Assembly: GCF_002154695.1 (NCBI RefSeq)
Contig: NZ_MTAV01000210.1
Location: 7,528-71,527 of the forward strand
Length of the DNA stretch: 64,000 bases
DNA from: Nostoc sp. T09
Lineage (GTDB): Bacteria > Cyanobacteriota > Cyanobacteriia > Cyanobacteriales > Nostocaceae
Direction: 5' to 3'
Shown here: one piece after another, positions 1 to 64,000 of the stretch
How the letters are laid out: every line of letters starts with the position of its first letter
Numbering within the stretch: position 1 is the first letter of the stretch
The notes under the pieces: generated by a model
What the model was told of the DNA's origin: nothing
The model's database searches: none
What the model saw: only the letters and a program-made list of their open reading frames with translations
Position numbers and translations under genes: made by a program

Positions 1-475
1 TAAGTATCGTCGTGGTTGTTGCGATCAATTCCATATCTCGTTTTTGAATTTTAGACATAAAAAATACAAATATAGCTTGGACATTTCGCTCGCTTACAAG
101 CATTCCAAAACCTGCTTTGGCTCCAAAAGCTTTAGCAATTTGATTCCGTAAAAAATAGGATTCTGGTTGAGTAGAGACATCGGCAATCCACTCCGAAGTT
201 TGAGTTTCCCAAACTCGTCCAGGCAATCCTTCACCTAAATGCAAGATAAAGTTTTCACTACAATACCGGAACTGCGCCCAGGCAACTTGCCGATTGGTCC
301 TCACTTGTGAGCTAATGTACCAAGCAGGATCTAGCTCCAAAATTGTGTCTGTTTTAGGAAGCCAAACTTCGCCATACTCCCACTCTGTTTCTTCACAAAC
401 TTGTTCGAGCATACTTGTAAATATGGTGGAGTTTGTTGAGGTTTCACTAGTCGCTCTATAAATTGATTCAGTCAT
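1..475 (-). CDS. GAF domain-containing protein, N-terminal part (gene continues beyond window start)
   Basis: Minus-strand ORF starting at ATG (complement of 473-475) and running off the window edge. Translation MTESIYRATSE...LHLGEGLPGRVWETQTSEWIADVSTQPESYF has the GAF signature (G.GLPGRVW...W..DV). Not in the supplied ORF track because it is truncated. Confidence 0.5.
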   Translation of the reverse strand, partial: MTESIYRATSETSTNSTIFTSMLEQVCEETEWEYGEVWLPKTDTILELDPAWYISSQVRTNRQVAWAQFRYCSENFILHLGEGLPGRVWETQTSEWIADVSTQPESYFLRNQIAKAFGAKAGFGMLVSERNVQAIFVFFMSKIQKRDMELIATTTTIL

Positions 476-1255
476 AGAATTATGGTTTAGGAAAGGCAAA
501 GAGGAGGTGAAATTGGTGGAGTTTCTGAATGGCGATCGCATAAAAAGCGTCTCAATAAAATATGCACCGATTCAAAATCAGAGTGAGCCGCGCTGAGATC
601 TCCGGATTGCGATCGCCAGTTTGCAGTTGACACATTTAAACTAATTAATTGAGGAATATTCACCATAATTTAGTATTTTTTTAATTTCTTGATCTCAAAG
701 CCAACACAATATATTTGCATAAGCAAAAAATTTTCTCAGTAGAATTCAGAAGCCAGAATTCTGAATGAAAATAATCTGTATTTATGCTCGCTTTTGAGGC
801 TTAAATTATGTACTCGATCAAATTGAAATTCAAAGTATTAACAAAATGATGTATTTAATTGTTATTAATTGCTAATTAAAGATCCCAAAATGCTCTAGCA
901 ATTATCCTGAACTCATCTTTGCTGGACAATATATAAAGTTAATATGTTGAGCCTAATATTCGTTTGTTATTAATGTAAGAGCATATTTGCTTGATTTCGT
1001 CAATCAATCAATGTAATATCATTGCGCTGCGATCGCGCTGGGGTGAGAAAATATTACTTGCTAGCTACGGGTTCTTGAAAGTTTATCACTCTGGCGGTTG
1101 AACTAGTGCTTCCCTTCCCCGAAACTCCTTGCTGTGTCACTCTTAAGTACATACTAACTAAGCTGTTACCCACAGGATTCGCTCTTGCTCACGAGTCAGA
1201 AACGTTCTAAACGAGCGCCCACATCTGACTGACGCCAACTTTCTTAACATGCAAG

Positions 1256-2065
1256 ATGAGATTAAACATTTTACAGCAAACTCCAACTTTGTTAAGCTTG
1301 AGCCTCAAACCAAGAGGCTTGCTGTATTGGTTTTTTGGGAGCATCTTCATAGCTGGAGGTATTTTTTTGGTAACATCGCTAAGCAGAGCAACTACTCTTA
1401 CTTGTAACCGCTCGACACCTACACAAGGAAGTTGTCAATTAGTTACTAAAGGTTTTTTGAAATCCCAATCTAAAAGTTGGGATATTCAAGACTTACAAGG
1501 TGCAAAGCTAGATACAAAGACTACTGATGCATGGGGTAGTTATCCTTTATTGCTCTTAACAAAGTCTGGCTCATTTTCTATAGATTTGATCAATGCAGAT
1601 AGTACACAAAAGAAAAGATTAGCAGCACAAATAACCACAATTATTCAGGGGTCGCAAGTATCTCAATTGTCTATTCATGAAGATAGCCGTTTATGGACTT
1701 ATCCCCTAGGGCTTTTTTTGATTTTATCTGGGTTTGTCTGTATTATCTATATAGCGATAAATGGCACAATAATTTGTATTTTAGATAAAAAACTGAACAA
1801 AGTTACTATTGAACGTCAAGGAGTATTCAGTAAAGACGTTATGGAAGCTAAACTATCAGAAATCGTAGGACTTGATATCGATACGTTTACAGTTGACAGT
1901 TCCAGCAGTTACAATATCGTTTTCAGGTTGGACTCTGAAAATGACATATATTTAGCTAATGGTCCAATGTTTACTGCTCAAAGCGCAGACCAAACTTTTG
2001 AGGCGATCGCAAATTTTCTTAATCTAGAGGATTCTAATTTATTTACACATAACTCGTTAAGTTAG
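1256..2065 (+). CDS. hypothetical membrane protein (two predicted TM segments)
   Basis: 269-aa ORF with hydrophobic stretches (GLLYWFFGSIFIAGGIFLVTSL; LGLFLILSGFVCIIYIAI). No recognisable catalytic motif. Confidence 0.35.
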   Translation: MRLNILQQTPTLLSLSLKPRGLLYWFFGSIFIAGGIFLVTSLSRATTLTCNRSTPTQGSCQLVTKGFLKSQSKSWDIQDLQGAKLDTKTTDAWGSYPLLLLTKSGSFSIDLINADSTQKKRLAAQITTIIQGSQVSQLSIHEDSRLWTYPLGLFLILSGFVCIIYIAINGTIICILDKKLNKVTIERQGVFSKDVMEAKLSEIVGLDIDTFTVDSSSSYNIVFRLDSENDIYLANGPMFTAQSADQTFEAIANFLNLEDSNLFTHNSLS

Positions 2066-2954
2066 GGTTAATTTTTAATTAAATTTTACTTAAAATTACT
2101 AACTTTATTTATTAACAAGTTTGCCAAAAATATTTTAGAGTTATTTTGTACTATAGATAGAAACTGAAAAGCAGATTTATAGTAATTAACGGCTAACTAA
2201 AAAATAAAATCCCCACATCAATATATGGGGATAAATTCGTGTGAGTCGTTACATAAGTGTCCTACCAAACATGAGTTTAGAATTTGCAGACAGATCGAAT
2301 ATCTACCTAAAGCATTAATTAAAAAGATTTAGAGATTATATTTGCTAACTAGCAAATATAATCTCATAGCCATCTATCGATACCCCAAATTTTTAGTATA
2401 AATACTTGTCGCTATATAACTAATATTGAAATATTTATGTCTTCTGATAGATAACCAAATCTATCCAATGGACGAAACCACACTAGCACCAGCAAATTGA
2501 TAATAATTATCGCTGGTATATTACTTTTTAGCCTGCCCTGAGGTGACTCAGGGTTTTATATTGCCTAAAAGCAATTTGATGTTCTTGTTCCAAAATTAAG
2601 CTAAGTAAGTTTAAAGAAATATTACATAAGCTTACTGAATTTTCCGATACACTCGTAGTGATAATTGAGGTGACTAACACTACTCACATTATAGTGAGGT
2701 GTTTTAAATTATCAATTTTACTGTGTTATTACGGTTAAACTGCCTAAACAAGCTTTGTTAAGACTGCCTGTTATACAAAATTTTACGGTGGCTTAGATAA
2801 ATATCTAACTAGCCTAATTAACTTACCTAAGTAATGACATATGCAACCAGAGCCAGTAGACTATGTTTTCAAAGGATTAGACAACGCCGGAGTTGCTCAC
2901 GTTGTAATACTTCCATCTTCTCACAGCAAGTTAGAGTCAGTTCGCTCAATAAAA

Positions 2955-2981
2955 CCGTAGTCGCCAGCTACGGTTTTTTTT
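2955..2981 (+). terminator. rho-independent terminator-like hairpin (ccgtag...ctacgg + T8) with no annotated upstream gene
   Basis: Stem CCGTAG/CTACGG followed by TTTTTTTT. It lies ~900 bp downstream of the nearest plus-strand ORF, in an AT-rich 1-kb gap. May terminate an unannotated sRNA. Confidence 0.4.
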
Positions 2982-3097
2982 GTGAAAAAACTAAAGGCTA
3001 TTTAAGCATTTAAGTATCAAAATTTTTCTTAACACATACTTTGTTATTTTAAGTAAAATCACGGGAAGAATAGCAGAAGTCTGGGAGAATTATACAT

Positions 3098-3358
3098 GTG
3101 ATTATGCTGTTTTTCCTACTCCAGGCTTGTTACCACTATTTTTGGAGATACCCGATGATAGAAAATTTGATACGCTTAACTAACCAAAACACAGATGCAA
3201 TGGTAGATATAGTGTTTGGGTTTTACTTAGATGGAGATGCTATCGATAGGCAACAAATCGAACGCGAACTAATTGACTTAGGGACGAAACATAAACTGGG
3301 AAGTGGGAAAGAATTAGTCCAAAAATTACGTAAATTAGCGGCAGATAGAGGATTATAA
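3098..3358 (+). CDS. small hypothetical protein
   Basis: 86-aa ORF, no recognisable domain; sits in a long non-coding stretch. Confidence 0.25.
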   Translation: MIMLFFLLQACYHYFWRYPMIENLIRLTNQNTDAMVDIVFGFYLDGDAIDRQQIERELIDLGTKHKLGSGKELVQKLRKLAADRGL

Positions 3359-3914
3359 GTATAAATTAGCTTTTAGGGGTGATTAAGGGAAAAATAATGC
3401 ATTTAGTCAGGATTCTTGTACCCTCTTTGCCCCACTGCTGCTAAAGCGGTTGGTATCCTCTAATATGATTTATGCCAGGAAGCTATTTTATAAGTAAGGT
3501 TTTTACCTTTTTACTTATTTCTAAATTACGCCTTATGTGAATTAGTAACGTTTCTTAAGCTAAGGCGCATTTAAATTGCACATTTTCGCAGTTTCGGTGG
3601 TTAAGATTCAACGGTCAAAAGTTGCTTTGGACTGACAGCCACAATGCATAATCATGCACTTTTAGCGCCTAACAGCTTATCTTACAAAGGTTCTAGACTA
3701 GCCCAAAATCATAATTTTTTGATGAGCAACTAAATTATAATGGTTTCAAGATTTAATTCACATTAAACGTAAATTATTTTTGATTAGTTTCTTCAGAAAG
3801 TATCAATAAACACTAAGCTCTCGCTATAAAAGTGAGGGCTTTTTTATACTTGAAAGCGAGAAAAGCAGCTTGATATTAATCTTCTGTTTTACGGCTACAA
3901 ACAAATACAAAAAC

Positions 3915-4040
3915 ATCTATAGCAATCCGATTTGATTCGGAGAAATCACTCGTAGAGGTAGGAAAAGGGGAAGGGGAACAAGCGAAGTTGAAATATACGG
4001 AATTTGTTCAAAAATCACATAGGAGTCTAATATGATGTAT
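3915..4040. repeat. dispersed Nostoc-type repeat (gatttgattc..gaatcactcgtag + (gggaaca)n + ttgttcaaaaatca core)
   Basis: Near-copy present at 7340-7480 and fragments at 16884-16920, 19730-19770, 41815-41840 and 61420-61460. Confidence 0.6.
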
Positions 4041-4057
4041 TATTTTTAACTAAATTA

Positions 4058-4150
4058 GGACTTACGCAAAATTATGAAAAAACGAACCGCAAAGGGCACG
4101 AAGGACACGAAGGAAAGAGGATTTCAGAGGGTTTTTGCGTAAGTCCTATA
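4058..4150. mobile_element. MITE-like element with terminal inverted repeats (aggacttacgcaaaa ... ttttgcgtaagtcct)
   Basis: Perfect ~15-bp terminal inverted repeat. Related larger copies at 27107-27250 and 34470-34680 share the internal acgaaggacacgaagg / gtagacgcgttcgcggag core. Confidence 0.55.
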
Positions 4151-4342
4151 AATATTTTTCTAAAATACTAATGTCAAAAAGTCAATTTTTATTCAAATTT
4201 TTTTTGTTGAATTCCGCATAAAGATATATTAAAATTCATTGCGACCATATAAAAATAAATACACAGCCTAATTTAGGCACTGCCTAGCCCTAAAACAATT
4301 GATCCAAGTTTCATATAGTAAGCTAATCTTGGCAATTTAATC

Positions 4343-5638
4343 ATGAAAATAGCCTTTGTAGTTGGATATTTTCCCGTGTTGTCAGAAACATTTATTCTTA
4401 ATCAAATTATAGGTGCGATTGACCGGGGTCATGAAGTTGAGATTTACGCCTATCAACCAGCTAATACTTCTAAAGTACATCCAAATGTGAAGAAGTATCA
4501 GTTGATGAATCGGACTTTTTATCAACCACATATACCTCCAAATCACTTTTCACGGCTGTCGAAAGCTATCAAATTACTAATTAATAATTTCCATAAAAAT
4601 CCTTTAGTCTTACTGCGATCGCTTAATTTTTTCAAATATGGCAGATGGGCAGCTTCTTTAAGATTATTTTACTCAGTCATACCTTTATTAGAATCTAAAT
4701 CCTACGATATTATCCATTGTCAGTTTGGTACATTTGCTCGTGAAGCTATGATTTGGCGTGATATCGGCGCTATTAAAGGAAAATTGATTACTTCGTTTCG
4801 AGGCTATGATATTACTTGGTTTGTTCATGAAAATGGGGAACAGATTTATGACGAACTCTTTAAGAAGGGAGATTTCTTCTTAGCAAATTGTAAATACTTT
4901 CAAAAAAAAGCTATTCAACTGGGTTGTGATGAACAAAAAATTGTTGTACATGGTTCAGGAATAGATTGTAGCCAATTTCAATTTAAATTAAGGCTTCCTC
5001 CGGGTGCAAATGAGAAAATTTACGTTACTACAACTTGTCGCCTAATAGAAAAGAAAGGCATAGAATACAGCATTCGTGCTGTTGCTGAGGTAATAAAAAG
5101 TTACCCGAATATCGAATATAACATCATTGGTGATGGTTATTTGCAAGTAGAGTTACAGCAATTAATTGAAAAATTAAATGTTGCTGGTCAAATAAAGCTT
5201 TTGGGATGGAGAAATCAGCCAGAAATTATTGAAATTCTTGATAAATCCCATATTTTTATTGCTCCTAGTGTCACAACTCGTGATGGTAATCAAGATGCTC
5301 CTGTCAACACTTTAAAAGAAGCAATGGCTATGGGTTTACCAGTCATCAGTACGCTACATGGTGGTATTCCTGAACTGGTAGAAAATGGAATTTCTGGTTT
5401 TCTGGTTCCAGAACGGGATGTTGATGCGATCGCCGAAAAATTAACTTATCTAATCAAGCATCCAGAAATGTGGTCAAAGATGGGTCAAGCAGGCCGTGCT
5501 TATGTAGAAGCACACTACGATATTAATAAGCTTAACGATGAATTGATACAAATTTATCAACGAGTAAGTAGTCACAATTTACCGCTACTAGAACCAGCTT
5601 TAGCTGAAACCAGAAGGTTGAATTCTCAAGGATATTAA
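4343..5638 (+). CDS. glycosyltransferase family 1 (GT4-type, GT-B fold)
   Basis: 431 aa. C-terminal region has the GT1 signature (EYNIIGDG...LGW...FIAPS...E..P..LKEAMAMGLPVISTLHGGIPELVENGISGFLVPE). Confidence 0.85.
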   Translation: MKIAFVVGYFPVLSETFILNQIIGAIDRGHEVEIYAYQPANTSKVHPNVKKYQLMNRTFYQPHIPPNHFSRLSKAIKLLINNFHKNPLVLLRSLNFFKYGRWAASLRLFYSVIPLLESKSYDIIHCQFGTFAREAMIWRDIGAIKGKLITSFRGYDITWFVHENGEQIYDELFKKGDFFLANCKYFQKKAIQLGCDEQKIVVHGSGIDCSQFQFKLRLPPGANEKIYVTTTCRLIEKKGIEYSIRAVAEVIKSYPNIEYNIIGDGYLQVELQQLIEKLNVAGQIKLLGWRNQPEIIEILDKSHIFIAPSVTTRDGNQDAPVNTLKEAMAMGLPVISTLHGGIPELVENGISGFLVPERDVDAIAEKLTYLIKHPEMWSKMGQAGRAYVEAHYDINKLNDELIQIYQRVSSHNLPLLEPALAETRRLNSQGY

Positions 5639-5645
5639 TAGAGAG

Positions 5646-6620
5646 ATGAATTTATCAGCGATCGCAGAACCCAAAGTTACAATTGTTGTTGTTCCACGAG
5701 AGCGTTTTAGCTATACCCGCGCATCTTTAGAAAGCATCTACGAGCATACAAATTATCCATTTAATTTAATTTATGTAGATGGCAATTCACCTCCTCACAT
5801 CAGAGATTATTTAACAGAACAAGCAGAACAAAAGCAATTTCAACTGATTCGCAGCGATCGTTACTTGTCTCCAAACTGCGCTAGAAATATAGGACTGCGA
5901 CAAGTTACCAGCCAATATGTTGTTTTCCTAGATAACGACGTAGTTGTAACTCCAGATTGGCTCAAGCCATTGGTAGACTGTACGCAAGCAACAGAAGCAA
6001 CCGTAGTCAGTCCTCTTCTGTGTCAGGGTACACCTCTACATCAAGAAGTACATTGTGCAGGAGGCGAAACCGGAGTTAAGGTAGAAACGCACAGACGGCG
6101 GATTATTGAGAAGATATATTATCAAGGTCGGCGAGTAGCAGATGTGCAACCCCAGCTACAACAGCAGAAAACGGGGTTAGCAGAATTTCACTGTATGTTG
6201 GTACGTACAGAAATATTTCAGCAAATTGGTTTTTTAGATGAAGCGCTGCTTTCCACCAAAGAACATGTCGATTTGTGCATGTTGGTAGCTGAGGCTGGCG
6301 GTACAGTCTACCTCGAACCGAAATCTCTCGTCACTTATGTACCAGGGCCACCACTAGAGTGGACAGACCTACATTACTATATGCTGCGGTGGAGCGATCG
6401 CTGGGAATTGGCAAGTCTCAAACACTTACGCCAAAAGTGGAACCTTACCGAAGATGAATATTTCCAAAACAGATACAAACGCTTGGGATCAAGACGGCAC
6501 ATGACAATTATTCACCCTTTTGCCCGAAAATTGTCTATTGGCAACTTTGGCTTTCGGGTGGTGAGTAAAATCCTGCGTCTGATGGATAGGGTATTCAACG
6601 GTTTGATAACAAGTTGGTGA
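5646..6620 (+). CDS. glycosyltransferase family 2 (GT-A fold)
   Basis: 324 aa. N-terminal VTIVVVPRERF...IYVDGNS...VVFLDNDVVV pattern (DxD) typical of GT2. Starts 8 bp after the upstream GT1, so likely an operon. Confidence 0.8.
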   Translation: MNLSAIAEPKVTIVVVPRERFSYTRASLESIYEHTNYPFNLIYVDGNSPPHIRDYLTEQAEQKQFQLIRSDRYLSPNCARNIGLRQVTSQYVVFLDNDVVVTPDWLKPLVDCTQATEATVVSPLLCQGTPLHQEVHCAGGETGVKVETHRRRIIEKIYYQGRRVADVQPQLQQQKTGLAEFHCMLVRTEIFQQIGFLDEALLSTKEHVDLCMLVAEAGGTVYLEPKSLVTYVPGPPLEWTDLHYYMLRWSDRWELASLKHLRQKWNLTEDEYFQNRYKRLGSRRHMTIIHPFARKLSIGNFGFRVVSKILRLMDRVFNGLITSW

Positions 6621-6653
6621 AATTTGCGATCACAGTATTATCCAGGTAGAAGT

Positions 6654-7265
6654 TTAGTTAGAAATTGGTACATTTTTAAACGCAGCTGTATCTGGTACAA
6701 AAATGTCCAGGTTCTTGACACCATCAGGAACCCTGATCCAGACATAGGCATCTGCTGACGCCTTTGGACGTAGCAGGGGCAAAGAAACACTTCCTGTTGA
6801 GCGATTTAAAGCAATTGCTTTGTAGGTTTCACTGGTTTCAGGATTACGAGCTGTTGTACTAGCAACCGATATAATATCGCCACCACCAACTCCATCTGTA
6901 GCTTGGCGACGGATACGCATCTGCACATTCACCACATCACGGTTTCCGGTTTCTGGATCTTTAATCCTTTTTGCTGAAAGTAACTCAACTTCTGCCTTAT
7001 TTCCAAACGCAGGCTGCACAAATTGACCAGGCTGAAGTACTGAGATAGCGACAGATGCTGGTGTTGTTTTTTCTGGCGATGCTGTGGGTTCTGGAGAAAT
7101 TGATTTTGCGACAGAGGTTGGAACAACAGCAGGACTAACCCCCGTGCTAATGTTGGTGGTATTTAGCGTTTGTCGCAGTGTGAAAACTTCGTAAGCTGCA
7201 TAGCCACCACATATTAAAGCCACAGTAGAGAGGAATACAGCCACACCAGACAGAAATGTACTCAC
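6654..7265 (-). CDS. hypothetical membrane-anchored secreted protein
   Basis: 203 aa with one N-terminal TM/signal anchor (GVAVFLSTVALICGGYAAY) followed by an S/T/P-rich linker. No known domain recognised. Confidence 0.4.
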   Translation of the reverse strand: MSTFLSGVAVFLSTVALICGGYAAYEVFTLRQTLNTTNISTGVSPAVVPTSVAKSISPEPTASPEKTTPASVAISVLQPGQFVQPAFGNKAEVELLSAKRIKDPETGNRDVVNVQMRIRRQATDGVGGGDIISVASTTARNPETSETYKAIALNRSTGSVSLPLLRPKASADAYVWIRVPDGVKNLDIFVPDTAAFKNVPISN

Positions 7266-7339
7266 ACCATTACCTCAATTTCATATTTCTTTTAAATACA
7301 GGTTTGTTCACCTTTGGATTTTATAATGCCATAAATAAT

Positions 7340-7480
7340 GCGTATGTATAGGAATCTGATTTGATTCCTGAATCACTCGTAGGAGAGGGAACAGGGAACA
7401 GGGAACGGGGAACAGAAAACAAGGAATAAAGTTGTACTCAGTTTTGTTCAAAAATCAAATACGAGTCCTGTATTAAATAA
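7340..7480. repeat. dispersed Nostoc-type repeat (copy of the 3915-4040 element)
   Basis: Shares gatttgattcctgaatcactcgtag, the (gggaacag)n tract and ttgttcaaaaatcaaata with the 3915-4040 copy. Confidence 0.6.
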
Positions 7481-7653
7481 GTCATTATCTTTCCTAAACT
7501 AATTTAAACACTGCATTGAATTTGAAGAACGCGGTCAGTTAGACCGTCAGACCCTCAGAACCTATAAACTAGTTGATGCCTACATCTTCAAACTGAAATA
7601 CCCCGTACTTGATATCTATGCTTCGGATCGGTTTTATGTAAGGGTGAGAAATA

Positions 7654-8526
7654 ATGAAGCAGCATCAACGTTTAAATTCTCAGCTACCAGAGGTGATTTA
7701 TACGCCTGAAAGTAAGTTGAGACATCCCATACAATTGGGTAAACAAATGTGGCGAGACTTGCTAGCTTCTCGTGAACTTGCTTGGCGGTTAATGGTACGA
7801 GATATTAGCGCACAGTATCGTCAATCTTTTTTCGGAATAGCTTGGGCTTTTTTACCACCAATTATTATGGCATCGGGATTTACCCTTGCTCATGATGCGA
7901 ATGTCATTAATATTCAAGCTACAGATTTGCCTTATCCAGCTTATGTGATGTTCAGCACTGCATTATGGCAAACATTTGTTGAAGCTTTAAATGGCCCAGT
8001 ACAAGCTGTGACAGTAGCAAAACCGATGTTAGCAAGAGTCAACTTTCCTAGAGAAGCACTGATTTTAGCAAAAATAGGCGAGGTATTTTTTAACTTTGCC
8101 ATCAAGCTAATTTTAATAGTGGGATTTTTCTTCTGGTTTCAGATATCTGTAACTTGGACAGTAATTCTTGCGCCAGTAGCAATAATTAATTTAGTTTTGC
8201 TAGGAGTATTTTTTGGAATTTTATTAGCGCCATTAGGAGTATTATATCAAGATATATCTAGAAGTTTAAGTTTAATTACAGGCTTTTGGCTATTCTTAAC
8301 TCCAGTAGTTTATCCAGTGCCAAAACAGGGAATTTTTGGATTTTTAGTACAGCTTAATCCTGTCACTCCTTTACTAGTAACAGCGCGAGAGTTAGCAACA
8401 ACAGGAGTCATATCAGACCCTTATCGTTTTTGGGTGGTAAGTGCAATTACCTTAGTAGGCTTAATAATCACCTGGGTTACTTTCCGTTTGGCTATGCCTT
8501 TTGTGGTTGAAAGAGTCAGTTCTTAA
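7654..8526 (+). CDS. wzm: ABC-2 type polysaccharide/O-antigen export permease (Wzm-like)
   Basis: 290 aa with 6 predicted TM helices and the ABC-2 N-terminal motif (ELAWRLMVRDISAQYRQSFFGIAWAFLPP). Followed after 2 bp by the ATPase gene. Confidence 0.85.
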   Translation: MKQHQRLNSQLPEVIYTPESKLRHPIQLGKQMWRDLLASRELAWRLMVRDISAQYRQSFFGIAWAFLPPIIMASGFTLAHDANVINIQATDLPYPAYVMFSTALWQTFVEALNGPVQAVTVAKPMLARVNFPREALILAKIGEVFFNFAIKLILIVGFFFWFQISVTWTVILAPVAIINLVLLGVFFGILLAPLGVLYQDISRSLSLITGFWLFLTPVVYPVPKQGIFGFLVQLNPVTPLLVTARELATTGVISDPYRFWVVSAITLVGLIITWVTFRLAMPFVVERVSS

Positions 8527-8528
8527 AG

Positions 8529-9791
8529 ATGATGAATTTCAGAGATGATTCTGAATTATTAATTTCAGTAGACAAAGTTTCTAAGAAGTTTTGTCGAAAC
8601 TTAAAACAGTCTTTATTTTATGGGGTTCAAGACATTTGTAAAGAGCTAATAGGCGGAAATAGAAATAGCGAAACTCTACGTCAACAAGAATTTTGGGCAC
8701 TAAAAGATGTGAGCTTTCAACTACGACGGGGAGAAGCCTTAGGATTAGTGGGAGCAAATGGAGCCGGAAAAAGTACACTGCTACGCATTATTAGTGGACT
8801 GATTAATCCTGATACTGGCTGTGTGAAAGTTAGGGGAAAATTAGCTCCATTAATTGCTTTGGGAGCAGGGTTTAATCCGATTCTTACAGGGCGAGAAAAT
8901 ATCTATGCTAATATGTCAATTCTGGGTTTATCTACTAAAGAAATAGCAGAGAGATTTCAAGATGTCATAGATTTTGCTGGTATTGCAGATGCAATTGATG
9001 CACCTGTACAGACTTATAGTTCTGGTATGGCGGCTAGATTGGGTTTTGCTTGTGCAGTTCACATAGAACCAGATGTTTTATTAATTGATGAAGTGTTAGC
9101 TGTAGGCGATATCAATTTTAGAGTCAAATGTTATCAGAAACTAGCAAAACTTAGAGAAGCTGGTACAGCTTTTATTTTAGTTTCTCATAATCCCCATGTG
9201 GTTTTGAATGTATGTGAAAATTCTCTATATCTTGCCAAAGGCGAATTAATTAAATATGGCGAGACAGAAGTCGTAATTCGTCAATACGAAGAAGATTTAA
9301 GTTTAGCTGGTACAGAAACATCTTTAGGAATGATGTTTTTACCAGAAAAACCGCAGAGTGAAAGTTTAGGTGTAGATATTATTTCTCTAAGTTTTAAAGA
9401 TGAGCAAGGCAATATACTTGCGGCTCCTCTTTGTGGGGAATTAGCTTATTTATGCGTAGAATGTAAAGCCTACAAAAAAGTTGATTATGCAAATTTAGGT
9501 GTATCTATTACTGCTTTATCTGGACAAAATGAGCGAATTTTATATATAACCTCTGCCAGTGATAATGAACCTTTAAATATACTTCCCGGAAGAGTTGAAA
9601 TCCAAATGCAGATGCCTTATTTTTGCTTATTACCCGGTTTATACAGTGCCAAAATATATATAAAAGAAGGTGTATGTTCTTTTGATATAGTCGAATCTTT
9701 TCGATTTACTGTGAAAGCTAGCAAGATTACGAGTCGTTCTTTATTTTATCAACCACGGAAATGGCAAGTTATTAGTAAAGGTAAAATTTAA
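8529..9791 (+). CDS. wzt: ABC transporter ATP-binding protein (Wzt-like) with C-terminal carbohydrate-binding extension
   Basis: Walker A (GANGAGKST), signature (YSSGMAARLGFA) and Walker B (LLIDEVLAVGD). An extra ~160-aa C-terminal domain resembles the glycan-binding domains of Wzt transporters. Confidence 0.85.
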   Translation: MMNFRDDSELLISVDKVSKKFCRNLKQSLFYGVQDICKELIGGNRNSETLRQQEFWALKDVSFQLRRGEALGLVGANGAGKSTLLRIISGLINPDTGCVKVRGKLAPLIALGAGFNPILTGRENIYANMSILGLSTKEIAERFQDVIDFAGIADAIDAPVQTYSSGMAARLGFACAVHIEPDVLLIDEVLAVGDINFRVKCYQKLAKLREAGTAFILVSHNPHVVLNVCENSLYLAKGELIKYGETEVVIRQYEEDLSLAGTETSLGMMFLPEKPQSESLGVDIISLSFKDEQGNILAAPLCGELAYLCVECKAYKKVDYANLGVSITALSGQNERILYITSASDNEPLNILPGRVEIQMQMPYFCLLPGLYSAKIYIKEGVCSFDIVESFRFTVKASKITSRSLFYQPRKWQVISKGKI

Positions 9792-9968
9792 AAAATTAAC
9801 CACAGATACACACAGATAAATTTGGGCTAGTTCCAGAACCAATGATGTAAAACCCTAGTTAAAATAATATGTAAGTAGATGAAATTAATTCAAACTAAAA
9901 CTTACTCTCGCTTCTGTCCTCTTTGTTAGTAATATAAATTTTCTCTTGTATTAGGTTGTTCGGCGTAT

Positions 9969-10724
9969 TTATCCGCCAGACATCGCTTTGAGTTTTGATG
10001 TGAATGATTCGGTGCGATCGCTTTTATCGGGGGTAAATTGCCCAATGGCCCGATGATTGACACCATCTGACAGTAGTTGCTGTGGTTTATTACTGGCTGG
10101 AGAAACTGGAGAATCAGCCTGAAGGCTATTTTCGGTCTTGAGGCTGGGTTGTAGCTCAGAGTCCACTTGAGTTGTGGCAGCATTGATAGCCGTAGGTGTA
10201 GAAGATACTACAACGCCTTCTGTACCTTTACTAGCAAGTTGCATTTCTGCTTCACGCACTACTTTTAACGGGGCAAGTTTTTTTTGGCTATAGTCACGAT
10301 CCACCTTGGTTGGTGATGGATCACTGTTCACAGATGAGGATGCTAAATGATAATTAGTCTTCTCAACAGTGGTGATTTTCTTAGCAGGATATAAAACTGG
10401 TGTTGAAATTGAGGTTAAGCTTTCAGGAAATTTGCTGCAAATCAGGCGTTCAAATTCCATGTTGAAATGATAGGTAGCCTGACCCCGCCGTTGCCAGAAG
10501 TTTAAAATTTGCTGTACGGACACTGCTTTATAGCGACCTTGATACAATGCTTCGATCACTGCAATGTGTATCCACTCAAGTGGGTAATGGTGTTTCCAAC
10601 GTCTAATTAGCTCACTGACACTATAACCACTGAGGTCAAAGCTATAGTGAGTTAATAAGGCAGTCGCCAAGTCATTAGAAGTGTCTGTAACTGGTTTTAA
10701 CATCGAGCTATGAGCTTCAGACAT
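9969..10724 (-). CDS. conserved hypothetical protein
   Basis: 251-aa ORF with a structured N-terminal half and an S/T/P-rich C-terminal half. No motif recognised. Confidence 0.4.
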   Translation of the reverse strand: MSEAHSSMLKPVTDTSNDLATALLTHYSFDLSGYSVSELIRRWKHHYPLEWIHIAVIEALYQGRYKAVSVQQILNFWQRRGQATYHFNMEFERLICSKFPESLTSISTPVLYPAKKITTVEKTNYHLASSSVNSDPSPTKVDRDYSQKKLAPLKVVREAEMQLASKGTEGVVVSSTPTAINAATTQVDSELQPSLKTENSLQADSPVSPASNKPQQLLSDGVNHRAIGQFTPDKSDRTESFTSKLKAMSGG

Positions 10725-10829
10725 AGGTGATATTTTCTACCCATTGCGTATAGGCGAAATAACTTTTAACTACAGGGTTTTAGCCCAAGTATTTTTAAAT
10801 TAATAGGAAATGTTTCTTATTCTACTTGG

Positions 10830-12932
10830 TCAATTGGTTGTGTGCGACACGATATATGGTGATTTAATTGCACTTGTGCGCTGGATAGCAACCAATGCCT
10901 GATAAACCATAGCTGCTACTTCGGCGCGTGTCGCTTCACGAACTGGCACAAGCTGCTTAGGATCGGGATAATTCACTGCTATTTGCTGTTGGGTCGCAGT
11001 GGCTACAGCTTTACGGGCATATTCGGGAATCGCATTGCGATCGCTGTAAACAAGTAAGGTATCATTATCGGCTGCTGGTAAGGCCAGCCCATTGACCAAG
11101 GAGACTATTACTTGTAATCTTTGCACGTTTTGATCTGGGCGGAAGGTGCGATCGCTAAATCCGCTGACAAAGCCACCGCTAGCCGCGATTTGGATTGCCT
11201 TAGCAGCCCAAAAATCCTTGGCTACGTCAGTAAAATCGATGGCTGGACGTTTAGGAGTCGGGTTAAAAGCACCCGCCACTAAAGCCGCATACTGGGCGCG
11301 AGTCATCGGTTTATCTGGCTGATAGCTACCGTCAGCAAAACCTGTAGTTAAGCTCATACTCACTAATGCCCGAATAAATGCTTCTGCCCAATGTCCTTTC
11401 AGGTCGCTAAAGGAAGGAATATCAACATCAGGATTGACAATATAGGACGAAGGAATCGCTTTTTCTTGACCAATAGCTACTAATGCCTGGTAAATTATTG
11501 CCGCTACCTCAGCGCGGTTGATATCCCGCAGTGGTTCTAATTGTTCAGCTTTTGGATAGTTCACTACTAATAGTTTTTGAGTGGCAATTGCCACTGCATT
11601 AGTAGCGTAACTGGGAATTTGGGCGCGATCGCGGTAGACACTCAACACATTTGGGTTTCCCCCACTCCATTTCAAACCATTCACGATAGATACTATTGCC
11701 TGAATTCTGGTTAAGTTTTGTCCCGGCCGAAAAGTCCCATCAGGGAATCCACTGATAAAACCCATGTTGGCAGCACGCAAGATGGCTGATGCCGCCCAAT
11801 AGTCGGGTTTTACGTCCGTAAAATTACTGACTTTGCTACCATTGGGTGGTGGAAAAGTCTTGGCAATTATAGCAGCGTACTGGGCACGAGTGATCGGGGC
11901 ATTTGGGCTGAAGGAACCATCAGGAAAGCCACTGATCAAGTTTTTACTAACCAATGCTTCGACAAAAGCCGCTGCCCAATGTCCACCTAGGTCATAAAAA
12001 CTAGTGCCAACTGATACTTGACTAGCAGATTCTACCGTAGCTGAGAGAAAATCTACTGCTCCTTTTACCTGGATCGGATTCAACTGATTACCGACAGAAA
12101 TCAGCGGCTGTGATGTGACATTTTGTAAATCGAATTCTTTATTATCGCGAAAAACGTTACCAGCAGCGTCTTGAGTGCTACCTAAATCGGGGATCGCATT
12201 ACCATTTACCAACAGACCACCTTGGATATTGTTGGTAATCAGATTTTGCCGCAGTACAGGTCGTGCATCTCTAGAAAGAGCGATCGCGGTTTGGTTTTCT
12301 GATAGTTTATTATTTGCCACCAAAGGAGCAGCAGAGTCACTAATTGCGATCCCCAAGGCATTTTTCTGAAAAACATTCCGCAAGACTTCGCCTTTGCTAT
12401 TACGTGCCATCGTCAACCCACTGGCCGCATTTTGCAAAAATACGTTATCTAAAATTGCAGGTTTAGCTGTGCCTGTCGTAAATATACCTTCCCGCGCACA
12501 GTTAATAAATGTATTGTTAGCTACAGTTGGTGCTGTAGATTCGATCCAGACACCAGTACCTTTAGAAGTGGTATTTGTGACGCTTACGCCCCGGAGACTG
12601 GCGTCTTCCTGTAATAGCAGCGTAATGTTTTGCATACCAAAGCTAGGACTCTGATAAGTGCCATTACCAACGATCGCAATGCCAGCGCCTTTGCTGGCTT
12701 CATTACCTACCACGATCACCCCCGCAGGGATCATTAGTGGAAACACCTCACCAGTAGCAGCGCTATACGTACCAGGCCCCAACTGAATAATTGTAGATTT
12801 TGTAGATGCTTTTAAGGCACGGGTGAGACTTTTAAAGGGACTCAACCGTGAACCAGCGTTAGCATCATTCCCCTGTACAGAGTTGACATAGAGTGTGGTC
12901 ACGAGGGTAGAGTTCACCATTAGTTGTTGCAA
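10830..12932 (-). CDS. DUF1565 / right-handed parallel beta-helix surface protein with four C-terminal SLH domains
   Basis: N-terminus (NSVQGNDANAGSRLSPFKSLTRAL...GTYSAATGEVFPLMIP) and NxF/NNxI beta-helix repeats. C-terminal half has 4 SLH repeats (e.g. FYDLGGHWAAAFVEALVSKNLISGFPDGSFSPNAPITRAQYAAIIAKTF). The track start at 12932 is TTG; the first ATG is at 12920. Confidence 0.8.
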   Translation of the reverse strand: MQQLMVNSTLVTTLYVNSVQGNDANAGSRLSPFKSLTRALKASTKSTIIQLGPGTYSAATGEVFPLMIPAGVIVVGNEASKGAGIAIVGNGTYQSPSFGMQNITLLLQEDASLRGVSVTNTTSKGTGVWIESTAPTVANNTFINCAREGIFTTGTAKPAILDNVFLQNAASGLTMARNSKGEVLRNVFQKNALGIAISDSAAPLVANNKLSENQTAIALSRDARPVLRQNLITNNIQGGLLVNGNAIPDLGSTQDAAGNVFRDNKEFDLQNVTSQPLISVGNQLNPIQVKGAVDFLSATVESASQVSVGTSFYDLGGHWAAAFVEALVSKNLISGFPDGSFSPNAPITRAQYAAIIAKTFPPPNGSKVSNFTDVKPDYWAASAILRAANMGFISGFPDGTFRPGQNLTRIQAIVSIVNGLKWSGGNPNVLSVYRDRAQIPSYATNAVAIATQKLLVVNYPKAEQLEPLRDINRAEVAAIIYQALVAIGQEKAIPSSYIVNPDVDIPSFSDLKGHWAEAFIRALVSMSLTTGFADGSYQPDKPMTRAQYAALVAGAFNPTPKRPAIDFTDVAKDFWAAKAIQIAASGGFVSGFSDRTFRPDQNVQRLQVIVSLVNGLALPAADNDTLLVYSDRNAIPEYARKAVATATQQQIAVNYPDPKQLVPVREATRAEVAAMVYQALVAIQRTSAIKSPYIVSHTTN

Positions 12933-13164
12933 TTCAATTGTTTAAATTATGACAGCGATAAATAATAACCTAGTTATAATCACTCTTATAGAATAAGTAC
13001 ACCTACGTGCAAAATTTATCTGAGTAATTTCATCTGTAGATAGCTATAGCTTACCTACCTGTCTCAGAAAATTAGGGCATGGTAATTACCCCTGCTAGAA
13101 CGATCAAAGCATGGGCGATCGCGAAATCAAATCTATCCAAAGCCCTAGGCAGCAAAGATACAAG

Positions 13165-13202
13165 CTCGTAGTTGCGCTTTAGCGCTAAAGCGCAACTACG
13201 AG
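13165..13202. promoter_or_regulatory. perfect 38-bp palindrome (ctcgtagttgcgctttagcgctaaagcgcaactacgag)
   Basis: Exact inverted symmetry with 19-bp arms, immediately 3' of the cupin gene stop and 230 bp upstream of the SLH-protein start. No T-run follows, so it is not a classical terminator. Confidence 0.5.
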
Positions 13203-13206
13203 CCAG

Positions 13207-13668
13207 CTAACTTTCGTACAAAGTACCGTCTTTACGCGTGAAGATCCAACCGTTAGCAGTAGCTTGAGCCATCAAATCATCGTCTGGGTAGTGACCTTCA
13301 TCATCAGCAGTTCTATCCCCGATTTCCAAATAAACTACCGCCTCTTGGGAACGATTCACCAAGTGGTGTCCATTGGCCTCACCCGCGGGAAAACCTGCCA
13401 TCATTCCCGGCTGGAGAATGTGCGCACCTTCGTTAGTAACTAGAGTAACTTCACCTTCGATGACATAGATAAACTCATCTTGTCGAGTGTGCCAATGTCG
13501 CAAAGCCGAACAACTTCCTGGAGCCAGAGTTACTAAGTTGACACCAAAATTTTTCAATCCGGCTGCATTACCTACAGCTTTTTTAACTCTTCCTAGCACA
13601 AAAGATTTAAATTCTTGAGGATAATTTGTAGTTGTCCGATTGGGTACATTTTCTGGGTTAATAATCAT
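13207..13668 (-). CDS. cupin domain protein
   Basis: 153 aa with the two-motif cupin pattern (HWHTRQDEFIYVIEGEV...GFPAGEANGHHL). Confidence 0.7.
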   Translation of the reverse strand: MIINPENVPNRTTTNYPQEFKSFVLGRVKKAVGNAAGLKNFGVNLVTLAPGSCSALRHWHTRQDEFIYVIEGEVTLVTNEGAHILQPGMMAGFPAGEANGHHLVNRSQEAVVYLEIGDRTADDEGHYPDDDLMAQATANGWIFTRKDGTLYES

Positions 13669-13681
13669 CTGCTTCTAGGGA

Positions 13682-14095
13682 TCATTGCTTGTAACGATAC
13701 ATCAACTGAATTCCGCCTACCTCATTAGTAAAGTCCCAGCGTTGATAAAAGGGGATCATTTCTGGCAAGCAGTAAAGAGCAATTTGCTCAACATCACATA
13801 ATTGGGGATGATTAATCGCTGCATCAATCAACTTAGCACCAAGCCCCATTTTTCTGTGGCTAGGTTTGATGATGACATCGTAAACAGTTGCCCGATAGAT
13901 AAAATCTGTAAGAATACGCGTAAAACCAATTAATTGTTTGCCCTCATCAACTAAGCCAATAATAATATTTGACGCAGCAAGCATCTTGGCAACATCTTGA
14001 TATGTACGTTTTTTACTCCAAAATTCGTTTTTGTACAAATCAACTAATTCCACAATTTGATTGTCCGTCAGATGGTCAACAATTTCATAATTCAT
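13682..14095 (-). CDS. GNAT family N-acetyltransferase
   Basis: 137 aa with acetyl-CoA binding motif (RKMGLGAKLIDAAINH). Confidence 0.75.
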   Translation of the reverse strand: MNYEIVDHLTDNQIVELVDLYKNEFWSKKRTYQDVAKMLAASNIIIGLVDEGKQLIGFTRILTDFIYRATVYDVIIKPSHRKMGLGAKLIDAAINHPQLCDVEQIALYCLPEMIPFYQRWDFTNEVGGIQLMYRYKQ

Positions 14096-14201
14096 GATCG
14101 GTTAAGGAATTGAAAAAGGGAACGAGCAATAAGCAGTAGAATATCGCTCATATCAATCTTGTTATCATGGCAATAAGCCGCTACCAAGAGGAGCTTAAGC
14201 C

Positions 14202-14840
14202 ATGTTTGCCCTTGTCTCCTTAGAAAAAATTCAATTACCCTCTGGATCTGTAGTGCGGTTGCCAGCTACCTGGCAAGAGTATCAAATCCTCTGTCAGCAG
14301 CGAGGAGATGGGTCAATTCCGCGCATCAAATACCGCGATGGAGAAGTATTGCTGATGTCACCTTTACCTGTGCATGGTCGAGATGCTCATTTGATTGCCA
14401 ATATCGTCGTCACTCTTTTGGATCACGATGGACGGGAATACGATGCGTTTACACCCGTGACGATGGAACTGCCCCAAGAAAGCGGCATTGAACCTGACTA
14501 TTGTTTCTACATCGACAATTGGCAAGCGGTTTCTGGCAAAAAGCGGATCGACTGGCAACAAGATCCACCGCCGGATCTCGTCATCGAAATTGATGTGACC
14601 AGTTATTCTGATTTCCAAGACTATCTTCCCTACCGCGTTCCTGAAATTTGGTTATTTAAAAAGCAGCGGTTATTGATTTATCAACTGCAAGGAGAAGATT
14701 ACCAACTGCAAATCCACAGTCGCTATTTTCCAGAGTTTGACTTGCAAAGTGCCATCGCTAGCTGTGTCCAAATTGCTTATGAACGCAATACCAGCGCAGC
14801 CATCCGCTACCTTAAACAGCAGCTAAAGGACAATTCTTAA
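14202..14840 (+). CDS. Uma2 family (DUF820) putative endonuclease
   Basis: 212 aa with the typical Uma2 pattern (YEIL..RGDGSIPRIKYRDGEVLLMSP...H) and conserved D/E residues. The family is highly expanded in cyanobacteria. Confidence 0.7.
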   Translation: MFALVSLEKIQLPSGSVVRLPATWQEYQILCQQRGDGSIPRIKYRDGEVLLMSPLPVHGRDAHLIANIVVTLLDHDGREYDAFTPVTMELPQESGIEPDYCFYIDNWQAVSGKKRIDWQQDPPPDLVIEIDVTSYSDFQDYLPYRVPEIWLFKKQRLLIYQLQGEDYQLQIHSRYFPEFDLQSAIASCVQIAYERNTSAAIRYLKQQLKDNS

Positions 14841-14862
14841 TTACCTTTTAAGATTTTCCTCG

Positions 14863-15756
14863 TTAATAAGTGGATTTAGCCAAAGTATAAAAGTCAAATT
14901 TCTTCAGCATTTCTAAAAATGTGAACACCGCCGGAATATGAAGTCCATTAGATAAGACAGCAACTGCCATAACTCTTTCTAGCGGTATTGGTAAACTATA
15001 TACCTGGACATTGTGTGGAATCGGTACAGCTGCTAAACGAGGAAGAATAGCGGCTCTCAGCCCTTGATTTACTAAGCTGACAACAGTAGAGTCTTCCTGA
15101 ATATTGCTAATAGTATTCATAAAGTTTGCTACATTTTTCAAGTGATTATGCAGAGGGCGTCCACAGGGTAGACAAGATAGCAAAACTGGGGAATATACAC
15201 CTATATCTTCCCAAGTAATTGTCGAACTGCTAACTTTGGCGTTTGGTGGTAGCAGCGCTACATATTCATCCCTAATAATTTCCCACACCTCAAACTCATC
15301 GCTAGTAGGTAAATAGGTAATGCCAATATCGGCACGTCCTTCGCGCAAACACTGTTCTACCTCAATGTAGGAAAGACACTCTATGATTGTCACAGCAACT
15401 TCTGGGAATTGATCGTGAAACTGTGCGATCGCTTTGGGTAATAAATGGGTAGCAACACTGCGAAAAGCTGCAATCCGTACATGACCACCGTGTAAACCTT
15501 TATGCAGATTCGCTTCTTTTTGCATCATCTCTAGATGTTGCAATGACTCACGAGCATGATATAAAATGCGCTCTCCAGCAGGTGTGAGGACAGCACCATG
15601 ACGACCTCTAGCAAATAAAGGCACACCTAATTCTTCTTCTAAAGTGGCGATCGCATGACTAATTGCTGGTTGCGAAAGTTGCAATTCTAAGGCTGCCTCA
15701 CTGAAGTTACCACAATCTGCTACTGCAACTACGGCTCGAAGTTGGGAGAGTTTCAT
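14863..15756 (-). CDS. LysR family transcriptional regulator
   Basis: N-terminal wHTH (MKLSQLRAVVAVADCGNFSEAALELQLSQPAISHAIATLEEELGVPLF) plus a LysR substrate-binding domain. Start moved to the internal Met at 15756 because the track ORF carries a non-homologous 37-aa extension. Confidence 0.85.
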   Translation of the reverse strand: MKLSQLRAVVAVADCGNFSEAALELQLSQPAISHAIATLEEELGVPLFARGRHGAVLTPAGERILYHARESLQHLEMMQKEANLHKGLHGGHVRIAAFRSVATHLLPKAIAQFHDQFPEVAVTIIECLSYIEVEQCLREGRADIGITYLPTSDEFEVWEIIRDEYVALLPPNAKVSSSTITWEDIGVYSPVLLSCLPCGRPLHNHLKNVANFMNTISNIQEDSTVVSLVNQGLRAAILPRLAAVPIPHNVQVYSLPIPLERVMAVAVLSNGLHIPAVFTFLEMLKKFDFYTLAKSTY

Positions 15757-15933
15757 GGTCAATTGCTGAGATAGAGGTAAGAAAATTCCTGATTTAATTG
15801 TCTCAAAAAGATTGTATTCAGGTTTTTTATATCTATAAATGGCATTTATAGAAACTATACAAGCCATGTTTTGATTAATAACTCAGGGGTTGTTACAGTT
15901 CGTATGTAATGAGCATCTATCGGGAATAATGCT

Positions 15934-16206
15934 ATGAGAAATGAAATTAGATGTCTGCAACCCGAAGAGATAGAAATAGCTTCTAGAACCAGAAATATCT
16001 TCACATCTGTCTGCCAAGCCTTGCATGGTTTTTGGCAAAATGCAATTCAAACACTACTAGCACCTGACGAATTACAAGTTATACAAAAGGTTGACCGCCA
16101 AGGTAATATCTATTGGCAAGCTTACGACCCTGTTACAGGAAAGTCCTTCTCTTCCGGTTCGGAAGTTGATGTATCTATGTGGATTGAGCAGCTTTACAAA
16201 CACTAA
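15934..16206 (+). CDS. small hypothetical protein
   Basis: 90-aa ORF divergent from the LysR gene, no motif recognised. Could be the LysR target. Confidence 0.3.
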   Translation: MRNEIRCLQPEEIEIASRTRNIFTSVCQALHGFWQNAIQTLLAPDELQVIQKVDRQGNIYWQAYDPVTGKSFSSGSEVDVSMWIEQLYKH

Positions 16207-16214
16207 AAATCAAC

Positions 16215-16883
16215 ATGACACAACTTACCTTAGTAATTGGTAATAAAAATTATTCATCTTGGTCATTACGTCCTTGGTTAGCTTTGAAGCAATTCGGGGT
16301 GCAATTTGATGAAATTCGTATTCCTCTCTACACCCCAGAAACAACATCAAAACTTCGGCAATATTCGCCCTCAGCAAAAGTACCAGTGCTATTACACAAT
16401 AATCAAACCATCTGGGATTCTCTAGCGATTTGTGAATACTTAGCTGAAGAATTTCCCCATCTGCATTTGTGGTCAGAAGATAAAATAGCTAGAGCATTAG
16501 CTCGTTCTATTAGTGCAGAAATGCACTCAGGATTTCAAAATCTCCGGCAGAATATGCCCATGAATTGCCGAGCTAAATTACCTGGTAAAGGTCTAACACT
16601 TGAGGTGCAAAAGGATATTGACCGTATTACCAGCATTTGGCAAGAATTCCGTCAAAAATTTGCAGCAGATGGCGATATGTTGTTTGGCAAGTTTACAATT
16701 GCTGATGCGATGTTTGCCCCTGTAGTATTACGATTTGTCACTTACGATGTGCAATTAGATAGTATTTCTAGAAAATATGTGGAGACAATTTTAGAACTTC
16801 CTGCAATCCAAGACTGGATACAAGCAGCTAAAAATGAGACAGAAGTTCTTTCTCAATACGAGTTGTATAGCAATCCTATTTGA
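16215..16883 (+). CDS. glutathione S-transferase
   Basis: 222 aa with a thioredoxin-like N-terminal domain (LTLVIGNKNYSSWSLRPWLAL...VPVLL...IWDSLAICEYL) and an alpha-helical C-terminal domain. Confidence 0.8.
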   Translation: MTQLTLVIGNKNYSSWSLRPWLALKQFGVQFDEIRIPLYTPETTSKLRQYSPSAKVPVLLHNNQTIWDSLAICEYLAEEFPHLHLWSEDKIARALARSISAEMHSGFQNLRQNMPMNCRAKLPGKGLTLEVQKDIDRITSIWQEFRQKFAADGDMLFGKFTIADAMFAPVVLRFVTYDVQLDSISRKYVETILELPAIQDWIQAAKNETEVLSQYELYSNPI

Positions 16884-16923
16884 TTCCTGAATCACTTGTA
16901 GATACAGAAAACAGACAAATTAT

Positions 16924-17469
16924 TCATCTGTGTTTATCGGTGTTTATCTGTGGTTGAATTCTCATTAAATCAACTTTCATCTTAAAAGAAATACCGCCAA
17001 CTCGGTTGATTACCTCACTACCATCAACGACTTCCCAACCCAATCGTTGATATAAACGTAAAGCCGGATTTGAGCTTCTAATGCTCAGTGATATAGAAGG
17101 ATAATAGGCTTTCGCTGCTGACAACAAGTGAGTGAGTAACTGCGTACCTATGCCCTGATTTCTATATTCGGGGAGAATGGCGATCGCAAGTTCAGGCGTT
17201 TGGCTATCAACATAACCATACCCGCGATTTTCACCAGTCAGTAACCGCAGCCATGCAGCGCCTACTGGCTGATTACTACTTACCTGGGTAGCAAGGAAGC
17301 CCATATCATCTTTAGTTCCCCAGTTATTAACATATCTAGCTAATTCAGGATGATTCATCGCATCCTGCACCGTCAGATTCCCTTCTTCGGTCATGTGCGC
17401 CGCTTCATATAGCATTTGCCAGAGAAAAGGCTCATCTTTCTGCGTCAGTGGACGAATTGAATAATTCAT
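16924..17469 (-). CDS. GNAT family N-acetyltransferase
   Basis: 181 aa with motif A (ILPEYRNQGIGTQLLTHLLSAAKA). Confidence 0.8.
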   Translation of the reverse strand: MNYSIRPLTQKDEPFLWQMLYEAAHMTEEGNLTVQDAMNHPELARYVNNWGTKDDMGFLATQVSSNQPVGAAWLRLLTGENRGYGYVDSQTPELAIAILPEYRNQGIGTQLLTHLLSAAKAYYPSISLSIRSSNPALRLYQRLGWEVVDGSEVINRVGGISFKMKVDLMRIQPQINTDKHR

Positions 17470-17745
17470 ATTTCAATATTTTGGAAATAGATATCTATTC
17501 AGGCTGCTATGAGAAGCATTTAAGAATAAAAAATCGATATTTACAGCCTTTTTCCTTTATTTGAGCTATCTATCTCTTCATGGCGCAATATTTTAACTGC
17601 ATGGTCTGTAAATATAGGTTTTTCCTAACTTATACCAATTAAACTAATGATTGCAACACATTTTTGCTTCAAGACGCGATTCATCGCGTCTCTACAGATG
17701 GTCTATTTGTCACATTCTTTTTTCAAATTGGTATTATTTAAAAAA

Positions 17746-17967
17746 ATCGCGATGTTATTGATAAACGTCGCAATGTTATCGATGAACGCCTCGATGTTAT
17801 CGATGAACGCCTCGATGTTATCGATGAACGTCGCAATGTTATTGATAAACGTCGCGATGTTATTGATAAACGTCGCGATGTTATCGATGAACGCCGCGAT
17901 GTTATTGATGAACGCCGCGATGTTATTGATGAACGCCACGATGTTATTGATAAACATCGCGATGTTA
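17746..17967. repeat. tandem array of ~10.5 x 21-bp repeats (unit cgcgatgttattgataaacgt and variants)
   Basis: Strict 21-nt period. Units differ at 4-5 fixed positions (pos 3, 12, 16, 21). All six frames are open across the array (e.g. NIATFIN heptads on the minus strand, MLSMNAS on the plus strand). Confidence 0.9.
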
Positions 17968-18021
17968 GTAACTAAATCTCCTTTTTGTCTCTCTTGTCGT
18001 TGATATTCTCCTGATTCTTCC

Positions 18022-18588
18022 TCAACCCCCAGGTAAATTGCTCAGTGGAGTTGGTAAACCATCAATACTGACAAGATTTTTTTGCTGTTGATATTCTCTA
18101 ACTCCCTCTTCGCCTTTTTTGGTTGCCCAATTTACTAAAGTCTGCCGCTGTCCTTGATATTCGTAGATTGGTACGCCAAAGCCACAAGAAGTTTGCACTC
18201 GTTCAATATCAGCTATGATAACTTGACGAGTTCCAGGCAAGGAAGGAAACAGAGACTCAACAGATTTCCAATCTGGAGTACCTGGCAAAATCGTGTATCC
18301 TTGACCGTAGAGGCGCAAAATCCGGGCAGGTTCTTGAAAAGCGCAAAATAAAAAGGTAATCCGCCCATTTTCTTGCAGATGTGCTGAAGTTTCGTTACCA
18401 CTACCTGTTAGATCTAAGTAGCCTACGCGGTTGGGAGAAAGCACGCGAAAACTCTCCATTCCTTTGGGAGATAGGTTAACGTGACCAGTAGGACTCAAAG
18501 GTGCGCTACCTACAAAAAAAAGGTGTTGGGCAGCAATAAATTCTTGTAGTTCCTCAGTGATACAGTCAAAAACTTTAGCCATAACCAA
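18022..18588 (-). CDS. pyridoxamine 5'-phosphate oxidase family (FMN-binding split-barrel) protein
   Basis: 188 aa. Overall pattern matches PNPOx-like proteins (...GHVNLSPKG...RVGYLDLTGSG.ET..HL..NGR.TFLFCAF...). Confidence 0.65.
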   Translation of the reverse strand: MVMAKVFDCITEELQEFIAAQHLFFVGSAPLSPTGHVNLSPKGMESFRVLSPNRVGYLDLTGSGNETSAHLQENGRITFLFCAFQEPARILRLYGQGYTILPGTPDWKSVESLFPSLPGTRQVIIADIERVQTSCGFGVPIYEYQGQRQTLVNWATKKGEEGVREYQQQKNLVSIDGLPTPLSNLPGG

Positions 18589-18772
18589 GTAAATTTAGAA
18601 ATTTTCTATGTTCTCAGCCTATTTCTTAGCTAGGGATTAAGCAAGGGTTGACTTTTACTACCATGCTGTTCAAGCTAAATTAATAGCCACGAATTTGGCG
18701 GTGTCTACGACGAGCTACGGCTATGCGCTGTTGGTTCATCACAATAATTGCATCCCCATTTCTCAATTGTGA

Positions 18773-19717
18773 ATGTCTTCAATTTTTTTGCCTCCTACGA
18801 TACAACCTATCTATAGCGCAATTGCCCAACGATCTGGAGTTGATTTATCTGTACTCCGCCTTGATTGTATGCACCCGTGGGTTAATGGCAATAAGTGGTT
18901 CAAGCTGAAGTACAACCTCTTGGAGGCTAAACAGAAAAATTGCACAACGTTGCTGACCTTTGGTGGTGCTTATTCTAACCATATCTTTGCCACCGCCGCC
19001 GCCGGAAATCTTTTCGGCTTCCGCACTATTGGCATGATTCGGGGAGAGGAGAGATTGCCACTGAACCCGACACTGAGTTTTGCTGTACAACAAGGAATGC
19101 AGCTTTTCTACCTTGACCGCGAGAAATACCGACAACGAAAAACAACAGCATTACATACAGAATTACAGCAACGCTTCGGTGAGGTGTTTATCATTCCTGA
19201 AGGTGGCGGCAATCTCAACGGTGTACGCGGTTGTATGGAAATAGTAAACACGGCAGCATTTGATACTGTATGTGTTGCTTGTGGTACAGGTACTACCTTA
19301 GCCGGAATTATACTGTCGCTGCAAAAAGGTCAGCGCGCCATCGGCTTTCCCGTTCTCAAAAATGGGGCATTTCTCGCGCCGGAAATAGATAGTTGGCTGA
19401 AGAATTACCTCGCCTCTGGTTTCCCAATTGTTAATGAGGCGATGTCTACGACGGGCTACGCCTACGCATCTTGGGAATTAATATGTGATTATCACATGGG
19501 TGGTTATGCCAAGGTGAACGATGAACTATTAATGTTTAGCCAGCAATTCACCCAAGAACACGGCATACCTTTAGATTATGTCTACACTGCCAAAATGTTT
19601 TACGGAGTGATGGATTTGCTCAAGCAGGGATTCTTTCCTGTTGGCGATCGCCTACTGTTGATACACACTGGTGGCTTACAGGGCAATCTCGGCATGGAGA
19701 AGCGGTTGCTTCAGTAA
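18773..19717 (+). CDS. 1-aminocyclopropane-1-carboxylate deaminase / D-cysteine desulfhydrase family PLP enzyme
   Basis: 314 aa. MHPWVNGNKWFKLKYNL matches the PLP-lysine region (..SGNKxRKL), plus TFGGAYSNHIFATAAAG and a C-terminal HTGGLQG motif. Confidence 0.8.
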   Translation: MSSIFLPPTIQPIYSAIAQRSGVDLSVLRLDCMHPWVNGNKWFKLKYNLLEAKQKNCTTLLTFGGAYSNHIFATAAAGNLFGFRTIGMIRGEERLPLNPTLSFAVQQGMQLFYLDREKYRQRKTTALHTELQQRFGEVFIIPEGGGNLNGVRGCMEIVNTAAFDTVCVACGTGTTLAGIILSLQKGQRAIGFPVLKNGAFLAPEIDSWLKNYLASGFPIVNEAMSTTGYAYASWELICDYHMGGYAKVNDELLMFSQQFTQEHGIPLDYVYTAKMFYGVMDLLKQGFFPVGDRLLLIHTGGLQGNLGMEKRLLQ

Positions 19718-19771
19718 TTGAACAGGGTAAGGGCATCTGTTCCCTGTTGCCCGTTCCCTGTTCCCTTTTAA

Positions 19772-21886
19772 TCAATTCAACACTTCAACGATCGCTCTTA
19801 AACCATTGCTATTGAGCGTGTTCATCATGCCTTCAGCATTAGAGCGATTGCTAAAAACTCCCACTTGCATGAAGCTTCGACCCTGGGAGACTGTAGAAAA
19901 AGCACCAGGAGCAAGGTATCGAACTAACTCTTGATCTCTTTCAGTTGCTACTTCTACTAATACGCGGTAACGTGCACCCATCGGACTGATAGCACCATAC
20001 TGCGGTGGATTGCTACCCATCGGAACCGCACCAGGAGGTAATGAATCTGCACTCATCGGAACTGCACCAGGGGGTAATGAGTCAGGTTTTATTGGAGTTG
20101 TACCACCATAGGGCAGTGAACCTGTACCCATCGGAGCTACATTATTCGGCAAAGAACCACCATAATTCCCAGTCGGGTAACCTTCTGGTACTGGTACTTT
20201 TCGCATATTCCGAGTATTGCCCATTGGGATATTGGAATTAGGAACGGGCAAAAGATTTGAGTTACCCGCAGGGGCTGCTTGTCGCCTTTGTGATGGCTGC
20301 TTTTTACTTCTAGCTCTTGTGGCTCGTGGTTTGACTACAGAATTGCTTGGAGGTTGAGGTGGAGCAAACTCAATTGCACTAGTATTAACCTGCACGTAAT
20401 TTAACTGTGGTGTATCAGGCGAATTCCCAGATACAGGAGGCATACTTGCGGTTGGGGAAACTGGGGGATTGAGTGGTGTGTCTCTACCTACCAAGCTGCT
20501 GGGAACCGGAAAGCCGGGAACTGGAGAATTGACTGTAGGGGTGGGTGGTGGATTGAATTTGGGAACAACACGTGATGTGTTAGCTGGTAGCAGTGGCAAA
20601 AGTTGAGGGTTCAATTTGCCAATGGTCAGGTTATTACGAGAATTGCGGTTGTCAGCAGGTACGTTTAGCCTGTTAGGAGTTTCGGAAAGTTCCGGTGCTG
20701 AGAAGATGATTTCACCATTGCTAGGTACGTCTTGAGGCCCACCAGCCGCCGATTGAGCATTCCGAGCTATAAGCGTTGAGGGAACTTTAATATCTACCTT
20801 ACCAGCGGTGCGATTGTTGGTAAGAGTGTTACCAACAGCAGCAATTACTTGTTTAGACGCACTGGCGTTAATGTCGTAGCGACCATTATTGCGAAATTGA
20901 TTACCACCTGGTTCGGAATCATTACCCAAATCTGGCATAGCTTGGGCGATCGCTACCATACCATCTTCTTTATTGCCCTCAATGATGTTGTTGCGCAAAA
21001 CTGGGTGGGCGCTAGCTTGTACCAAAATCCCAGATCTATTGTTTTGAATTTGATTGTTTGAGATTGCTGGAGCAGCATTTTGCGCAATATTAATGCCATA
21101 GCCAGTTTCTTGAAAGAGATTTTCTCGCACTTGAGCTTGGGAATTACCAGCGATCGTGATCCCATTGGCTCCATTACGGTAAAAGTTATTCTGGCTAATA
21201 GTTGGTGTGGCATTGCCAGTAACAAACACCCCATCTTGGGTATTGCCAGTAAATGTGTTTTGTAAAACTACTGGATTACTCGATTCAATGAACAAACCAT
21301 AACCGCGAGGGTTGGGATTTGTTACTGTTACCCCAGTTAAACCTGCTTGGTTTGCCCCGACAATTGTGACGTTCTGACCGCCAAAACTACGGCTGAGGTA
21401 TTCACCACCTCCCTGAATCGTAATTCCTTTACCTTGATTGCCAGCGTCTCCTTGAATTGAAATTCCTTGTCTGAGGATTAAGGGAAATACCTCTCCAGTT
21501 TCGGCACTGTAAATGCCAGGAGTAAGTGTAATCACGCTATTGGGAGTAGCTTTTTTTAACGCTTGGGTAATTGTTTTTAAAGGAGTGCGTTCACCACCAT
21601 TGCCTTCTTTGTCTTCCCCGATCGCAGGGTTGACAAACAGCACATTAACCTGAGAGAGTTGTTTTTCACCCTCAGGTGGTACTTGCGCAATGGCGCTACC
21701 AAAGCTGATCCCCAGTAAAGTCAAAGTCGCTAGACTTATACCAACGCTCAAAGATAATACGGAGGCACGAAAAACTGTATTTAGTCTGAATTCTGGGTGA
21801 GAATATGGGCGATCGCCTTTAGCAACTACCGTTGTTGGCAGAATATCAGACCTACGATCTCTAGGAAACACAATAGGGGAAATCAC
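19772..21886 (-). CDS. DUF1565 / parallel beta-helix surface protein with Pro-rich linker and C-terminal SPOR-like domain
   Basis: The N-terminal 350 aa are paralogous to the 10830-12932 protein (TPGIYSAETGEVFPLIL; NNxI beta-helix repeats). A ~250-aa P/G/S/N-rich low-complexity segment follows (internal repeat DSLPPGAVPM x2). The last ~70 aa (YRVLVEVATERDQ...VGVFSNRSNAEGMMNTLNSNGLRAIVEVLN) resemble a SPOR peptidoglycan-binding domain. Start codon is GTG. Confidence 0.7.
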   Translation of the reverse strand: MISPIVFPRDRRSDILPTTVVAKGDRPYSHPEFRLNTVFRASVLSLSVGISLATLTLLGISFGSAIAQVPPEGEKQLSQVNVLFVNPAIGEDKEGNGGERTPLKTITQALKKATPNSVITLTPGIYSAETGEVFPLILRQGISIQGDAGNQGKGITIQGGGEYLSRSFGGQNVTIVGANQAGLTGVTVTNPNPRGYGLFIESSNPVVLQNTFTGNTQDGVFVTGNATPTISQNNFYRNGANGITIAGNSQAQVRENLFQETGYGINIAQNAAPAISNNQIQNNRSGILVQASAHPVLRNNIIEGNKEDGMVAIAQAMPDLGNDSEPGGNQFRNNGRYDINASASKQVIAAVGNTLTNNRTAGKVDIKVPSTLIARNAQSAAGGPQDVPSNGEIIFSAPELSETPNRLNVPADNRNSRNNLTIGKLNPQLLPLLPANTSRVVPKFNPPPTPTVNSPVPGFPVPSSLVGRDTPLNPPVSPTASMPPVSGNSPDTPQLNYVQVNTSAIEFAPPQPPSNSVVKPRATRARSKKQPSQRRQAAPAGNSNLLPVPNSNIPMGNTRNMRKVPVPEGYPTGNYGGSLPNNVAPMGTGSLPYGGTTPIKPDSLPPGAVPMSADSLPPGAVPMGSNPPQYGAISPMGARYRVLVEVATERDQELVRYLAPGAFSTVSQGRSFMQVGVFSNRSNAEGMMNTLNSNGLRAIVEVLN

Positions 21887-22308
21887 CTTGGCAGCACTCC
21901 TGTGAAGATAGAATAAATTTTTATACTCAGACGAAATACTATGTCGATTATGTTACTCAACATATTGACAGATTGCCTATTGGGAATACACAGTCATGAG
22001 TTAAAAGACTGGTTTTGCGAACTGAAATATAAAGTATTCTTAATCCCCGGTAGATCAGACCTGTCTTCAATGGCTCAGACCTGGTAAATCCTCAAAGAGC
22101 CGAAAAATATAGCTCCTATGGCAGATGCTAACTGTTGCGTTCAAAGCGCTAAGTAGTTCAGAAAAACTGTTAAATTCAGTAGATTTAACATTTTTAAACT
22201 ATATTAACCATATTTGTGCTATGTGTCTTACAAATATGACAAAAGGTTGACGACAAAAAAGCTTGACGCTGGTTGTAAAGAGTCTCTACCCTTTGGGAGA
22301 CTAGCAGC

Positions 22309-22347
22309 GTCCAAAAATAAAAACACAGATAACTGAATATCTGTGTT
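22309..22347 (-). terminator. rho-independent terminator for the GT1 gene (minus strand)
   Basis: Hairpin acacagata-actgaa-tatctgtgt. On the minus strand it is followed by TTTTATTTTTG, 100 bp past the GT1 stop. Confidence 0.45.
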
Positions 22348-22444
22348 GATTAGTTAGGGGGATATTTAATTAGGTAGGAAGCTAATTGCCCTCTAGCTGA
22401 TGTAATAGCTACAGACAATAAAAAGGTGAACCAAAACGATCCAC

Positions 22445-23533
22445 CTAAATACTGCTCTTGCCTAAACCAGCTAAACTACGGGAACGACCATTCTGAGCAA
22501 ATCGCTTTTGCAGAATGTGTCGATAAACTTCTTCATAACTGTCAGTCATCTTTTGAAGGCTAAAGCGGTTTTCAACATGCTGCCGACAAGCGTGGCGGTC
22601 TAACTCTGTTACCTTGTTAATGGCACTGACAAACTCTTCAGTATTTTCGCAGAGGAAGCCTGTTTTTCCGTGGTCAATTACTTCGACTGTAGATCCAAGT
22701 TTCATTGCAATCACTGGCGTACCTGCGGCCATTGATTCAACCATGACTAACCCAAATGGTTCTCGCCAAGTGATGGGGAATAAAGTTGCTACCGCACCTC
22801 CCATGAGGGCATTTTTTTGAGCATGGCCTGCTTCACCCAAGTACTCAATTTGTTTGCCGTCAATTAGCGGTTTGACTTCTTTTTCGTAATATTCTACATC
22901 AACGACATCTACCTTCCCGGCGATTTTTAAATGCCAACCAGCTTGTTTGGCAACAGCGATCGCTATATGTGTTCCTTTTTCTGGAGATATCCGGCCTAAA
23001 AATGCTAGGTAAGGCGGATCGTTTGGCTGGGCATGAAATTTATAAGTGCTAACATCAATCCCGTTATATGCAGTTCCTACATAGTTCAGTCCTAATCTTG
23101 CTTCCCGTTGGGAATTGGAAATACTGATATAAGGTTGATGTTTAGCAAATTTAAACATCTTTTCGTTATCAGGGGTGAAAATACCGTGCAAGGTATGAAC
23201 TGTCGGGGTTTTTACAAGATTCGCATAGGGCAGTGCTGCACAACCCATGTGGGAATGAATAATATCAAACTTTTCTGCCTGCTCGTAAACTAAACCCAAT
23301 TGCAACATCTCATAGATGCCATACTCTTTGATATTAGGATCAAGTCTGAGGGCACGGGGGTGAACTGATTCTAGCTCTGCCAAACTGATAGAATCTCCTG
23401 ATGCAAATAGTGTAACTTCATGTCCACGTCGCACCAGTTCATCGGTCAGCAACCCCACTACTAACTCTATACCTCCATAACCTGGAGGGGGCACTCTTTC
23501 CCATAGTGGGGCTATCTGAGCAATTCGCATCAC
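22445..23533 (-). CDS. glycosyltransferase family 1 (GT4-type)
   Basis: 362 aa. N-terminus MMRIAQIAPLWERVPPPGYGGIELVVGLLTDELVRRGHEVTLFASGDS is typical of GT4 enzymes. The C-terminal EPFGLVMVESMAAGTPVIA motif has the conserved Glu (E-x7-E region). Confidence 0.85.
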   Translation of the reverse strand: MMRIAQIAPLWERVPPPGYGGIELVVGLLTDELVRRGHEVTLFASGDSISLAELESVHPRALRLDPNIKEYGIYEMLQLGLVYEQAEKFDIIHSHMGCAALPYANLVKTPTVHTLHGIFTPDNEKMFKFAKHQPYISISNSQREARLGLNYVGTAYNGIDVSTYKFHAQPNDPPYLAFLGRISPEKGTHIAIAVAKQAGWHLKIAGKVDVVDVEYYEKEVKPLIDGKQIEYLGEAGHAQKNALMGGAVATLFPITWREPFGLVMVESMAAGTPVIAMKLGSTVEVIDHGKTGFLCENTEEFVSAINKVTELDRHACRQHVENRFSLQKMTDSYEEVYRHILQKRFAQNGRSRSLAGLGKSSI

Positions 23534-24037
23534 AAACCTCCTGAAAAGTTAGTCTTGGCTAAGAGATTTCTGCTTTGTGAGCTTCGTATTTAATGAATGA
23601 TTACAAGCAATAAAACCTAAGCCCTAAGCTCTCTTTGAACGCCAAGCAAGTTAAGAATTACTCTATAATCTTATGCTTTCATTTCTCGCTTTATCTTCTA
23701 TCTTTGTAGGGAAATTATCTTCTCCTTAAGAGAGAAAAATTATGTTATTTACTCAAACTGCACCACATCTGTATATTTAGAGTTTTCCACAAATGTTGCT
23801 GAAATTGATTGATTTAGCACTAGGTTTATGGTTTCTAAGGATTATCAAGTATTTGCGCTTACTACCTTTTTGAGAAGACGTGAATCGAGAATTTCAAGCA
23901 GTTGCGGTTGTTATTGCCGATTAGTGAAAAGGCTATCAATGCTAGGTGCGATCGCTTGTGAGCTAGATAGTATTGACTTTTAAAGGTAAGGAGAATATAA
24001 TTATTGGCTGATAAAAATTAATTAAAAAATAACTAAC

Positions 24038-24838
24038 GTGAATATTTCTCCATCCCCAAAAAAACCGCGTGTCGCATGGCAGGCGGTTTTATCAGTAATT
24101 ATATTTATCTTTATGTACCTGCCTATACTGGTTCTTGCCTTTTATAGTTTTAACAAGTCGCCTTACAGTGCAAGTTGGCAAGGATTTACTCTCGATTGGT
24201 ATCGCCAATTGTTCAGTGATGAGCGAATTGTATCGGCTTTGCAGAATAGTTTGATAGTTGCCTTTAGTGCAGTGGCTATTTCAGCGGTGCTAGGAACATT
24301 AATGGCAGTGGGTTTAGCACGTTATCAGTTTCCACTCAAGAAATTATCTCGTGGCATTTCTTATTTACCGTTGATTATTCCCGATATTGCGATCGCAGTA
24401 GCTACCTTAGTTTTTTTAGCAGCATTTGCAATTCCCTTAAGTTTGTGGACAATTATCGCGGCTCATGTAGTATTCTGTCTCGCCTACGTCGGACTTGTGG
24501 TTGCTTCCCGACTCTCGCACTTAAATCCCCATTTAGAGGAAGCAGCTTTAGATTTAGGAGCAACACCACTACAGGCTTTTATCAAAGTATTATTACCTCA
24601 GTTAATGCCTGGTATTGTCGCTGGCTGTCTGCTAGCCTTTGTCCTGAGTTTAGATGATTTTCTGATCGCTAGTTTCACCGCAGGTAGCGGTTCTAACACG
24701 CTCCCAATGGAAATTTTTAGTCGCATCAGAACTGGAGTTAAACCTGATATTAATGCTCTTAGCGTTATCTTAATTTTAGCATCTGCAATTGTCGCGTTTG
24801 TAGCAGAATTAATTCGCGCTTACGGAGATGAAATTTAA
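24038..24838 (+). CDS. ABC transporter permease, spermidine/putrescine type (PotC-like)
   Basis: 266 aa, 6 TM helices, with the EAA-like loop (EEAALDLGATPLQAFIKVLLP). No cognate ATPase or binding protein nearby, so it is an orphan. Confidence 0.75.
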   Translation: MNISPSPKKPRVAWQAVLSVIIFIFMYLPILVLAFYSFNKSPYSASWQGFTLDWYRQLFSDERIVSALQNSLIVAFSAVAISAVLGTLMAVGLARYQFPLKKLSRGISYLPLIIPDIAIAVATLVFLAAFAIPLSLWTIIAAHVVFCLAYVGLVVASRLSHLNPHLEEAALDLGATPLQAFIKVLLPQLMPGIVAGCLLAFVLSLDDFLIASFTAGSGSNTLPMEIFSRIRTGVKPDINALSVILILASAIVAFVAELIRAYGDEI

Positions 24839-25191
24839 ATTTTTTAGTTAATTAAAAAGCCAACGCATTCTCGAAGCGGAACTGCATTTTGCCATATTAA
24901 TTAATAGGCTTTAAAAGTAGCTGTATTCACAAATACAACTATCATCCCCTTGACAAGTCTAGGAAATTACAATTATTATTCTTTCTGTAATGTAAATCAT
25001 TGCGCTCATATATACTCATATTTAAAAAGTTACAAACAGAGATCTAAAAATAAATAAAATGGCTCCATCTGTATTTACTTATCTAAGTATCTACTCAGAT
25101 TAAGTCTGTCCATATTTATTTGTCTATACATCTGTTTTCACTTCGATAATATTGGGGCTAACTTTGGACAAGATGCTATCTTCTCTCCATT

Positions 25192-27036
25192 ATGCAAATC
25201 TGCCAAAATCCCAATTGCTCAAATCCATTCAATCATGACGGCAATAGATTTTGCATAAGTTGTGGACAAAGCAACTTTGGCAAGCTACTCAGAAACCGCT
25301 ACCGTGTATTAAGGCTATTAGGTGAAGGTGGTTTCAGTAGAACTTATGCAGCAGAAGATGTAGATAGACTAGATGCACCTTGTGTAATCAAGCAATTTTT
25401 TCCCCAAGTTCAAGGAACCGGACAACGTACTAAAGCAGCAGAATTCTTTAAAGAGGAAGCATTTCGCTTGTATGAATTGGGAGAAAATCATACGCAAATT
25501 CCCCGCTTACTAGCTTACTTTGAACAAGGTTCAAGCTTATATCTTGTCCAAGAATTTATTCAAGGAAAAACACTTTTACAAGAAGTTCAAGAACAATCCT
25601 TTACTGAAACAGAAATTCGCCAACTTTTAGCTGATTTATTACCAGTTATTGATTTCATTCACTCACATAATGTTATTCATCGGGATATCAAACCAGAAAA
25701 TATTATCCGCCGCGATAGTGATGGTAAACCCGTATTAATTGACTTTGGTGGTGCTAAACAGGTAACCCAAACTAGTTTAGCTAGACAAGCTACAGTAATT
25801 TATACAATAGGTTACGCTCCCACAGAACAAATGGCTGGATTTGCTTGTCACGCCAGTGATTTATATGCTTTGGGTGTAACTTGCGTGCGTCTTTTAACTC
25901 AATGTTTGCCTTTACAAAATACTGATGGACAGATTTATGACAATCTTTATGATGCCATGAATGCTAAGTGGTTATGGCCAGAGCGTTTGCAAGAAAATGG
26001 CATAATCATCAGTGATGGTTTAGGGAAGATTCTCGATAAATTGCTTCAACATTTACCAAAGGATAGATATCAATCCGCAGCAGAAGTTCTTAATGACTTG
26101 AAGTCTACAACCACATCTGAACTAGAAGCGGAGATTTTGGCAATATCTCAACGGATATTACTGCCTATATCACCACCAACAAGACCACAAAAAGCCATAA
26201 AACCCCTACCCTCTTTACAAAGCTTTGAATTTGACGTAGTAACAGTAGATACAGCTGGTAGAGAAGTAAACCGCGATCGCCTTCATAACAAATCCTTTAC
26301 AGAAGAATTGAGTCAAGCGATCGCCCTAGAAATGGTATCGATTCCTGGGGGTACTTTCATGATGGGTTCGCCAGAATTTGAAGGTGATGCTGACGAACGT
26401 CCCCAACGCCTAGTTACAATTGCACCTTTTTTTATGGGTAAATTTCCTGTAACTCAAGCACAGTGGAAAGCCGTAGCCGCTTTACCTAAAGTCAAACAAC
26501 CTTTGAATCCCAACCCATCTAAAAACAAAGGGCCAAATCGACCAGTAGAGAATGTATCCTGGCATGAAGCTGTAGAATTTTGTCTCCGGTTAGCAGAAAA
26601 AACTGGATATGATTATCGTTTACCCAGTGAAGCTGAATGGGAATATGCTTGTCGCGCTGGAACGAAGACATCCTTTCACTTTGGCGAAACCATTACTCCT
26701 GAGTTAGTCAGCTGTAGCAGTAGCGATACTAAACACCGTAAAGAAACCACAAATGTTGGAAGTTTTGAAGTAGCGAACGCCTTTGGATTGTACGACATGC
26801 ACGGGTTAGTGTGGGAATGGTGCGCCGACCCTTGGCACAACAATTATCATGGCGCACCCACCGATGGCGCAGTTTGGGAAGATGGTGGTGATATGCATCG
26901 CCGAGTTCTGCGTGGTGGTTCTTGGAGTTTCGGTGCAGAACTTTGTCGTAGCGCCAGCCGCAGTTGGAATGAGTCAGATGGCGGGTTGAGGATTTGTGGA
27001 TTTCGCGTTGTGTTTTCTGCCGAAGGGACGCTTTAA
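25192..27036 (+). CDS. Ser/Thr protein kinase with N-terminal zinc-ribbon and C-terminal FGE-sulfatase (formylglycine-generating enzyme-like) domain
   Basis: N-terminal CxxC...CxxC (CQNPNCSNPFNHDGNRFCISCGQ). Hanks kinase motifs (LGEGGFSRTY, VIK, HRDIKPENI, DFG, TIGYAPTEQ). C-terminal 250 aa have FGE motifs (GGTFMMGS...NVSWHEAVEFC...WEWCAD...RGGSW). Confidence 0.85.
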   Translation: MQICQNPNCSNPFNHDGNRFCISCGQSNFGKLLRNRYRVLRLLGEGGFSRTYAAEDVDRLDAPCVIKQFFPQVQGTGQRTKAAEFFKEEAFRLYELGENHTQIPRLLAYFEQGSSLYLVQEFIQGKTLLQEVQEQSFTETEIRQLLADLLPVIDFIHSHNVIHRDIKPENIIRRDSDGKPVLIDFGGAKQVTQTSLARQATVIYTIGYAPTEQMAGFACHASDLYALGVTCVRLLTQCLPLQNTDGQIYDNLYDAMNAKWLWPERLQENGIIISDGLGKILDKLLQHLPKDRYQSAAEVLNDLKSTTTSELEAEILAISQRILLPISPPTRPQKAIKPLPSLQSFEFDVVTVDTAGREVNRDRLHNKSFTEELSQAIALEMVSIPGGTFMMGSPEFEGDADERPQRLVTIAPFFMGKFPVTQAQWKAVAALPKVKQPLNPNPSKNKGPNRPVENVSWHEAVEFCLRLAEKTGYDYRLPSEAEWEYACRAGTKTSFHFGETITPELVSCSSSDTKHRKETTNVGSFEVANAFGLYDMHGLVWEWCADPWHNNYHGAPTDGAVWEDGGDMHRRVLRGGSWSFGAELCRSASRSWNESDGGLRICGFRVVFSAEGTL

Positions 27037-27106
27037 AATCAACTTTTGCAACTCATCAACTAGCTTTTGCAACTCGCAAACTGACTTTTGCACCATTCTC
27101 AATTAG

Positions 27107-27250
27107 GGCTTACGCAAGAACCCTCTAAAACCCTCTTTCCTTTGTGTCCTTTGTGTCTTTGCGGTACCCTTCGGGAAGCCGCTAGCCTGCGGCAACGCTC
27201 CGCGAACGCGTCTACGTTTTTTCATAATTTTGCGTAAGTCCTGTCAATAA
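27107..27250. mobile_element. MITE-like element (ttagggcttacgcaag ... ttttgcgtaagtcctg terminal inverted repeats)
   Basis: Same family as 4058-4150 and 34470-34680; shares the gtagacgcgttcgcggagcgttgccgcaggctagcggcttcccgaagggtacc core. Confidence 0.55.
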
Positions 27251-27315
27251 CTGCGGGGAATTCTTAGCCTTAACTTTGGGAACCATAAACCATAAACTCT
27301 GAATCATCCCAAGTT

Positions 27316-27426
27316 ATGCAAATCTGCCAAAATCCCCATTGCTCAAATCCCTTCAACCCTGATGGTAATAAATTTTGCATTAACAATGACACAACATTTG
27401 CGGGGAAAAATGTGATTGACATCTGA
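27316..27426 (+). pseudogene. duplicated 5' fragment of the Ser/Thr kinase gene (zinc-ribbon N-terminus only, 36 codons)
   Basis: atgcaaatctgccaaaatccccattgctcaaatcccttcaaccctgatgg... is ~85% identical to 25192-25270. It translates to MQICQNPHCSNPFNPDGNKFCINNDTTFAGKNVIDI* and lies 65 bp after the MITE-like element. Confidence 0.5.
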
Positions 27427-27547
27427 TCCTAAATTTGCTATACTAAAATCGACAAGGAAGATATATGCTAAATATGCTTATACTGAAACAAAAAACCGCT
27501 TGCTTAACGGCAAGCGGTTTTTATGCTGCTATAGCAGCATGATTTGA

Positions 27548-28528
27548 TTAAACAAGCTTCAAATCAGGATACTCAGCTAACAAATCATCAGAAGTCAGAG
27601 TATCACCTTCAGCTTGAGGAGTCCAAAGCACCTCTATTGCTAAAGTTTGCTCGCTAGGAATGCCACCAATTTGACGCAAAGCTTGACGCAAATCATCAGC
27701 ACTGTTAATCGCCGGAATTGCATACTTGCCTAGAGTTGCCACCAGCAAGGTAACAATAATATATTCTCCAGGGCCAGAGGTTATGAGGTCAGTGGGATTT
27801 TCGGGATTTCCAGCACCAGGTAGAGCTTCTTTAGCTAGTGCGGCTCTCAGTTGGTTGTTGACGTTAGATAGCGTTTCTTCGCTAAATTTGCTGCGTTCTG
27901 CTAGTGATAGACGGTTGAATTGAGCCTCAGCAGAATTTAACTTAGCTTGTTGTGTACCACCACCAACATATACCCAGTACTCTGGATGGCGGAGCAAGGC
28001 TAGGCTAGTTTCTTGCAGAATTTCTGCTCTCCCCTCTGGGGAGTTGGTATCAGCAGTTTCGGCAATGCGGTCGAGTTCGGTTTGCAAGTCACGGGCTTGA
28101 GCTAATAAACCTACTTGCAAACGAGTTACAGACACAGAAGGGTTGCTGCTGTAGCCTTCTTCGTTTGTAGTGTCACCACTGGTAACGCGGCGGAAGGTTT
28201 GGAGTAAGAAATTAGCGATCGCAATAAAAATTAAGATGGTAAACAACCCGCCAAATCCCCCACCAATACCCCAAAAGGGAATCAGGAAAGGAAATCCAAA
28301 ACCACCACCAGGATAAGGAGCGTAATATCCTCCCCCGCCAGGAGGCGCATAGGTACGAGGTGTGTAAGTGCGGCTAGAAGGCGCTCTAAAGGAACCACCG
28401 CCGATTCTACCACCACTACGGGCAGCTAATGCTCCATCGGCGTGACCAAGTGCCAAAGCTAACACCAGGCTCAGGATAAAGAAAGTTTTTAACAGCGGTT
28501 TGATCGCTAGTTGTAGTTTTTTACGCAT
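27548..28528 (-). CDS. DUF1517-family membrane protein (Gly-rich N-terminal region)
   Basis: Signal/TM (MRKKLQLAIKPLLKTFFILSLVLALALG), a G/P/Y-rich segment, a second TM, then a conserved soluble domain (TRLQVGLLAQARDLQTELDRIAE...). Architecture matches cyanobacterial/plastid DUF1517 proteins. Start set to Met at 28528. Confidence 0.6.
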   Translation of the reverse strand: MRKKLQLAIKPLLKTFFILSLVLALALGHADGALAARSGGRIGGGSFRAPSSRTYTPRTYAPPGGGGYYAPYPGGGFGFPFLIPFWGIGGGFGGLFTILIFIAIANFLLQTFRRVTSGDTTNEEGYSSNPSVSVTRLQVGLLAQARDLQTELDRIAETADTNSPEGRAEILQETSLALLRHPEYWVYVGGGTQQAKLNSAEAQFNRLSLAERSKFSEETLSNVNNQLRAALAKEALPGAGNPENPTDLITSGPGEYIIVTLLVATLGKYAIPAINSADDLRQALRQIGGIPSEQTLAIEVLWTPQAEGDTLTSDDLLAEYPDLKLV

Positions 28529-28962
28529 AATACAGTCGCTTGAAAAACGGTATTGGTGATGATGTCTCCCCATGCTCGTAGGAGAGTTGTGCTTGGTCGG
28601 TAACGCCAGCCCGTAGCAAGCAAGCGAGTTTTTGATTGGCAGTAGCTCTCTGTAACATTAGTCTTCATCAGCTACATCTTCAATGTACCGCGTCTTATCT
28701 TGCCTAGACAGCAAGCTTAGGGGGGATTTCTTGAGTAGATAACCGTACCCTAAATCTTTTCTCTATTGTGGGAATTTTGGGATCAATTAATCATTACCCT
28801 GTTTACCATTCCCTATAGGAGTTGTCCTAGTCCTCATCTTGTGTCTGGAGAGAGACTTATCATTTAAACCATAGGGTGAAAAAGCATTTTATGGTTTTTG
28901 CACAGATGCAGCAACCACTAATTTATACCGTTTCTGTTTCTGTATGAAGATGCGTTTCATTA

Positions 28963-29033
28963 GCCCACGTTTGCTCTTGGTGTTCCCGTACTCCACAGTA
29001 GAACCCGCAGGTTAGGGTAGGTGGGCTTTTTTT
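28963..29033 (+). terminator. long stem-loop (gcccac...gtgggc) followed by T7; terminator-like element in a 1.8-kb gene-free region
   Basis: Hairpin closed by GCCCAC/GTGGGC then TTTTTTT. It overlaps a 23-codon ORF (MKMRFISPRLLLVFPYSTVEPAG*) whose stop is inside the stem. Confidence 0.35.
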
Positions 29034-30367
29034 GTGAGCCACTAGCTTTCAGCCTGAGAGCGAATATACTGCTCTATTTGCAGTAACACAGAATCATACT
29101 CATCATTTAGGAAACTTCTGGTAATGATTTTGCATTTTTAAAATTTGTAATCTTAATTACAGTAATTTATATAACTGATTAGAAAAATTGATTTAGCATC
29201 CAAGTAATGTGGTTTACTTTTGCAGATCAGTTAACTACCATAATTAGTTGGGGATATTTTGTTAACTGCATCCTAGCCTATGGGTAAGTAGCCAGTTCTA
29301 ATAAAACAAGTTTCACCGCCAAGTATGAAATTTGACTGGGGACTGGGATTTTAATTCAGCATTCAGTACTCAGCACTTTCAAGTGAGGTGGTATTAAAGC
29401 AAAGTATGTAATGTTTTGTCATAGCCAAGGGTAAAATTTCCTCCATTCTCCTTTACCCATGCCAAAGCAGCTATAGTTATTTAGGCTCATCTACTTATGT
29501 ACTTATATAACTGGAGGTACCTTAGACTTCACAATCAAGAGCTACTTGATATAAGACTCAAAACAAACCTGAGTCTTTTTGGCATTTTGGCAGGATTTTG
29601 AGTTTTTTTCAGGATAGTCTCTTTATAGAAACTAAATTGAGCAATTACCACAATAGTCTATGAACAATTGATTTAGCTGGCAGTACCGATATTCAATGCT
29701 TGTTAATCAGATAGACAAATCTTATGTGGTGAGGAATTGAAATTAAAAATAAAATTAACAACATTAAAAACAAAATATTTCTAGCTACTGTTCTAAAATA
29801 CTGCTGAAATTTGTATAATCCAATCGCTTAAACAAGGATTTAGAATTATGTTTCTACAGCCTATGTATTATAAAGTGATAATTTTTTACAAATCTTCTTG
29901 CTCTTCCTGGGATAAATACTGATGGTAAAAAATAATGTAGATTCCAGGTTTTTGCAGGGTAGCTATTGGCGAAGATAATAAAACAGGAGAAAATTAGATA
30001 CAGATATAGCAAATTCTCAATGGAAATTACAGAAAGAGATTTTTGCTCAAAATCTAGTCTAGGTCGCTCCTCGGGCAAACTGCCCACGCTACTGCTTACC
30101 ACATAGGAGAATCACCGTATAAGGGATTTCCCTGTGTAGCTAAGTTACTCACTTGCTCTCGTAGAATTGAGGTGAGTAAGATGTAACTGACGTCAATAAA
30201 TCATTGTCCTGGTTCATCCTTTAGTTCACACCCAAATTCTCTAGATAAAATTCTAAATTCACCAAAATTACAGCCCAAGGACAGCAGTAAATTGGTGCTA
30301 ATTTCTTCGCCCTATTTGAGAGTAGGAAAAATTAAACATTATAGGCAGTATAGTTAGAAAATTTATT

Positions 30368-31561
30368 ATGGAACATATTTCACAACTGGCGGCAAATGTT
30401 AGAGAAAAAACTGCCTTTCCAGATATTCTAGTTATAACTCGGAGCTTTCTGCCGAAAGAGGCTGTAATTAGTGAATACGTATATAATCGTTGTCTCCAAG
30501 ATCCAGAGCGGGTAATTGTTCTAGCTGCTGGTTGCTCAGGCGATAAAGTATTTGATCAAGCTCAAAAATTTCCCATATACCGTTGGCCAATGACTAGAGA
30601 TTGGAGTTTTTTCAATCCTTTACTCAATCTCATATATTCATTTGTACTAGCAATCAAACTATATTTTCGCTATCACTATCGCTATATTGAATGGGGACAC
30701 GGCTACGACTTTCCATCACTTTTGCTCCTAAGCTTTTTCTTACCTATTCGCTTTTTTATCTATCTTCACGGTAATGATATTCTTTGTGGTTTACGCAATC
30801 CTTTATGGCGATCGCTATTTAAATTGACACTTAAACGAGCTGAAGGGATTATTTGTAACAGTTCCTTTACACAAGATTATCTCAGAGCTAGGTTTCGATT
30901 GGATACCCCTACCCACGTAATTAACCCGATGGTTAGGCCAGAGAAATTTAGCCAAGTAACAAGTCAAGGTAATCTCGGTGATTTACGTGCAAGTGTGCGC
31001 CAAATGTACAACATTCCGGAGACAGCAGTAGTTATTCTCTCGGTGGGACAGCTTGTTAAGCATAAAAGCTTTAACCGTGTAATTGATAATTTGCCTTTAC
31101 TATTGACTGTTGGGGTCGATGTCCACTACATAATCTGTGGACAAGGCCCTTGTGAATCGGAACTTAAATCTCTGGCACATCGCTTGCGGGTTGATCAAAG
31201 AGTACACTTTGCTGGATACGTACCCGATCGCGAATTAGCTGGCTATTATGCAGCCTGCGATATATTTGCCATACTCAATCTCCAGGATACGAAAGCTAGC
31301 AATATAGAGGGTTTTGGCATCGTTTACCTAGAGGCGAGTTACTTTGGTAAACCTGTGATTGCTTCTCGTTTAGGTAGTGTCATAGATGCAATTCAGCACG
31401 AAGAGAACGGCATATTGGTTAACCCTAATTCTGGCTATGAAGTTTTTCAAGCTTTCAATCGCTTGTGTAAAGACCAGTCATTACGCGAACAACTCGGTCG
31501 TAAAGGTAAAGAATTAGCCAAACGCAAAACCTTTCACCGTTCGCTATACAAGTTGGAATGA
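30368..31561 (+). CDS. glycosyltransferase family 1 (GT4-type)
   Basis: 397 aa. C-terminal half has the GT1 signature (ICGQGP...HFAGYV...EGFGIVYLEASYFGKPVIASRLGSVIDAIQHEENGILVNP). Confidence 0.8.
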   Translation: MEHISQLAANVREKTAFPDILVITRSFLPKEAVISEYVYNRCLQDPERVIVLAAGCSGDKVFDQAQKFPIYRWPMTRDWSFFNPLLNLIYSFVLAIKLYFRYHYRYIEWGHGYDFPSLLLLSFFLPIRFFIYLHGNDILCGLRNPLWRSLFKLTLKRAEGIICNSSFTQDYLRARFRLDTPTHVINPMVRPEKFSQVTSQGNLGDLRASVRQMYNIPETAVVILSVGQLVKHKSFNRVIDNLPLLLTVGVDVHYIICGQGPCESELKSLAHRLRVDQRVHFAGYVPDRELAGYYAACDIFAILNLQDTKASNIEGFGIVYLEASYFGKPVIASRLGSVIDAIQHEENGILVNPNSGYEVFQAFNRLCKDQSLREQLGRKGKELAKRKTFHRSLYKLE

Positions 31562-31680
31562 GGGAGTGTGGGGGACAAGGGAGTGTGGGGAGTGTGGGAG
31601 AGGGTGGGGAGAAATAATTAATAAATCTTGCCCATTGCCTTTTGACAAATGACCACTTTTCCCAGTCACGATAAACTGAT
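31562..31680. repeat. G-rich heptamer-like repeats plus a shared ~90-bp dispersed element (gggagtgtgggagagggtggggagaaat...taataaatcttgc...ttaccttttga.aaatgac)
   Basis: Near-copy at 62690-62830 and a related G-rich tract at 38032-38124. All sit in gene-end intergenic spacers. Confidence 0.55.
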
Positions 31681-31893
31681 TTACCCGCCACCAACAATGG
31701 TGACAACTTCTAAGCGATCGCCTTGTTGCACATTTGTTTGAATCCAAAATTGGCGGTGTAAAATCTCGCCATTATACTCCACTGCTACTAAGCGGGGATT
31801 GAAACCAAGTTCTTGGAGTAAGTCTGGTAAAGGAGTTTGGGATGAACAGGTATGGCTCTCCCCATTTACCTGAACTGTAATCTGATTAGACAT
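31681..31893 (-). CDS. thiS: thiamine biosynthesis sulfur-carrier protein ThiS
   Basis: 70 aa ending in the GG carboxy terminus (…RLEVVTIVGGG*), immediately downstream of thiE. Confidence 0.8.
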   Translation of the reverse strand: MSNQITVQVNGESHTCSSQTPLPDLLQELGFNPRLVAVEYNGEILHRQFWIQTNVQQGDRLEVVTIVGGG

Positions 31894-31993
31894 AAGCTGT
31901 CAAAATTCATTAAAAGCAATTGAGAAGATTGAGAAAATTCTGAGCAGCAAAAGCTACTACTCAGAACTTTAGCGATTTTAAATTTTAAATTGT

Positions 31994-33112
31994 TTAAGGC
32001 TCTGGTTTAATGCGATTCAATTGCGAGAGCAAATATTGTGTCACTAAGGTGGGTTGTTCTGCTTGCATGAGCGATCGCACCACTGCTACACGTTCTGCAC
32101 CAGCATCAATCACGTCATTGATATTATTTGCATCTATTCCTCCAATCGCAAACCAGGGAATAGGAGAATTTTTGGCAGCAAAACTGACATATTCTAAGCC
32201 AGCTGCTGGCTTACCTGCCTTTGTTGGCGTTTCATAAACTGGCCCCACACCAATATAATCAGCACCTTGAGCTATTGCTTCTTGCATTTCCTCTAAATTT
32301 GTAGTGGAACGTCCTATGAGGCGATGGGAACCGAGTAATTGTCTGGCGATGTCAATGGGCATATCTTGCTGTCCCAGATGTACGCCATCTGCATCTACTG
32401 CTAAAGCCAGGTCTACACGGTCATTGATAATAAAAAGAGCGCCATAGAGCTGGCATAGCTGTCGCAGTTTTTTAGCTTGTTCTAGACGGACAGCATCATC
32501 AGCAGTTTTGTCACGATATTGTAACAGAGTCAATCCACCTTTGAGTGCAGCTTCAACCGTTGTCAACAGATTTTCTGACGGTGAGGTAACCAGATACAGG
32601 CGCGATCGCCACAGCAGTTGATGACGTTGATAACCTAATAAATTGCTTTCTAGGGTATAAACTTGATACCGCATCTGCTTAAATGCTTTACCCATCTCAG
32701 AATGATGAAGCTTGCCATATTCTTCCAGCACCCGCATTGCTTCTTGCACTCGACAAAAGTTAGCTTGCAATAAGGCTTTAATGCTAGTGCGTTGCTCCTC
32801 TTGTGGATGCGTTAGTTCTGTCCCTGCGTCCCCTGGTGTATCTCGCGCTGCTCTCAGTTCAGCTGTATGCCAGTGAGCTATCTCTTGTCGCAGACGCTTG
32901 CATTCCCCAGTCAACTGAGCATTATTTAATCCAAAGCGACACCATTCCTCGATAATTCGCAAACCCTCACGAGCGCGGTCTAAATTAGCATCTAAAATGC
33001 GGTAAACCACTTGCTGCATCTGCTCTGTTTGGCTGTATGGCTCGACCATTACAACAACCCCATTCCTGCTTTCATCAAAAGACGGAAAATCAATTATTCT
33101 AGTAATTGTCAT
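31994..33112 (-). CDS. thiE: thiamine-phosphate synthase (ThiE) with the cyanobacterial-type N-terminal extension
   Basis: C-terminal TIM-barrel ThiE motifs (FIINDRVDLALAVDADGVHLGQQDMP...ADYIGVGPVYETPTK...PWFAIGGI). The ~150-aa N-terminal domain is as in other cyanobacterial ThiE proteins. Confidence 0.85.
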   Translation of the reverse strand: MTITRIIDFPSFDESRNGVVVMVEPYSQTEQMQQVVYRILDANLDRAREGLRIIEEWCRFGLNNAQLTGECKRLRQEIAHWHTAELRAARDTPGDAGTELTHPQEEQRTSIKALLQANFCRVQEAMRVLEEYGKLHHSEMGKAFKQMRYQVYTLESNLLGYQRHQLLWRSRLYLVTSPSENLLTTVEAALKGGLTLLQYRDKTADDAVRLEQAKKLRQLCQLYGALFIINDRVDLALAVDADGVHLGQQDMPIDIARQLLGSHRLIGRSTTNLEEMQEAIAQGADYIGVGPVYETPTKAGKPAAGLEYVSFAAKNSPIPWFAIGGIDANNINDVIDAGAERVAVVRSLMQAEQPTLVTQYLLSQLNRIKPEP

Positions 33113-33286
33113 TTATTAAATTGCTATTTTTACTAGAAATTTACTATGCACTCAAAACGTAAGAGTAGCAAGGATTCTATCAAATTAGCAGATATACGTG
33201 TCGGTTCAGACAAAGGTAGTTAAAGGCTACAGTTCAGCACTCGCATTAGCCAGCAGTTCTATAGCAAGCGACAAGCGTATAAAGGG

Positions 33287-34412
33287 TTGGGGAGAAGTGA
33301 CACCCCAGAAAATCACCAATGGGCAAATCAAATAGCAGCACGGATACAAGCTGACATTGATCATCCAGATGGCGGTTTCTTTGACCCCACACTAGCTAAG
33401 TATCTGGAAATTAAGCAATTAACCACAATTACCCAGTTACGCAATCTTAAACAACCACCTAAGCTTGGGGAATTATGGCATGAGTTTGTTGGCTGGAAAT
33501 TGCAAACAAAGCAGATCCAAAAAACTACCTACAAAAAAAATTGTATTGTTTATACCAACTTTATTAAGGACTTTTTAGACTATAGCCTAAATCTTGATAC
33601 TGCCAACAACTTAATTAAATATTTATTAGTAAAACAAAGTAACTGTCAACAAATTAAAAAGCTGTTTGGTTTGCTGAGTAATATGTGTCAACGTGCTACA
33701 AGTAATCAGCGATTAACACTAGATTATTTCCAAGAAGGAAAAAAGACTTATACTGTAACGAAAAAGTCTCAACAACTATTGAGAAGATTATAGGGCTTAT
33801 AGCGTCCAAGAAAGAGATTTAATCATTGAATCTTTCAGAAATTCTGAGCAAGCCTCTATCTGACATGGTGTTGATTTAATCGAGTTTCTATTTCTTACTG
33901 GTTGTAGACATGGTGAAGTGTGAGCTTTGAAGTGGAAAAATATTCAATTAGAGCAAGGGTGGATAATTTTTAAAGAATCCTTTGATAGCAGTACTGGAAT
34001 TACTAAAAATGCAAAAAATAATGTGTATAAGCTATTTAAAATGCAAGGAATAAGTAAGCTAATTAATCTATTGAAAAGATTATATAAAAGTAGCAAAAAA
34101 GAAAATTAATTAATTTTTAGAACTATCTTTGGTAAGCAATATTCAAGTAATACACTTACGGATATATGGACAGGTAACACTGTCGAGATTAGAGGTAAAG
34201 TCTACCACTATCCTGGGGTGGTAAAGAAATTAGCACAAGAAAGAAAATTAGAATATTTAAAACCATATTCTACACGTTACACTTTTATCAGCATCCAAGC
34301 TAATAATGAAGTTGACTTAAAGCTACTCGCTAATAGTTGTGGTAATAGCGTAGAGCATATTATTAAACATTACCTACAATTCGATAATAATGCCAGGTTG
34401 AAAGATATCTAA
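33287..34412 (+). pseudogene. decayed tyrosine recombinase / phage-type integrase (three ORF fragments with in-frame stops and frameshifts)
   Basis: Fragment 1 (33287-33793) is an N-terminal SAM-like domain. 33880-33960 encodes IEFLFLTGCRHGEV*ALKW, the box-I TGxRxxE motif with a stop. Fragment 3 (34218-34412) carries the catalytic tail (STRYTFISIQAN...VEHIIKHYLQF, with R and Y). An alternative TTG start is used. Confidence 0.6.
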
Positions 34413-34469
34413 GAAGATTTATTTCTGATGCAGAAAAACTAGATAGGATTCATACTTAATTCTTGAAAT

Positions 34470-34680
34470 ACACGTATGGGAGCCACCAAGTTTGTAGAGG
34501 CCCGTAGACGCGTTCGCGGAGTGTTGCCTCAGGCTAGGACGGCGTCCCGCAGCGTAGCAAGTGGTGAGTCTAGTCCTGTTCAGCGCAGCGTTCCCGTTCA
34601 CCTACGCTTAAGCAAGCTACGCATAGCGTCTCCGCAGGAGAAGGGTTGGTGGAAAACCTGCCATAGGTAACACAACGGCA
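34470..34680. mobile_element. MITE-like element (third copy of the gtagacgcgttcgcggag family)
   Basis: gtagaggcccgtagacgcgttcgcggagtgttgcctcaggctagg...ctacgcatagcgtctccgcagg is an internal long inverted repeat related to the 27107-27250 copy. Confidence 0.5.
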
Positions 34681-35059
34681 TTTTTAAAGGACTGGGCAAC
34701 AAAACTCCAAGCTAGGGCTTCATTAGTACGATTTTTAGCGATCGCTCCCTACAAAGCCAGGAAATTTTACCTAGTACCACCTGTTAGAGAAAAAAGACTC
34801 TTAAAGATCAGCTATTAGCTTGATAGGTTCTTTTTAAAAGCCATGAACCTAATTATGATGATGTGATAAAAATTTAAAAATTCTTTAGCCGAAGTAGTTT
34901 GAATTGCCTAGCAAACTGTTAAAATCACCATATTCTCTATCGAGAATATGCAGTTTTCCTCTTGCCTTTTACCAGGAATACCTGCAATTATCTTATATAC
35001 CATGTATGTATACGGTATTTCTATAGAATAACCGTAGTTTTTATAGAGGAGGATCTGGA

Positions 35060-36202
35060 ATGAGTCTGTGGCCGCGCCCCCTGAAACGATCGCAACTGAG
35101 TATTGAGCGAATAATCACTCGATTCAGGTTAAATTCGCTTAAAGGCTTTGTATCGTTATTTTTGGCAGGGACATTATTGAGTGTGGCCCTTGCCGCCTGC
35201 TCTGGTGGAAATAGTAGTAATTCTGCCAGTGAAACCCCTGCCGCTAGTCCTGTTGCCGCCAACAAACAAAATGTAGAATTAACTCTTGTTTCCTTTGCTG
35301 TCACCAAAGCAGCGCACGAAGCTGTTATTCCTAAATTTGTAGAAAAATGGAAACAAGAACATAACCAAACTGTTAGCTTCAAGCAAAGCTACGGGGGATC
35401 TGGTTCTCAAACTCGTGCTGTGATCGATGGTTTAGAAGCAGACGTTGTTCATTTAGCGCTGGCAGGAGATACAGAAAAAATTCAAAAGGCGGGATTAATT
35501 GAGGCGGGATGGGAGAAGGAAGCCCCTAATAATGCTATTGTTACGAAAACTGTAGCAGCATTAGTAACTCGCCCAGGCAACCCTAAAGGTATCAAAACTT
35601 GGGCTGATTTAGGCAAAGATGGAGTTAAATGGATTACGGCCGATCCTAAAACATCAGGGATTGCTAGGTGGAATTTTCTGGCGCTATGGAATTCTGTGAT
35701 TAAAACTGGTGGGGATGACGCTAAAGCCACGGAATTTGTCACCAAAGCTTACAAAAACGTACCTGTTTTGACAAAAGATGCGCGTGAAGCTACTGATACC
35801 TTTGCCAAGCAAGGTCAGGGAGACGCCTTAATCAACTATGAAAACGAAATTATCTTGGCACAACAAAAAGGTGAAAAGGTTGAGTATGTTGTTCCTGATG
35901 TAAATATCTCCATTGATAATCCCATCGCCATAGTAGATAAGAACGTTGATAAGCACGGTACTCGTGAAGTCGCTGAAGCATTTGTTAAATATCTTTACAC
36001 TCCCGAAGCTCAACAGGAGTTTGTCAAAGTAGGATTCCGTCCTGTAGATGAGACACTAGCCCAAAGTAAGGAAGTTACAGACAAATATACTAAGGTCAAA
36101 ACGCTGGGTACAGCTCAAGACTTGGGAGGTTGGGATGAAATTGATAAGAAATTCTTCGCTGATGGCGGGGTTTTCGATAAAATTCAAGCCCAGAAGAAAT
36201 AA
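35060..36202 (+). CDS. sbpA: sulfate/thiosulfate ABC transporter substrate-binding lipoprotein
   Basis: AGGAGG SD 9 bp upstream. Lipobox (LAACSGG). Family pattern (FAVTKAAHEAV...SYGGSGSQTRAVIDGLEADVVHLALAGD) and genomic context with cysT/cysW. Confidence 0.85.
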   Translation: MSLWPRPLKRSQLSIERIITRFRLNSLKGFVSLFLAGTLLSVALAACSGGNSSNSASETPAASPVAANKQNVELTLVSFAVTKAAHEAVIPKFVEKWKQEHNQTVSFKQSYGGSGSQTRAVIDGLEADVVHLALAGDTEKIQKAGLIEAGWEKEAPNNAIVTKTVAALVTRPGNPKGIKTWADLGKDGVKWITADPKTSGIARWNFLALWNSVIKTGGDDAKATEFVTKAYKNVPVLTKDAREATDTFAKQGQGDALINYENEIILAQQKGEKVEYVVPDVNISIDNPIAIVDKNVDKHGTREVAEAFVKYLYTPEAQQEFVKVGFRPVDETLAQSKEVTDKYTKVKTLGTAQDLGGWDEIDKKFFADGGVFDKIQAQKK

Positions 36203-36213
36203 AAATTAGTTAT

Positions 36214-36296
36214 TTGTCATTGGTCATTGGTCATTGGTCAAATGACAACTGACAACTGACAACTGACAACTGACAACTGACCACTGACTATTGACA
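36214..36296. repeat. STRR-type heptanucleotide tandem repeats arranged as an inverted pair ((cattggt)3-4 then (caactga)5)
   Basis: ttgtcattggtcattggtcattggtcaaatgacaactgacaactgacaactgacaactgaccactgacta. The two heptamer families are reverse complements of one another. Lies between sbpA and cysT. Confidence 0.85.
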
Positions 36297-37166
36297 ATGA
36301 CTCTATCTCCTTCTTTTGAAGCTGACGGTAAAACTCCCGCCTGGAAAGGATTACTGCAAAAGTTGCGTCAAATTCCCTGGACTTGGCGCATTACTTTGGG
36401 ATACCTCACAGTTATGTTGTTCATCCCCATAACAGCGATGTTTCTCAAAGCCAGTACAGAAACGCCAGCCAGATTTTGGGCGATCGCTACTAGTGATGTC
36501 GCCCTTGCGACATACAATGTAACTTTTCTTACTTCATTATCTGCTGCTTTGCTCAATGGGGTATTTGGGACTCTGATTGCTTGGGTATTGGTGCGTTATG
36601 ACTTCCCGTTAAAACGCATCATTGATGCCACCGTAGATTTACCGTTTGCTTTGCCAACATCGGTAGCAGGTTTAACACTAGCAACAGTGTACAGTAATAA
36701 TGGTTGGATTGGTTCACTATTAGCACCACTGGGGATTAAGGTATCTTTCACTCGTTTGGGCGTATGGGTAGCAATGATCTTCATTTCGCTACCGTTTATA
36801 GTGCGGACAGTGCAACCTGTGCTGCAAGAAATGGAACACGAAATTGAAGAAGCCGCCTGGTCTTTAGGTGCTTCCCAATGGCAGACTTTTTGGAAAGTTA
36901 TCTTACCACCTTTATTTCCCACAATTCTGACTGGTGTAGCCTTGGGTTTCTCGCGTGCAGTTGGGGAGTATGGCTCTACTGTAATTATCTCTTCTAATAC
37001 ACCCTACCAAGATTTAATTGCACCTGTATTGATTTTTCAACGGCTAGAACAGTACGACTATTCTGGTGCAACTGTCATTGGCGTAGTTTTATTGGCAATT
37101 TCCTTAGTACTACTTCTAGCAATTAATTTCTTACAAGCCTGGTCAAGAAGATATGACAGTAAATGA
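36297..37166 (+). CDS. cysT: sulfate ABC transporter permease CysT
   Basis: 6-TM permease with EAA loop ([21 protein letters not shown]). Start taken at ATG 36297 because the track ORF begins at TTG 36291. The last 14 nt overlap cysW. Confidence 0.85.
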
Positions 37167-38031
37167 GCCAAGGTTTCACTCATCTACGGCTGCTGATAAA
37201 CCTACAGTCAACCCCAAACAAACTAAAAGTTGGGTACCAACACTTTTAATTGGGATTGCGATCGCCTATTTAGCTTTAGTTCAATATATCCCAGCAATCA
37301 ACGTTTTTATCCAAGCCTTCGGTAAAGGGGTTGGCCCCTTCTTTGCTAACTTATCCAAACCCGCCTTTCTCCATGCAGCTTGGCTGACGCTAATACTAGC
37401 GGTGATAGCTGTGCCGATCAATGCAGTTTTTGGACTTTGTGCAGCTTGGGCGATCGCTCGTCATAATTTTCCTGGTAAGGCTGTAGTCTTAAGTATTATT
37501 GACCTACCCTTTTCGATCTCGCCCGTAGTTGCTGGATTAATGATTGTGTTGCTATATGGGCGAAATGGCTGGTTTGGCCCTTGGCTGCAAGGGCATGATA
37601 TCCAAATTATCTTTGCCTTTCCTGGTATGGTATTGGCTACCGCGTTCGTGAGTATGCCCTTTGTCGCTAGAGAAGTAATTCCTGTTTTAGAAGAGTTTGG
37701 CAAGGATCAAGAAGAAGCAGCAAGAACACTCGGCGCAAACGATTGGCAAACATTTTGGCGCGTCACCCTACCCAGTATTCGCTGGGGTTTACTCTACGGC
37801 TTAATTTTAACCAATGCTAGAGCAATGGGCGAATTTGGCGCGGTTTCAGTAGTATCTGGCAATATTGCTGATAAAACCCAGAGCTTACCACTATTTGTTG
37901 AAGATGCTTACAAACAGTATGAAACTGAAGCTGCATTTTCCGCCGCTGTACTGTTAGCGCTACTAGCAGTAGTCACTTTGGTGTTGAAAGAGATTTTAGA
38001 ACGCAAAACCCGCATTAAGGATGTGGATTGA
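37153..38031 (+). CDS. cysW: sulfate ABC transporter permease CysW
   Basis: Paralogue of CysT with EAA loop ([21 protein letters not shown]); overlaps cysT. Confidence 0.85.
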
Positions 38032-38145
38032 GTTGGGATTGGGAATGAGGAAGTAGGGGGAGTGTGGGGGGACAAGGAAGCAGAGGAAGCAGAGGAAGAA
38101 GAAATGACTGTTGACTATTGACTTTTGACTCTGGATAAATGGCAA

Positions 38146-38400
38146 ATGACAAATCAAATTAAACGAATTAGGGTAAGAATCCCAAAGGACTATCACCAAG
38201 AACCTGTAATTTCTCGCTTAGTTTCTGACTATGGTCTGATTGTTAATATTACTGCGGCTATTTTGGGAGCTAATGCTGTTGGTGATGGTTGGTTTGACCT
38301 GGAATTACAAGGAACAGATGCACAAATTGAAAGCGCATTAAATTATCTCCAGGAGTTATCTTTGCAAATCTGGGATGAGACAAACACAGCTAATTGGTAA
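38146..38400 (+). CDS. NIL-domain protein (small ferredoxin-like domain found with sulfate/methionine ABC transporters)
   Basis: 84 aa (MTNQIKRIRVRIPKDYHQEPVISRLVSDYGLIVNITAAILGANAVGDGWFDLELQGTDAQIESALNYLQEL) has the NIL motif and is the last gene of the sbpA-cysTW operon. The track ORF starts at an upstream TTG. Confidence 0.6.
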   Translation: MTNQIKRIRVRIPKDYHQEPVISRLVSDYGLIVNITAAILGANAVGDGWFDLELQGTDAQIESALNYLQELSLQIWDETNTANW

Positions 38401-38475
38401 GGTTATTTAAGTCTCTTGTGATAGTGATTGTATAGTCTAGCAATCCTCTATAATTTGTGAAAATTCACTCGTTAC

Positions 38476-38508
38476 AGATCCCCGATTTCTTTAAGAAATC
38501 GGGGATCT
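38476..38508. repeat. 33-bp perfect palindrome agatccccgatttctt-t-aagaaatcggggatct (copy 1), followed by aaTTTTTc
   Basis: 16-bp arms. Acts as the likely terminator of the cys operon. A near-identical copy at 42523-42555 differs by one compensatory base pair. Confidence 0.8.
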
Positions 38509-38721
38509 AATTTTTCATGCATGACACCAATTTGATTTCCCGCAATGGTTTCAGTGTCAGGTTTTGGGTTTGGTAAAAATGGATAAACTCGAGCTTAGAA
38601 TTCAGTATGAATTATGTATGATTGGTGTATTAAATAAACTTGGAATATACACATCATTAATGTTGAGGTAAAAGTAGTTTCGTAGTCAGGACTAAAGTGC
38701 TGGCTACGAACTCATCAAAAG

Positions 38722-41346
38722 TTAAGGTGATTGCGTAGGATTAATTGGGCTAATTAAGCCTTGGGCTGTACTAAATAGATTGATCGGACTGCGTCCATCA
38801 GTAATTAAAACACTCTGCAACCCCAAAGCTTGCAATAATCTTGCCTGCATTTCTGGCCCAGCTTGTGCCATTGCAATCAAGGTTTCTGCCCCGATAGCTT
38901 CTACTTTTTGACGGAATTCGGAACTAGTAATTTCCGCCATCCGCTGTGCTTTTTCTATCTCTAAACCAACAAGTGCTTGTTGGTGGGCGAGTTCCGCCAT
39001 CTGCCGGGCGCGTAATTGCTCTAATTCAGCTTCGGCTCGAACCCTGGCGGCTTCTGCTTCTTGTTGTGCCAAATTTACTGCTAATTCGCCTTGAATTCTC
39101 GCGGCTTCTGCTTTAGCTCTGGCTTCAGCGGTAGCATGACCTGTGGCTTCAATTGCGGCATTTTCTGCTTCTAATTCCAATAGGTTTTTCCGCTCACTTG
39201 CAGCTGCACTTTTATCGACAATTGCTTGTCTTTCTAACCTAGCTTTTGCTTCTTGTTCGATACGTTCAGCATCATGACGGGCTGCGGCTTCTTGAGCATC
39301 GGTGGTAATTTGAATCGCAATTTGCACCGATTTTTGCAGACTGTCTAAGGTACGTTCGTCAACAGGTTCGACTGATTGAATATCAACATTAAATATCACC
39401 AAGTTATTGGTTCTAAAACGGAATTCTTCGCGGATATGTCCGGCTTCATCTGTACCAAATACGGCAACGCGAATAATACGGGCAGAATTGCGATGAAATT
39501 CATCAAATTTGACGCCTGCTACTGCACCACGCACCCGCGATGCGATCGCTTTACATGCAGTATCGACAAAATCCGGTACTTGAAACAGTTTGGCGGCTGC
39601 TTGTTCGTCGTGGCGGTCTACGTCAAAATACCAGTTATAAGATAACCGCAGCTGTAGGCGTGCATGGTCGGAAGTTTCGACGGTAAATAAATCCGTCATA
39701 AAATCTGGCCCCAGTAATAACGCCAGTGACTTAATCCGATGCATTTGTTTGGGTACGCCACCAGACAAACTCAACACGCTAAAGGCTTCATCTGGGCCTA
39801 ACATCACCAAGTCGGGGCCAAAGACAGTGCGGGCTGTTCTTTCTTTATAATCATGGATTTGGACGGCGGCGTTTTGAGGAACGTGAAAGACAACCGCCTT
39901 AGTGCGATCGCGTTTTTGTGGTTGAGGTAAATTTGTTTGATCTCGGTGATGCTGTCCCCTGTCAGCAATAGGATCAAATTTATTTGCTAGTAGTTCTTCA
40001 ACGACGGTTGGTAGTTCTTTTTGCCAAAGTTCTTCATAGGGTGTGAGCATATATGCTTGAGGGCCACCCACTAGCTTGAGTTCGCCTGTTTGAATATCGC
40101 GGACGTAGATTCCTTCATTCTTATCTAGGGGGATAGCTTGGCGTTTTTCTACTACTTCCACTTCCACCCGGGGAATATAATCTCTCGGCCCAGCAATCAT
40201 CCACATATCCCCAGGTTGGCGTTGAATCAAAGTTGCGCCTTCACCTTCGCTAAAAGCTTCTCTCGCCCGCAGTAACAATGCTTCTTGCTCACCTAAAACA
40301 TAAACTTTTTCGATACCCTTTTCTAAAGATTCACCAGGATGCAAGAAAAATGAAGTTCTACCTTGACGTACTTCGCGCATTCCTAATTGCGGTTTACCTG
40401 CATCATCAATGGGGTTAACAACAATACACCATTCTCTGTCACCCAAAACGGTAATTTTAACTTCCCCTACCACTACTTCATAAACATCAGGAATGTGGAT
40501 TTCTGCATCTTCAAAAGTTACTAACCATTCATCTCCAGCTTTGCGCTGACGACCAAAAACATCATTAAATGTGCGTTGCGCCCGCAGATGTAAAGCTTTC
40601 TTTTCTGTTAACACATAGGCATTAATCATGCCTACAACTTCTTCATCAACCCCTGGTAAATAGGCTCCTTCTTCTCTAACTAACCATTCTTCACCAGATC
40701 GACGCTGATTACCTAAGCGATCGCTACAATTTTGTCGCGCCAGTAAGCGCAATGCTTGGTTGGGCTTAATTATCTGCGCTGTCACCGTTTCCATGACTTC
40801 TACTTCTACACGAGGAACATAGGTTCCCGGCCCTTCAAACAGCCACTCATCCCCCGCTAACCGATTGATATTCCTAGTTTGAATTTGCCCGTCAACGGTA
40901 ACGGTAATCGTATCAGTGAAATCTCTCAGCGATCGCAGACGCAGTGCTTGATTAGTCTCAACCACTTGCAAGCGCTTGATTTCTCCCTCTAACTCTTCGC
41001 CGGGATAAAGTGGAAATGGTTCTTGCGCAAAGCGGATTTCTTCGTCACCATACCGCAGTTTCACCTGACCAAAGTCATCAGCGATCGGTTGATTTTCCTC
41101 ATTCCGTTGCACTGGATTAGCAACAATACAATAGTGGCGAGGTGGAACCACAATCATTGGCTCAGGTTTTAATATCAACCGTTCGTGGTCGCGCAGCGTA
41201 ATGGTTTGCGGCCCAACTTCCAAGCGGGTAACACCAGTATTGTTGTCTAAAACATGAATAAATTGCTGGGGTTTGAGGCGAATGACACCGCTAGAAGTTC
41301 CCGGAGCATCGCTTTTAGTTTCAATTTTACGTTCGCTTGCATTCAT
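38722..41346 (-). CDS. mvp: major vault protein (MVP) homologue, full length
   Basis: 874 aa. Repeated ~55-aa MVP repeats (…[11 protein letters not shown]…, …[24 protein letters not shown]…, …ALRLLARQN…, …[12 protein letters not shown]…[24 protein letters not shown]…). Followed by the shoulder domain, a long Ala/Glu/Arg-rich cap helix, and a cap-ring tail ([29 protein letters not shown]), collinear with vertebrate MVP over the whole length. Confidence 0.85.
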
Positions 41347-41551
41347 AATTTTATAGATGTTTTTTACTTGTAAAATATTTTTTCAAAAGGAAATATAACT
41401 TCTACTATTTTCTGTTATTCCTGTCAGAATAAATTCCGCTTCATCCTAACCGATTTGTTAACTAATGTCTTAATCACAGAGTAAAAATGCGTATTTCCTC
41501 TGACAAGCAGCCATAGTTCGGAAATGCGATGCCTAGGTTGGGCTGCGCCTA

Positions 41552-41783
41552 CGCAATTGCCATTTTTGATACTACAATTGCCATTTCGGAGACTACAATT
41601 GCCATTTTCGATACTACAATTGCCATTTCTGAGACTACAATTGCCATTTCTGAGACTACAATTGCCGTTTCGGAGACTACAATTGCCATTTTCGATACTA
41701 CAATTGCCATTTTTGAGACTACAATTGCCATTTTTGAGACTACAATTGCTATTTCGGAGACTACAATTGCCGTTTCGGAGACT
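41552..41783. repeat. tandem array of ~11 x 21-bp repeats (unit actacaattgccatttcggag and variants), 200 bp upstream of the MVP start codon
   Basis: Strict 21-nt period. 16 conserved nt (actacaattgccattt, containing palindromic caattg) plus a 5-nt variable tail (cggag / tcgat / ctgag / ttgag). All frames are open (TTIAISE heptads on plus, MAIVVSK on minus). Confidence 0.9.
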
Positions 41784-41899
41784 TTAATTCATAAAAATTC
41801 TTACCTTCCTTCTGCCTGTCGGGAACAGGGAACAGAAAAATTCCACTTTCATGCTTGACTATGAAACTTGTTTCATCGGGACTGCCTTCTGCCTTATTT

Positions 41900-42391
41900 T
41901 CAAACTAAATCTAATTTTTTACTCATTTTTGTAACTGGAACAATTATCCCTTTCTTTAACTGATGCGGTGCCCTGGCGATAAAAGTAAAACCCAGCCGTG
42001 AATAAAATCCTTCAGCATACAGGCTAGCATTTGTAAGTACTTTATCTATACCTTGCTCGCTGGCTTGATAGCAAAAATGATTAACTAAAACTCGCCCTAT
42101 GCCTTTTCTTTGGTATTTGGGATGCACATATAAAGCTATGAGTTCATCCACAATATAACTAGCAAACCCCACAAGCACATCATCTTCGACAGCTACCCAG
42201 AAATGTTCTGCTTTCAGACTCTTCATGATATTTGAACCATCAGGCTGATCACGATAATTTCGCCAAGCTAACAGTTCTTTCTGAGAATAGAAGGTTGCTG
42301 GTAGTGCTTTTATGGCAGCAATATGAATTGCACTAATATCCCATGCATCTGTTTCTTGTGCAGGTCGAAGAACTATTTCGTTAGCGCTCAT
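41900..42391 (-). CDS. GNAT family N-acetyltransferase
   Basis: 163 aa with motif A (VHPKYQRKGIGRVLVNHFCYQASEQG). Confidence 0.75.
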   Translation of the reverse strand: MSANEIVLRPAQETDAWDISAIHIAAIKALPATFYSQKELLAWRNYRDQPDGSNIMKSLKAEHFWVAVEDDVLVGFASYIVDELIALYVHPKYQRKGIGRVLVNHFCYQASEQGIDKVLTNASLYAEGFYSRLGFTFIARAPHQLKKGIIVPVTKMSKKLDLV

Positions 42392-42522
42392 ATTTTTAGG
42401 GCTGGCATCAAAATTATATGCCTTGTGGACTTTATTTTTACAAAGATATCAAGTTTTTTATCAGGAACATAAGTTGCGATCGCAATATGTAAAAAAGCTC
42501 AATTCTTAACTGTCTACAGCCC

Positions 42523-42555
42523 AGATCCCCGACTTCTTAAAGAAGTCGGGGATCT
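42523..42555. repeat. 33-bp perfect palindrome agatccccgacttctt-a-aagaagtcggggatct (copy 2)
   Basis: Same element as 38476-38508 with a T>C / A>G compensatory pair in the stem. Here it lies in a divergent promoter region between the GNAT and the antiporter gene, with no T-run. Confidence 0.8.
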
Positions 42556-42627
42556 AACAAGTTATTGGTTGACTCTTGCCTTAAGATTGCTATACTACCT
42601 CTCCCCATTTCATCTAAGGGAAATAAA

Positions 42628-43917
42628 ATGTCAAATTTTGAGCTAGTACTCAAGCTGTTGCTGCAAATAACGGTAATTTTGATAACTTGTCGGGTTGTGA
42701 CTATTGTTGGGAAACGATATCTGGGACAAACCGATGTTGTTTGTGAAATGATTGCTGGTGTGATGTTAGGCCCATCTTTGCTGGGTTTAATCAATCCAGA
42801 CATACAGCAATGGCTATTTCCAAAAGCACCAATCTTGTTAGCGACGGGAGCAAAAATCCCCAATCCTTCAATGTCAATTCTCTTCGCTGTTAGTCAGATT
42901 GGACTAGTAATTTATATGTTTTTGATCGGTTTAGAGTTTAATACCGATCTGATTAAGCAGCGCCTCAAAAGTGCAGGTTTGGTGTCTGGTGCTGGGATAA
43001 TTGCGCCTTTTTGTTTGGGTGCAGTTGCAGCTTTTTTCTTGTATGGTAAAGGCGATCTATTCAAACCAGGGGTTACTCCTTGGGCTGCGGCTTTATATCT
43101 GGGTGCTTCTATGTCGATTACGGCATTTCCCATGTTAGCCCGGATGCTCTACGAACGCGGCATTGCCAAAACTACCTTTGGGACTTTAGCACTAGCAGCT
43201 GGTTCCATAGATGATGCGACTGCATGGTGTTTACTAGCTATTGTCCTAGCGAGTCTGAATGCCAATACAAGTATTGCCGCCTTTGCGATTGGTGGTGGGA
43301 TTGGCTACGTACTATTAACAATTTTTATTGGCAAACCAGCATTGAAAATCTTTGCTCGAATTGCAGACAAAGATGGTGGTGTGACAATTCAGACTTTAAC
43401 TTTAGTGCTGATGGTTTTGATGTTCTGTGCATGGTTTACTGATGCCATAGGCATCTATGCAGTATTTGGCGCTTTTATTTTAGGTACAGCAATGCCACGC
43501 GGTGAATTTGCCGAACAAGTACGCGATCGCACAGAATATTTGACTACAGGGTTTTTACTCCCAATATTTTTTGTCTTCTCTGGACTCAACACTCAAATAG
43601 GGCTAGTAAATACACCTACGTTGTGGGGAATTACGCTGTTAATTGTGGCGATCGCTATTTTGGGTAAAGGTATTGCTTGTATGCTAGCAGCAAAATTCGC
43701 TGGAGAAACTTGGCGTGAATCGGCAACTATTGGTGCTCTGATGAATGCTCGTGGTTTGATGGAGTTAATTATCCTCAATATTGGGCTAGAGCAAGGAGTA
43801 ATTACCCCAACTTTATTTACTATCATGGTTATTATGGCAATTGTGACAACATTGATGGCATCGCCACTAGTTGCCTTTTTATTACAAGGTACAATTTACG
43901 AAAAATTTCCAGCTTAA
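42628..43917 (+). CDS. cation:proton antiporter (CPA2 family, NapA/KefB-like)
   Basis: 12-TM Na_H_Exchanger architecture (MLGPSLLGLI..., ...LGLEFN...). Start moved to ATG 42628 (MSNFELV) because the 21-aa upstream extension is non-homologous. Confidence 0.85.
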   Translation: MSNFELVLKLLLQITVILITCRVVTIVGKRYLGQTDVVCEMIAGVMLGPSLLGLINPDIQQWLFPKAPILLATGAKIPNPSMSILFAVSQIGLVIYMFLIGLEFNTDLIKQRLKSAGLVSGAGIIAPFCLGAVAAFFLYGKGDLFKPGVTPWAAALYLGASMSITAFPMLARMLYERGIAKTTFGTLALAAGSIDDATAWCLLAIVLASLNANTSIAAFAIGGGIGYVLLTIFIGKPALKIFARIADKDGGVTIQTLTLVLMVLMFCAWFTDAIGIYAVFGAFILGTAMPRGEFAEQVRDRTEYLTTGFLLPIFFVFSGLNTQIGLVNTPTLWGITLLIVAIAILGKGIACMLAAKFAGETWRESATIGALMNARGLMELIILNIGLEQGVITPTLFTIMVIMAIVTTLMASPLVAFLLQGTIYEKFPA

Positions 43918-44324
43918 TAATAGTATTAATTGCCTATTTTTAAATAGGCTACGAGGCCAGAGGTGAAGCAGTGCAGTCTTGGAGAGCAACTGCTTCACGC
44001 GAAGGCTTTAGTTATGGAAGATTGCCTGTGATTGACTAGCTTGAAAATAGAGACTAAGAGCTAGAAAATAGGGATGTAAGCAATATATTTGAGGTAATAA
44101 TTCCTGCAAATATTGACGATTGACCATTGACTATTGACTGTCAACTAATCACTTAGGTATTAAATTAACCACAATTCATTGCTAATTACCAACCCAGTGT
44201 CGTAACAACAATTAACATCATAACCTGGCAGGATTGAAGCTGGGTTGTGTATAAAAAGGTTGACATTTTCTATTGATTTAAAGAATTATCTTAGGGAAAC
44301 CTGATAGCCACTTTCGAGGAAACT

Positions 44325-46499
44325 ATGCACACAGTAATACTCGTTCTCTTTGAGGTGCTGATTGTTATTGGACTGTCACGGCTAGTTGGACTGGCATTTA
44401 AGTCAGTTAAGCAACCGCTGGTAATTGGTGAGATTGTTGCCGGGATTATGCTCGGACCTTCTCTATTTGGTCTGATTGCACCATCAGCAGCAGCTACTGT
44501 GTTCCCACCTGAAGCAGTTCCATTTTTGAATGTGTTGTCTCAGGTGGGACTGATATTTTTCATGTTTCTTATTGGTTTGGAACTCAATCCAAAATACCTC
44601 AGCGGTCAGTTAGAAACAGCAGTTTTGACTTCTCATGTCAGCATTTTGGTGCCCTTTTCTTTAGGCACACTATTAGCAGTGTTGCTGTATCCTCTGGTTT
44701 CCAATGCTAGTGTTTCCTTTACCGCCTTTGCCCTATTTTTGGGGGCGGCGATGTCGATTACAGCTTTTCCTGTATTGGCGCGAATTATTACAGAGAACAA
44801 CTTACAAGGAACGCGCTTAGGAACATTGGCGTTAACTTGCGCTGCTGTGGATGATGTGACGGCTTGGTGTTTATTAGCAGTAGCGATCGCGGTAGCGAGA
44901 GAAGGTAGCATTGCTAGTGCATTCCCGACAATTATCGCCAGCTTACTCTACATCGGTTTCATGGTGACAGTGGGACGTTGGTTTCTCAAACGCCTTGCTA
45001 GCCACTACCAACGCACCAGACGCCTGAGCCAATTGGTAGTAGCGTCGATTTATATGGGAGTCGTGGCTTCTGCTCTGATCACCGAACTAATTGGCATTCA
45101 CCTGATTTTTGGGGCCTTTTTACTGGGTGCAGCCATGCCCAAGAATGCAGATCTAGTCAGGGAACTGGCAGAAAAAACCGAAGATTTTGTATTGGTATTT
45201 CTGCTACCAGTGTTCTTTGCCTTTAGTGGTTTGCGGACGCAAGTAGGCTTGCTCAACCGTCCGGAGTTGTGGTTACTGTGTGCATTGGTATTAGCAGTGG
45301 CGATCGCAGGCAAGTATATTGGTACTTATGTCGCAGCTCGCGTCAGTGGCATTAATAAGCGGGAAGCATCGGCCCTTGGTTGGTTAATGAATACTCGCGG
45401 CTTGACCGAGTTAATCGTGCTCAATATTGGTCTGGATTTAGGCGTGATTTCCCCTGTACTCTTTACCATGCTAGTGATTATGGCATTGGTAACGACATTT
45501 ATGACCTCACCACTACTGGAATGGACATATCCGAAAAAGCTGATCAAGTTAGATCGCTTAGAGCCAGAATTGGAAGCAGCCGAGAAGGAAACTACTGTTA
45601 GTAGCGAGTACCGAATTTTAGTACCAGTAGCTAATCCCAGTACCCAAAAAGGCTTATTGCAGTTAGCAGTAGCCATCGCCCTTAATTATCGCCAACCTGC
45701 TGTAGTTCATCCCCTCAGCTTGATTGAATTTGAAGAAGACTATGCCTTCGAGAGCACACCAGTTGAGGCTAACCGATTAATTGAGCAACGCCACCAACAG
45801 CTAGAAGAATTAATTAATACTTTAGAACCACCAACCTCACGTTCTTATGTACAGCCTATCATCCGCCTATCGAGCAATGTTGCTAGAGAAACAGCAGATA
45901 TTGCCAGAATTGAGCAACCTAATCTGATTTTAGTAGGTTGGCACCGTCCGGCTTTTAGTAACAATCGCTTAGGTGGCAGAGTTGGTCAAATTCTGACTAC
46001 TGCACCTGTGGATGTAGCAGTTTTTATTGACCGAGGAGGGGAGCGATTAGAAAGCTTGTTAGTTCCTTACTCTGCAAATATCCATGATGATTTGGCGCTA
46101 ATACTGGCCTTGAGATTGCTCATCAACCGCGATACTTGTACATTGCAGATTTTACAAGTAGTTTCAGAAAATCAAGTCAACAACGAATTGAGTTACGAGC
46201 TACACACGATGATGGGACAAATGCCAGAAAGTGTACGCGATCGCATTGAAATCAAGACGATTGAGTCGCCAGAGCCAATGCAAGCAGTAGTCGCAGCTTC
46301 CGAAGCAGTTGACCTAACGATTGCTGGTACTAGCCGCGCATGGGGTATCGAACGCCAAACTCTAGGAAGATATACAGATCAACTAGCGATTCAATGTCGT
46401 TCCTCGTTGCTAATTACCCGCCGCTATAGTCAGGTCACATCTCATTTATCCTCAGTGCTGTCTGAGGTTACTAGTCAGGAATCGGTCGCTAAGAGCTGA
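44325..46499 (+). CDS. cation:proton antiporter (CPA family) fused to a C-terminal cytoplasmic regulatory domain (USP-like, tandem)
   Basis: N-terminal 400 aa are paralogous to the upstream antiporter (MLGPSLFGLI...LIGLELN). The C-terminal ~320 aa are soluble and resemble two universal-stress-protein-like modules (YRILVPVANPSTQKGLLQLAVAIA...; ...VDVAVFIDRGG...). Confidence 0.75.
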   Translation: MHTVILVLFEVLIVIGLSRLVGLAFKSVKQPLVIGEIVAGIMLGPSLFGLIAPSAAATVFPPEAVPFLNVLSQVGLIFFMFLIGLELNPKYLSGQLETAVLTSHVSILVPFSLGTLLAVLLYPLVSNASVSFTAFALFLGAAMSITAFPVLARIITENNLQGTRLGTLALTCAAVDDVTAWCLLAVAIAVAREGSIASAFPTIIASLLYIGFMVTVGRWFLKRLASHYQRTRRLSQLVVASIYMGVVASALITELIGIHLIFGAFLLGAAMPKNADLVRELAEKTEDFVLVFLLPVFFAFSGLRTQVGLLNRPELWLLCALVLAVAIAGKYIGTYVAARVSGINKREASALGWLMNTRGLTELIVLNIGLDLGVISPVLFTMLVIMALVTTFMTSPLLEWTYPKKLIKLDRLEPELEAAEKETTVSSEYRILVPVANPSTQKGLLQLAVAIALNYRQPAVVHPLSLIEFEEDYAFESTPVEANRLIEQRHQQLEELINTLEPPTSRSYVQPIIRLSSNVARETADIARIEQPNLILVGWHRPAFSNNRLGGRVGQILTTAPVDVAVFIDRGGERLESLLVPYSANIHDDLALILALRLLINRDTCTLQILQVVSENQVNNELSYELHTMMGQMPESVRDRIEIKTIESPEPMQAVVAASEAVDLTIAGTSRAWGIERQTLGRYTDQLAIQCRSSLLITRRYSQVTSHLSSVLSEVTSQESVAKS

Positions 46500-46503
46500 A
46501 ACA

Positions 46504-47025
46504 ATGAATCATTTTAATTTAAAATCCTTAGCCTTTTATGGCATAGCCATCGGTTCAGTTCTCCTGCTGTTTAAAACTGTCAGCGCTTATGGGGAAACTA
46601 ATCTTAAAGCTCCCCCTGCAATTAACAATCGCTATCGTCTGACTTTGGCGGACGATATACCTAACTGTGAAAAACCAGATGCTTTGATACTCAACCTTCA
46701 ACAATCAGGTATTTACTTCAATGCCTCTTTCTTACCAGCAAATACTGATGCTGAAATTGCCACTAGCAATCCCAAAAATGATTCTCTTTCAGGCATATTG
46801 AGAAATAAAGAATTGAGTTTATCTGGCAAAATTGACAGATCCCTTCTGTGTAATATTGCTTCTACTCAAAATGCACTCGTTCACTTAGCTACAATGCAAA
46901 TGCAATTGGTAGAACAAGGAAATTTTACTGGTCAATTGACTTTAAGAGGTAGCACTAGAAATTTTAGATTTACAGCTGTACCACAAAAAGCTCAAGAAAA
47001 ATCTCAACAGCTTAAAAAGCATTAA
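46504..47025 (+). CDS. hypothetical secreted protein
   Basis: 173 aa with N-terminal signal peptide (LAFYGIAIGSVLLLFKTVSAYG). Begins 2 bp after the antiporter stop. Confidence 0.4.
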   Translation: MNHFNLKSLAFYGIAIGSVLLLFKTVSAYGETNLKAPPAINNRYRLTLADDIPNCEKPDALILNLQQSGIYFNASFLPANTDAEIATSNPKNDSLSGILRNKELSLSGKIDRSLLCNIASTQNALVHLATMQMQLVEQGNFTGQLTLRGSTRNFRFTAVPQKAQEKSQQLKKH

Positions 47026-47069
47026 AAGAACAGCAGCAATGAAAAATAGAAAATTATTAGATAAAAATT

Positions 47070-48020
47070 ATGGACCAAGGTTTAAGAACTCAGCAATTTT
47101 TAAAATTTTGCCAGCAGCTATTTGGTATTAGCTTGTTTGGTGTCTACATAACAATTACTCTACAAGCTGGTAGCAGTAGTGCCAAACCAGTTGCGAAGCC
47201 GCCACAAGCACCCAATTATCCCAATGTACCACTTGTGTCCACTCCATTAGCCAGGCTGGATAATTGGCGTTTTTCTCCAGAGGTTTTACAACTAGAATTT
47301 GCTCTTTCAGCAGGTACAACACCTCATCACTTCTATCTTGCACAACCTCCACGTATTGTTGTAGATTTACCCAATACCAAATTGGGATATGTTCCTACAC
47401 AACAAAATTATTCTGGAGCTATCCAAAGAGTTCGCGTTTCCCAATTGAACACAGGCGTAACTCGGATTGTTTTAGATTTAGCACCAGGGAATTTTTTCGA
47501 TCCTAATCAGATGAAATTGCAACCTTTATCTAAAAAAAACCCTACGCGCTGGGTTTTACGTCCTTTCAGCCCTGGTTATCGAAACTCTGCAAAACCAGGA
47601 AACTATCCGCAATTGCCTGGAAACGTCCCGTTAAATCCTTATAACTACCCACAACAACCTAGCAACTTACCGCAATTCCCATATAACTATCCACAACAAC
47701 CTATTAGCCAACCACCAACTACTAACCAACAATTACCCTTTTTTACTTTACCGCCACCATCTAACAACTTGCCTGCAATACCTATTAACCAACAACAACC
47801 TTTTGTCGTTGTACCGCCCCTTACACCTAACAACCAATCTCAACTACCCAGTTCTACACTTCCTCCACCTATTTTCTCAAATCAACCTGGTAACTTTAAC
47901 AACCCTGCTGCTATTGCTAAACCTGATTTTCCCATCCCTACAGTTCCTCAATATCCACCTAATGTTCCCGAAACAACGGTGATTGAGTTTGGTCAACCTA
48001 TTCCCAAAACAAGAAATTAA
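47070..48020 (+). CDS. AMIN-domain protein with proline-rich C-terminal region
   Basis: Residues ~60-150 (LDNWRFSPEVLQLEFALSAGTTPHHFYLAQPPRIVVDLPNTKLGYVP...IQRVRVSQLNTGVTRIVLDLAPG) match the AMIN beta-sandwich. This is followed by ~150 aa of P/N/Q-rich low complexity. Confidence 0.55.
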   Translation: MDQGLRTQQFLKFCQQLFGISLFGVYITITLQAGSSSAKPVAKPPQAPNYPNVPLVSTPLARLDNWRFSPEVLQLEFALSAGTTPHHFYLAQPPRIVVDLPNTKLGYVPTQQNYSGAIQRVRVSQLNTGVTRIVLDLAPGNFFDPNQMKLQPLSKKNPTRWVLRPFSPGYRNSAKPGNYPQLPGNVPLNPYNYPQQPSNLPQFPYNYPQQPISQPPTTNQQLPFFTLPPPSNNLPAIPINQQQPFVVVPPLTPNNQSQLPSSTLPPPIFSNQPGNFNNPAAIAKPDFPIPTVPQYPPNVPETTVIEFGQPIPKTRN

Positions 48021-48135
48021 TGGCGATAAAAAGAAGCGAGGAGCTAGAGAGGTGAGAATGAATTATAAATTAATTTTTCGCTAGCTTCCCCTACTTTTTT
48101 ATCTTCTTTAAATCTCAAGTTTCGTTGCCAAGCTA

Positions 48136-48702
48136 TTAAAATCTATCCGTTTCTTGCGTTGGCGCAACTGCTCCTGGTTGAGACATGAAAAAGTTTTGAG
48201 CCGACTCATTCTGGTAAATACATCTAATATCAGGTTTGTCAGTGTCCAAGTTACCTGTGAAACCAAAAGTGTTCAGGCGGTTCTTACATTCTCTTACCTG
48301 GTCAGATGTTACTAGCTTTCGCTGCTCTAAAAGTGCCCAGTTATTTTGGCGGAGAACGCATCCAGGGCGCATACTAGGTTGAGCAACGTAGACATTGAAA
48401 GGGTTGAGAGTTACAAAAAGTCTGGCGTCCATCACCATAGCGCTGGCTCCGTATTGCACGCAAATCTCAGGGTTTGGTGCTTTAGTATCAATAAATTCAC
48501 GGGAAGCCACATTTGATGGGGACAAAGTGGTTGTAGAGCTAAAAGCAATGCCAATTCCAATCCCTAACACAAGGACGCCCCCCAAAATCGCTATGGTGGT
48601 GAAGTTAAATATAGGAGATTGGAATGCAGAAGATTTAGAACTATTAGCCGATCTACTAGTGGTTGTACGTCTCATTGTCGCTGGTTTACCTTCACGCCTC
48701 AA
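48136..48702 (-). CDS. conserved hypothetical membrane protein (single TM, Cys-containing extracytoplasmic domain; DUF3172-like)
   Basis: 188 aa. Basic N-terminus, then a TM (IFNFTTIAILGGVLVLGIGIGIAF), then a C-terminal domain with 4 Cys. The family assignment is from memory and tentative. Confidence 0.4.
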   Translation of the reverse strand: MRREGKPATMRRTTTSRSANSSKSSAFQSPIFNFTTIAILGGVLVLGIGIGIAFSSTTTLSPSNVASREFIDTKAPNPEICVQYGASAMVMDARLFVTLNPFNVYVAQPSMRPGCVLRQNNWALLEQRKLVTSDQVRECKNRLNTFGFTGNLDTDKPDIRCIYQNESAQNFFMSQPGAVAPTQETDRF

Positions 48703-48862
48703 ATAGCAGGGAGTTGTCTAAAATGCTCTCCCTCTTTAAGTATGCCGAGAATTGAGGAGAATTGCCCGCAAGTTTCTAGATTTTTGTTTAAAAACAAAAA
48801 TAGCAAATTTTTTAGCTATTTGAGAAGCATAGCAATCAGCCCCATTTTACGATGCTGTGTAT

Positions 48863-49552
48863 TTAAGTTGCTGTTAATGATTTTTCCCATACAACTGAGT
48901 ATCGCCAGAACAAATGCTTTCTGATTTTTGCTTCGGTTAACGACTTCAGATATATTTGTTTTGCTTGCGATCGCGTGAGATATTTGTCTGTGCGACCATG
49001 CTCTTGCCATACTGCAATCGCTTCTGGTGTCGGTCTGAGGCGTTTGTTTTTTAACAGTTGCAATGTCAAATGTAAGGGAACAGCGATCGCATCGCTCAGT
49101 ATATCTTGTATCCCTTCTGATTTAACCAAGTCTAGAATTAAAAACTTACCACCAGGTTTGAGAGCCGCCTGAATTTTGGGCAATAATACTTCCAAGGGTA
49201 AATGATGAACTGTGGCAATCGACGCTATAGCATCAAAATACTCAACAGGAAATTGCCATTGCAATATATCAGCTACTTGGAAATCTATATTTGGATAACT
49301 TTGAGATTGTTCCTGCGCGACTTCGATCATTTTTGGAGATAAATCTACCGCAGTAACTTGATCGGCCCGTTGAGCTAACAGACGAGAAAAAACACCAGTG
49401 CCACAGCCGATATCTAAAATCTTCTCACAATGGGGTGGTAATTGCTTGAGTAAAAAACTATGGTAATGATTGTTATGGTTCCATTGTACAGGTTGAAGTA
49501 AGGCAATTCTATCAAAATCCTGTTGAATTTTTTGTGTCAGTTGGTCACTCAT
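48863..49552 (-). CDS. class I SAM-dependent methyltransferase
   Basis: Motif I ILDIGCGTGVFS and post-I acidic residue (AVDLSPKMI); 229 aa. Confidence 0.8.
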   Translation of the reverse strand: MSDQLTQKIQQDFDRIALLQPVQWNHNNHYHSFLLKQLPPHCEKILDIGCGTGVFSRLLAQRADQVTAVDLSPKMIEVAQEQSQSYPNIDFQVADILQWQFPVEYFDAIASIATVHHLPLEVLLPKIQAALKPGGKFLILDLVKSEGIQDILSDAIAVPLHLTLQLLKNKRLRPTPEAIAVWQEHGRTDKYLTRSQAKQIYLKSLTEAKIRKHLFWRYSVVWEKSLTAT

Positions 49553-49577
49553 ATTGCCTAATCTTTGAGCGTCAATA

Positions 49578-50402
49578 TTAAACCAAAGCGATCGCTGTTA
49601 CTTCGGGAGGACAATACCAGCGTCCAGGCGGAAAAGTTCCCAAACCACGATTAACATAAAGCTTGTTTGTACCTACCCAATGTAAACCTTGGCTCCATTG
49701 CCAATTCTTCACAACTTTCGGCCATTTTCCTTTTAAAAAGGGTATCCAAGGCCAAAGGAATTCGGGAATTTTATGACGAGATGAATAAATCCAGTGAGGT
49801 ACAGAACCAACTCCTGGAATCACTATTTGACCCCCGTGAGTATGTCCTGAAAGTTGTAAATCCACGCGCCATTTTTTTAATGCTTCGGCGCTATCTGGAT
49901 TGTGAGATAACACGATCCGAGGCGTGTTGACATCTATTTGCCGCATTACAGATGCAGGGTTAAACTCAGGTGACCAATAATCAGGAAGTCCTACTAATGC
50001 TAACTCAGGGCCTAGAGGATAGGCTACTTGATTCCAAAGAACTTGAATTCCCACAGCAGTTAAAGCACTAGTTATTTCTGCTTTAGAGGTAGGTAAATAT
50101 AGGTCATGATTTCCTAAAACTGCATAAATACCAGCGCGACTTTCTAAGCTTTTCAACCGTTTTACTAGTTGATGTATTGGTTTGGGGCTATGAGTAACAA
50201 AGTCACCTGTAAGTACCACTAAATCAGGCTGAAGTTGATTGCTTGTATTAATTGCTTGTGCTAAAAGTTCTTCAGATAACAGCAGTCCATCATAATGTAA
50301 ATCTGACATTTGTACTATCTTAGAATTCCGTAATGACTTAGATAGTCCCGAAATTTCTATATTTAAATACTCGGTGCTTAAAGGCTCTGAAAGTAATTTC
50401 AT
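49578..50402 (-). CDS. metallophosphoesterase (calcineurin-like)
   Basis: Motifs SDLHYDG, VLTGDFVTH, VLGNHD, GHTHGGQ. Confidence 0.8.
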   Translation of the reverse strand: MKLLSEPLSTEYLNIEISGLSKSLRNSKIVQMSDLHYDGLLLSEELLAQAINTSNQLQPDLVVLTGDFVTHSPKPIHQLVKRLKSLESRAGIYAVLGNHDLYLPTSKAEITSALTAVGIQVLWNQVAYPLGPELALVGLPDYWSPEFNPASVMRQIDVNTPRIVLSHNPDSAEALKKWRVDLQLSGHTHGGQIVIPGVGSVPHWIYSSRHKIPEFLWPWIPFLKGKWPKVVKNWQWSQGLHWVGTNKLYVNRGLGTFPPGRWYCPPEVTAIALV

Positions 50403-50439
50403 TTTTTAAGTATCTGCGTAAAAATAAAAGTTAAATTGT

Positions 50440-50570
50440 GTATTTGTCATTTGTCATTGGTCATTTGTCATTGGTCATTGGTCATTTGTCATTTGTCATT
50501 GGTCATTGGTCAAAGGCCAAGCATTTCTTCCCCCTTGTCTCCCTTGTCCCCCTTGTCTCCCTTGTCCCCG
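50440..50570. repeat. STRR-type heptanucleotide tandem repeats ((tttgtca/ttggtca)n followed by (cccttgt)n)
   Basis: atttgtcatttgtcattggtcatttgtcattggtcattggtcatttgtcatttgtcattggtcattggtca then ccccttgtctcccttgtcccccttgtctcccttgtcc. Lies between convergent gene ends. Confidence 0.85.
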
Positions 50571-50613
50571 TTCCCTGCTTACCTCAACAGATAAATTCTC
50601 TGAACCAAACGAG

Positions 50614-51909
50614 TTATAGCTGCCAACGGAAGAAAAGAGTTAGCCAACCTAACACTCGCTGCCAAATAGGTCTAGCTTTCCATTCTGTTATAGTTATGCG
50701 ATCGCTTCTGCTAATTCCATAAGCAAAGAATTGCTCAACTAATTGCGCTAATTCTGACTCAGATAAGGAAAGCTGAAGCTCATCATTGTGGAAAAGGCTG
50801 CGAGGGTCTAAGTTGGTACTACCTGTACTGACAAAATTGTCATCGATCAACAATACTTTGGCGTGCATCATACTAGGCTGGTGCTCATAAATTTCGATTC
50901 CAGCTGCTAGTAATTTGGCGTACCCTTCACGTACTGCATAGTAGATTAATTTTTTGTCGTTGTGGAATCCCATAGTTAAAATACGTACATCTATGCCTCT
51001 TTTCTTTGCTGCCAACAGCGCTTGACGAGCATTATGATCTGGCAGAAAGTAAGGGCTAGCCAGCCAAATCCGCTGTGTTGCTGCCAAAAAAGTAGTGTAA
51101 AAAAGGGCACAAACAGTAGAACTGGCAGCCGGAGAGCTACTTGGTGTGACTAGGACAGTTGCACCACCCATCACAGGTGATTTGAATAGTTTTGGCCTAA
51201 GACTAGCTACTCCTCCCTCGTAAAGCCAGTGTTGCATGAAGATCCCTTCTAGGGTAACGACGATTTGCCCAGTGAAGCAAACCTCCAAATCGAGCCAGGG
51301 ATCTGTAACTTCCTTTTTTTGGACACCATCCCAGTGATCGGAAACTCCCATACCCCCGACAAATGCAACTTCCCCATCTATTAGTAACAATTTACGGTGG
51401 GTGCGGATGTTATAAGCGAGGGGAGCTTTCCAAGTAAACTCATGAAAGAAGCGCACAGCAACACCCGCAGCTTTGAGTTTTTGCCAGTAATCTTGAGATA
51501 TTGTTGTTACCCCTAAGCTATCAGCGATAAATAGTACCTCAACTCCAGCCTGGGATCGCTCCGCCAACGCCGCTGCAAATTCGTCAGCGCGACGACCAGG
51601 TGTCATAAAAAATGTTTCAAAGTGAATTGTACTTTGGGCACGCTGAATTGCTTCTAACCTAGCTGTATAAATATCCTCAATCTCAAACCAAAAGTTTGTA
51701 AACTCCCCTTGAGTAATCAATGAGTTAGATACACTCATCATCGCCACAGGAAAGTCAGGTTCAGTTAATCCTGGAACATCTGTTATTCGATAGTTGATTT
51801 TTTTATGAAAAGCTCCAGTCAAGTAAAGAATAAATAAAAGTATAAAAATTAATACTAGTAGCAACTCACTACTTAGCCAGGTTAAGCCACGCAAAAATTC
51901 TATATTCAA
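50614..51909 (-). CDS. cls: cardiolipin synthase (phospholipase D superfamily, two HKD motifs)
   Basis: N-terminal TM pair, then HKD-1 (HRKLLLIDGEVAFVGGMGVSDHW) and HKD-2 (HAKVLLIDDNFVSTGSTNLDPRS). Confidence 0.85.
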   Translation of the reverse strand: MNIEFLRGLTWLSSELLLVLIFILLFILYLTGAFHKKINYRITDVPGLTEPDFPVAMMSVSNSLITQGEFTNFWFEIEDIYTARLEAIQRAQSTIHFETFFMTPGRRADEFAAALAERSQAGVEVLFIADSLGVTTISQDYWQKLKAAGVAVRFFHEFTWKAPLAYNIRTHRKLLLIDGEVAFVGGMGVSDHWDGVQKKEVTDPWLDLEVCFTGQIVVTLEGIFMQHWLYEGGVASLRPKLFKSPVMGGATVLVTPSSSPAASSTVCALFYTTFLAATQRIWLASPYFLPDHNARQALLAAKKRGIDVRILTMGFHNDKKLIYYAVREGYAKLLAAGIEIYEHQPSMMHAKVLLIDDNFVSTGSTNLDPRSLFHNDELQLSLSESELAQLVEQFFAYGISRSDRITITEWKARPIWQRVLGWLTLFFRWQL

Positions 51910-52508
51910 GATTTAAATTCAAAATTCAACTCATATCAATTCTACGTAAAGTTGTATACCTTAATCCTGGTTTTTTCGCTAATAGCTTTAGTGAAAGGCT
52001 GCTGTCTAAAAAATGTTTAAGAAATAAATAAAATCATTCCTTAGATAGATACATACCTTTTAGAATTTCCGTCTATTAGGTAGATCGCGGGAAGTTGCTA
52101 GAGTTTGGGAAGCTAATTAGACAGAAAAAGTAATAGCAACCTCAGTACTCAAAACTAAAAGAAATTATCGCTTATGCTTGGTAATAGCATCATCGAAACA
52201 ACAATTGTGAGGTTAATAAGCATATATTTACAGTATAATTAATATTATTATATCTGTATTTAAAGCTACATAAAATATTTATAAATTTAATTTGTTTATA
52301 ATAATACAAATTTATTTAATAATTTTCCTGTTCTTTAGATAGAGCCTTGCATATCTTTAGATAGAAGACATCGAAAAACAATTACGATAAATTTTGGAAA
52401 TCTTTTCTCGTAAATTTAAAAATCACATTTTGGAGATTTGAAAATCGTCATATCAAGTCATGTTTAAATGTTTATAAATTAAGTTTCCAAAACCAAGATA
52501 TAAAATTT

Positions 52509-53801
52509 ATGAGGAGTGTCAAAGTAGCTACTGTTATTGTTACTTGGAACAAGCTACATCATATCTGCTTGCTAATTGAAGACATTAATAAACTGAATTC
52601 AGAACATTTCCAACTAGATATTTATGTTGTAGATAACGGTTCAACGGATAGTACTCAAAATTACTTAGAGCAGAACTATTCTTCTTTGCTCAAAGTTTTG
52701 CAAACAGGTAGCAATTTAGGGGGTTCTGGTGGATTTTCTTACGGGTTACAATTTGTTAGCCAGCTTGAATATGATTACATCTGGCTACTTGATAATGATG
52801 TTCGTCTAGATCCGCTAGCTCTAGAAGCCCTAGTTCAAACTTTACAAAACCATCCCGAAGTAGGATTGGTTGGTTCTCAAATTCGGAAGCTACAGGAACC
52901 AAATACGATTCAAGAATTAGGCAGCTTTATTAACACCGCAAAAGCACACCTAAAAACCAACTTCGGTAACTATAGTAACATTTCAAATGAGGAAATCCTC
53001 AATGGCAAAGCTTACATTAATGTAGATGTTTGCGCAGCAGCATCGTTATTAGTGCGTAAACAAATTGTCCAGCAAATAGGATTGTTTGAAGATTACTTTT
53101 TACATTTTGATGATGTAGAGTGGTGCTTGCGAGCCAAGCAAGCTGGTTGGATTGTGGCAGTAAATCCAGATTCAATTGTTTGGCATCATTCACCTGATTT
53201 TAAATGTAGACCCTGGGTTAACTATTACGATGAGCGCAATCTTTGCTACTGTTGGCAAAAACATCGACCTGGCTTGGTATTAAAAAGAGTTGTTGTGAGT
53301 TTGCCACGTCTAGTTTACTACGCTGCAACAGGACGGTACTTTCTAGCTGAAGTTTCCATAAGAGGTTTTCAAGACTTTCTTGCAGGTATTCGGGGGAAGA
53401 TGCCAAGAACACTAAACTATACTGAGTGTTCTTTAGAGGAAATTATTAATCAGCCAGCTAAAGTTTTTGTACAATCTAACATTTATCAAGATGATCTACA
53501 AAGCCAAGTTTTAAACAAGATGCAGGTAGAGCAAAAACTTACTTTGTGGCATCCACCTCAACAATTAGCTGAGTATCTTTGGCTATGGCTACTCGCATTT
53601 TTTAAGAAGCCAATAGATATAGCTCTCATTAGCTGTCAACAACCCAAACTTTACGTTCTTAATTTGGCAAAGCAAGTTTACTATTTCACAGGTAATGGTT
53701 ACGTACCTGTGGCAATTAATCTTTTAGGTTTTATCCAGGCAGTTACTCAAACTATCAGCCAAATGTGGCAGATATACTGGCAAGTTCGCAAACTTACTTA
53801 A
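52509..53801 (+). CDS. glycosyltransferase family 2 (rhamnosyltransferase-like)
   Basis: VATVIVTWNKLHH...IYVVDNGSTDST...GSNLGGSGGFSYG...YIWLLDNDVRLDP (DxD) and DDVEWCLRAKQAGW. The GC content is markedly lower than the neighbouring genome. Confidence 0.8.
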   Translation: MRSVKVATVIVTWNKLHHICLLIEDINKLNSEHFQLDIYVVDNGSTDSTQNYLEQNYSSLLKVLQTGSNLGGSGGFSYGLQFVSQLEYDYIWLLDNDVRLDPLALEALVQTLQNHPEVGLVGSQIRKLQEPNTIQELGSFINTAKAHLKTNFGNYSNISNEEILNGKAYINVDVCAAASLLVRKQIVQQIGLFEDYFLHFDDVEWCLRAKQAGWIVAVNPDSIVWHHSPDFKCRPWVNYYDERNLCYCWQKHRPGLVLKRVVVSLPRLVYYAATGRYFLAEVSIRGFQDFLAGIRGKMPRTLNYTECSLEEIINQPAKVFVQSNIYQDDLQSQVLNKMQVEQKLTLWHPPQQLAEYLWLWLLAFFKKPIDIALISCQQPKLYVLNLAKQVYYFTGNGYVPVAINLLGFIQAVTQTISQMWQIYWQVRKLT

Positions 53802-53811
53802 GTTATCACAA

Positions 53812-54813
53812 ATGCCGAACATAGCACCTAATTTAGCATTTCCCTTAGTTTCAATTATAATTTGTACGAGCGATCGCCATGATTTTTTAGCGAAAGCGCT
53901 TAAATCACTTGAACTCTTAAGCTACCCAGATTTTGAAGTCATTGTGATTGACTCTTCATCAACAACACAGACAAGTGAAATAGTCCATAGCGTAACTAGC
54001 AACAATAGCTTAACAGTAAAGTTATTGAAAGTTGAGCCTCGCAATATTAGTTACTCCCGTAATAGGGGAATCAAGTTAGCATCAGGCTCAATTATTGCTT
54101 TTTTTGATGATGATGCCATTCCGCCGTCAGAATGGTTAGAGAAATTGCTATTTAGCTATACCATACATGGAGACAATTGTGCTGCGGTTGGAGGTGCAGT
54201 TCGAGATTTAACTCGTCCCGGTCATCCTCTACAGTTTTGTCGGGGTATTACCAATCTTTTCAGCGAAACAATTGCAATTCGTCCAGCTGATGCTGTGGAT
54301 TATAACCAAGCAAACGGCTTTTGGTTTAACGGTTTAATGGGTACAAATTCATCTTTTAGAAAAGATTTACTGGAGAAAATTAATGGCTATGATGAATTTT
54401 TTGATTACTTTCTCGATGAAACTGATGTTTGTTTACGTCTAATTCAGGCTGGGTATGAAGTTCATTATGCTGATGTTACTGTAAATCACTATCCTCAACC
54501 TAGCCATAATCGCATCGACCAAAAGCATCTTACTTGTTGGTATTCTCTAGCAAAAAATACAACTTACTTTGCTTTTAAGCATGGCTTTAAAAAATTTCCT
54601 TTTGTAATGTTTGTGGCTCGTTTGATATTACTTATAACCCATCGTTGTCTATTGAGGATACTGCGTTTAAAATTTACACATCATCTTCCAAATTCAACTT
54701 TATTAAAGTACATTCAGCAAACTTTTTACGGAATTCGTGTTGGCTGGAATGCTGGAATAAAGCTGCATAAAGGTAATTTAAATAAAGTCAATTTTAGTGA
54801 AGAGACCTGTTAG
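53812..54813 (+). CDS. glycosyltransferase family 2
   Basis: VSIIICTSDR...EVIVIDSSS...AFFDDDAIP (DxD) and ETDVCLRLIQAGY. Starts 10 bp after the previous GT2. Confidence 0.8.
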   Translation: MPNIAPNLAFPLVSIIICTSDRHDFLAKALKSLELLSYPDFEVIVIDSSSTTQTSEIVHSVTSNNSLTVKLLKVEPRNISYSRNRGIKLASGSIIAFFDDDAIPPSEWLEKLLFSYTIHGDNCAAVGGAVRDLTRPGHPLQFCRGITNLFSETIAIRPADAVDYNQANGFWFNGLMGTNSSFRKDLLEKINGYDEFFDYFLDETDVCLRLIQAGYEVHYADVTVNHYPQPSHNRIDQKHLTCWYSLAKNTTYFAFKHGFKKFPFVMFVARLILLITHRCLLRILRLKFTHHLPNSTLLKYIQQTFYGIRVGWNAGIKLHKGNLNKVNFSEETC

Positions 54814-54961
54814 CTTTCCTAAAATTCTACTGGGTAATTTGGTTGGACAAAGGAAAGGTAAAGTTAATTGGGAACGCCAATGAAGTTGTTGAAGCCTACC
54901 TAAAAACTACGGTAAACATCTAAATTTATACTATTCTTCTTTAATATTTAGCATTTTTAAG

Positions 54962-56848
54962 ATGGAGAAAATAAAAATGACCGAGGTTATTGTCAACCTA
55001 AAACTAGAATCGAAAAACACTATAACTGCCGTTAAGCTGCAAAATATTGTCTTGCCAAATACAGATATTTGTACTACAGAAGAACTTTTTTTAAGAAGAA
55101 ACTCTAAGTGTTTGTTGAATTATGAGCAAAATAGAGTTGAGCTTAAACAAGGTGGAATTATAAAATTTGATAGTTATTTTAATAGTTTTTCTGCGCATAA
55201 ATGGCAAGAATATACAAATGTAAAAACAATCAACCTTAACTTAAGCTTGCAAGGAAAGTTTCAAATTAAGCTTTTGCAAGTTGATTACTTTTCAAAAACG
55301 GTCAACTTAGTTAATCAGACAGTAATTACTAGCGATAATTTAGATGACGTTGTTGTATTTCATGATATAGAAATTCAAGCATATAAAGGATTGCTCTATC
55401 TTGAAATTGAGGCTTTAGCAGATAATTGTATATTTACAGGTGGTTACTTTAATGCCAAAGTTAATAACTTACCGGAAATAAATGAGAAAATTGCTATTGT
55501 TATATGTACATATAAAAGAGAAGCCTACATTTATAAAAATATTCAATTATTAGAAAAATATTTATTTATTAATCCAGATCTAGTAAACAGATTTGAAATA
55601 TTTGTGATTGATAATGGTAAAACATTAAATAATTTTGTGAATCCTAAAGTTCATTTAATACCTAATAAAAATACAGGGGGCAGTGGTGGTTATACTAGAG
55701 GAATTTTAGAAGTTTTAGAACATAAAACAGATTTTTCTCACATTATATTTATGGATGACGATGTTGTTATAGCTCCGGAGGCTTTTGAGAGAATTTATAA
55801 CTTTCAAAGAGTTATTAATGACAAAAGCTTATGTATTGGAGGCAGCATGTTAAAGCTGGACAATAAATATGTTCAGCATGAAAATGGAGCAATCTGGGAT
55901 GATGAAATTGTTAGAATCAAGCCCGATATTGATCTTAGAGTTTTAAAAAACGTTTTATTCAATGAGGTTGAGGAGCATATTAATTATAATGGCTGGTGGT
56001 TATTTTGCTTTCCTACAAAAGTTATAGATAATTTTAATCTGCCATATCCATTTTTTGTAAGAGGTGATGATATAGAACTAGCAATCAGATTACAGCAAAG
56101 AATTGTGACTCTAAATGGTATATGTGTATGGCATGAATCATTTGAAAATAAATCTTCCCCTGCATCACAGCATTACTATTCTATAAAGAATGAAATGATT
56201 TTAAGTATTATTTACTCTGATAAGTTCAGTAGAATTAGTGCAATTAAGAAGATTTTAAAATTTAGTCTCAAGGAAGCTTTTTGTTATAAATATAAAACTG
56301 CAAATTTAATTCTACAGGCAGCCTCAGATCTTTTAAATGGTCCTTACTACATAAAAACAATCAACCCTGAAGATAAAAATTTAGAAGTTTTACGTATGAC
56401 AGAGAAATCTGTTAAAAAACCAGAGCTACCTTTTGTTTATGGTAAGTATGAAAAAAGCATTGAGGAAAGAGAAAATAGTTTGCATCGTTTGATAAGGTTA
56501 ATCACATTAAACGGTCATCTTTTGCCTAATTTTTTATTTCATAAGCAGAATAGATTATCTGAAAAAGGATATACAATTGTTCCAACCTATGGGTATAGAC
56601 CTATTAATTTTTTTAGAGCTAGGAAAGGTTTGTACTATAACATAAATAACCATGAAGGTTTTGTAGTAATAATCTCTCGATTAGAATTTTTTAGAATTTT
56701 TGTTAAAACAATAATTATCTGTTTACAAATGGCAGTTAAATTTTCTCGATTGAAACAACTTTATAGAGAGACATTACCTGAACTTACTAATAAAACTTTT
56801 TGGGAAAACTATTTAGAGATTAATAAATCTTCTGGCGATAATTGTTAG
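54962..56848 (+). CDS. large glycosyltransferase family 2 protein with ~170-aa N-terminal extension (GlfT2-like architecture)
   Basis: 628 aa. The central GT-A region has IAIVICTYKRE...IFVIDNGKT...GGSGGYTRG...IIFMDDDVV and a GWWLFCFP...RGDDIELAIRL motif. The N- and C-terminal extra domains are like those of polymerising galactofuranosyl/rhamnosyl transferases. Confidence 0.65.
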   Translation: MEKIKMTEVIVNLKLESKNTITAVKLQNIVLPNTDICTTEELFLRRNSKCLLNYEQNRVELKQGGIIKFDSYFNSFSAHKWQEYTNVKTINLNLSLQGKFQIKLLQVDYFSKTVNLVNQTVITSDNLDDVVVFHDIEIQAYKGLLYLEIEALADNCIFTGGYFNAKVNNLPEINEKIAIVICTYKREAYIYKNIQLLEKYLFINPDLVNRFEIFVIDNGKTLNNFVNPKVHLIPNKNTGGSGGYTRGILEVLEHKTDFSHIIFMDDDVVIAPEAFERIYNFQRVINDKSLCIGGSMLKLDNKYVQHENGAIWDDEIVRIKPDIDLRVLKNVLFNEVEEHINYNGWWLFCFPTKVIDNFNLPYPFFVRGDDIELAIRLQQRIVTLNGICVWHESFENKSSPASQHYYSIKNEMILSIIYSDKFSRISAIKKILKFSLKEAFCYKYKTANLILQAASDLLNGPYYIKTINPEDKNLEVLRMTEKSVKKPELPFVYGKYEKSIEERENSLHRLIRLITLNGHLLPNFLFHKQNRLSEKGYTIVPTYGYRPINFFRARKGLYYNINNHEGFVVIISRLEFFRIFVKTIIICLQMAVKFSRLKQLYRETLPELTNKTFWENYLEINKSSGDNC

Positions 56849-57311
56849 TTTTGTTTTTAGCTAATCCAAGTATCACATTAATTTTGTAACACTTTTTCAA
56901 GTAAAGAACTCCTATTTAATTTTTGAAAAAGGCTACGAAACAACAGGGGAAGGTGAACAAGCCTAATAGGAACGATCAGCCCGAATTTACTAACTGGCAC
57001 ATTTCCAATGGGAGTATGTCGGTAATAGTCAAAAGAGGAAATAGCATTACATTGCTCTCCAAACTTGAATATTTTATAGCTCTGTGTCTATGAGGTGTAT
57101 GAGCTAGAGAAAGTTTTGCCAGTCAAGATTATTGGCAAATCACTGCGTTGAAATCGAAACAGGAAAGATAAGAGTATTCCTCATTAATTATATATAATTA
57201 GTGTCATTAAATTTGAAGAGATTTAAGTGGATATATGTGGGAACAATGGTTTGGAAATCGTGGTCTTGCAGTACTTAATGAGGTTAAACTCTCTCTGTAT
57301 AAAAAATATTT

Positions 57312-58559
57312 ATGAATATTTCTAACTCTCAAATACAACCCTATAGCTATCAGCCTCATATTGTTAAATTGCTTGACTTTTGTAAAGGATTAGCCATTAT
57401 TGGAGTATTTTTAATACACTATCCCCCATCTGAGTTTACAATTTCCTTTGGCTGGCAAGGAGTACATATTTTTATTGTTTTAAGTGCTTTTGGGTTAACC
57501 TACTCTAGATTGAATAAACATAAAACCAATTCTTGGAGACAATGGTATATTAAACGAGCAGAAAGAATATTTCCTAGTTACTGGTTAATAGTTTTACTGG
57601 GATTTTTTCTATTATTTATCAATAGTATTTTCGACTATATATTTAAGCAGGGAAATTTAATACATTCTTTGCTAGAACCAACAGCTACAACAATTATAGA
57701 TATTTTACTTTTAAGAAATTTTTTTGCTAATACTGAGTCTGGTTATCCTAATCCCGCGTTATGGTTTGTCCCTTTTATCATTAGTTTTTATTTAATCTTT
57801 CCTTGGTTACATAAAAAAGTTGTCAAATCTAGGAAAGCTAAGGATTATATATTAGTACTCTTAGTAGCAGCATTTGTTGAGTTTATCTACCGAGGTGTAT
57901 CTATCTACTGGCTTCATAGCAGTCCGATTGCATATGGGCTTCATTTCCTAAAAACTTTACCTAAATCAGAATTTATAATTAGTAATCAAATACCTTTTGG
58001 ATTTTTTCCTTCTAGAATTGCTGAGTTTGTATTAGGGATAGTTGGAGCAATTCTTTTTATGAAGAATCAAAAAAAATTCGAGAAATTGATTCTAAATAAT
58101 TTGGTAGGAGTGCTAGGATTATTTATCTGGATAGCTGGTAATATTTTGCTATCTGTAGGGTTATGGGGATGGGTGTTCTCTGATTTTGTTATTGCTCTAG
58201 GCTTAATTTTATTTGTTATAAATCTAGCTTTTCTTATCCAAAAGAGATTATCACCCTTATTTTCAATTTTAAGTAAATTAGGTATTTTATCTTATTACAT
58301 TTATCTATCTCACTATCTTGTCTTAGTATTTTTTACTACAGAAATAAATAAGCTAGCTACAAAGGCTAATTTACTTAACTCTTTAATTATTAAAGTATTG
58401 ATATTAGGATTTACAATCATTGTAACAGGTATTGCAAGTTGGATGTTAATGCGGTTTGATCGCTCAAAATTTGCAAAAGAGATAGTTCAAAAACTGATTG
58501 CATGGCTCCCTTCACTTCTAAAATTTGGGCTAAATGGTCGAAATTCAACAAAAAAGTAG
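57312..58559 (+). CDS. acyltransferase family 3 (membrane O-acyltransferase, OatA/WecH-like)
   Basis: 415 aa, ~10 TM helices. N-terminal LDFCKGLAIIGVFLIHY...GVHIFIVLSAFGL with conserved His, and R-x10-YW motifs. Confidence 0.8.
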   Translation: MNISNSQIQPYSYQPHIVKLLDFCKGLAIIGVFLIHYPPSEFTISFGWQGVHIFIVLSAFGLTYSRLNKHKTNSWRQWYIKRAERIFPSYWLIVLLGFFLLFINSIFDYIFKQGNLIHSLLEPTATTIIDILLLRNFFANTESGYPNPALWFVPFIISFYLIFPWLHKKVVKSRKAKDYILVLLVAAFVEFIYRGVSIYWLHSSPIAYGLHFLKTLPKSEFIISNQIPFGFFPSRIAEFVLGIVGAILFMKNQKKFEKLILNNLVGVLGLFIWIAGNILLSVGLWGWVFSDFVIALGLILFVINLAFLIQKRLSPLFSILSKLGILSYYIYLSHYLVLVFFTTEINKLATKANLLNSLIIKVLILGFTIIVTGIASWMLMRFDRSKFAKEIVQKLIAWLPSLLKFGLNGRNSTKK

Positions 58560-58853
58560 AAAGGCAGATTCAACATAAAACCCTCTTTAGGCATAATTCT
58601 AGAGAGAAGGCGCAATTTAAAAAATACAAAATTAAACTTATAATTAATTATAAATTTATCTAATATTTAATTAGTAATTAAGAAATTTTTATCAGTATCT
58701 GTTTTTCATTTAAATACCTCCTAGATAATAATGAATTCGTACTTTAGATAGGTACATTTTTGAAAATGTCGCTCCATTAGTAAGAGGGCAGAAAGCTTTG
58801 AGCTTTTTAAAATCGGGTCAGAAGAGAAAAATACTGGCAGTAACTTTTTACTC

Positions 58854-59525
58854 ATGCTATTCCAAGACCGAAGTTTGGCAGGTCAGTTGTTAGCTCAAGA
58901 TTTGGCACTTTATGCTAACCGCCCAGATGTGCTGGTACTAGCCTTACCAAGAGGTGGCGTACCAATTGCCTTTGAAATTGCCAAAGTATTAAATGTTGTA
59001 TTGGATGTTTGGCTAGTACGCAAACTAGGCGTACCCAATCAACAAGAGTTGGCAATGGGAGCGATCGCTTCTGGTGATGTTCAAATAGTCAATCAAGATA
59101 TTGTTCGCGATTTCAATCTCTCGGAGCGAACAATTGCCAAAGTAGCGGCGCAAGAATACCAAGAACTAAAGCGACGAGAACAGCTTTATCGCGGGAATCG
59201 TCCTTTCCCAAAACTACAAGGAAAGACGGTGATTTTGGTAGATGACGGTTTAGCAACAGGTGCAACCATGTTGGCTGCAATTATCGCAGTCCAAAAACAG
59301 CAACCTGCTCGGATTGTAGTTGCAGTCCCCGTTGCTGCATCACCTGCCTACCAACAATTGGCAGACAAAGTAGACGAAATGGTTTGTCTATCGACACCCA
59401 CACCTTTCTACAGCGTTGGTCAGTGGTATCAACGCTTTCCGCAAACTACAGATGATGAAGTCCGCGATTTGTTAAGAAAAGCTGCGAATCGCCATGAGCC
59501 GCTATCCCTTGGTACTCCTAGCTAA
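58854..59525 (+). CDS. phosphoribosyltransferase-domain protein (type I PRT)
   Basis: PRPP-binding loop VILVDDGLATGATM and upstream LALPRGGVPIA; 223 aa. Confidence 0.75.
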   Translation: MLFQDRSLAGQLLAQDLALYANRPDVLVLALPRGGVPIAFEIAKVLNVVLDVWLVRKLGVPNQQELAMGAIASGDVQIVNQDIVRDFNLSERTIAKVAAQEYQELKRREQLYRGNRPFPKLQGKTVILVDDGLATGATMLAAIIAVQKQQPARIVVAVPVAASPAYQQLADKVDEMVCLSTPTPFYSVGQWYQRFPQTTDDEVRDLLRKAANRHEPLSLGTPS

Positions 59526-59579
59526 ATAACAGTCCTGAGTCCTGAGTCCTGAGAATTGTTGATGGTGCGTTGCTACTAG

Positions 59580-60998
59580 CTAAATACTCTCACTTGCATC
59601 AGCTATTTGGCAGATTAATTCCCAAGCTTGCTGCACATGCAACTTCTCAGTAGTGGCTTGCCCAATTGACATTCGTAAAGTAACTTTTTGGTCAAGCTTG
59701 GTGGAAATCAGGTAACTTTTACCAGAAGAGTTGAGATTGTTGACGATCGCTTGATTGATCTTGTCACCGCCTTTGTGCCGAAAACATACCAAATTTAGCG
59801 GCGGATTGACAGCCAACTCAAAGCGCACATCTGATTTTACCCATTCAGCAAACTCTTGGGCTAAGGCTATGTGCTTACGGACATAGTGCTGTAAGCCTTC
59901 AATCCCGTAATGGCGAATCACAAACCAAAGCTTGAGGCTGCGGAATCTTCGCCCTAAGGGAATTTGCCAGTCTCGATAGTCAATTACCGCGCCTGATTCG
60001 CTAGCTTGATTTTTCAGGTATTCCGGCATGATGGATAGAGACTGAATCAGCTTGGCGCGATCGCGCACGTAAAAGCAAGTGCAGTCAAAGTTAGTCATCA
60101 TCCATTTATGAGGGTTGAAGCAATAGCTATCAGCTAACTCCAACCCCTGATGAATCCATCGAAACTCAGGACATAAAGCGGCTGTGCCACTCATTGCCCC
60201 ATCAACATGAAACCAGATATTGTATTTTTGCGCGATCGCTCCTAATTGCGGTAGAGGATCAATCGCATTCGATGAAGTTGTCCCGACAGTCGCAGCCAAA
60301 TAAAAAGGAGTTAACCCAGCCTGAATATCTTTTTCTATGCACTGCTGTAGTGCTTCTGGATTCATCGCATAATCTGCATCAACTTCTATGTAACGCAAAT
60401 TTTCCTTGCTGATTCCGGCAATCTTTGCTCCCTTCTCAACTGAAGAATGCGCCTGCGTAGAAGTGTAAGCAACCAGTTTACTAATATCTGCTTTTGCTTG
60501 TTCCCTGGCTGCTACCAAAGCCACAAGAGTTGCACTGCTAGCTGAATCTTGAATTACTCCTCCTCCTGTTTGAGTAGATTTGAAATGCAAGGGTAACTCC
60601 AGCATATCTATCAGCCAATCGAGAACATGAGTTTCTAATTCAGTACAAGCTGGGGAAGTAGCCCACAACATTCCCTGCACACCCATTCCTGCACTTAATA
60701 ATTCTCCCAAAATTGAGGGTGCAGAAATTCCAGAAGGAAAGAAAGCAAAGAAGTTAGGAGACTGCCAATTTGTTAATCCTGGGACGATGATGTCATCAAT
60801 ATCTTTTAAAATCGCTGCAAAAGATTCGCCCTGTTGAGGAGCAGTATTTGGTAACTTTGCTTTGGTATCGCCAGGTTCAACTTGCGAAAGAACAGGCAGT
60901 TTTTCAACGTTCTCTAAATAATCGGCTATCCAATCAATGGTTTTATATCCCCAATGGCGAAATTCTTCTGGAGACATATGGTAGTTCTGCTGTTCCAT
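59580..60998 (-). CDS. pyridoxal-dependent aromatic-L-amino-acid / tyrosine decarboxylase (group II decarboxylase)
   Basis: 472 aa. N-terminal MSPEEFRHWGYKTIDWIADYLENVEKLPV...SPNFFAFFPSG and PLP-lysine region (DSYCFNPHKWMMTNFDCTCFYV) typical of DDC/TDC enzymes. Confidence 0.85.
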   Translation of the reverse strand: MEQQNYHMSPEEFRHWGYKTIDWIADYLENVEKLPVLSQVEPGDTKAKLPNTAPQQGESFAAILKDIDDIIVPGLTNWQSPNFFAFFPSGISAPSILGELLSAGMGVQGMLWATSPACTELETHVLDWLIDMLELPLHFKSTQTGGGVIQDSASSATLVALVAAREQAKADISKLVAYTSTQAHSSVEKGAKIAGISKENLRYIEVDADYAMNPEALQQCIEKDIQAGLTPFYLAATVGTTSSNAIDPLPQLGAIAQKYNIWFHVDGAMSGTAALCPEFRWIHQGLELADSYCFNPHKWMMTNFDCTCFYVRDRAKLIQSLSIMPEYLKNQASESGAVIDYRDWQIPLGRRFRSLKLWFVIRHYGIEGLQHYVRKHIALAQEFAEWVKSDVRFELAVNPPLNLVCFRHKGGDKINQAIVNNLNSSGKSYLISTKLDQKVTLRMSIGQATTEKLHVQQAWELICQIADASESI

Positions 60999-61079
60999 AC
61001 TTTTTATCGCAATCCTATTTGAATTATGAGATTTTTCATGTTCGCGCAGCGTCTCCGATAGGAGAATGTCAGAAAAACC

Positions 61080-61328
61080 TTATTCAGACTCCCCAATTAG
61101 TGTAAAGGCTGCCCAAGCGATGGGATTTGGATACTTGGTCAACATTGCTTGCCGCAATGCCTGTGCTTTATCTGGATTTGCTTTCAGGTGTTGATAAAAT
61201 GCCATCATTAAATCTGCTGTGGGGACATCTGGTACAGACCAGAGTGAGACAATCACACTTGGTACTCCGGCAGAAATTAGCGATCGCGATCGTCCAATCA
61301 CGCTATCTCCTGTGACTCGCCCTTGCCC
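61080..61328 (-). pseudogene. C-terminal remnant of a CHAT-domain protein
   Basis: The ~83 translatable codons (…GQGRVTGDSVIGRSRSLISAGVPSVIVSLWSVPDVPTADLMMAFYQHLKANPDKAQALRQAMLTKYPNPIAWAAFTLIGESE*) are the last conserved block of a CHAT protease domain. An in-frame stop lies immediately upstream, so there is no protease core. Confidence 0.5.
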
Positions 61329-61546
61329 GGTGATGATGACGCGGGGACACGGAAACGGGGAGACGCGGAGATTTGTGTGTAGCTAGATTTTAGAGAAAGA
61401 GTATAAGAAATTGGGAACTGTTGCTGATTGCCCGTTCCCTATTCCCTTGTTTCCCAACTTTAAAACTTGTACAATGCCCAGCAAAACCCGGATATGGTGG
61501 GCATTGCTCTAAGTTTTATTTCAAAAATCAAATAGGAATTCTATAT

Positions 61547-62560
61547 TTAGATATCATTCCTACCCCATAAACCTACAAATGCAGCAATACCCAAGGCAGC
61601 AAATGCTAACGCACCCCATTTTAGCGGTGGATTTTTATCTAAATTATCTAAGAAACTTGGTATGGACAAGTTTCTAAAGTCTCCTTCAACTTTGTCATAG
61701 CCTTCAATCGGCTCAAAAACGTTGTTCGGCGCGTCTTCTGATTTTGGTTCATTGGTGCGCTGTGCTTTAAAGGCGATCGCCAGCAACAGAGAATCAGCTA
61801 AGGAAGGTGAGATGCGTTGCACAAAATCTAATATTTTGCCCGCATCCCCAACAACAAAATCACGGGTGGGATGTTCAGCTGCGTAGAGAATAGCATCGGC
61901 AACAAGATCGGGTTGGTAATATGGGGGTACTCCTGTAGGCTTAACTCCTAGTTTGGTGCGAACTTTATTGTAATAGGGAGTGTTGATCGTCGCAGGCAGG
62001 ATTGAGGTAACACTGATCGGCCATTTTTCGTGTTGTAACTCAACGCGCAAGGCATCAAGGAATCCTTCTAAACCATGCTTGGCTGTAGAGTAAGGGCTTT
62101 GTAGGGGCAAACTGCGCCTACCTTCCATTGAAGAAATATGAATTAACGCCCCCCGTCCTTCTTGTTTGAGATAAGGTAATGCTGCCATTGCACCATATAC
62201 CTGTCCCATCAAGGTAACATCAACAACTCTGGCAAACTCCTCTGGTGTAATTTTCTCGAAAGGCCCAATTACACCCGTAGCGGCAGTATGAACCCAAGTA
62301 TCAAGTCGTCCGTATTCTGCTACAGTCTTATCCGCGATCGCCTTTACTTGCTGAAAATCACTGACATCTGCAACTACATAAGTTGCTGTACCGCCCAAAT
62401 TCCGAATCTCATCTACCAAAGACTTAAGCCCTGATTCGCTACGGGCAGCAACTACAACCTTTGCACCACGTTCGGCAAACTTCACGGCTGTTTCACGCCC
62501 GATCCCACTGGAAGCCCCGACGATGGCTACCACTTGCTGATTAATTGGTTTTAATTGCAT
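61547..62560 (-). CDS. SDR family oxidoreductase with C-terminal membrane anchor
   Basis: TGASSGIGRE Rossmann motif, a YxxxK active site (YSTAKHG) and a C-terminal hydrophobic helix (WGALAFAALGIAAFVGLW). Confidence 0.85.
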   Translation of the reverse strand: MQLKPINQQVVAIVGASSGIGRETAVKFAERGAKVVVAARSESGLKSLVDEIRNLGGTATYVVADVSDFQQVKAIADKTVAEYGRLDTWVHTAATGVIGPFEKITPEEFARVVDVTLMGQVYGAMAALPYLKQEGRGALIHISSMEGRRSLPLQSPYSTAKHGLEGFLDALRVELQHEKWPISVTSILPATINTPYYNKVRTKLGVKPTGVPPYYQPDLVADAILYAAEHPTRDFVVGDAGKILDFVQRISPSLADSLLLAIAFKAQRTNEPKSEDAPNNVFEPIEGYDKVEGDFRNLSIPSFLDNLDKNPPLKWGALAFAALGIAAFVGLWGRNDI

Positions 62561-62689
62561 GGTTAATCATTCTTAATCCTTCTCTTCGATCAATAGGTTT
62601 GATTTATGCTTGCTGCATCCGTCGCCAGACTTACGCCAGTTGTAAAAACAACCAGCCTAAATGAAACAAGTTTCACCGCCATGTATCAG

Positions 62690-62830
62690 AAAGGGACAAG
62701 GGAGTGTGGGAGAGGGCGGGAAAGGGTGGGGAGACAAGGAGGACAAGGGAGTGTGGGAGAGGGTGGGGAGAAATGGGACAAGGGAGAAGTAACTAATAAA
62801 TCTTGCTGATTACCTTTTGAGAAATGACTA
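62690..62830. repeat. G-rich heptamer-like repeats plus the shared ~90-bp dispersed element (copy of 31562-31680)
   Basis: gggacaagggagtgtgggagagggtggggagaaat...taataaatcttgctgattaccttttgagaaatgac. Confidence 0.55.
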
Positions 62831-63535
62831 ATTTCGCCACAAAGCAATACCACCTAATAAACCAGTGATGTTAGGGATGAGTTTCACATTTAAGGGTAGC
62901 TGGAGATTTACCTTGACAGCTTCGCCGCCCCCAATGTAGAGGCAATCATAATTGAATAGATGTTGCAAAGATGCGATCGCCTTTTCTAAACGCCTATTCC
63001 ATTTTTTATCACCAATTTTTTCTAAAGCCGCCCGTCCCAGCTGTTCTTCGTAAGTCTCACCTTTGCGGAACTGATGATGACCCATTTCCATATTCGGCAC
63101 CAGCTTACCATCGATAAATAAAGCTGAACCAAATCCTGTACCCAAGGTAATCACTAATTCCAAACCTTTACCTGCGATCGCCCCAAGCCCCTGCATATCT
63201 GCATCATTAATTACTCGTACAGGCTTGTTTAACTGCTTTGATAAGGCTGTTTGTAAATCAAAACCGATCCAATCCCGGTCTAAGTTTACCGCCGTCTCCG
63301 TCACTCCATACCGCACTACACCCGGAAAACCTACCGAAACACGATGAAATTCACCTTGAGAAGCAGCTAATACGACAATCGCATTGATCACTGTGTCTGG
63401 TTTAGCAGGTTGGGGTGTCTCTAAACGTGCCCTTTCTGTTAAAGGATGCCCTGTAACATCCAATACCATAGTTTTGACACCGCTACCACCAATATCAACT
63501 GCTAGAGTGCGAATTGAGCCATTATCTTCAACCAT
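62828..63535 (-). CDS. ROK family sugar kinase, short form (polyphosphate-glucokinase-like)
   Basis: 235 aa. N-terminal LAVDIGGSGVKTMVLD (ATP-binding) and the ...VINDADMQGLGA... / GTGFGSALF pattern. The size matches the short cyanobacterial PPGK-type ROK proteins. Confidence 0.7.
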   Translation of the reverse strand: MVEDNGSIRTLAVDIGGSGVKTMVLDVTGHPLTERARLETPQPAKPDTVINAIVVLAASQGEFHRVSVGFPGVVRYGVTETAVNLDRDWIGFDLQTALSKQLNKPVRVINDADMQGLGAIAGKGLELVITLGTGFGSALFIDGKLVPNMEMGHHQFRKGETYEEQLGRAALEKIGDKKWNRRLEKAIASLQHLFNYDCLYIGGGEAVKVNLQLPLNVKLIPNITGLLGGIALWRN

Positions 63536-63734
63536 TTCTTTTTTTCCTCGCCATTGTGTACTACTTGGTTATTATGCTCTGCCGCATCAGCTTCGAGTAC
63601 AGATGTTTTGAGAGTCTTCACAAGTTCAAAAATTCTTGGTGACGAGTAACCCACTATAGCTATTTTAAATTGCTGAGAAGACAAGGTTTTTCAAGAGAGC
63701 ACAAAAATTATCCCTACAATGCGATGATGGTGCG

Positions 63735-63975
63735 GCATTAAAGTTAAAGACTCGTTGGCGAGTATTAAAGACTCGTTAATGGAGTTATTAACCTCATTCG
63801 CGAGTATTAAAGACTCGTTGACGAGTATTAAAGACTCGCTCACGAGTATTAAAGACTCGTCGCCGAGTATCAAAGACTCATTCACGAGTATCAAAGACTC
63901 GTCGGCGAGTATCAAAGACTCATTCGCGAGTATTAAAGACTCGTTAATGGAGTTATTAGCCTCATTCACGAGGAG
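63735..63975. repeat. tandem array of ~11 x 21-bp repeats (unit gagtat[t/c]aaagactc + 6-nt variable tail), ~200 bp upstream of the ROK gene
   Basis: 15-nt conserved core forming a 4-bp mini-hairpin (gagt...actc), followed by variable hexamers (gttgac / attcac / gctcac / gtcggc / attcgc / gttaat). The array is bounded at both ends by the same diverged unit (ggagttatta[a/g]cctcattc). Confidence 0.9.
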
Positions 63976-64000
63976 GATAGTCTTTTGCCTTCAAGAATAA

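Follow-up and report, generated by a model that had tools for sequence, protein, structure and literature searches.

What is the tandem array of 21-bp units that lies near the end of the 64,000-nt stretch of Nostoc sp. T09 DNA analysed here (the window), and does it act as a coding sequence, as a folded transcript or as DNA? TRF places a period-21 array at 63744-63945 of the window (9.6 copies, score 230), and eight exact cores of the form GAGTAT[T/C]AAAGACTC start at 63760, 63802, 63823, 63844, 63865, 63886, 63907 and 63928, where 0.27 cores with up to two mismatches would be expected by chance in the window. The third period-21 array described in an earlier note on this DNA is thus real. Its canonical unit consists of GAGTATYAAAGACTC followed by a tail of 6 nt, for which at least six values had been claimed and eight distinct values were counted. 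Read in register, the array extends from 63739 to 63969 and comprises eight canonical and two atypical units, with a degenerate unit at each end. On the plus strand it opens with a degenerate first unit (TAAAGTTAAAGACTC GTTGGC, 63739-63759) that is in register with the canonical units in the phased 21-bp view, followed by a canonical unit with an exact core (GAGTATTAAAGACTC + GTTAAT, 63760-63780), which forms the first half of a 42-bp block, and by an atypical unit of the GGAGTT type (GGAGTTATTAACCTC + ATTCGC, 63781-63801). Seven further canonical units with exact cores (63802-63948) carry, in order, the tails GTTGAC, GCTCAC, GTCGCC, ATTCAC, GTCGGC, ATTCGC and GTTAAT, before a second atypical unit (GGAGTTATTAGCCTC + ATTCAC, 63949-63969) and a decayed terminal unit whose core identity is 9/15 (GAGGAGGATAGTCTT TTGCCT, 63970-63990). 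Given this decayed unit, the end of the array falls within the window, and the suspected extension past the window end can be dismissed. Nor is the array bounded symmetrically by the same atypical unit, as had been proposed, since degenerate and canonical units (63739-63780) precede the first atypical unit and the 42-bp block at 63760-63801 is a direct repeat of 63928-63969 with two mismatches.

A genome scan using two adjacent exact cores as the pattern and one genome per species detected at least 118 loci in at least 66 assemblies. The core recurs at these loci in the same 21-bp organisation, showing that the array is no private minisatellite that arose by coincidence, the outcome that the earlier note had named as fatal to its reading; this recurrence implies a class of repeats that have an origin or a constraint in common. 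Among the matches listed, the hosts are mostly Nostoc, along with Fischerella, Westiellopsis, Scytonema, Tolypothrix, Atlanticothrix, Mojavia, Tildeniella nuda and a Leptolyngbyaceae MAG, with up to nine loci per genome, a single core cluster of 42-420 bp at each locus and a period of exactly 21 bp at all loci; 117 of the 118 scanned loci in these listed matches are intergenic. Similarity to the window is confined to the arrays and the flanks never match; loci that are not orthologous have unrelated flanks. No solitary exact core was seen outside arrays in the window or in 847 kb of loci, the window array was not found in PLSDB plasmids or viral contigs, and no paper containing the core strings or peptides was found in the searched literature.

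Across 1183 in-phase units, conservation is 86-99% at all but one of the 15 core positions and the 6-nt spacer is free, so the pattern is that of a 15-mer with one free position followed by a loosely constrained RYYNRC spacer. The free core position, position 7, is C, T or A, with G in a single one of the 1183 units, whereas positions 8-10, the supposed loop, are the most conserved of all (97-99%) and positions 2-5 co-vary as the GGAGTT variant. Because the exact two-unit search pattern inflates the apparent core conservation of the sample, the per-position table was also run on 494 non-exact units. Two dyads can be read from the sequence, GAGT-N7-ACTC within the core and ACTC-N6-GAGT across the spacer. 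Taken together, the core pattern looks like sequence-specific recognition and not like a fold, as far as base conservation can tell.

The other two period-21 arrays of the window (17734-17967 and 41554-41783 by TRF) also have about 11 copies each, in keeping with the proposal that all three arrays share one organisation; the proposal fails for the tail, since the variable positions of arrays 1 and 2 are scattered and form no single contiguous tail. Searches of the protein database, metagenome and viral contigs, plasmids and the 847 kb of Nostoc loci found relatives of neither array; these negatives lack a positive control in that the third array is likewise absent from viral contigs and plasmids. 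The protein search for arrays 1 and 2 used a chimeric five-frame query and returned 0 matches; with 0 matches also in the metagenome, viral and plasmid searches, arrays 1 and 2 are unsupported as dispersed families.

The earlier note had reported two open frames over the third array, and both are present: the ORF list holds a minus-strand frame of 92 aa with ESLIL[A/V/G][N/D/S] repeats (63691-63969) and a plus-strand frame of 81 aa with SIKDSxx repeats and a TTG start (63755-64000), each judged not to be a gene. Read from the sequence, they are antisense partners whose third codon positions coincide. In 87 arrays with at least 300 bp on both sides, the plus frame is open through the whole array in 81 and the minus frame in 82, the frame being broken in about 5-6 arrays for each strand. 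An ATG lies at or before the first unit in 34 (plus) and 22 (minus) of the 87, and the stop-to-stop ORFs overrun the array by a median of only 39-84 nt (13-28 codons), as for random flanks. Conservation is 91-99% at unit positions 1, 10 and 13, although each of these is a 2- to 4-fold degenerate third codon position whichever frame is read, and the variable non-synonymous positions are 2-5, 18 and 20. The synonymous-site signal is nonetheless mixed, because variation does occur at positions 7, 16 and 19, third codon positions common to both frames, with position 19 free at a 4-fold site. The varying sites are mostly transitions, as estimated by eye without a tally. When we tested the arrays as coding genes, we found no frame with a start, stop and termini common to homologs, and synonymous sites were not more variable than non-synonymous ones.

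Database searches yielded no exact product on record for the 92-aa minus-frame ORF, and a Pfam scan of all array ORFs gave only sub-threshold coiled-coil or low-complexity matches. Minus-frame ORFs are represented in the protein database by 33 small hypotheticals, nearly all in clusters of 1-3 members and with no Pfam domain, and the C-terminal tails are unrelated in the eight of these 33 that were read. A plus-frame search of cluster representatives returned mostly unrelated low-complexity, coiled-coil-like proteins with 19-49% identity, and the high-identity relatives are short ORFs; its one informative outcome was the NRPS insertion described below.

Folding was examined at the level of the unit and of the array. 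As DNA, the single-unit hairpin has an energy of -1.1 kcal/mol with the ATTCAC tail and of -3.6 to -4.2 kcal/mol where the tail extends the stem. The array as a unit folds far better than shuffled sequences (z -7.6 and -5.4), owing to a long-range zipper between units that is expected of any tandem array with a dyad core. Stem-extending tail positions pair no more frequently than in shuffled tails and do not covary, and with tail pairing at the shuffled level the extended-stem hypothesis was rejected. The four core pairs are uninformative for covariation because they are nearly invariant, except in GGAGTT units, which retain GAGT/ACTC pairing through a one-base shift of the 5' arm. Rfam gave nothing at the gathering score and only chance-level matches at E up to 1. 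The per-unit hairpin with a 4-bp stem that had been put forward is therefore not upheld: its energy is marginal, covariation lends it no support and the array folds as an inter-unit zipper.

To describe the genomic context, we masked the arrays and recorded flanking ORFs of at least 100 aa, which gave 86 contexts: 30 '++', 28 '--', 19 convergent and 9 divergent. Median distances to flanking genes are 64-98 nt at 3' ends and 127-153 nt at 5' ends. With '++' and '--' counts nearly equal and 3' ends closer, we conclude that the arrays have neither a strand bias nor a 5' preference, and the suggested association with 5' regions is contradicted, divergent intergenic regions being the rarest setting (9/86). 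No transposase or mobile-element gene recurs beside the arrays in 8-kb loci, nor does any IS200/IS605-like ORF. The neighbours that do recur belong to large Nostoc paralog families (CHAT/TPR, kinases, Uma2-like and HNH endonucleases), and since they are the only ones, a recurrent neighbouring mobility gene was rejected.

These data bear directly on two functional readings of the array. That it encodes a heptad-repeat, coiled-coil-like protein, with the sequence (ESLIL[VA][ND])n if read from the minus strand or (SIKDS[FSL][TA])n if read from the plus strand, would fit the openness of both frames, the concentration of variation largely at shared third positions 7, 16 and 19, the conservative changes in the minus frame (V/A and N/D), the bases at position 7 (C, T and A), which all keep Ile in the plus frame, the a/d-type spacing of I and L/F in the plus frame together with the weak coiled-coil Pfam matches, and the real proteins that read through both frames (NRPS and GH38, see below). 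These coding-like signals do not outweigh the evidence against a gene. The ORFs lack conserved N- and C-termini and end soon after the array, ATGs are few, the frames are broken in some arrays, synonymous positions 1, 10 and 13 are conserved and the database ORFs are mostly isolated; moreover, the array is absent in close relatives, has no strand relation to its neighbours and flips between orthologs. On the ATG, overrun, synonymous-site and database evidence we rejected the array as a gene; the protein reading is largely refuted already, and we regard it as highly improbable. The choice between coding and structural constraint, deemed irresolvable from sequence in the earlier note, has thereby been resolved a long way, as neither frame behaves as a gene. 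A transcribed string of hairpins, acting as a protein sponge, mRNA stabiliser or terminator in the manner of REP or CsrB, would account for the strong folding of the array relative to shuffles, for the pairing that the GGAGTT variant preserves by its arm shift and for the position of the arrays, which lie nearer 3' gene ends and avoid divergent regions as REP elements do. It is hard to reconcile with weak unit hairpins devoid of stem-extending covariation, with a 'loop' as conserved as the stem, with the lack of an Rfam family and with the absence of strand bias (55 versus 53 in 3' contexts), and we hold it to be very unlikely.

Many arrays of the family are physically coupled to the short tandemly repeated repetitive (STRR) heptamers known from heterocystous cyanobacteria. 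In 29/100 arrays the 150 nt upstream contain a G-rich heptamer arm (GGGGCAT, GGGGAAT, GGGGAGT or GGGGGCA), and in 29/111 a C-rich heptamer arm lies downstream, with both arms present in 12/93 and the opposite arrangement in two cases on each side. The arrays themselves are polar: a GGAGTTC-type unit opens 23 of 100, an ATCCCC tail that runs into the C-arm closes 11 of 100, and five loci have in common a tail element, about 40 nt long, that follows the array. Between species, the arrays can be inverted. Comparing L004 with L060/L085, we found the entire inter-arm segment reverse-complemented, including its unique 16- and 40-nt parts, and when orthologous flanks are lined up, the array appears as its reverse complement in L013/L043/L055 versus L093 and in L076 versus L106. 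Inverted-repeat arms and both orientations thus occur together in three ortholog groups, between species only, and the flip of the inter-arm segment fits recombination between inverted arms.

Turnover within loci is also extensive. In 22 ortholog groups with flanks 75-97% identical, arrays range from 2 to 21 units, tails are reordered and core variants such as GAGTAAAAAAGACTC and GAGTATCAAAGATTC are fixed locally. The overlap in tail repertoire falls from 0.37 between orthologs to 0.27 for arrays that share a genome and 0.16 for the remaining pairs, which indicates vertical descent at the locus plus some exchange within genomes. Genic copies are rare, amounting to 1 of the 118 scanned loci among the matches listed and a second recovered by protein search, but they prove insertion into pre-existing sequence. 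In Nostoc sp. CHAB 5715, an in-frame insert of about 441 bp comprising the G-arm, 13 units and the C-arm sits in an NRPS adenylation domain between 'RFVANPLI' and 'LYKTGD', just before the YKTGD motif, and adds 147 aa in the SIKDS frame, while a GH38 alpha-mannosidase-like ORF of Tildeniella contains a diverged array in the ESLIL frame; the two copies are in opposite orientations and both in frame. Other long ORFs over arrays (MFS transporters, O-methyltransferases) represent read-through from upstream arrays. Because no pair of empty and filled sites with a target duplication was recovered, 'insertion' rests on these two genic cases and on the comparison of ROK loci.

The window copy lies 204-434 nt upstream of the start codon of a minus-strand gene for a ROK-family polyphosphate glucokinase (62828-63535; PF00480), whose product shares 97% identity with its counterpart in Calothrix sp. 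FACHB-156 and 91% with the one in Calothrix brevissima NIES-22. A promoter-proximal block of about 90 bp on the minus strand (63536-63626), with the array upstream of it, is common to five relatives (L121-L125) compared by eye. We looked for the 21-mer array at the ROK locus of these five relatives and saw none, and the window copy is therefore lineage-specific. Relatives with 91-97% identical ROK proteins carry STRR heptamer arms where the window has the array, and two of the five additionally harbour the AGACGCGATGAATCGCGTCT hairpin element at the array position. The visible flanks of the window array contain no STRR arm, the far flank lying beyond the window. From this comparison, the window copy is apparently a lineage-specific filler upstream of a conserved ROK promoter block. 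Adjacent units of the window array create promoter-like hexamer pairs on the minus strand at 63845-63915 (TTGATA, 17 nt, GATACT or AATACT; consensus matches only), which point towards the ROK gene and recur every 21 bp. There are three such pairs on the minus strand and four on both strands, compared to 1.1 +/- 1.2 in shuffles. As family arrays show no orientation bias, a general promoter role is disfavoured.

Considering all loci together, we think it likely that the array belongs to a family of dispersed, non-coding minisatellites with a 21-bp unit, carried by heterocyst-forming cyanobacteria and by certain other filamentous ones. The best reading is that this family is selfish or neutral, neither translated as a gene of its own nor conserved as a structured RNA. 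Replication slippage, unequal exchange and gene conversion would lengthen, shorten and homogenise the arrays, recombination between inverted heptamer arms would flip them, and new copies would be inserted or seeded at hot spots for repeats between genes. That both frames are free of stops would be a by-product of the core sequence that lets rare genic insertions survive. The conservation of 14 of 15 core bases, including doubly synonymous sites, suggests recognition at the nucleotide level, with either the repeat-spreading machinery or a DNA-binding protein as candidate recogniser of a unit whose 21 bp equal two helical turns. The earlier observation is thus largely right, and its reading as a repeat class is right; it erred on the 5' bias, the symmetric boundaries and the hairpin.

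Neutrality alone hardly explains why the core is conserved across cyanobacterial orders, and a cellular function may lie behind this. Phased binding sites for a putative DNA-binding protein, iteron- or centromere-like and serving nucleoid organisation, regulation or recombination, would account for the conserved core and are compatible with the minisatellite family favoured above. Such sites would suit a core conserved through its loop with a free 6-nt spacer, the two dyads at an exact 21-bp period in all loci and an orientation independence appropriate to function on double-stranded DNA. Yet no gene co-occurs with the arrays and no candidate protein has emerged, the range of 2-21 units at orthologous sites is loose for a functional site, close relatives lack the array at the ROK site and core variants fix locally, so that we consider this role unlikely. 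The flanking arms raise another prospect, namely that inverted STRR arms and the array make up an invertible regulatory cassette in which neighbouring units would form tandem promoter-like sites on a single strand and whose flips would redirect transcription by phase variation. The minus-strand TTGATA, 17 nt, GATACT pairs recurring every 21 bp and the three independent ortholog groups with both orientations and inverted-repeat arms at their edges are what such a cassette would predict. Orientation relative to neighbours is not enriched, however (42/97 on the minus-strand side versus 53/106 on the other), no invertase gene recurs nearby, the inversions are between species only, the window copy has no visible arms and relatives that lack the array still conserve the ROK promoter block, which leaves such a cassette most improbable. 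More broadly, the composite of G-arm, 21-mer array and C-arm could be a functional module, either an invertible cassette with phased promoter-like or protein-binding units of directional effect, or the scar of a telomerase-like, repeat-adding repair, an idea to which we give little credence. In its telomerase-like version, templated repair may leave G-rich strands that on both sides invariably point 5' to 3' towards the centre.

If the composite were such a module, a single machinery would generate both the 21-mer family and the STRR heptamers, which would bear on how STRRs arose, a question without an answer since 1990. Nostoc-type genomes are rich in short repeats (STRR, SDR, HIP1 and MITEs) whose origin and function are unsettled. 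To this repertoire the family contributes a well-defined 21-bp member with a core common to several genera, an ordered architecture with the G-rich arm 5' and the C-rich arm 3' (two exceptions per side), evolutionary inversions between the arms and insertions that cleanly preserve the reading frame of an NRPS adenylation domain and of a glycoside hydrolase. Whether a dedicated recognition protein exists, whether arrays flip within populations and by which route repeats enter genes thereby become testable questions. In practical terms, the arrays generate spurious 'hypothetical protein' calls and can coincide with assembly breaks, as in the 1-kb Logan contig L001, which ends inside an array, and they could be used as hypervariable markers for strain typing.

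How does the family compare with known repeat systems? CRISPR, with repeats of 23-50 nt, unique spacers and cas/leader, does not describe the array, in which the repeat measures 15 nt and the 6-nt spacer is drawn from a small recurring set. Iterons and centromere-like arrays resemble it in combining a conserved site of about 15-19 bp with a short variable spacer, head-to-tail at about two helical turns, whereas the 21-mer arrays occupy many chromosomal sites per genome, vary extremely in copy number, have no PLSDB match and lack an adjacent rep or par gene. Like REP/BIME and REPIN sequences, the 21-mers are short, multicopy dyad elements that are intergenic, depleted between divergent genes and sometimes clustered. 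Proteobacterial REPs have long, stable stems and are linked to RAYT transposases; the 21-mer stem, in contrast, is 4 bp, no RAYT-like neighbour was found in the 8-kb loci and the units are strictly head-to-tail with a 21-bp period. With Rickettsia palindromic elements (RPEs) the family shares the property of a selfish repeat that can be read in frame inside genes, here NRPS and GH38. RPEs are reportedly single palindromes of 100-150 bp for which genic copies are the rule, while the 21-mer is tandem and genic in 1 of 118 scanned loci among the matches listed.

Among cyanobacterial repeats, small dispersed repeats (SDRs) are said to occur within or beside heptamer repeats and to be described mainly as dispersed single modules, in eight families; compared by description only, the 21-mer core differs in being never single, only arrayed. 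In Nostoc punctiforme, SDRs measure 21-27 nt according to papers that cite their original description (PMC3116915, PMC5861425, PMC4390886). By these accounts they resemble the 21-mer family in having units of about 21 nt, in being dispersed in Nostocaceae genomes and in being thought mobile without an identified enzyme; they are also said to be confined to Nostocaceae, whereas the 21-mer core also occurs in Tildeniella and a Leptolyngbyaceae MAG. STRRs resemble the family in that they are arranged in tandem, lie almost only between genes, are typical of the Nostocales and differ widely in copy number, and about 30% of the 21-mer arrays abut a G-rich or C-rich heptamer array. Heptamer arrays show a similar preference for the 3' flank of genes, with frequent convergent pairs in Xanthomonas (PMC4692102). 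The family has the intergenic position and variable copy number of STRRs without their 7-nt unit, TRF giving a period of 21; its unit combines a fixed 15-nt core with a variable 6-nt tail, and the same core recurs across genera. An origin of the 21-mer as a triple heptamer was rejected, as self-identity of the consensus at lag 7 and lag 14 is 6/21, which is chance level. The earlier claim that existing classes fail to describe the array thus stands in that the unit is not an STRR heptamer, and falls short in that the family is physically coupled to STRR arrays. The closest known relatives of the 21-mer family are the STRR and SDR-type repeats of cyanobacteria.

Comparison of orthologous loci from different Nostoc species revealed that the 21-mer array can lie in either orientation relative to its flanks, as the array of locus L004 is inverted relative to those of L060 and L085, the array shared by L013, L043 and L055 is inverted in the same way relative to that of L093, and the arrays of L076 and L106 likewise run in opposite directions. 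In the comparison of L004 with L060/L085, the inversion also takes in the unique sequence enclosed by the G-rich and C-rich heptamer arms (G-arm and C-arm). Inverted heptamer arms can also enclose other small elements, because upstream of the ROK (polyphosphate glucokinase) orthologs of two relatives (L124, 3772-3906; L125, 3773-3907) a (GGGCATT)n G-arm and a (CCCTAGC)n C-arm enclose a AGACGCGATGAATCGCGTCTCTAC hairpin, and this composite occupies the site where the window has its 21-mer array. The sole public contig encoding an identical ROK protein (L001, a 1029-bp contig from Logan SRR7276604) ends within the 21-mer array, which fits an assembly break due to the repeat.

The arrays of L004, L060, L093, L007 and L019, which include several non-orthologous loci, are followed directly on their 3' side by a conserved tail (GAATCTTAATTTATACCAAATTACAGTTACAAATCATTCTC, about 40 nt) that separates them from the C-arm. 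The tail suggests a 21-mer subfamily whose end is defined; the window copy of the array lacks it. We also found a second type of 21-bp array, GAAGCTCAAAGGTTCATTAAC (L005, 3783-3876; L024, 1-55; L040, 4549-4680; L049, 1645-1684), whose unit is related to the main 21-bp unit and reads NEPLSF in the minus frame; it directly adjoins some of the main 21-mer arrays. Two further period-21 arrays were detected: an unrelated one of 7.5 copies, AATAGCAAATGCGAACGCAGA, in flanking Nostoc DNA (L049, 4998-5155), and one of 11 copies (L070, 6840-7074) that looks like a degenerate triple heptamer.

The window contains two MITE-like elements. The first (17621-17747, about 115 bp) adjoins the start of array 1, another period-21 array of the window, is bounded by terminal inverted repeats TACCAATT...AATTGGTA, contains a AGACGCGATTCATCGCGTCT hairpin, and recurs in other Nostoc genomes (L066, 15-146; L093, 254-364; L047, about 4049-4170). 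Further copies of the second (4054-4149; ends AGGACTTACGCAAAA...TTTTGCGTAAGTCCT) were found in L043, L055, L051, L094, L070 and L038, with the copy in L055 interrupting a 21-mer array and that in L043 lying just upstream of another and adjoining it.

Array copies also occur inside genes. In Nostoc sp. CHAB 5715 (JAIVFR010000508.1, L120), a full arm-array-arm composite is inserted in frame before the YKTGD motif of an NRPS adenylation domain (882-1322), and a second in-frame repeat farther on (1541-1686; 42 bp x 3.5, PLPNPPLIKGRELE) is based on a CCCCTCCC...GGGGAGGG palindrome. A diverged array, in frame and read as ESLIL, was found outside Nostocales, in Tildeniella nuda (JAHHIG010000027.1, L003, about 6634-6991), within an ORF of >1058 aa that, from motifs judged by eye, looks like a GH38 alpha-mannosidase. 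The window itself carries, within the ORF at 18773-19717 (+), a stretch of 30-34 nt (19439-19472; GCGATGTCTACGACGGGCTACGCCTACGC...) that recurs with 97-100% identity at 7 places in 6 loci of other Nostoc genomes and resembles a very small dispersed repeat in a coding region.
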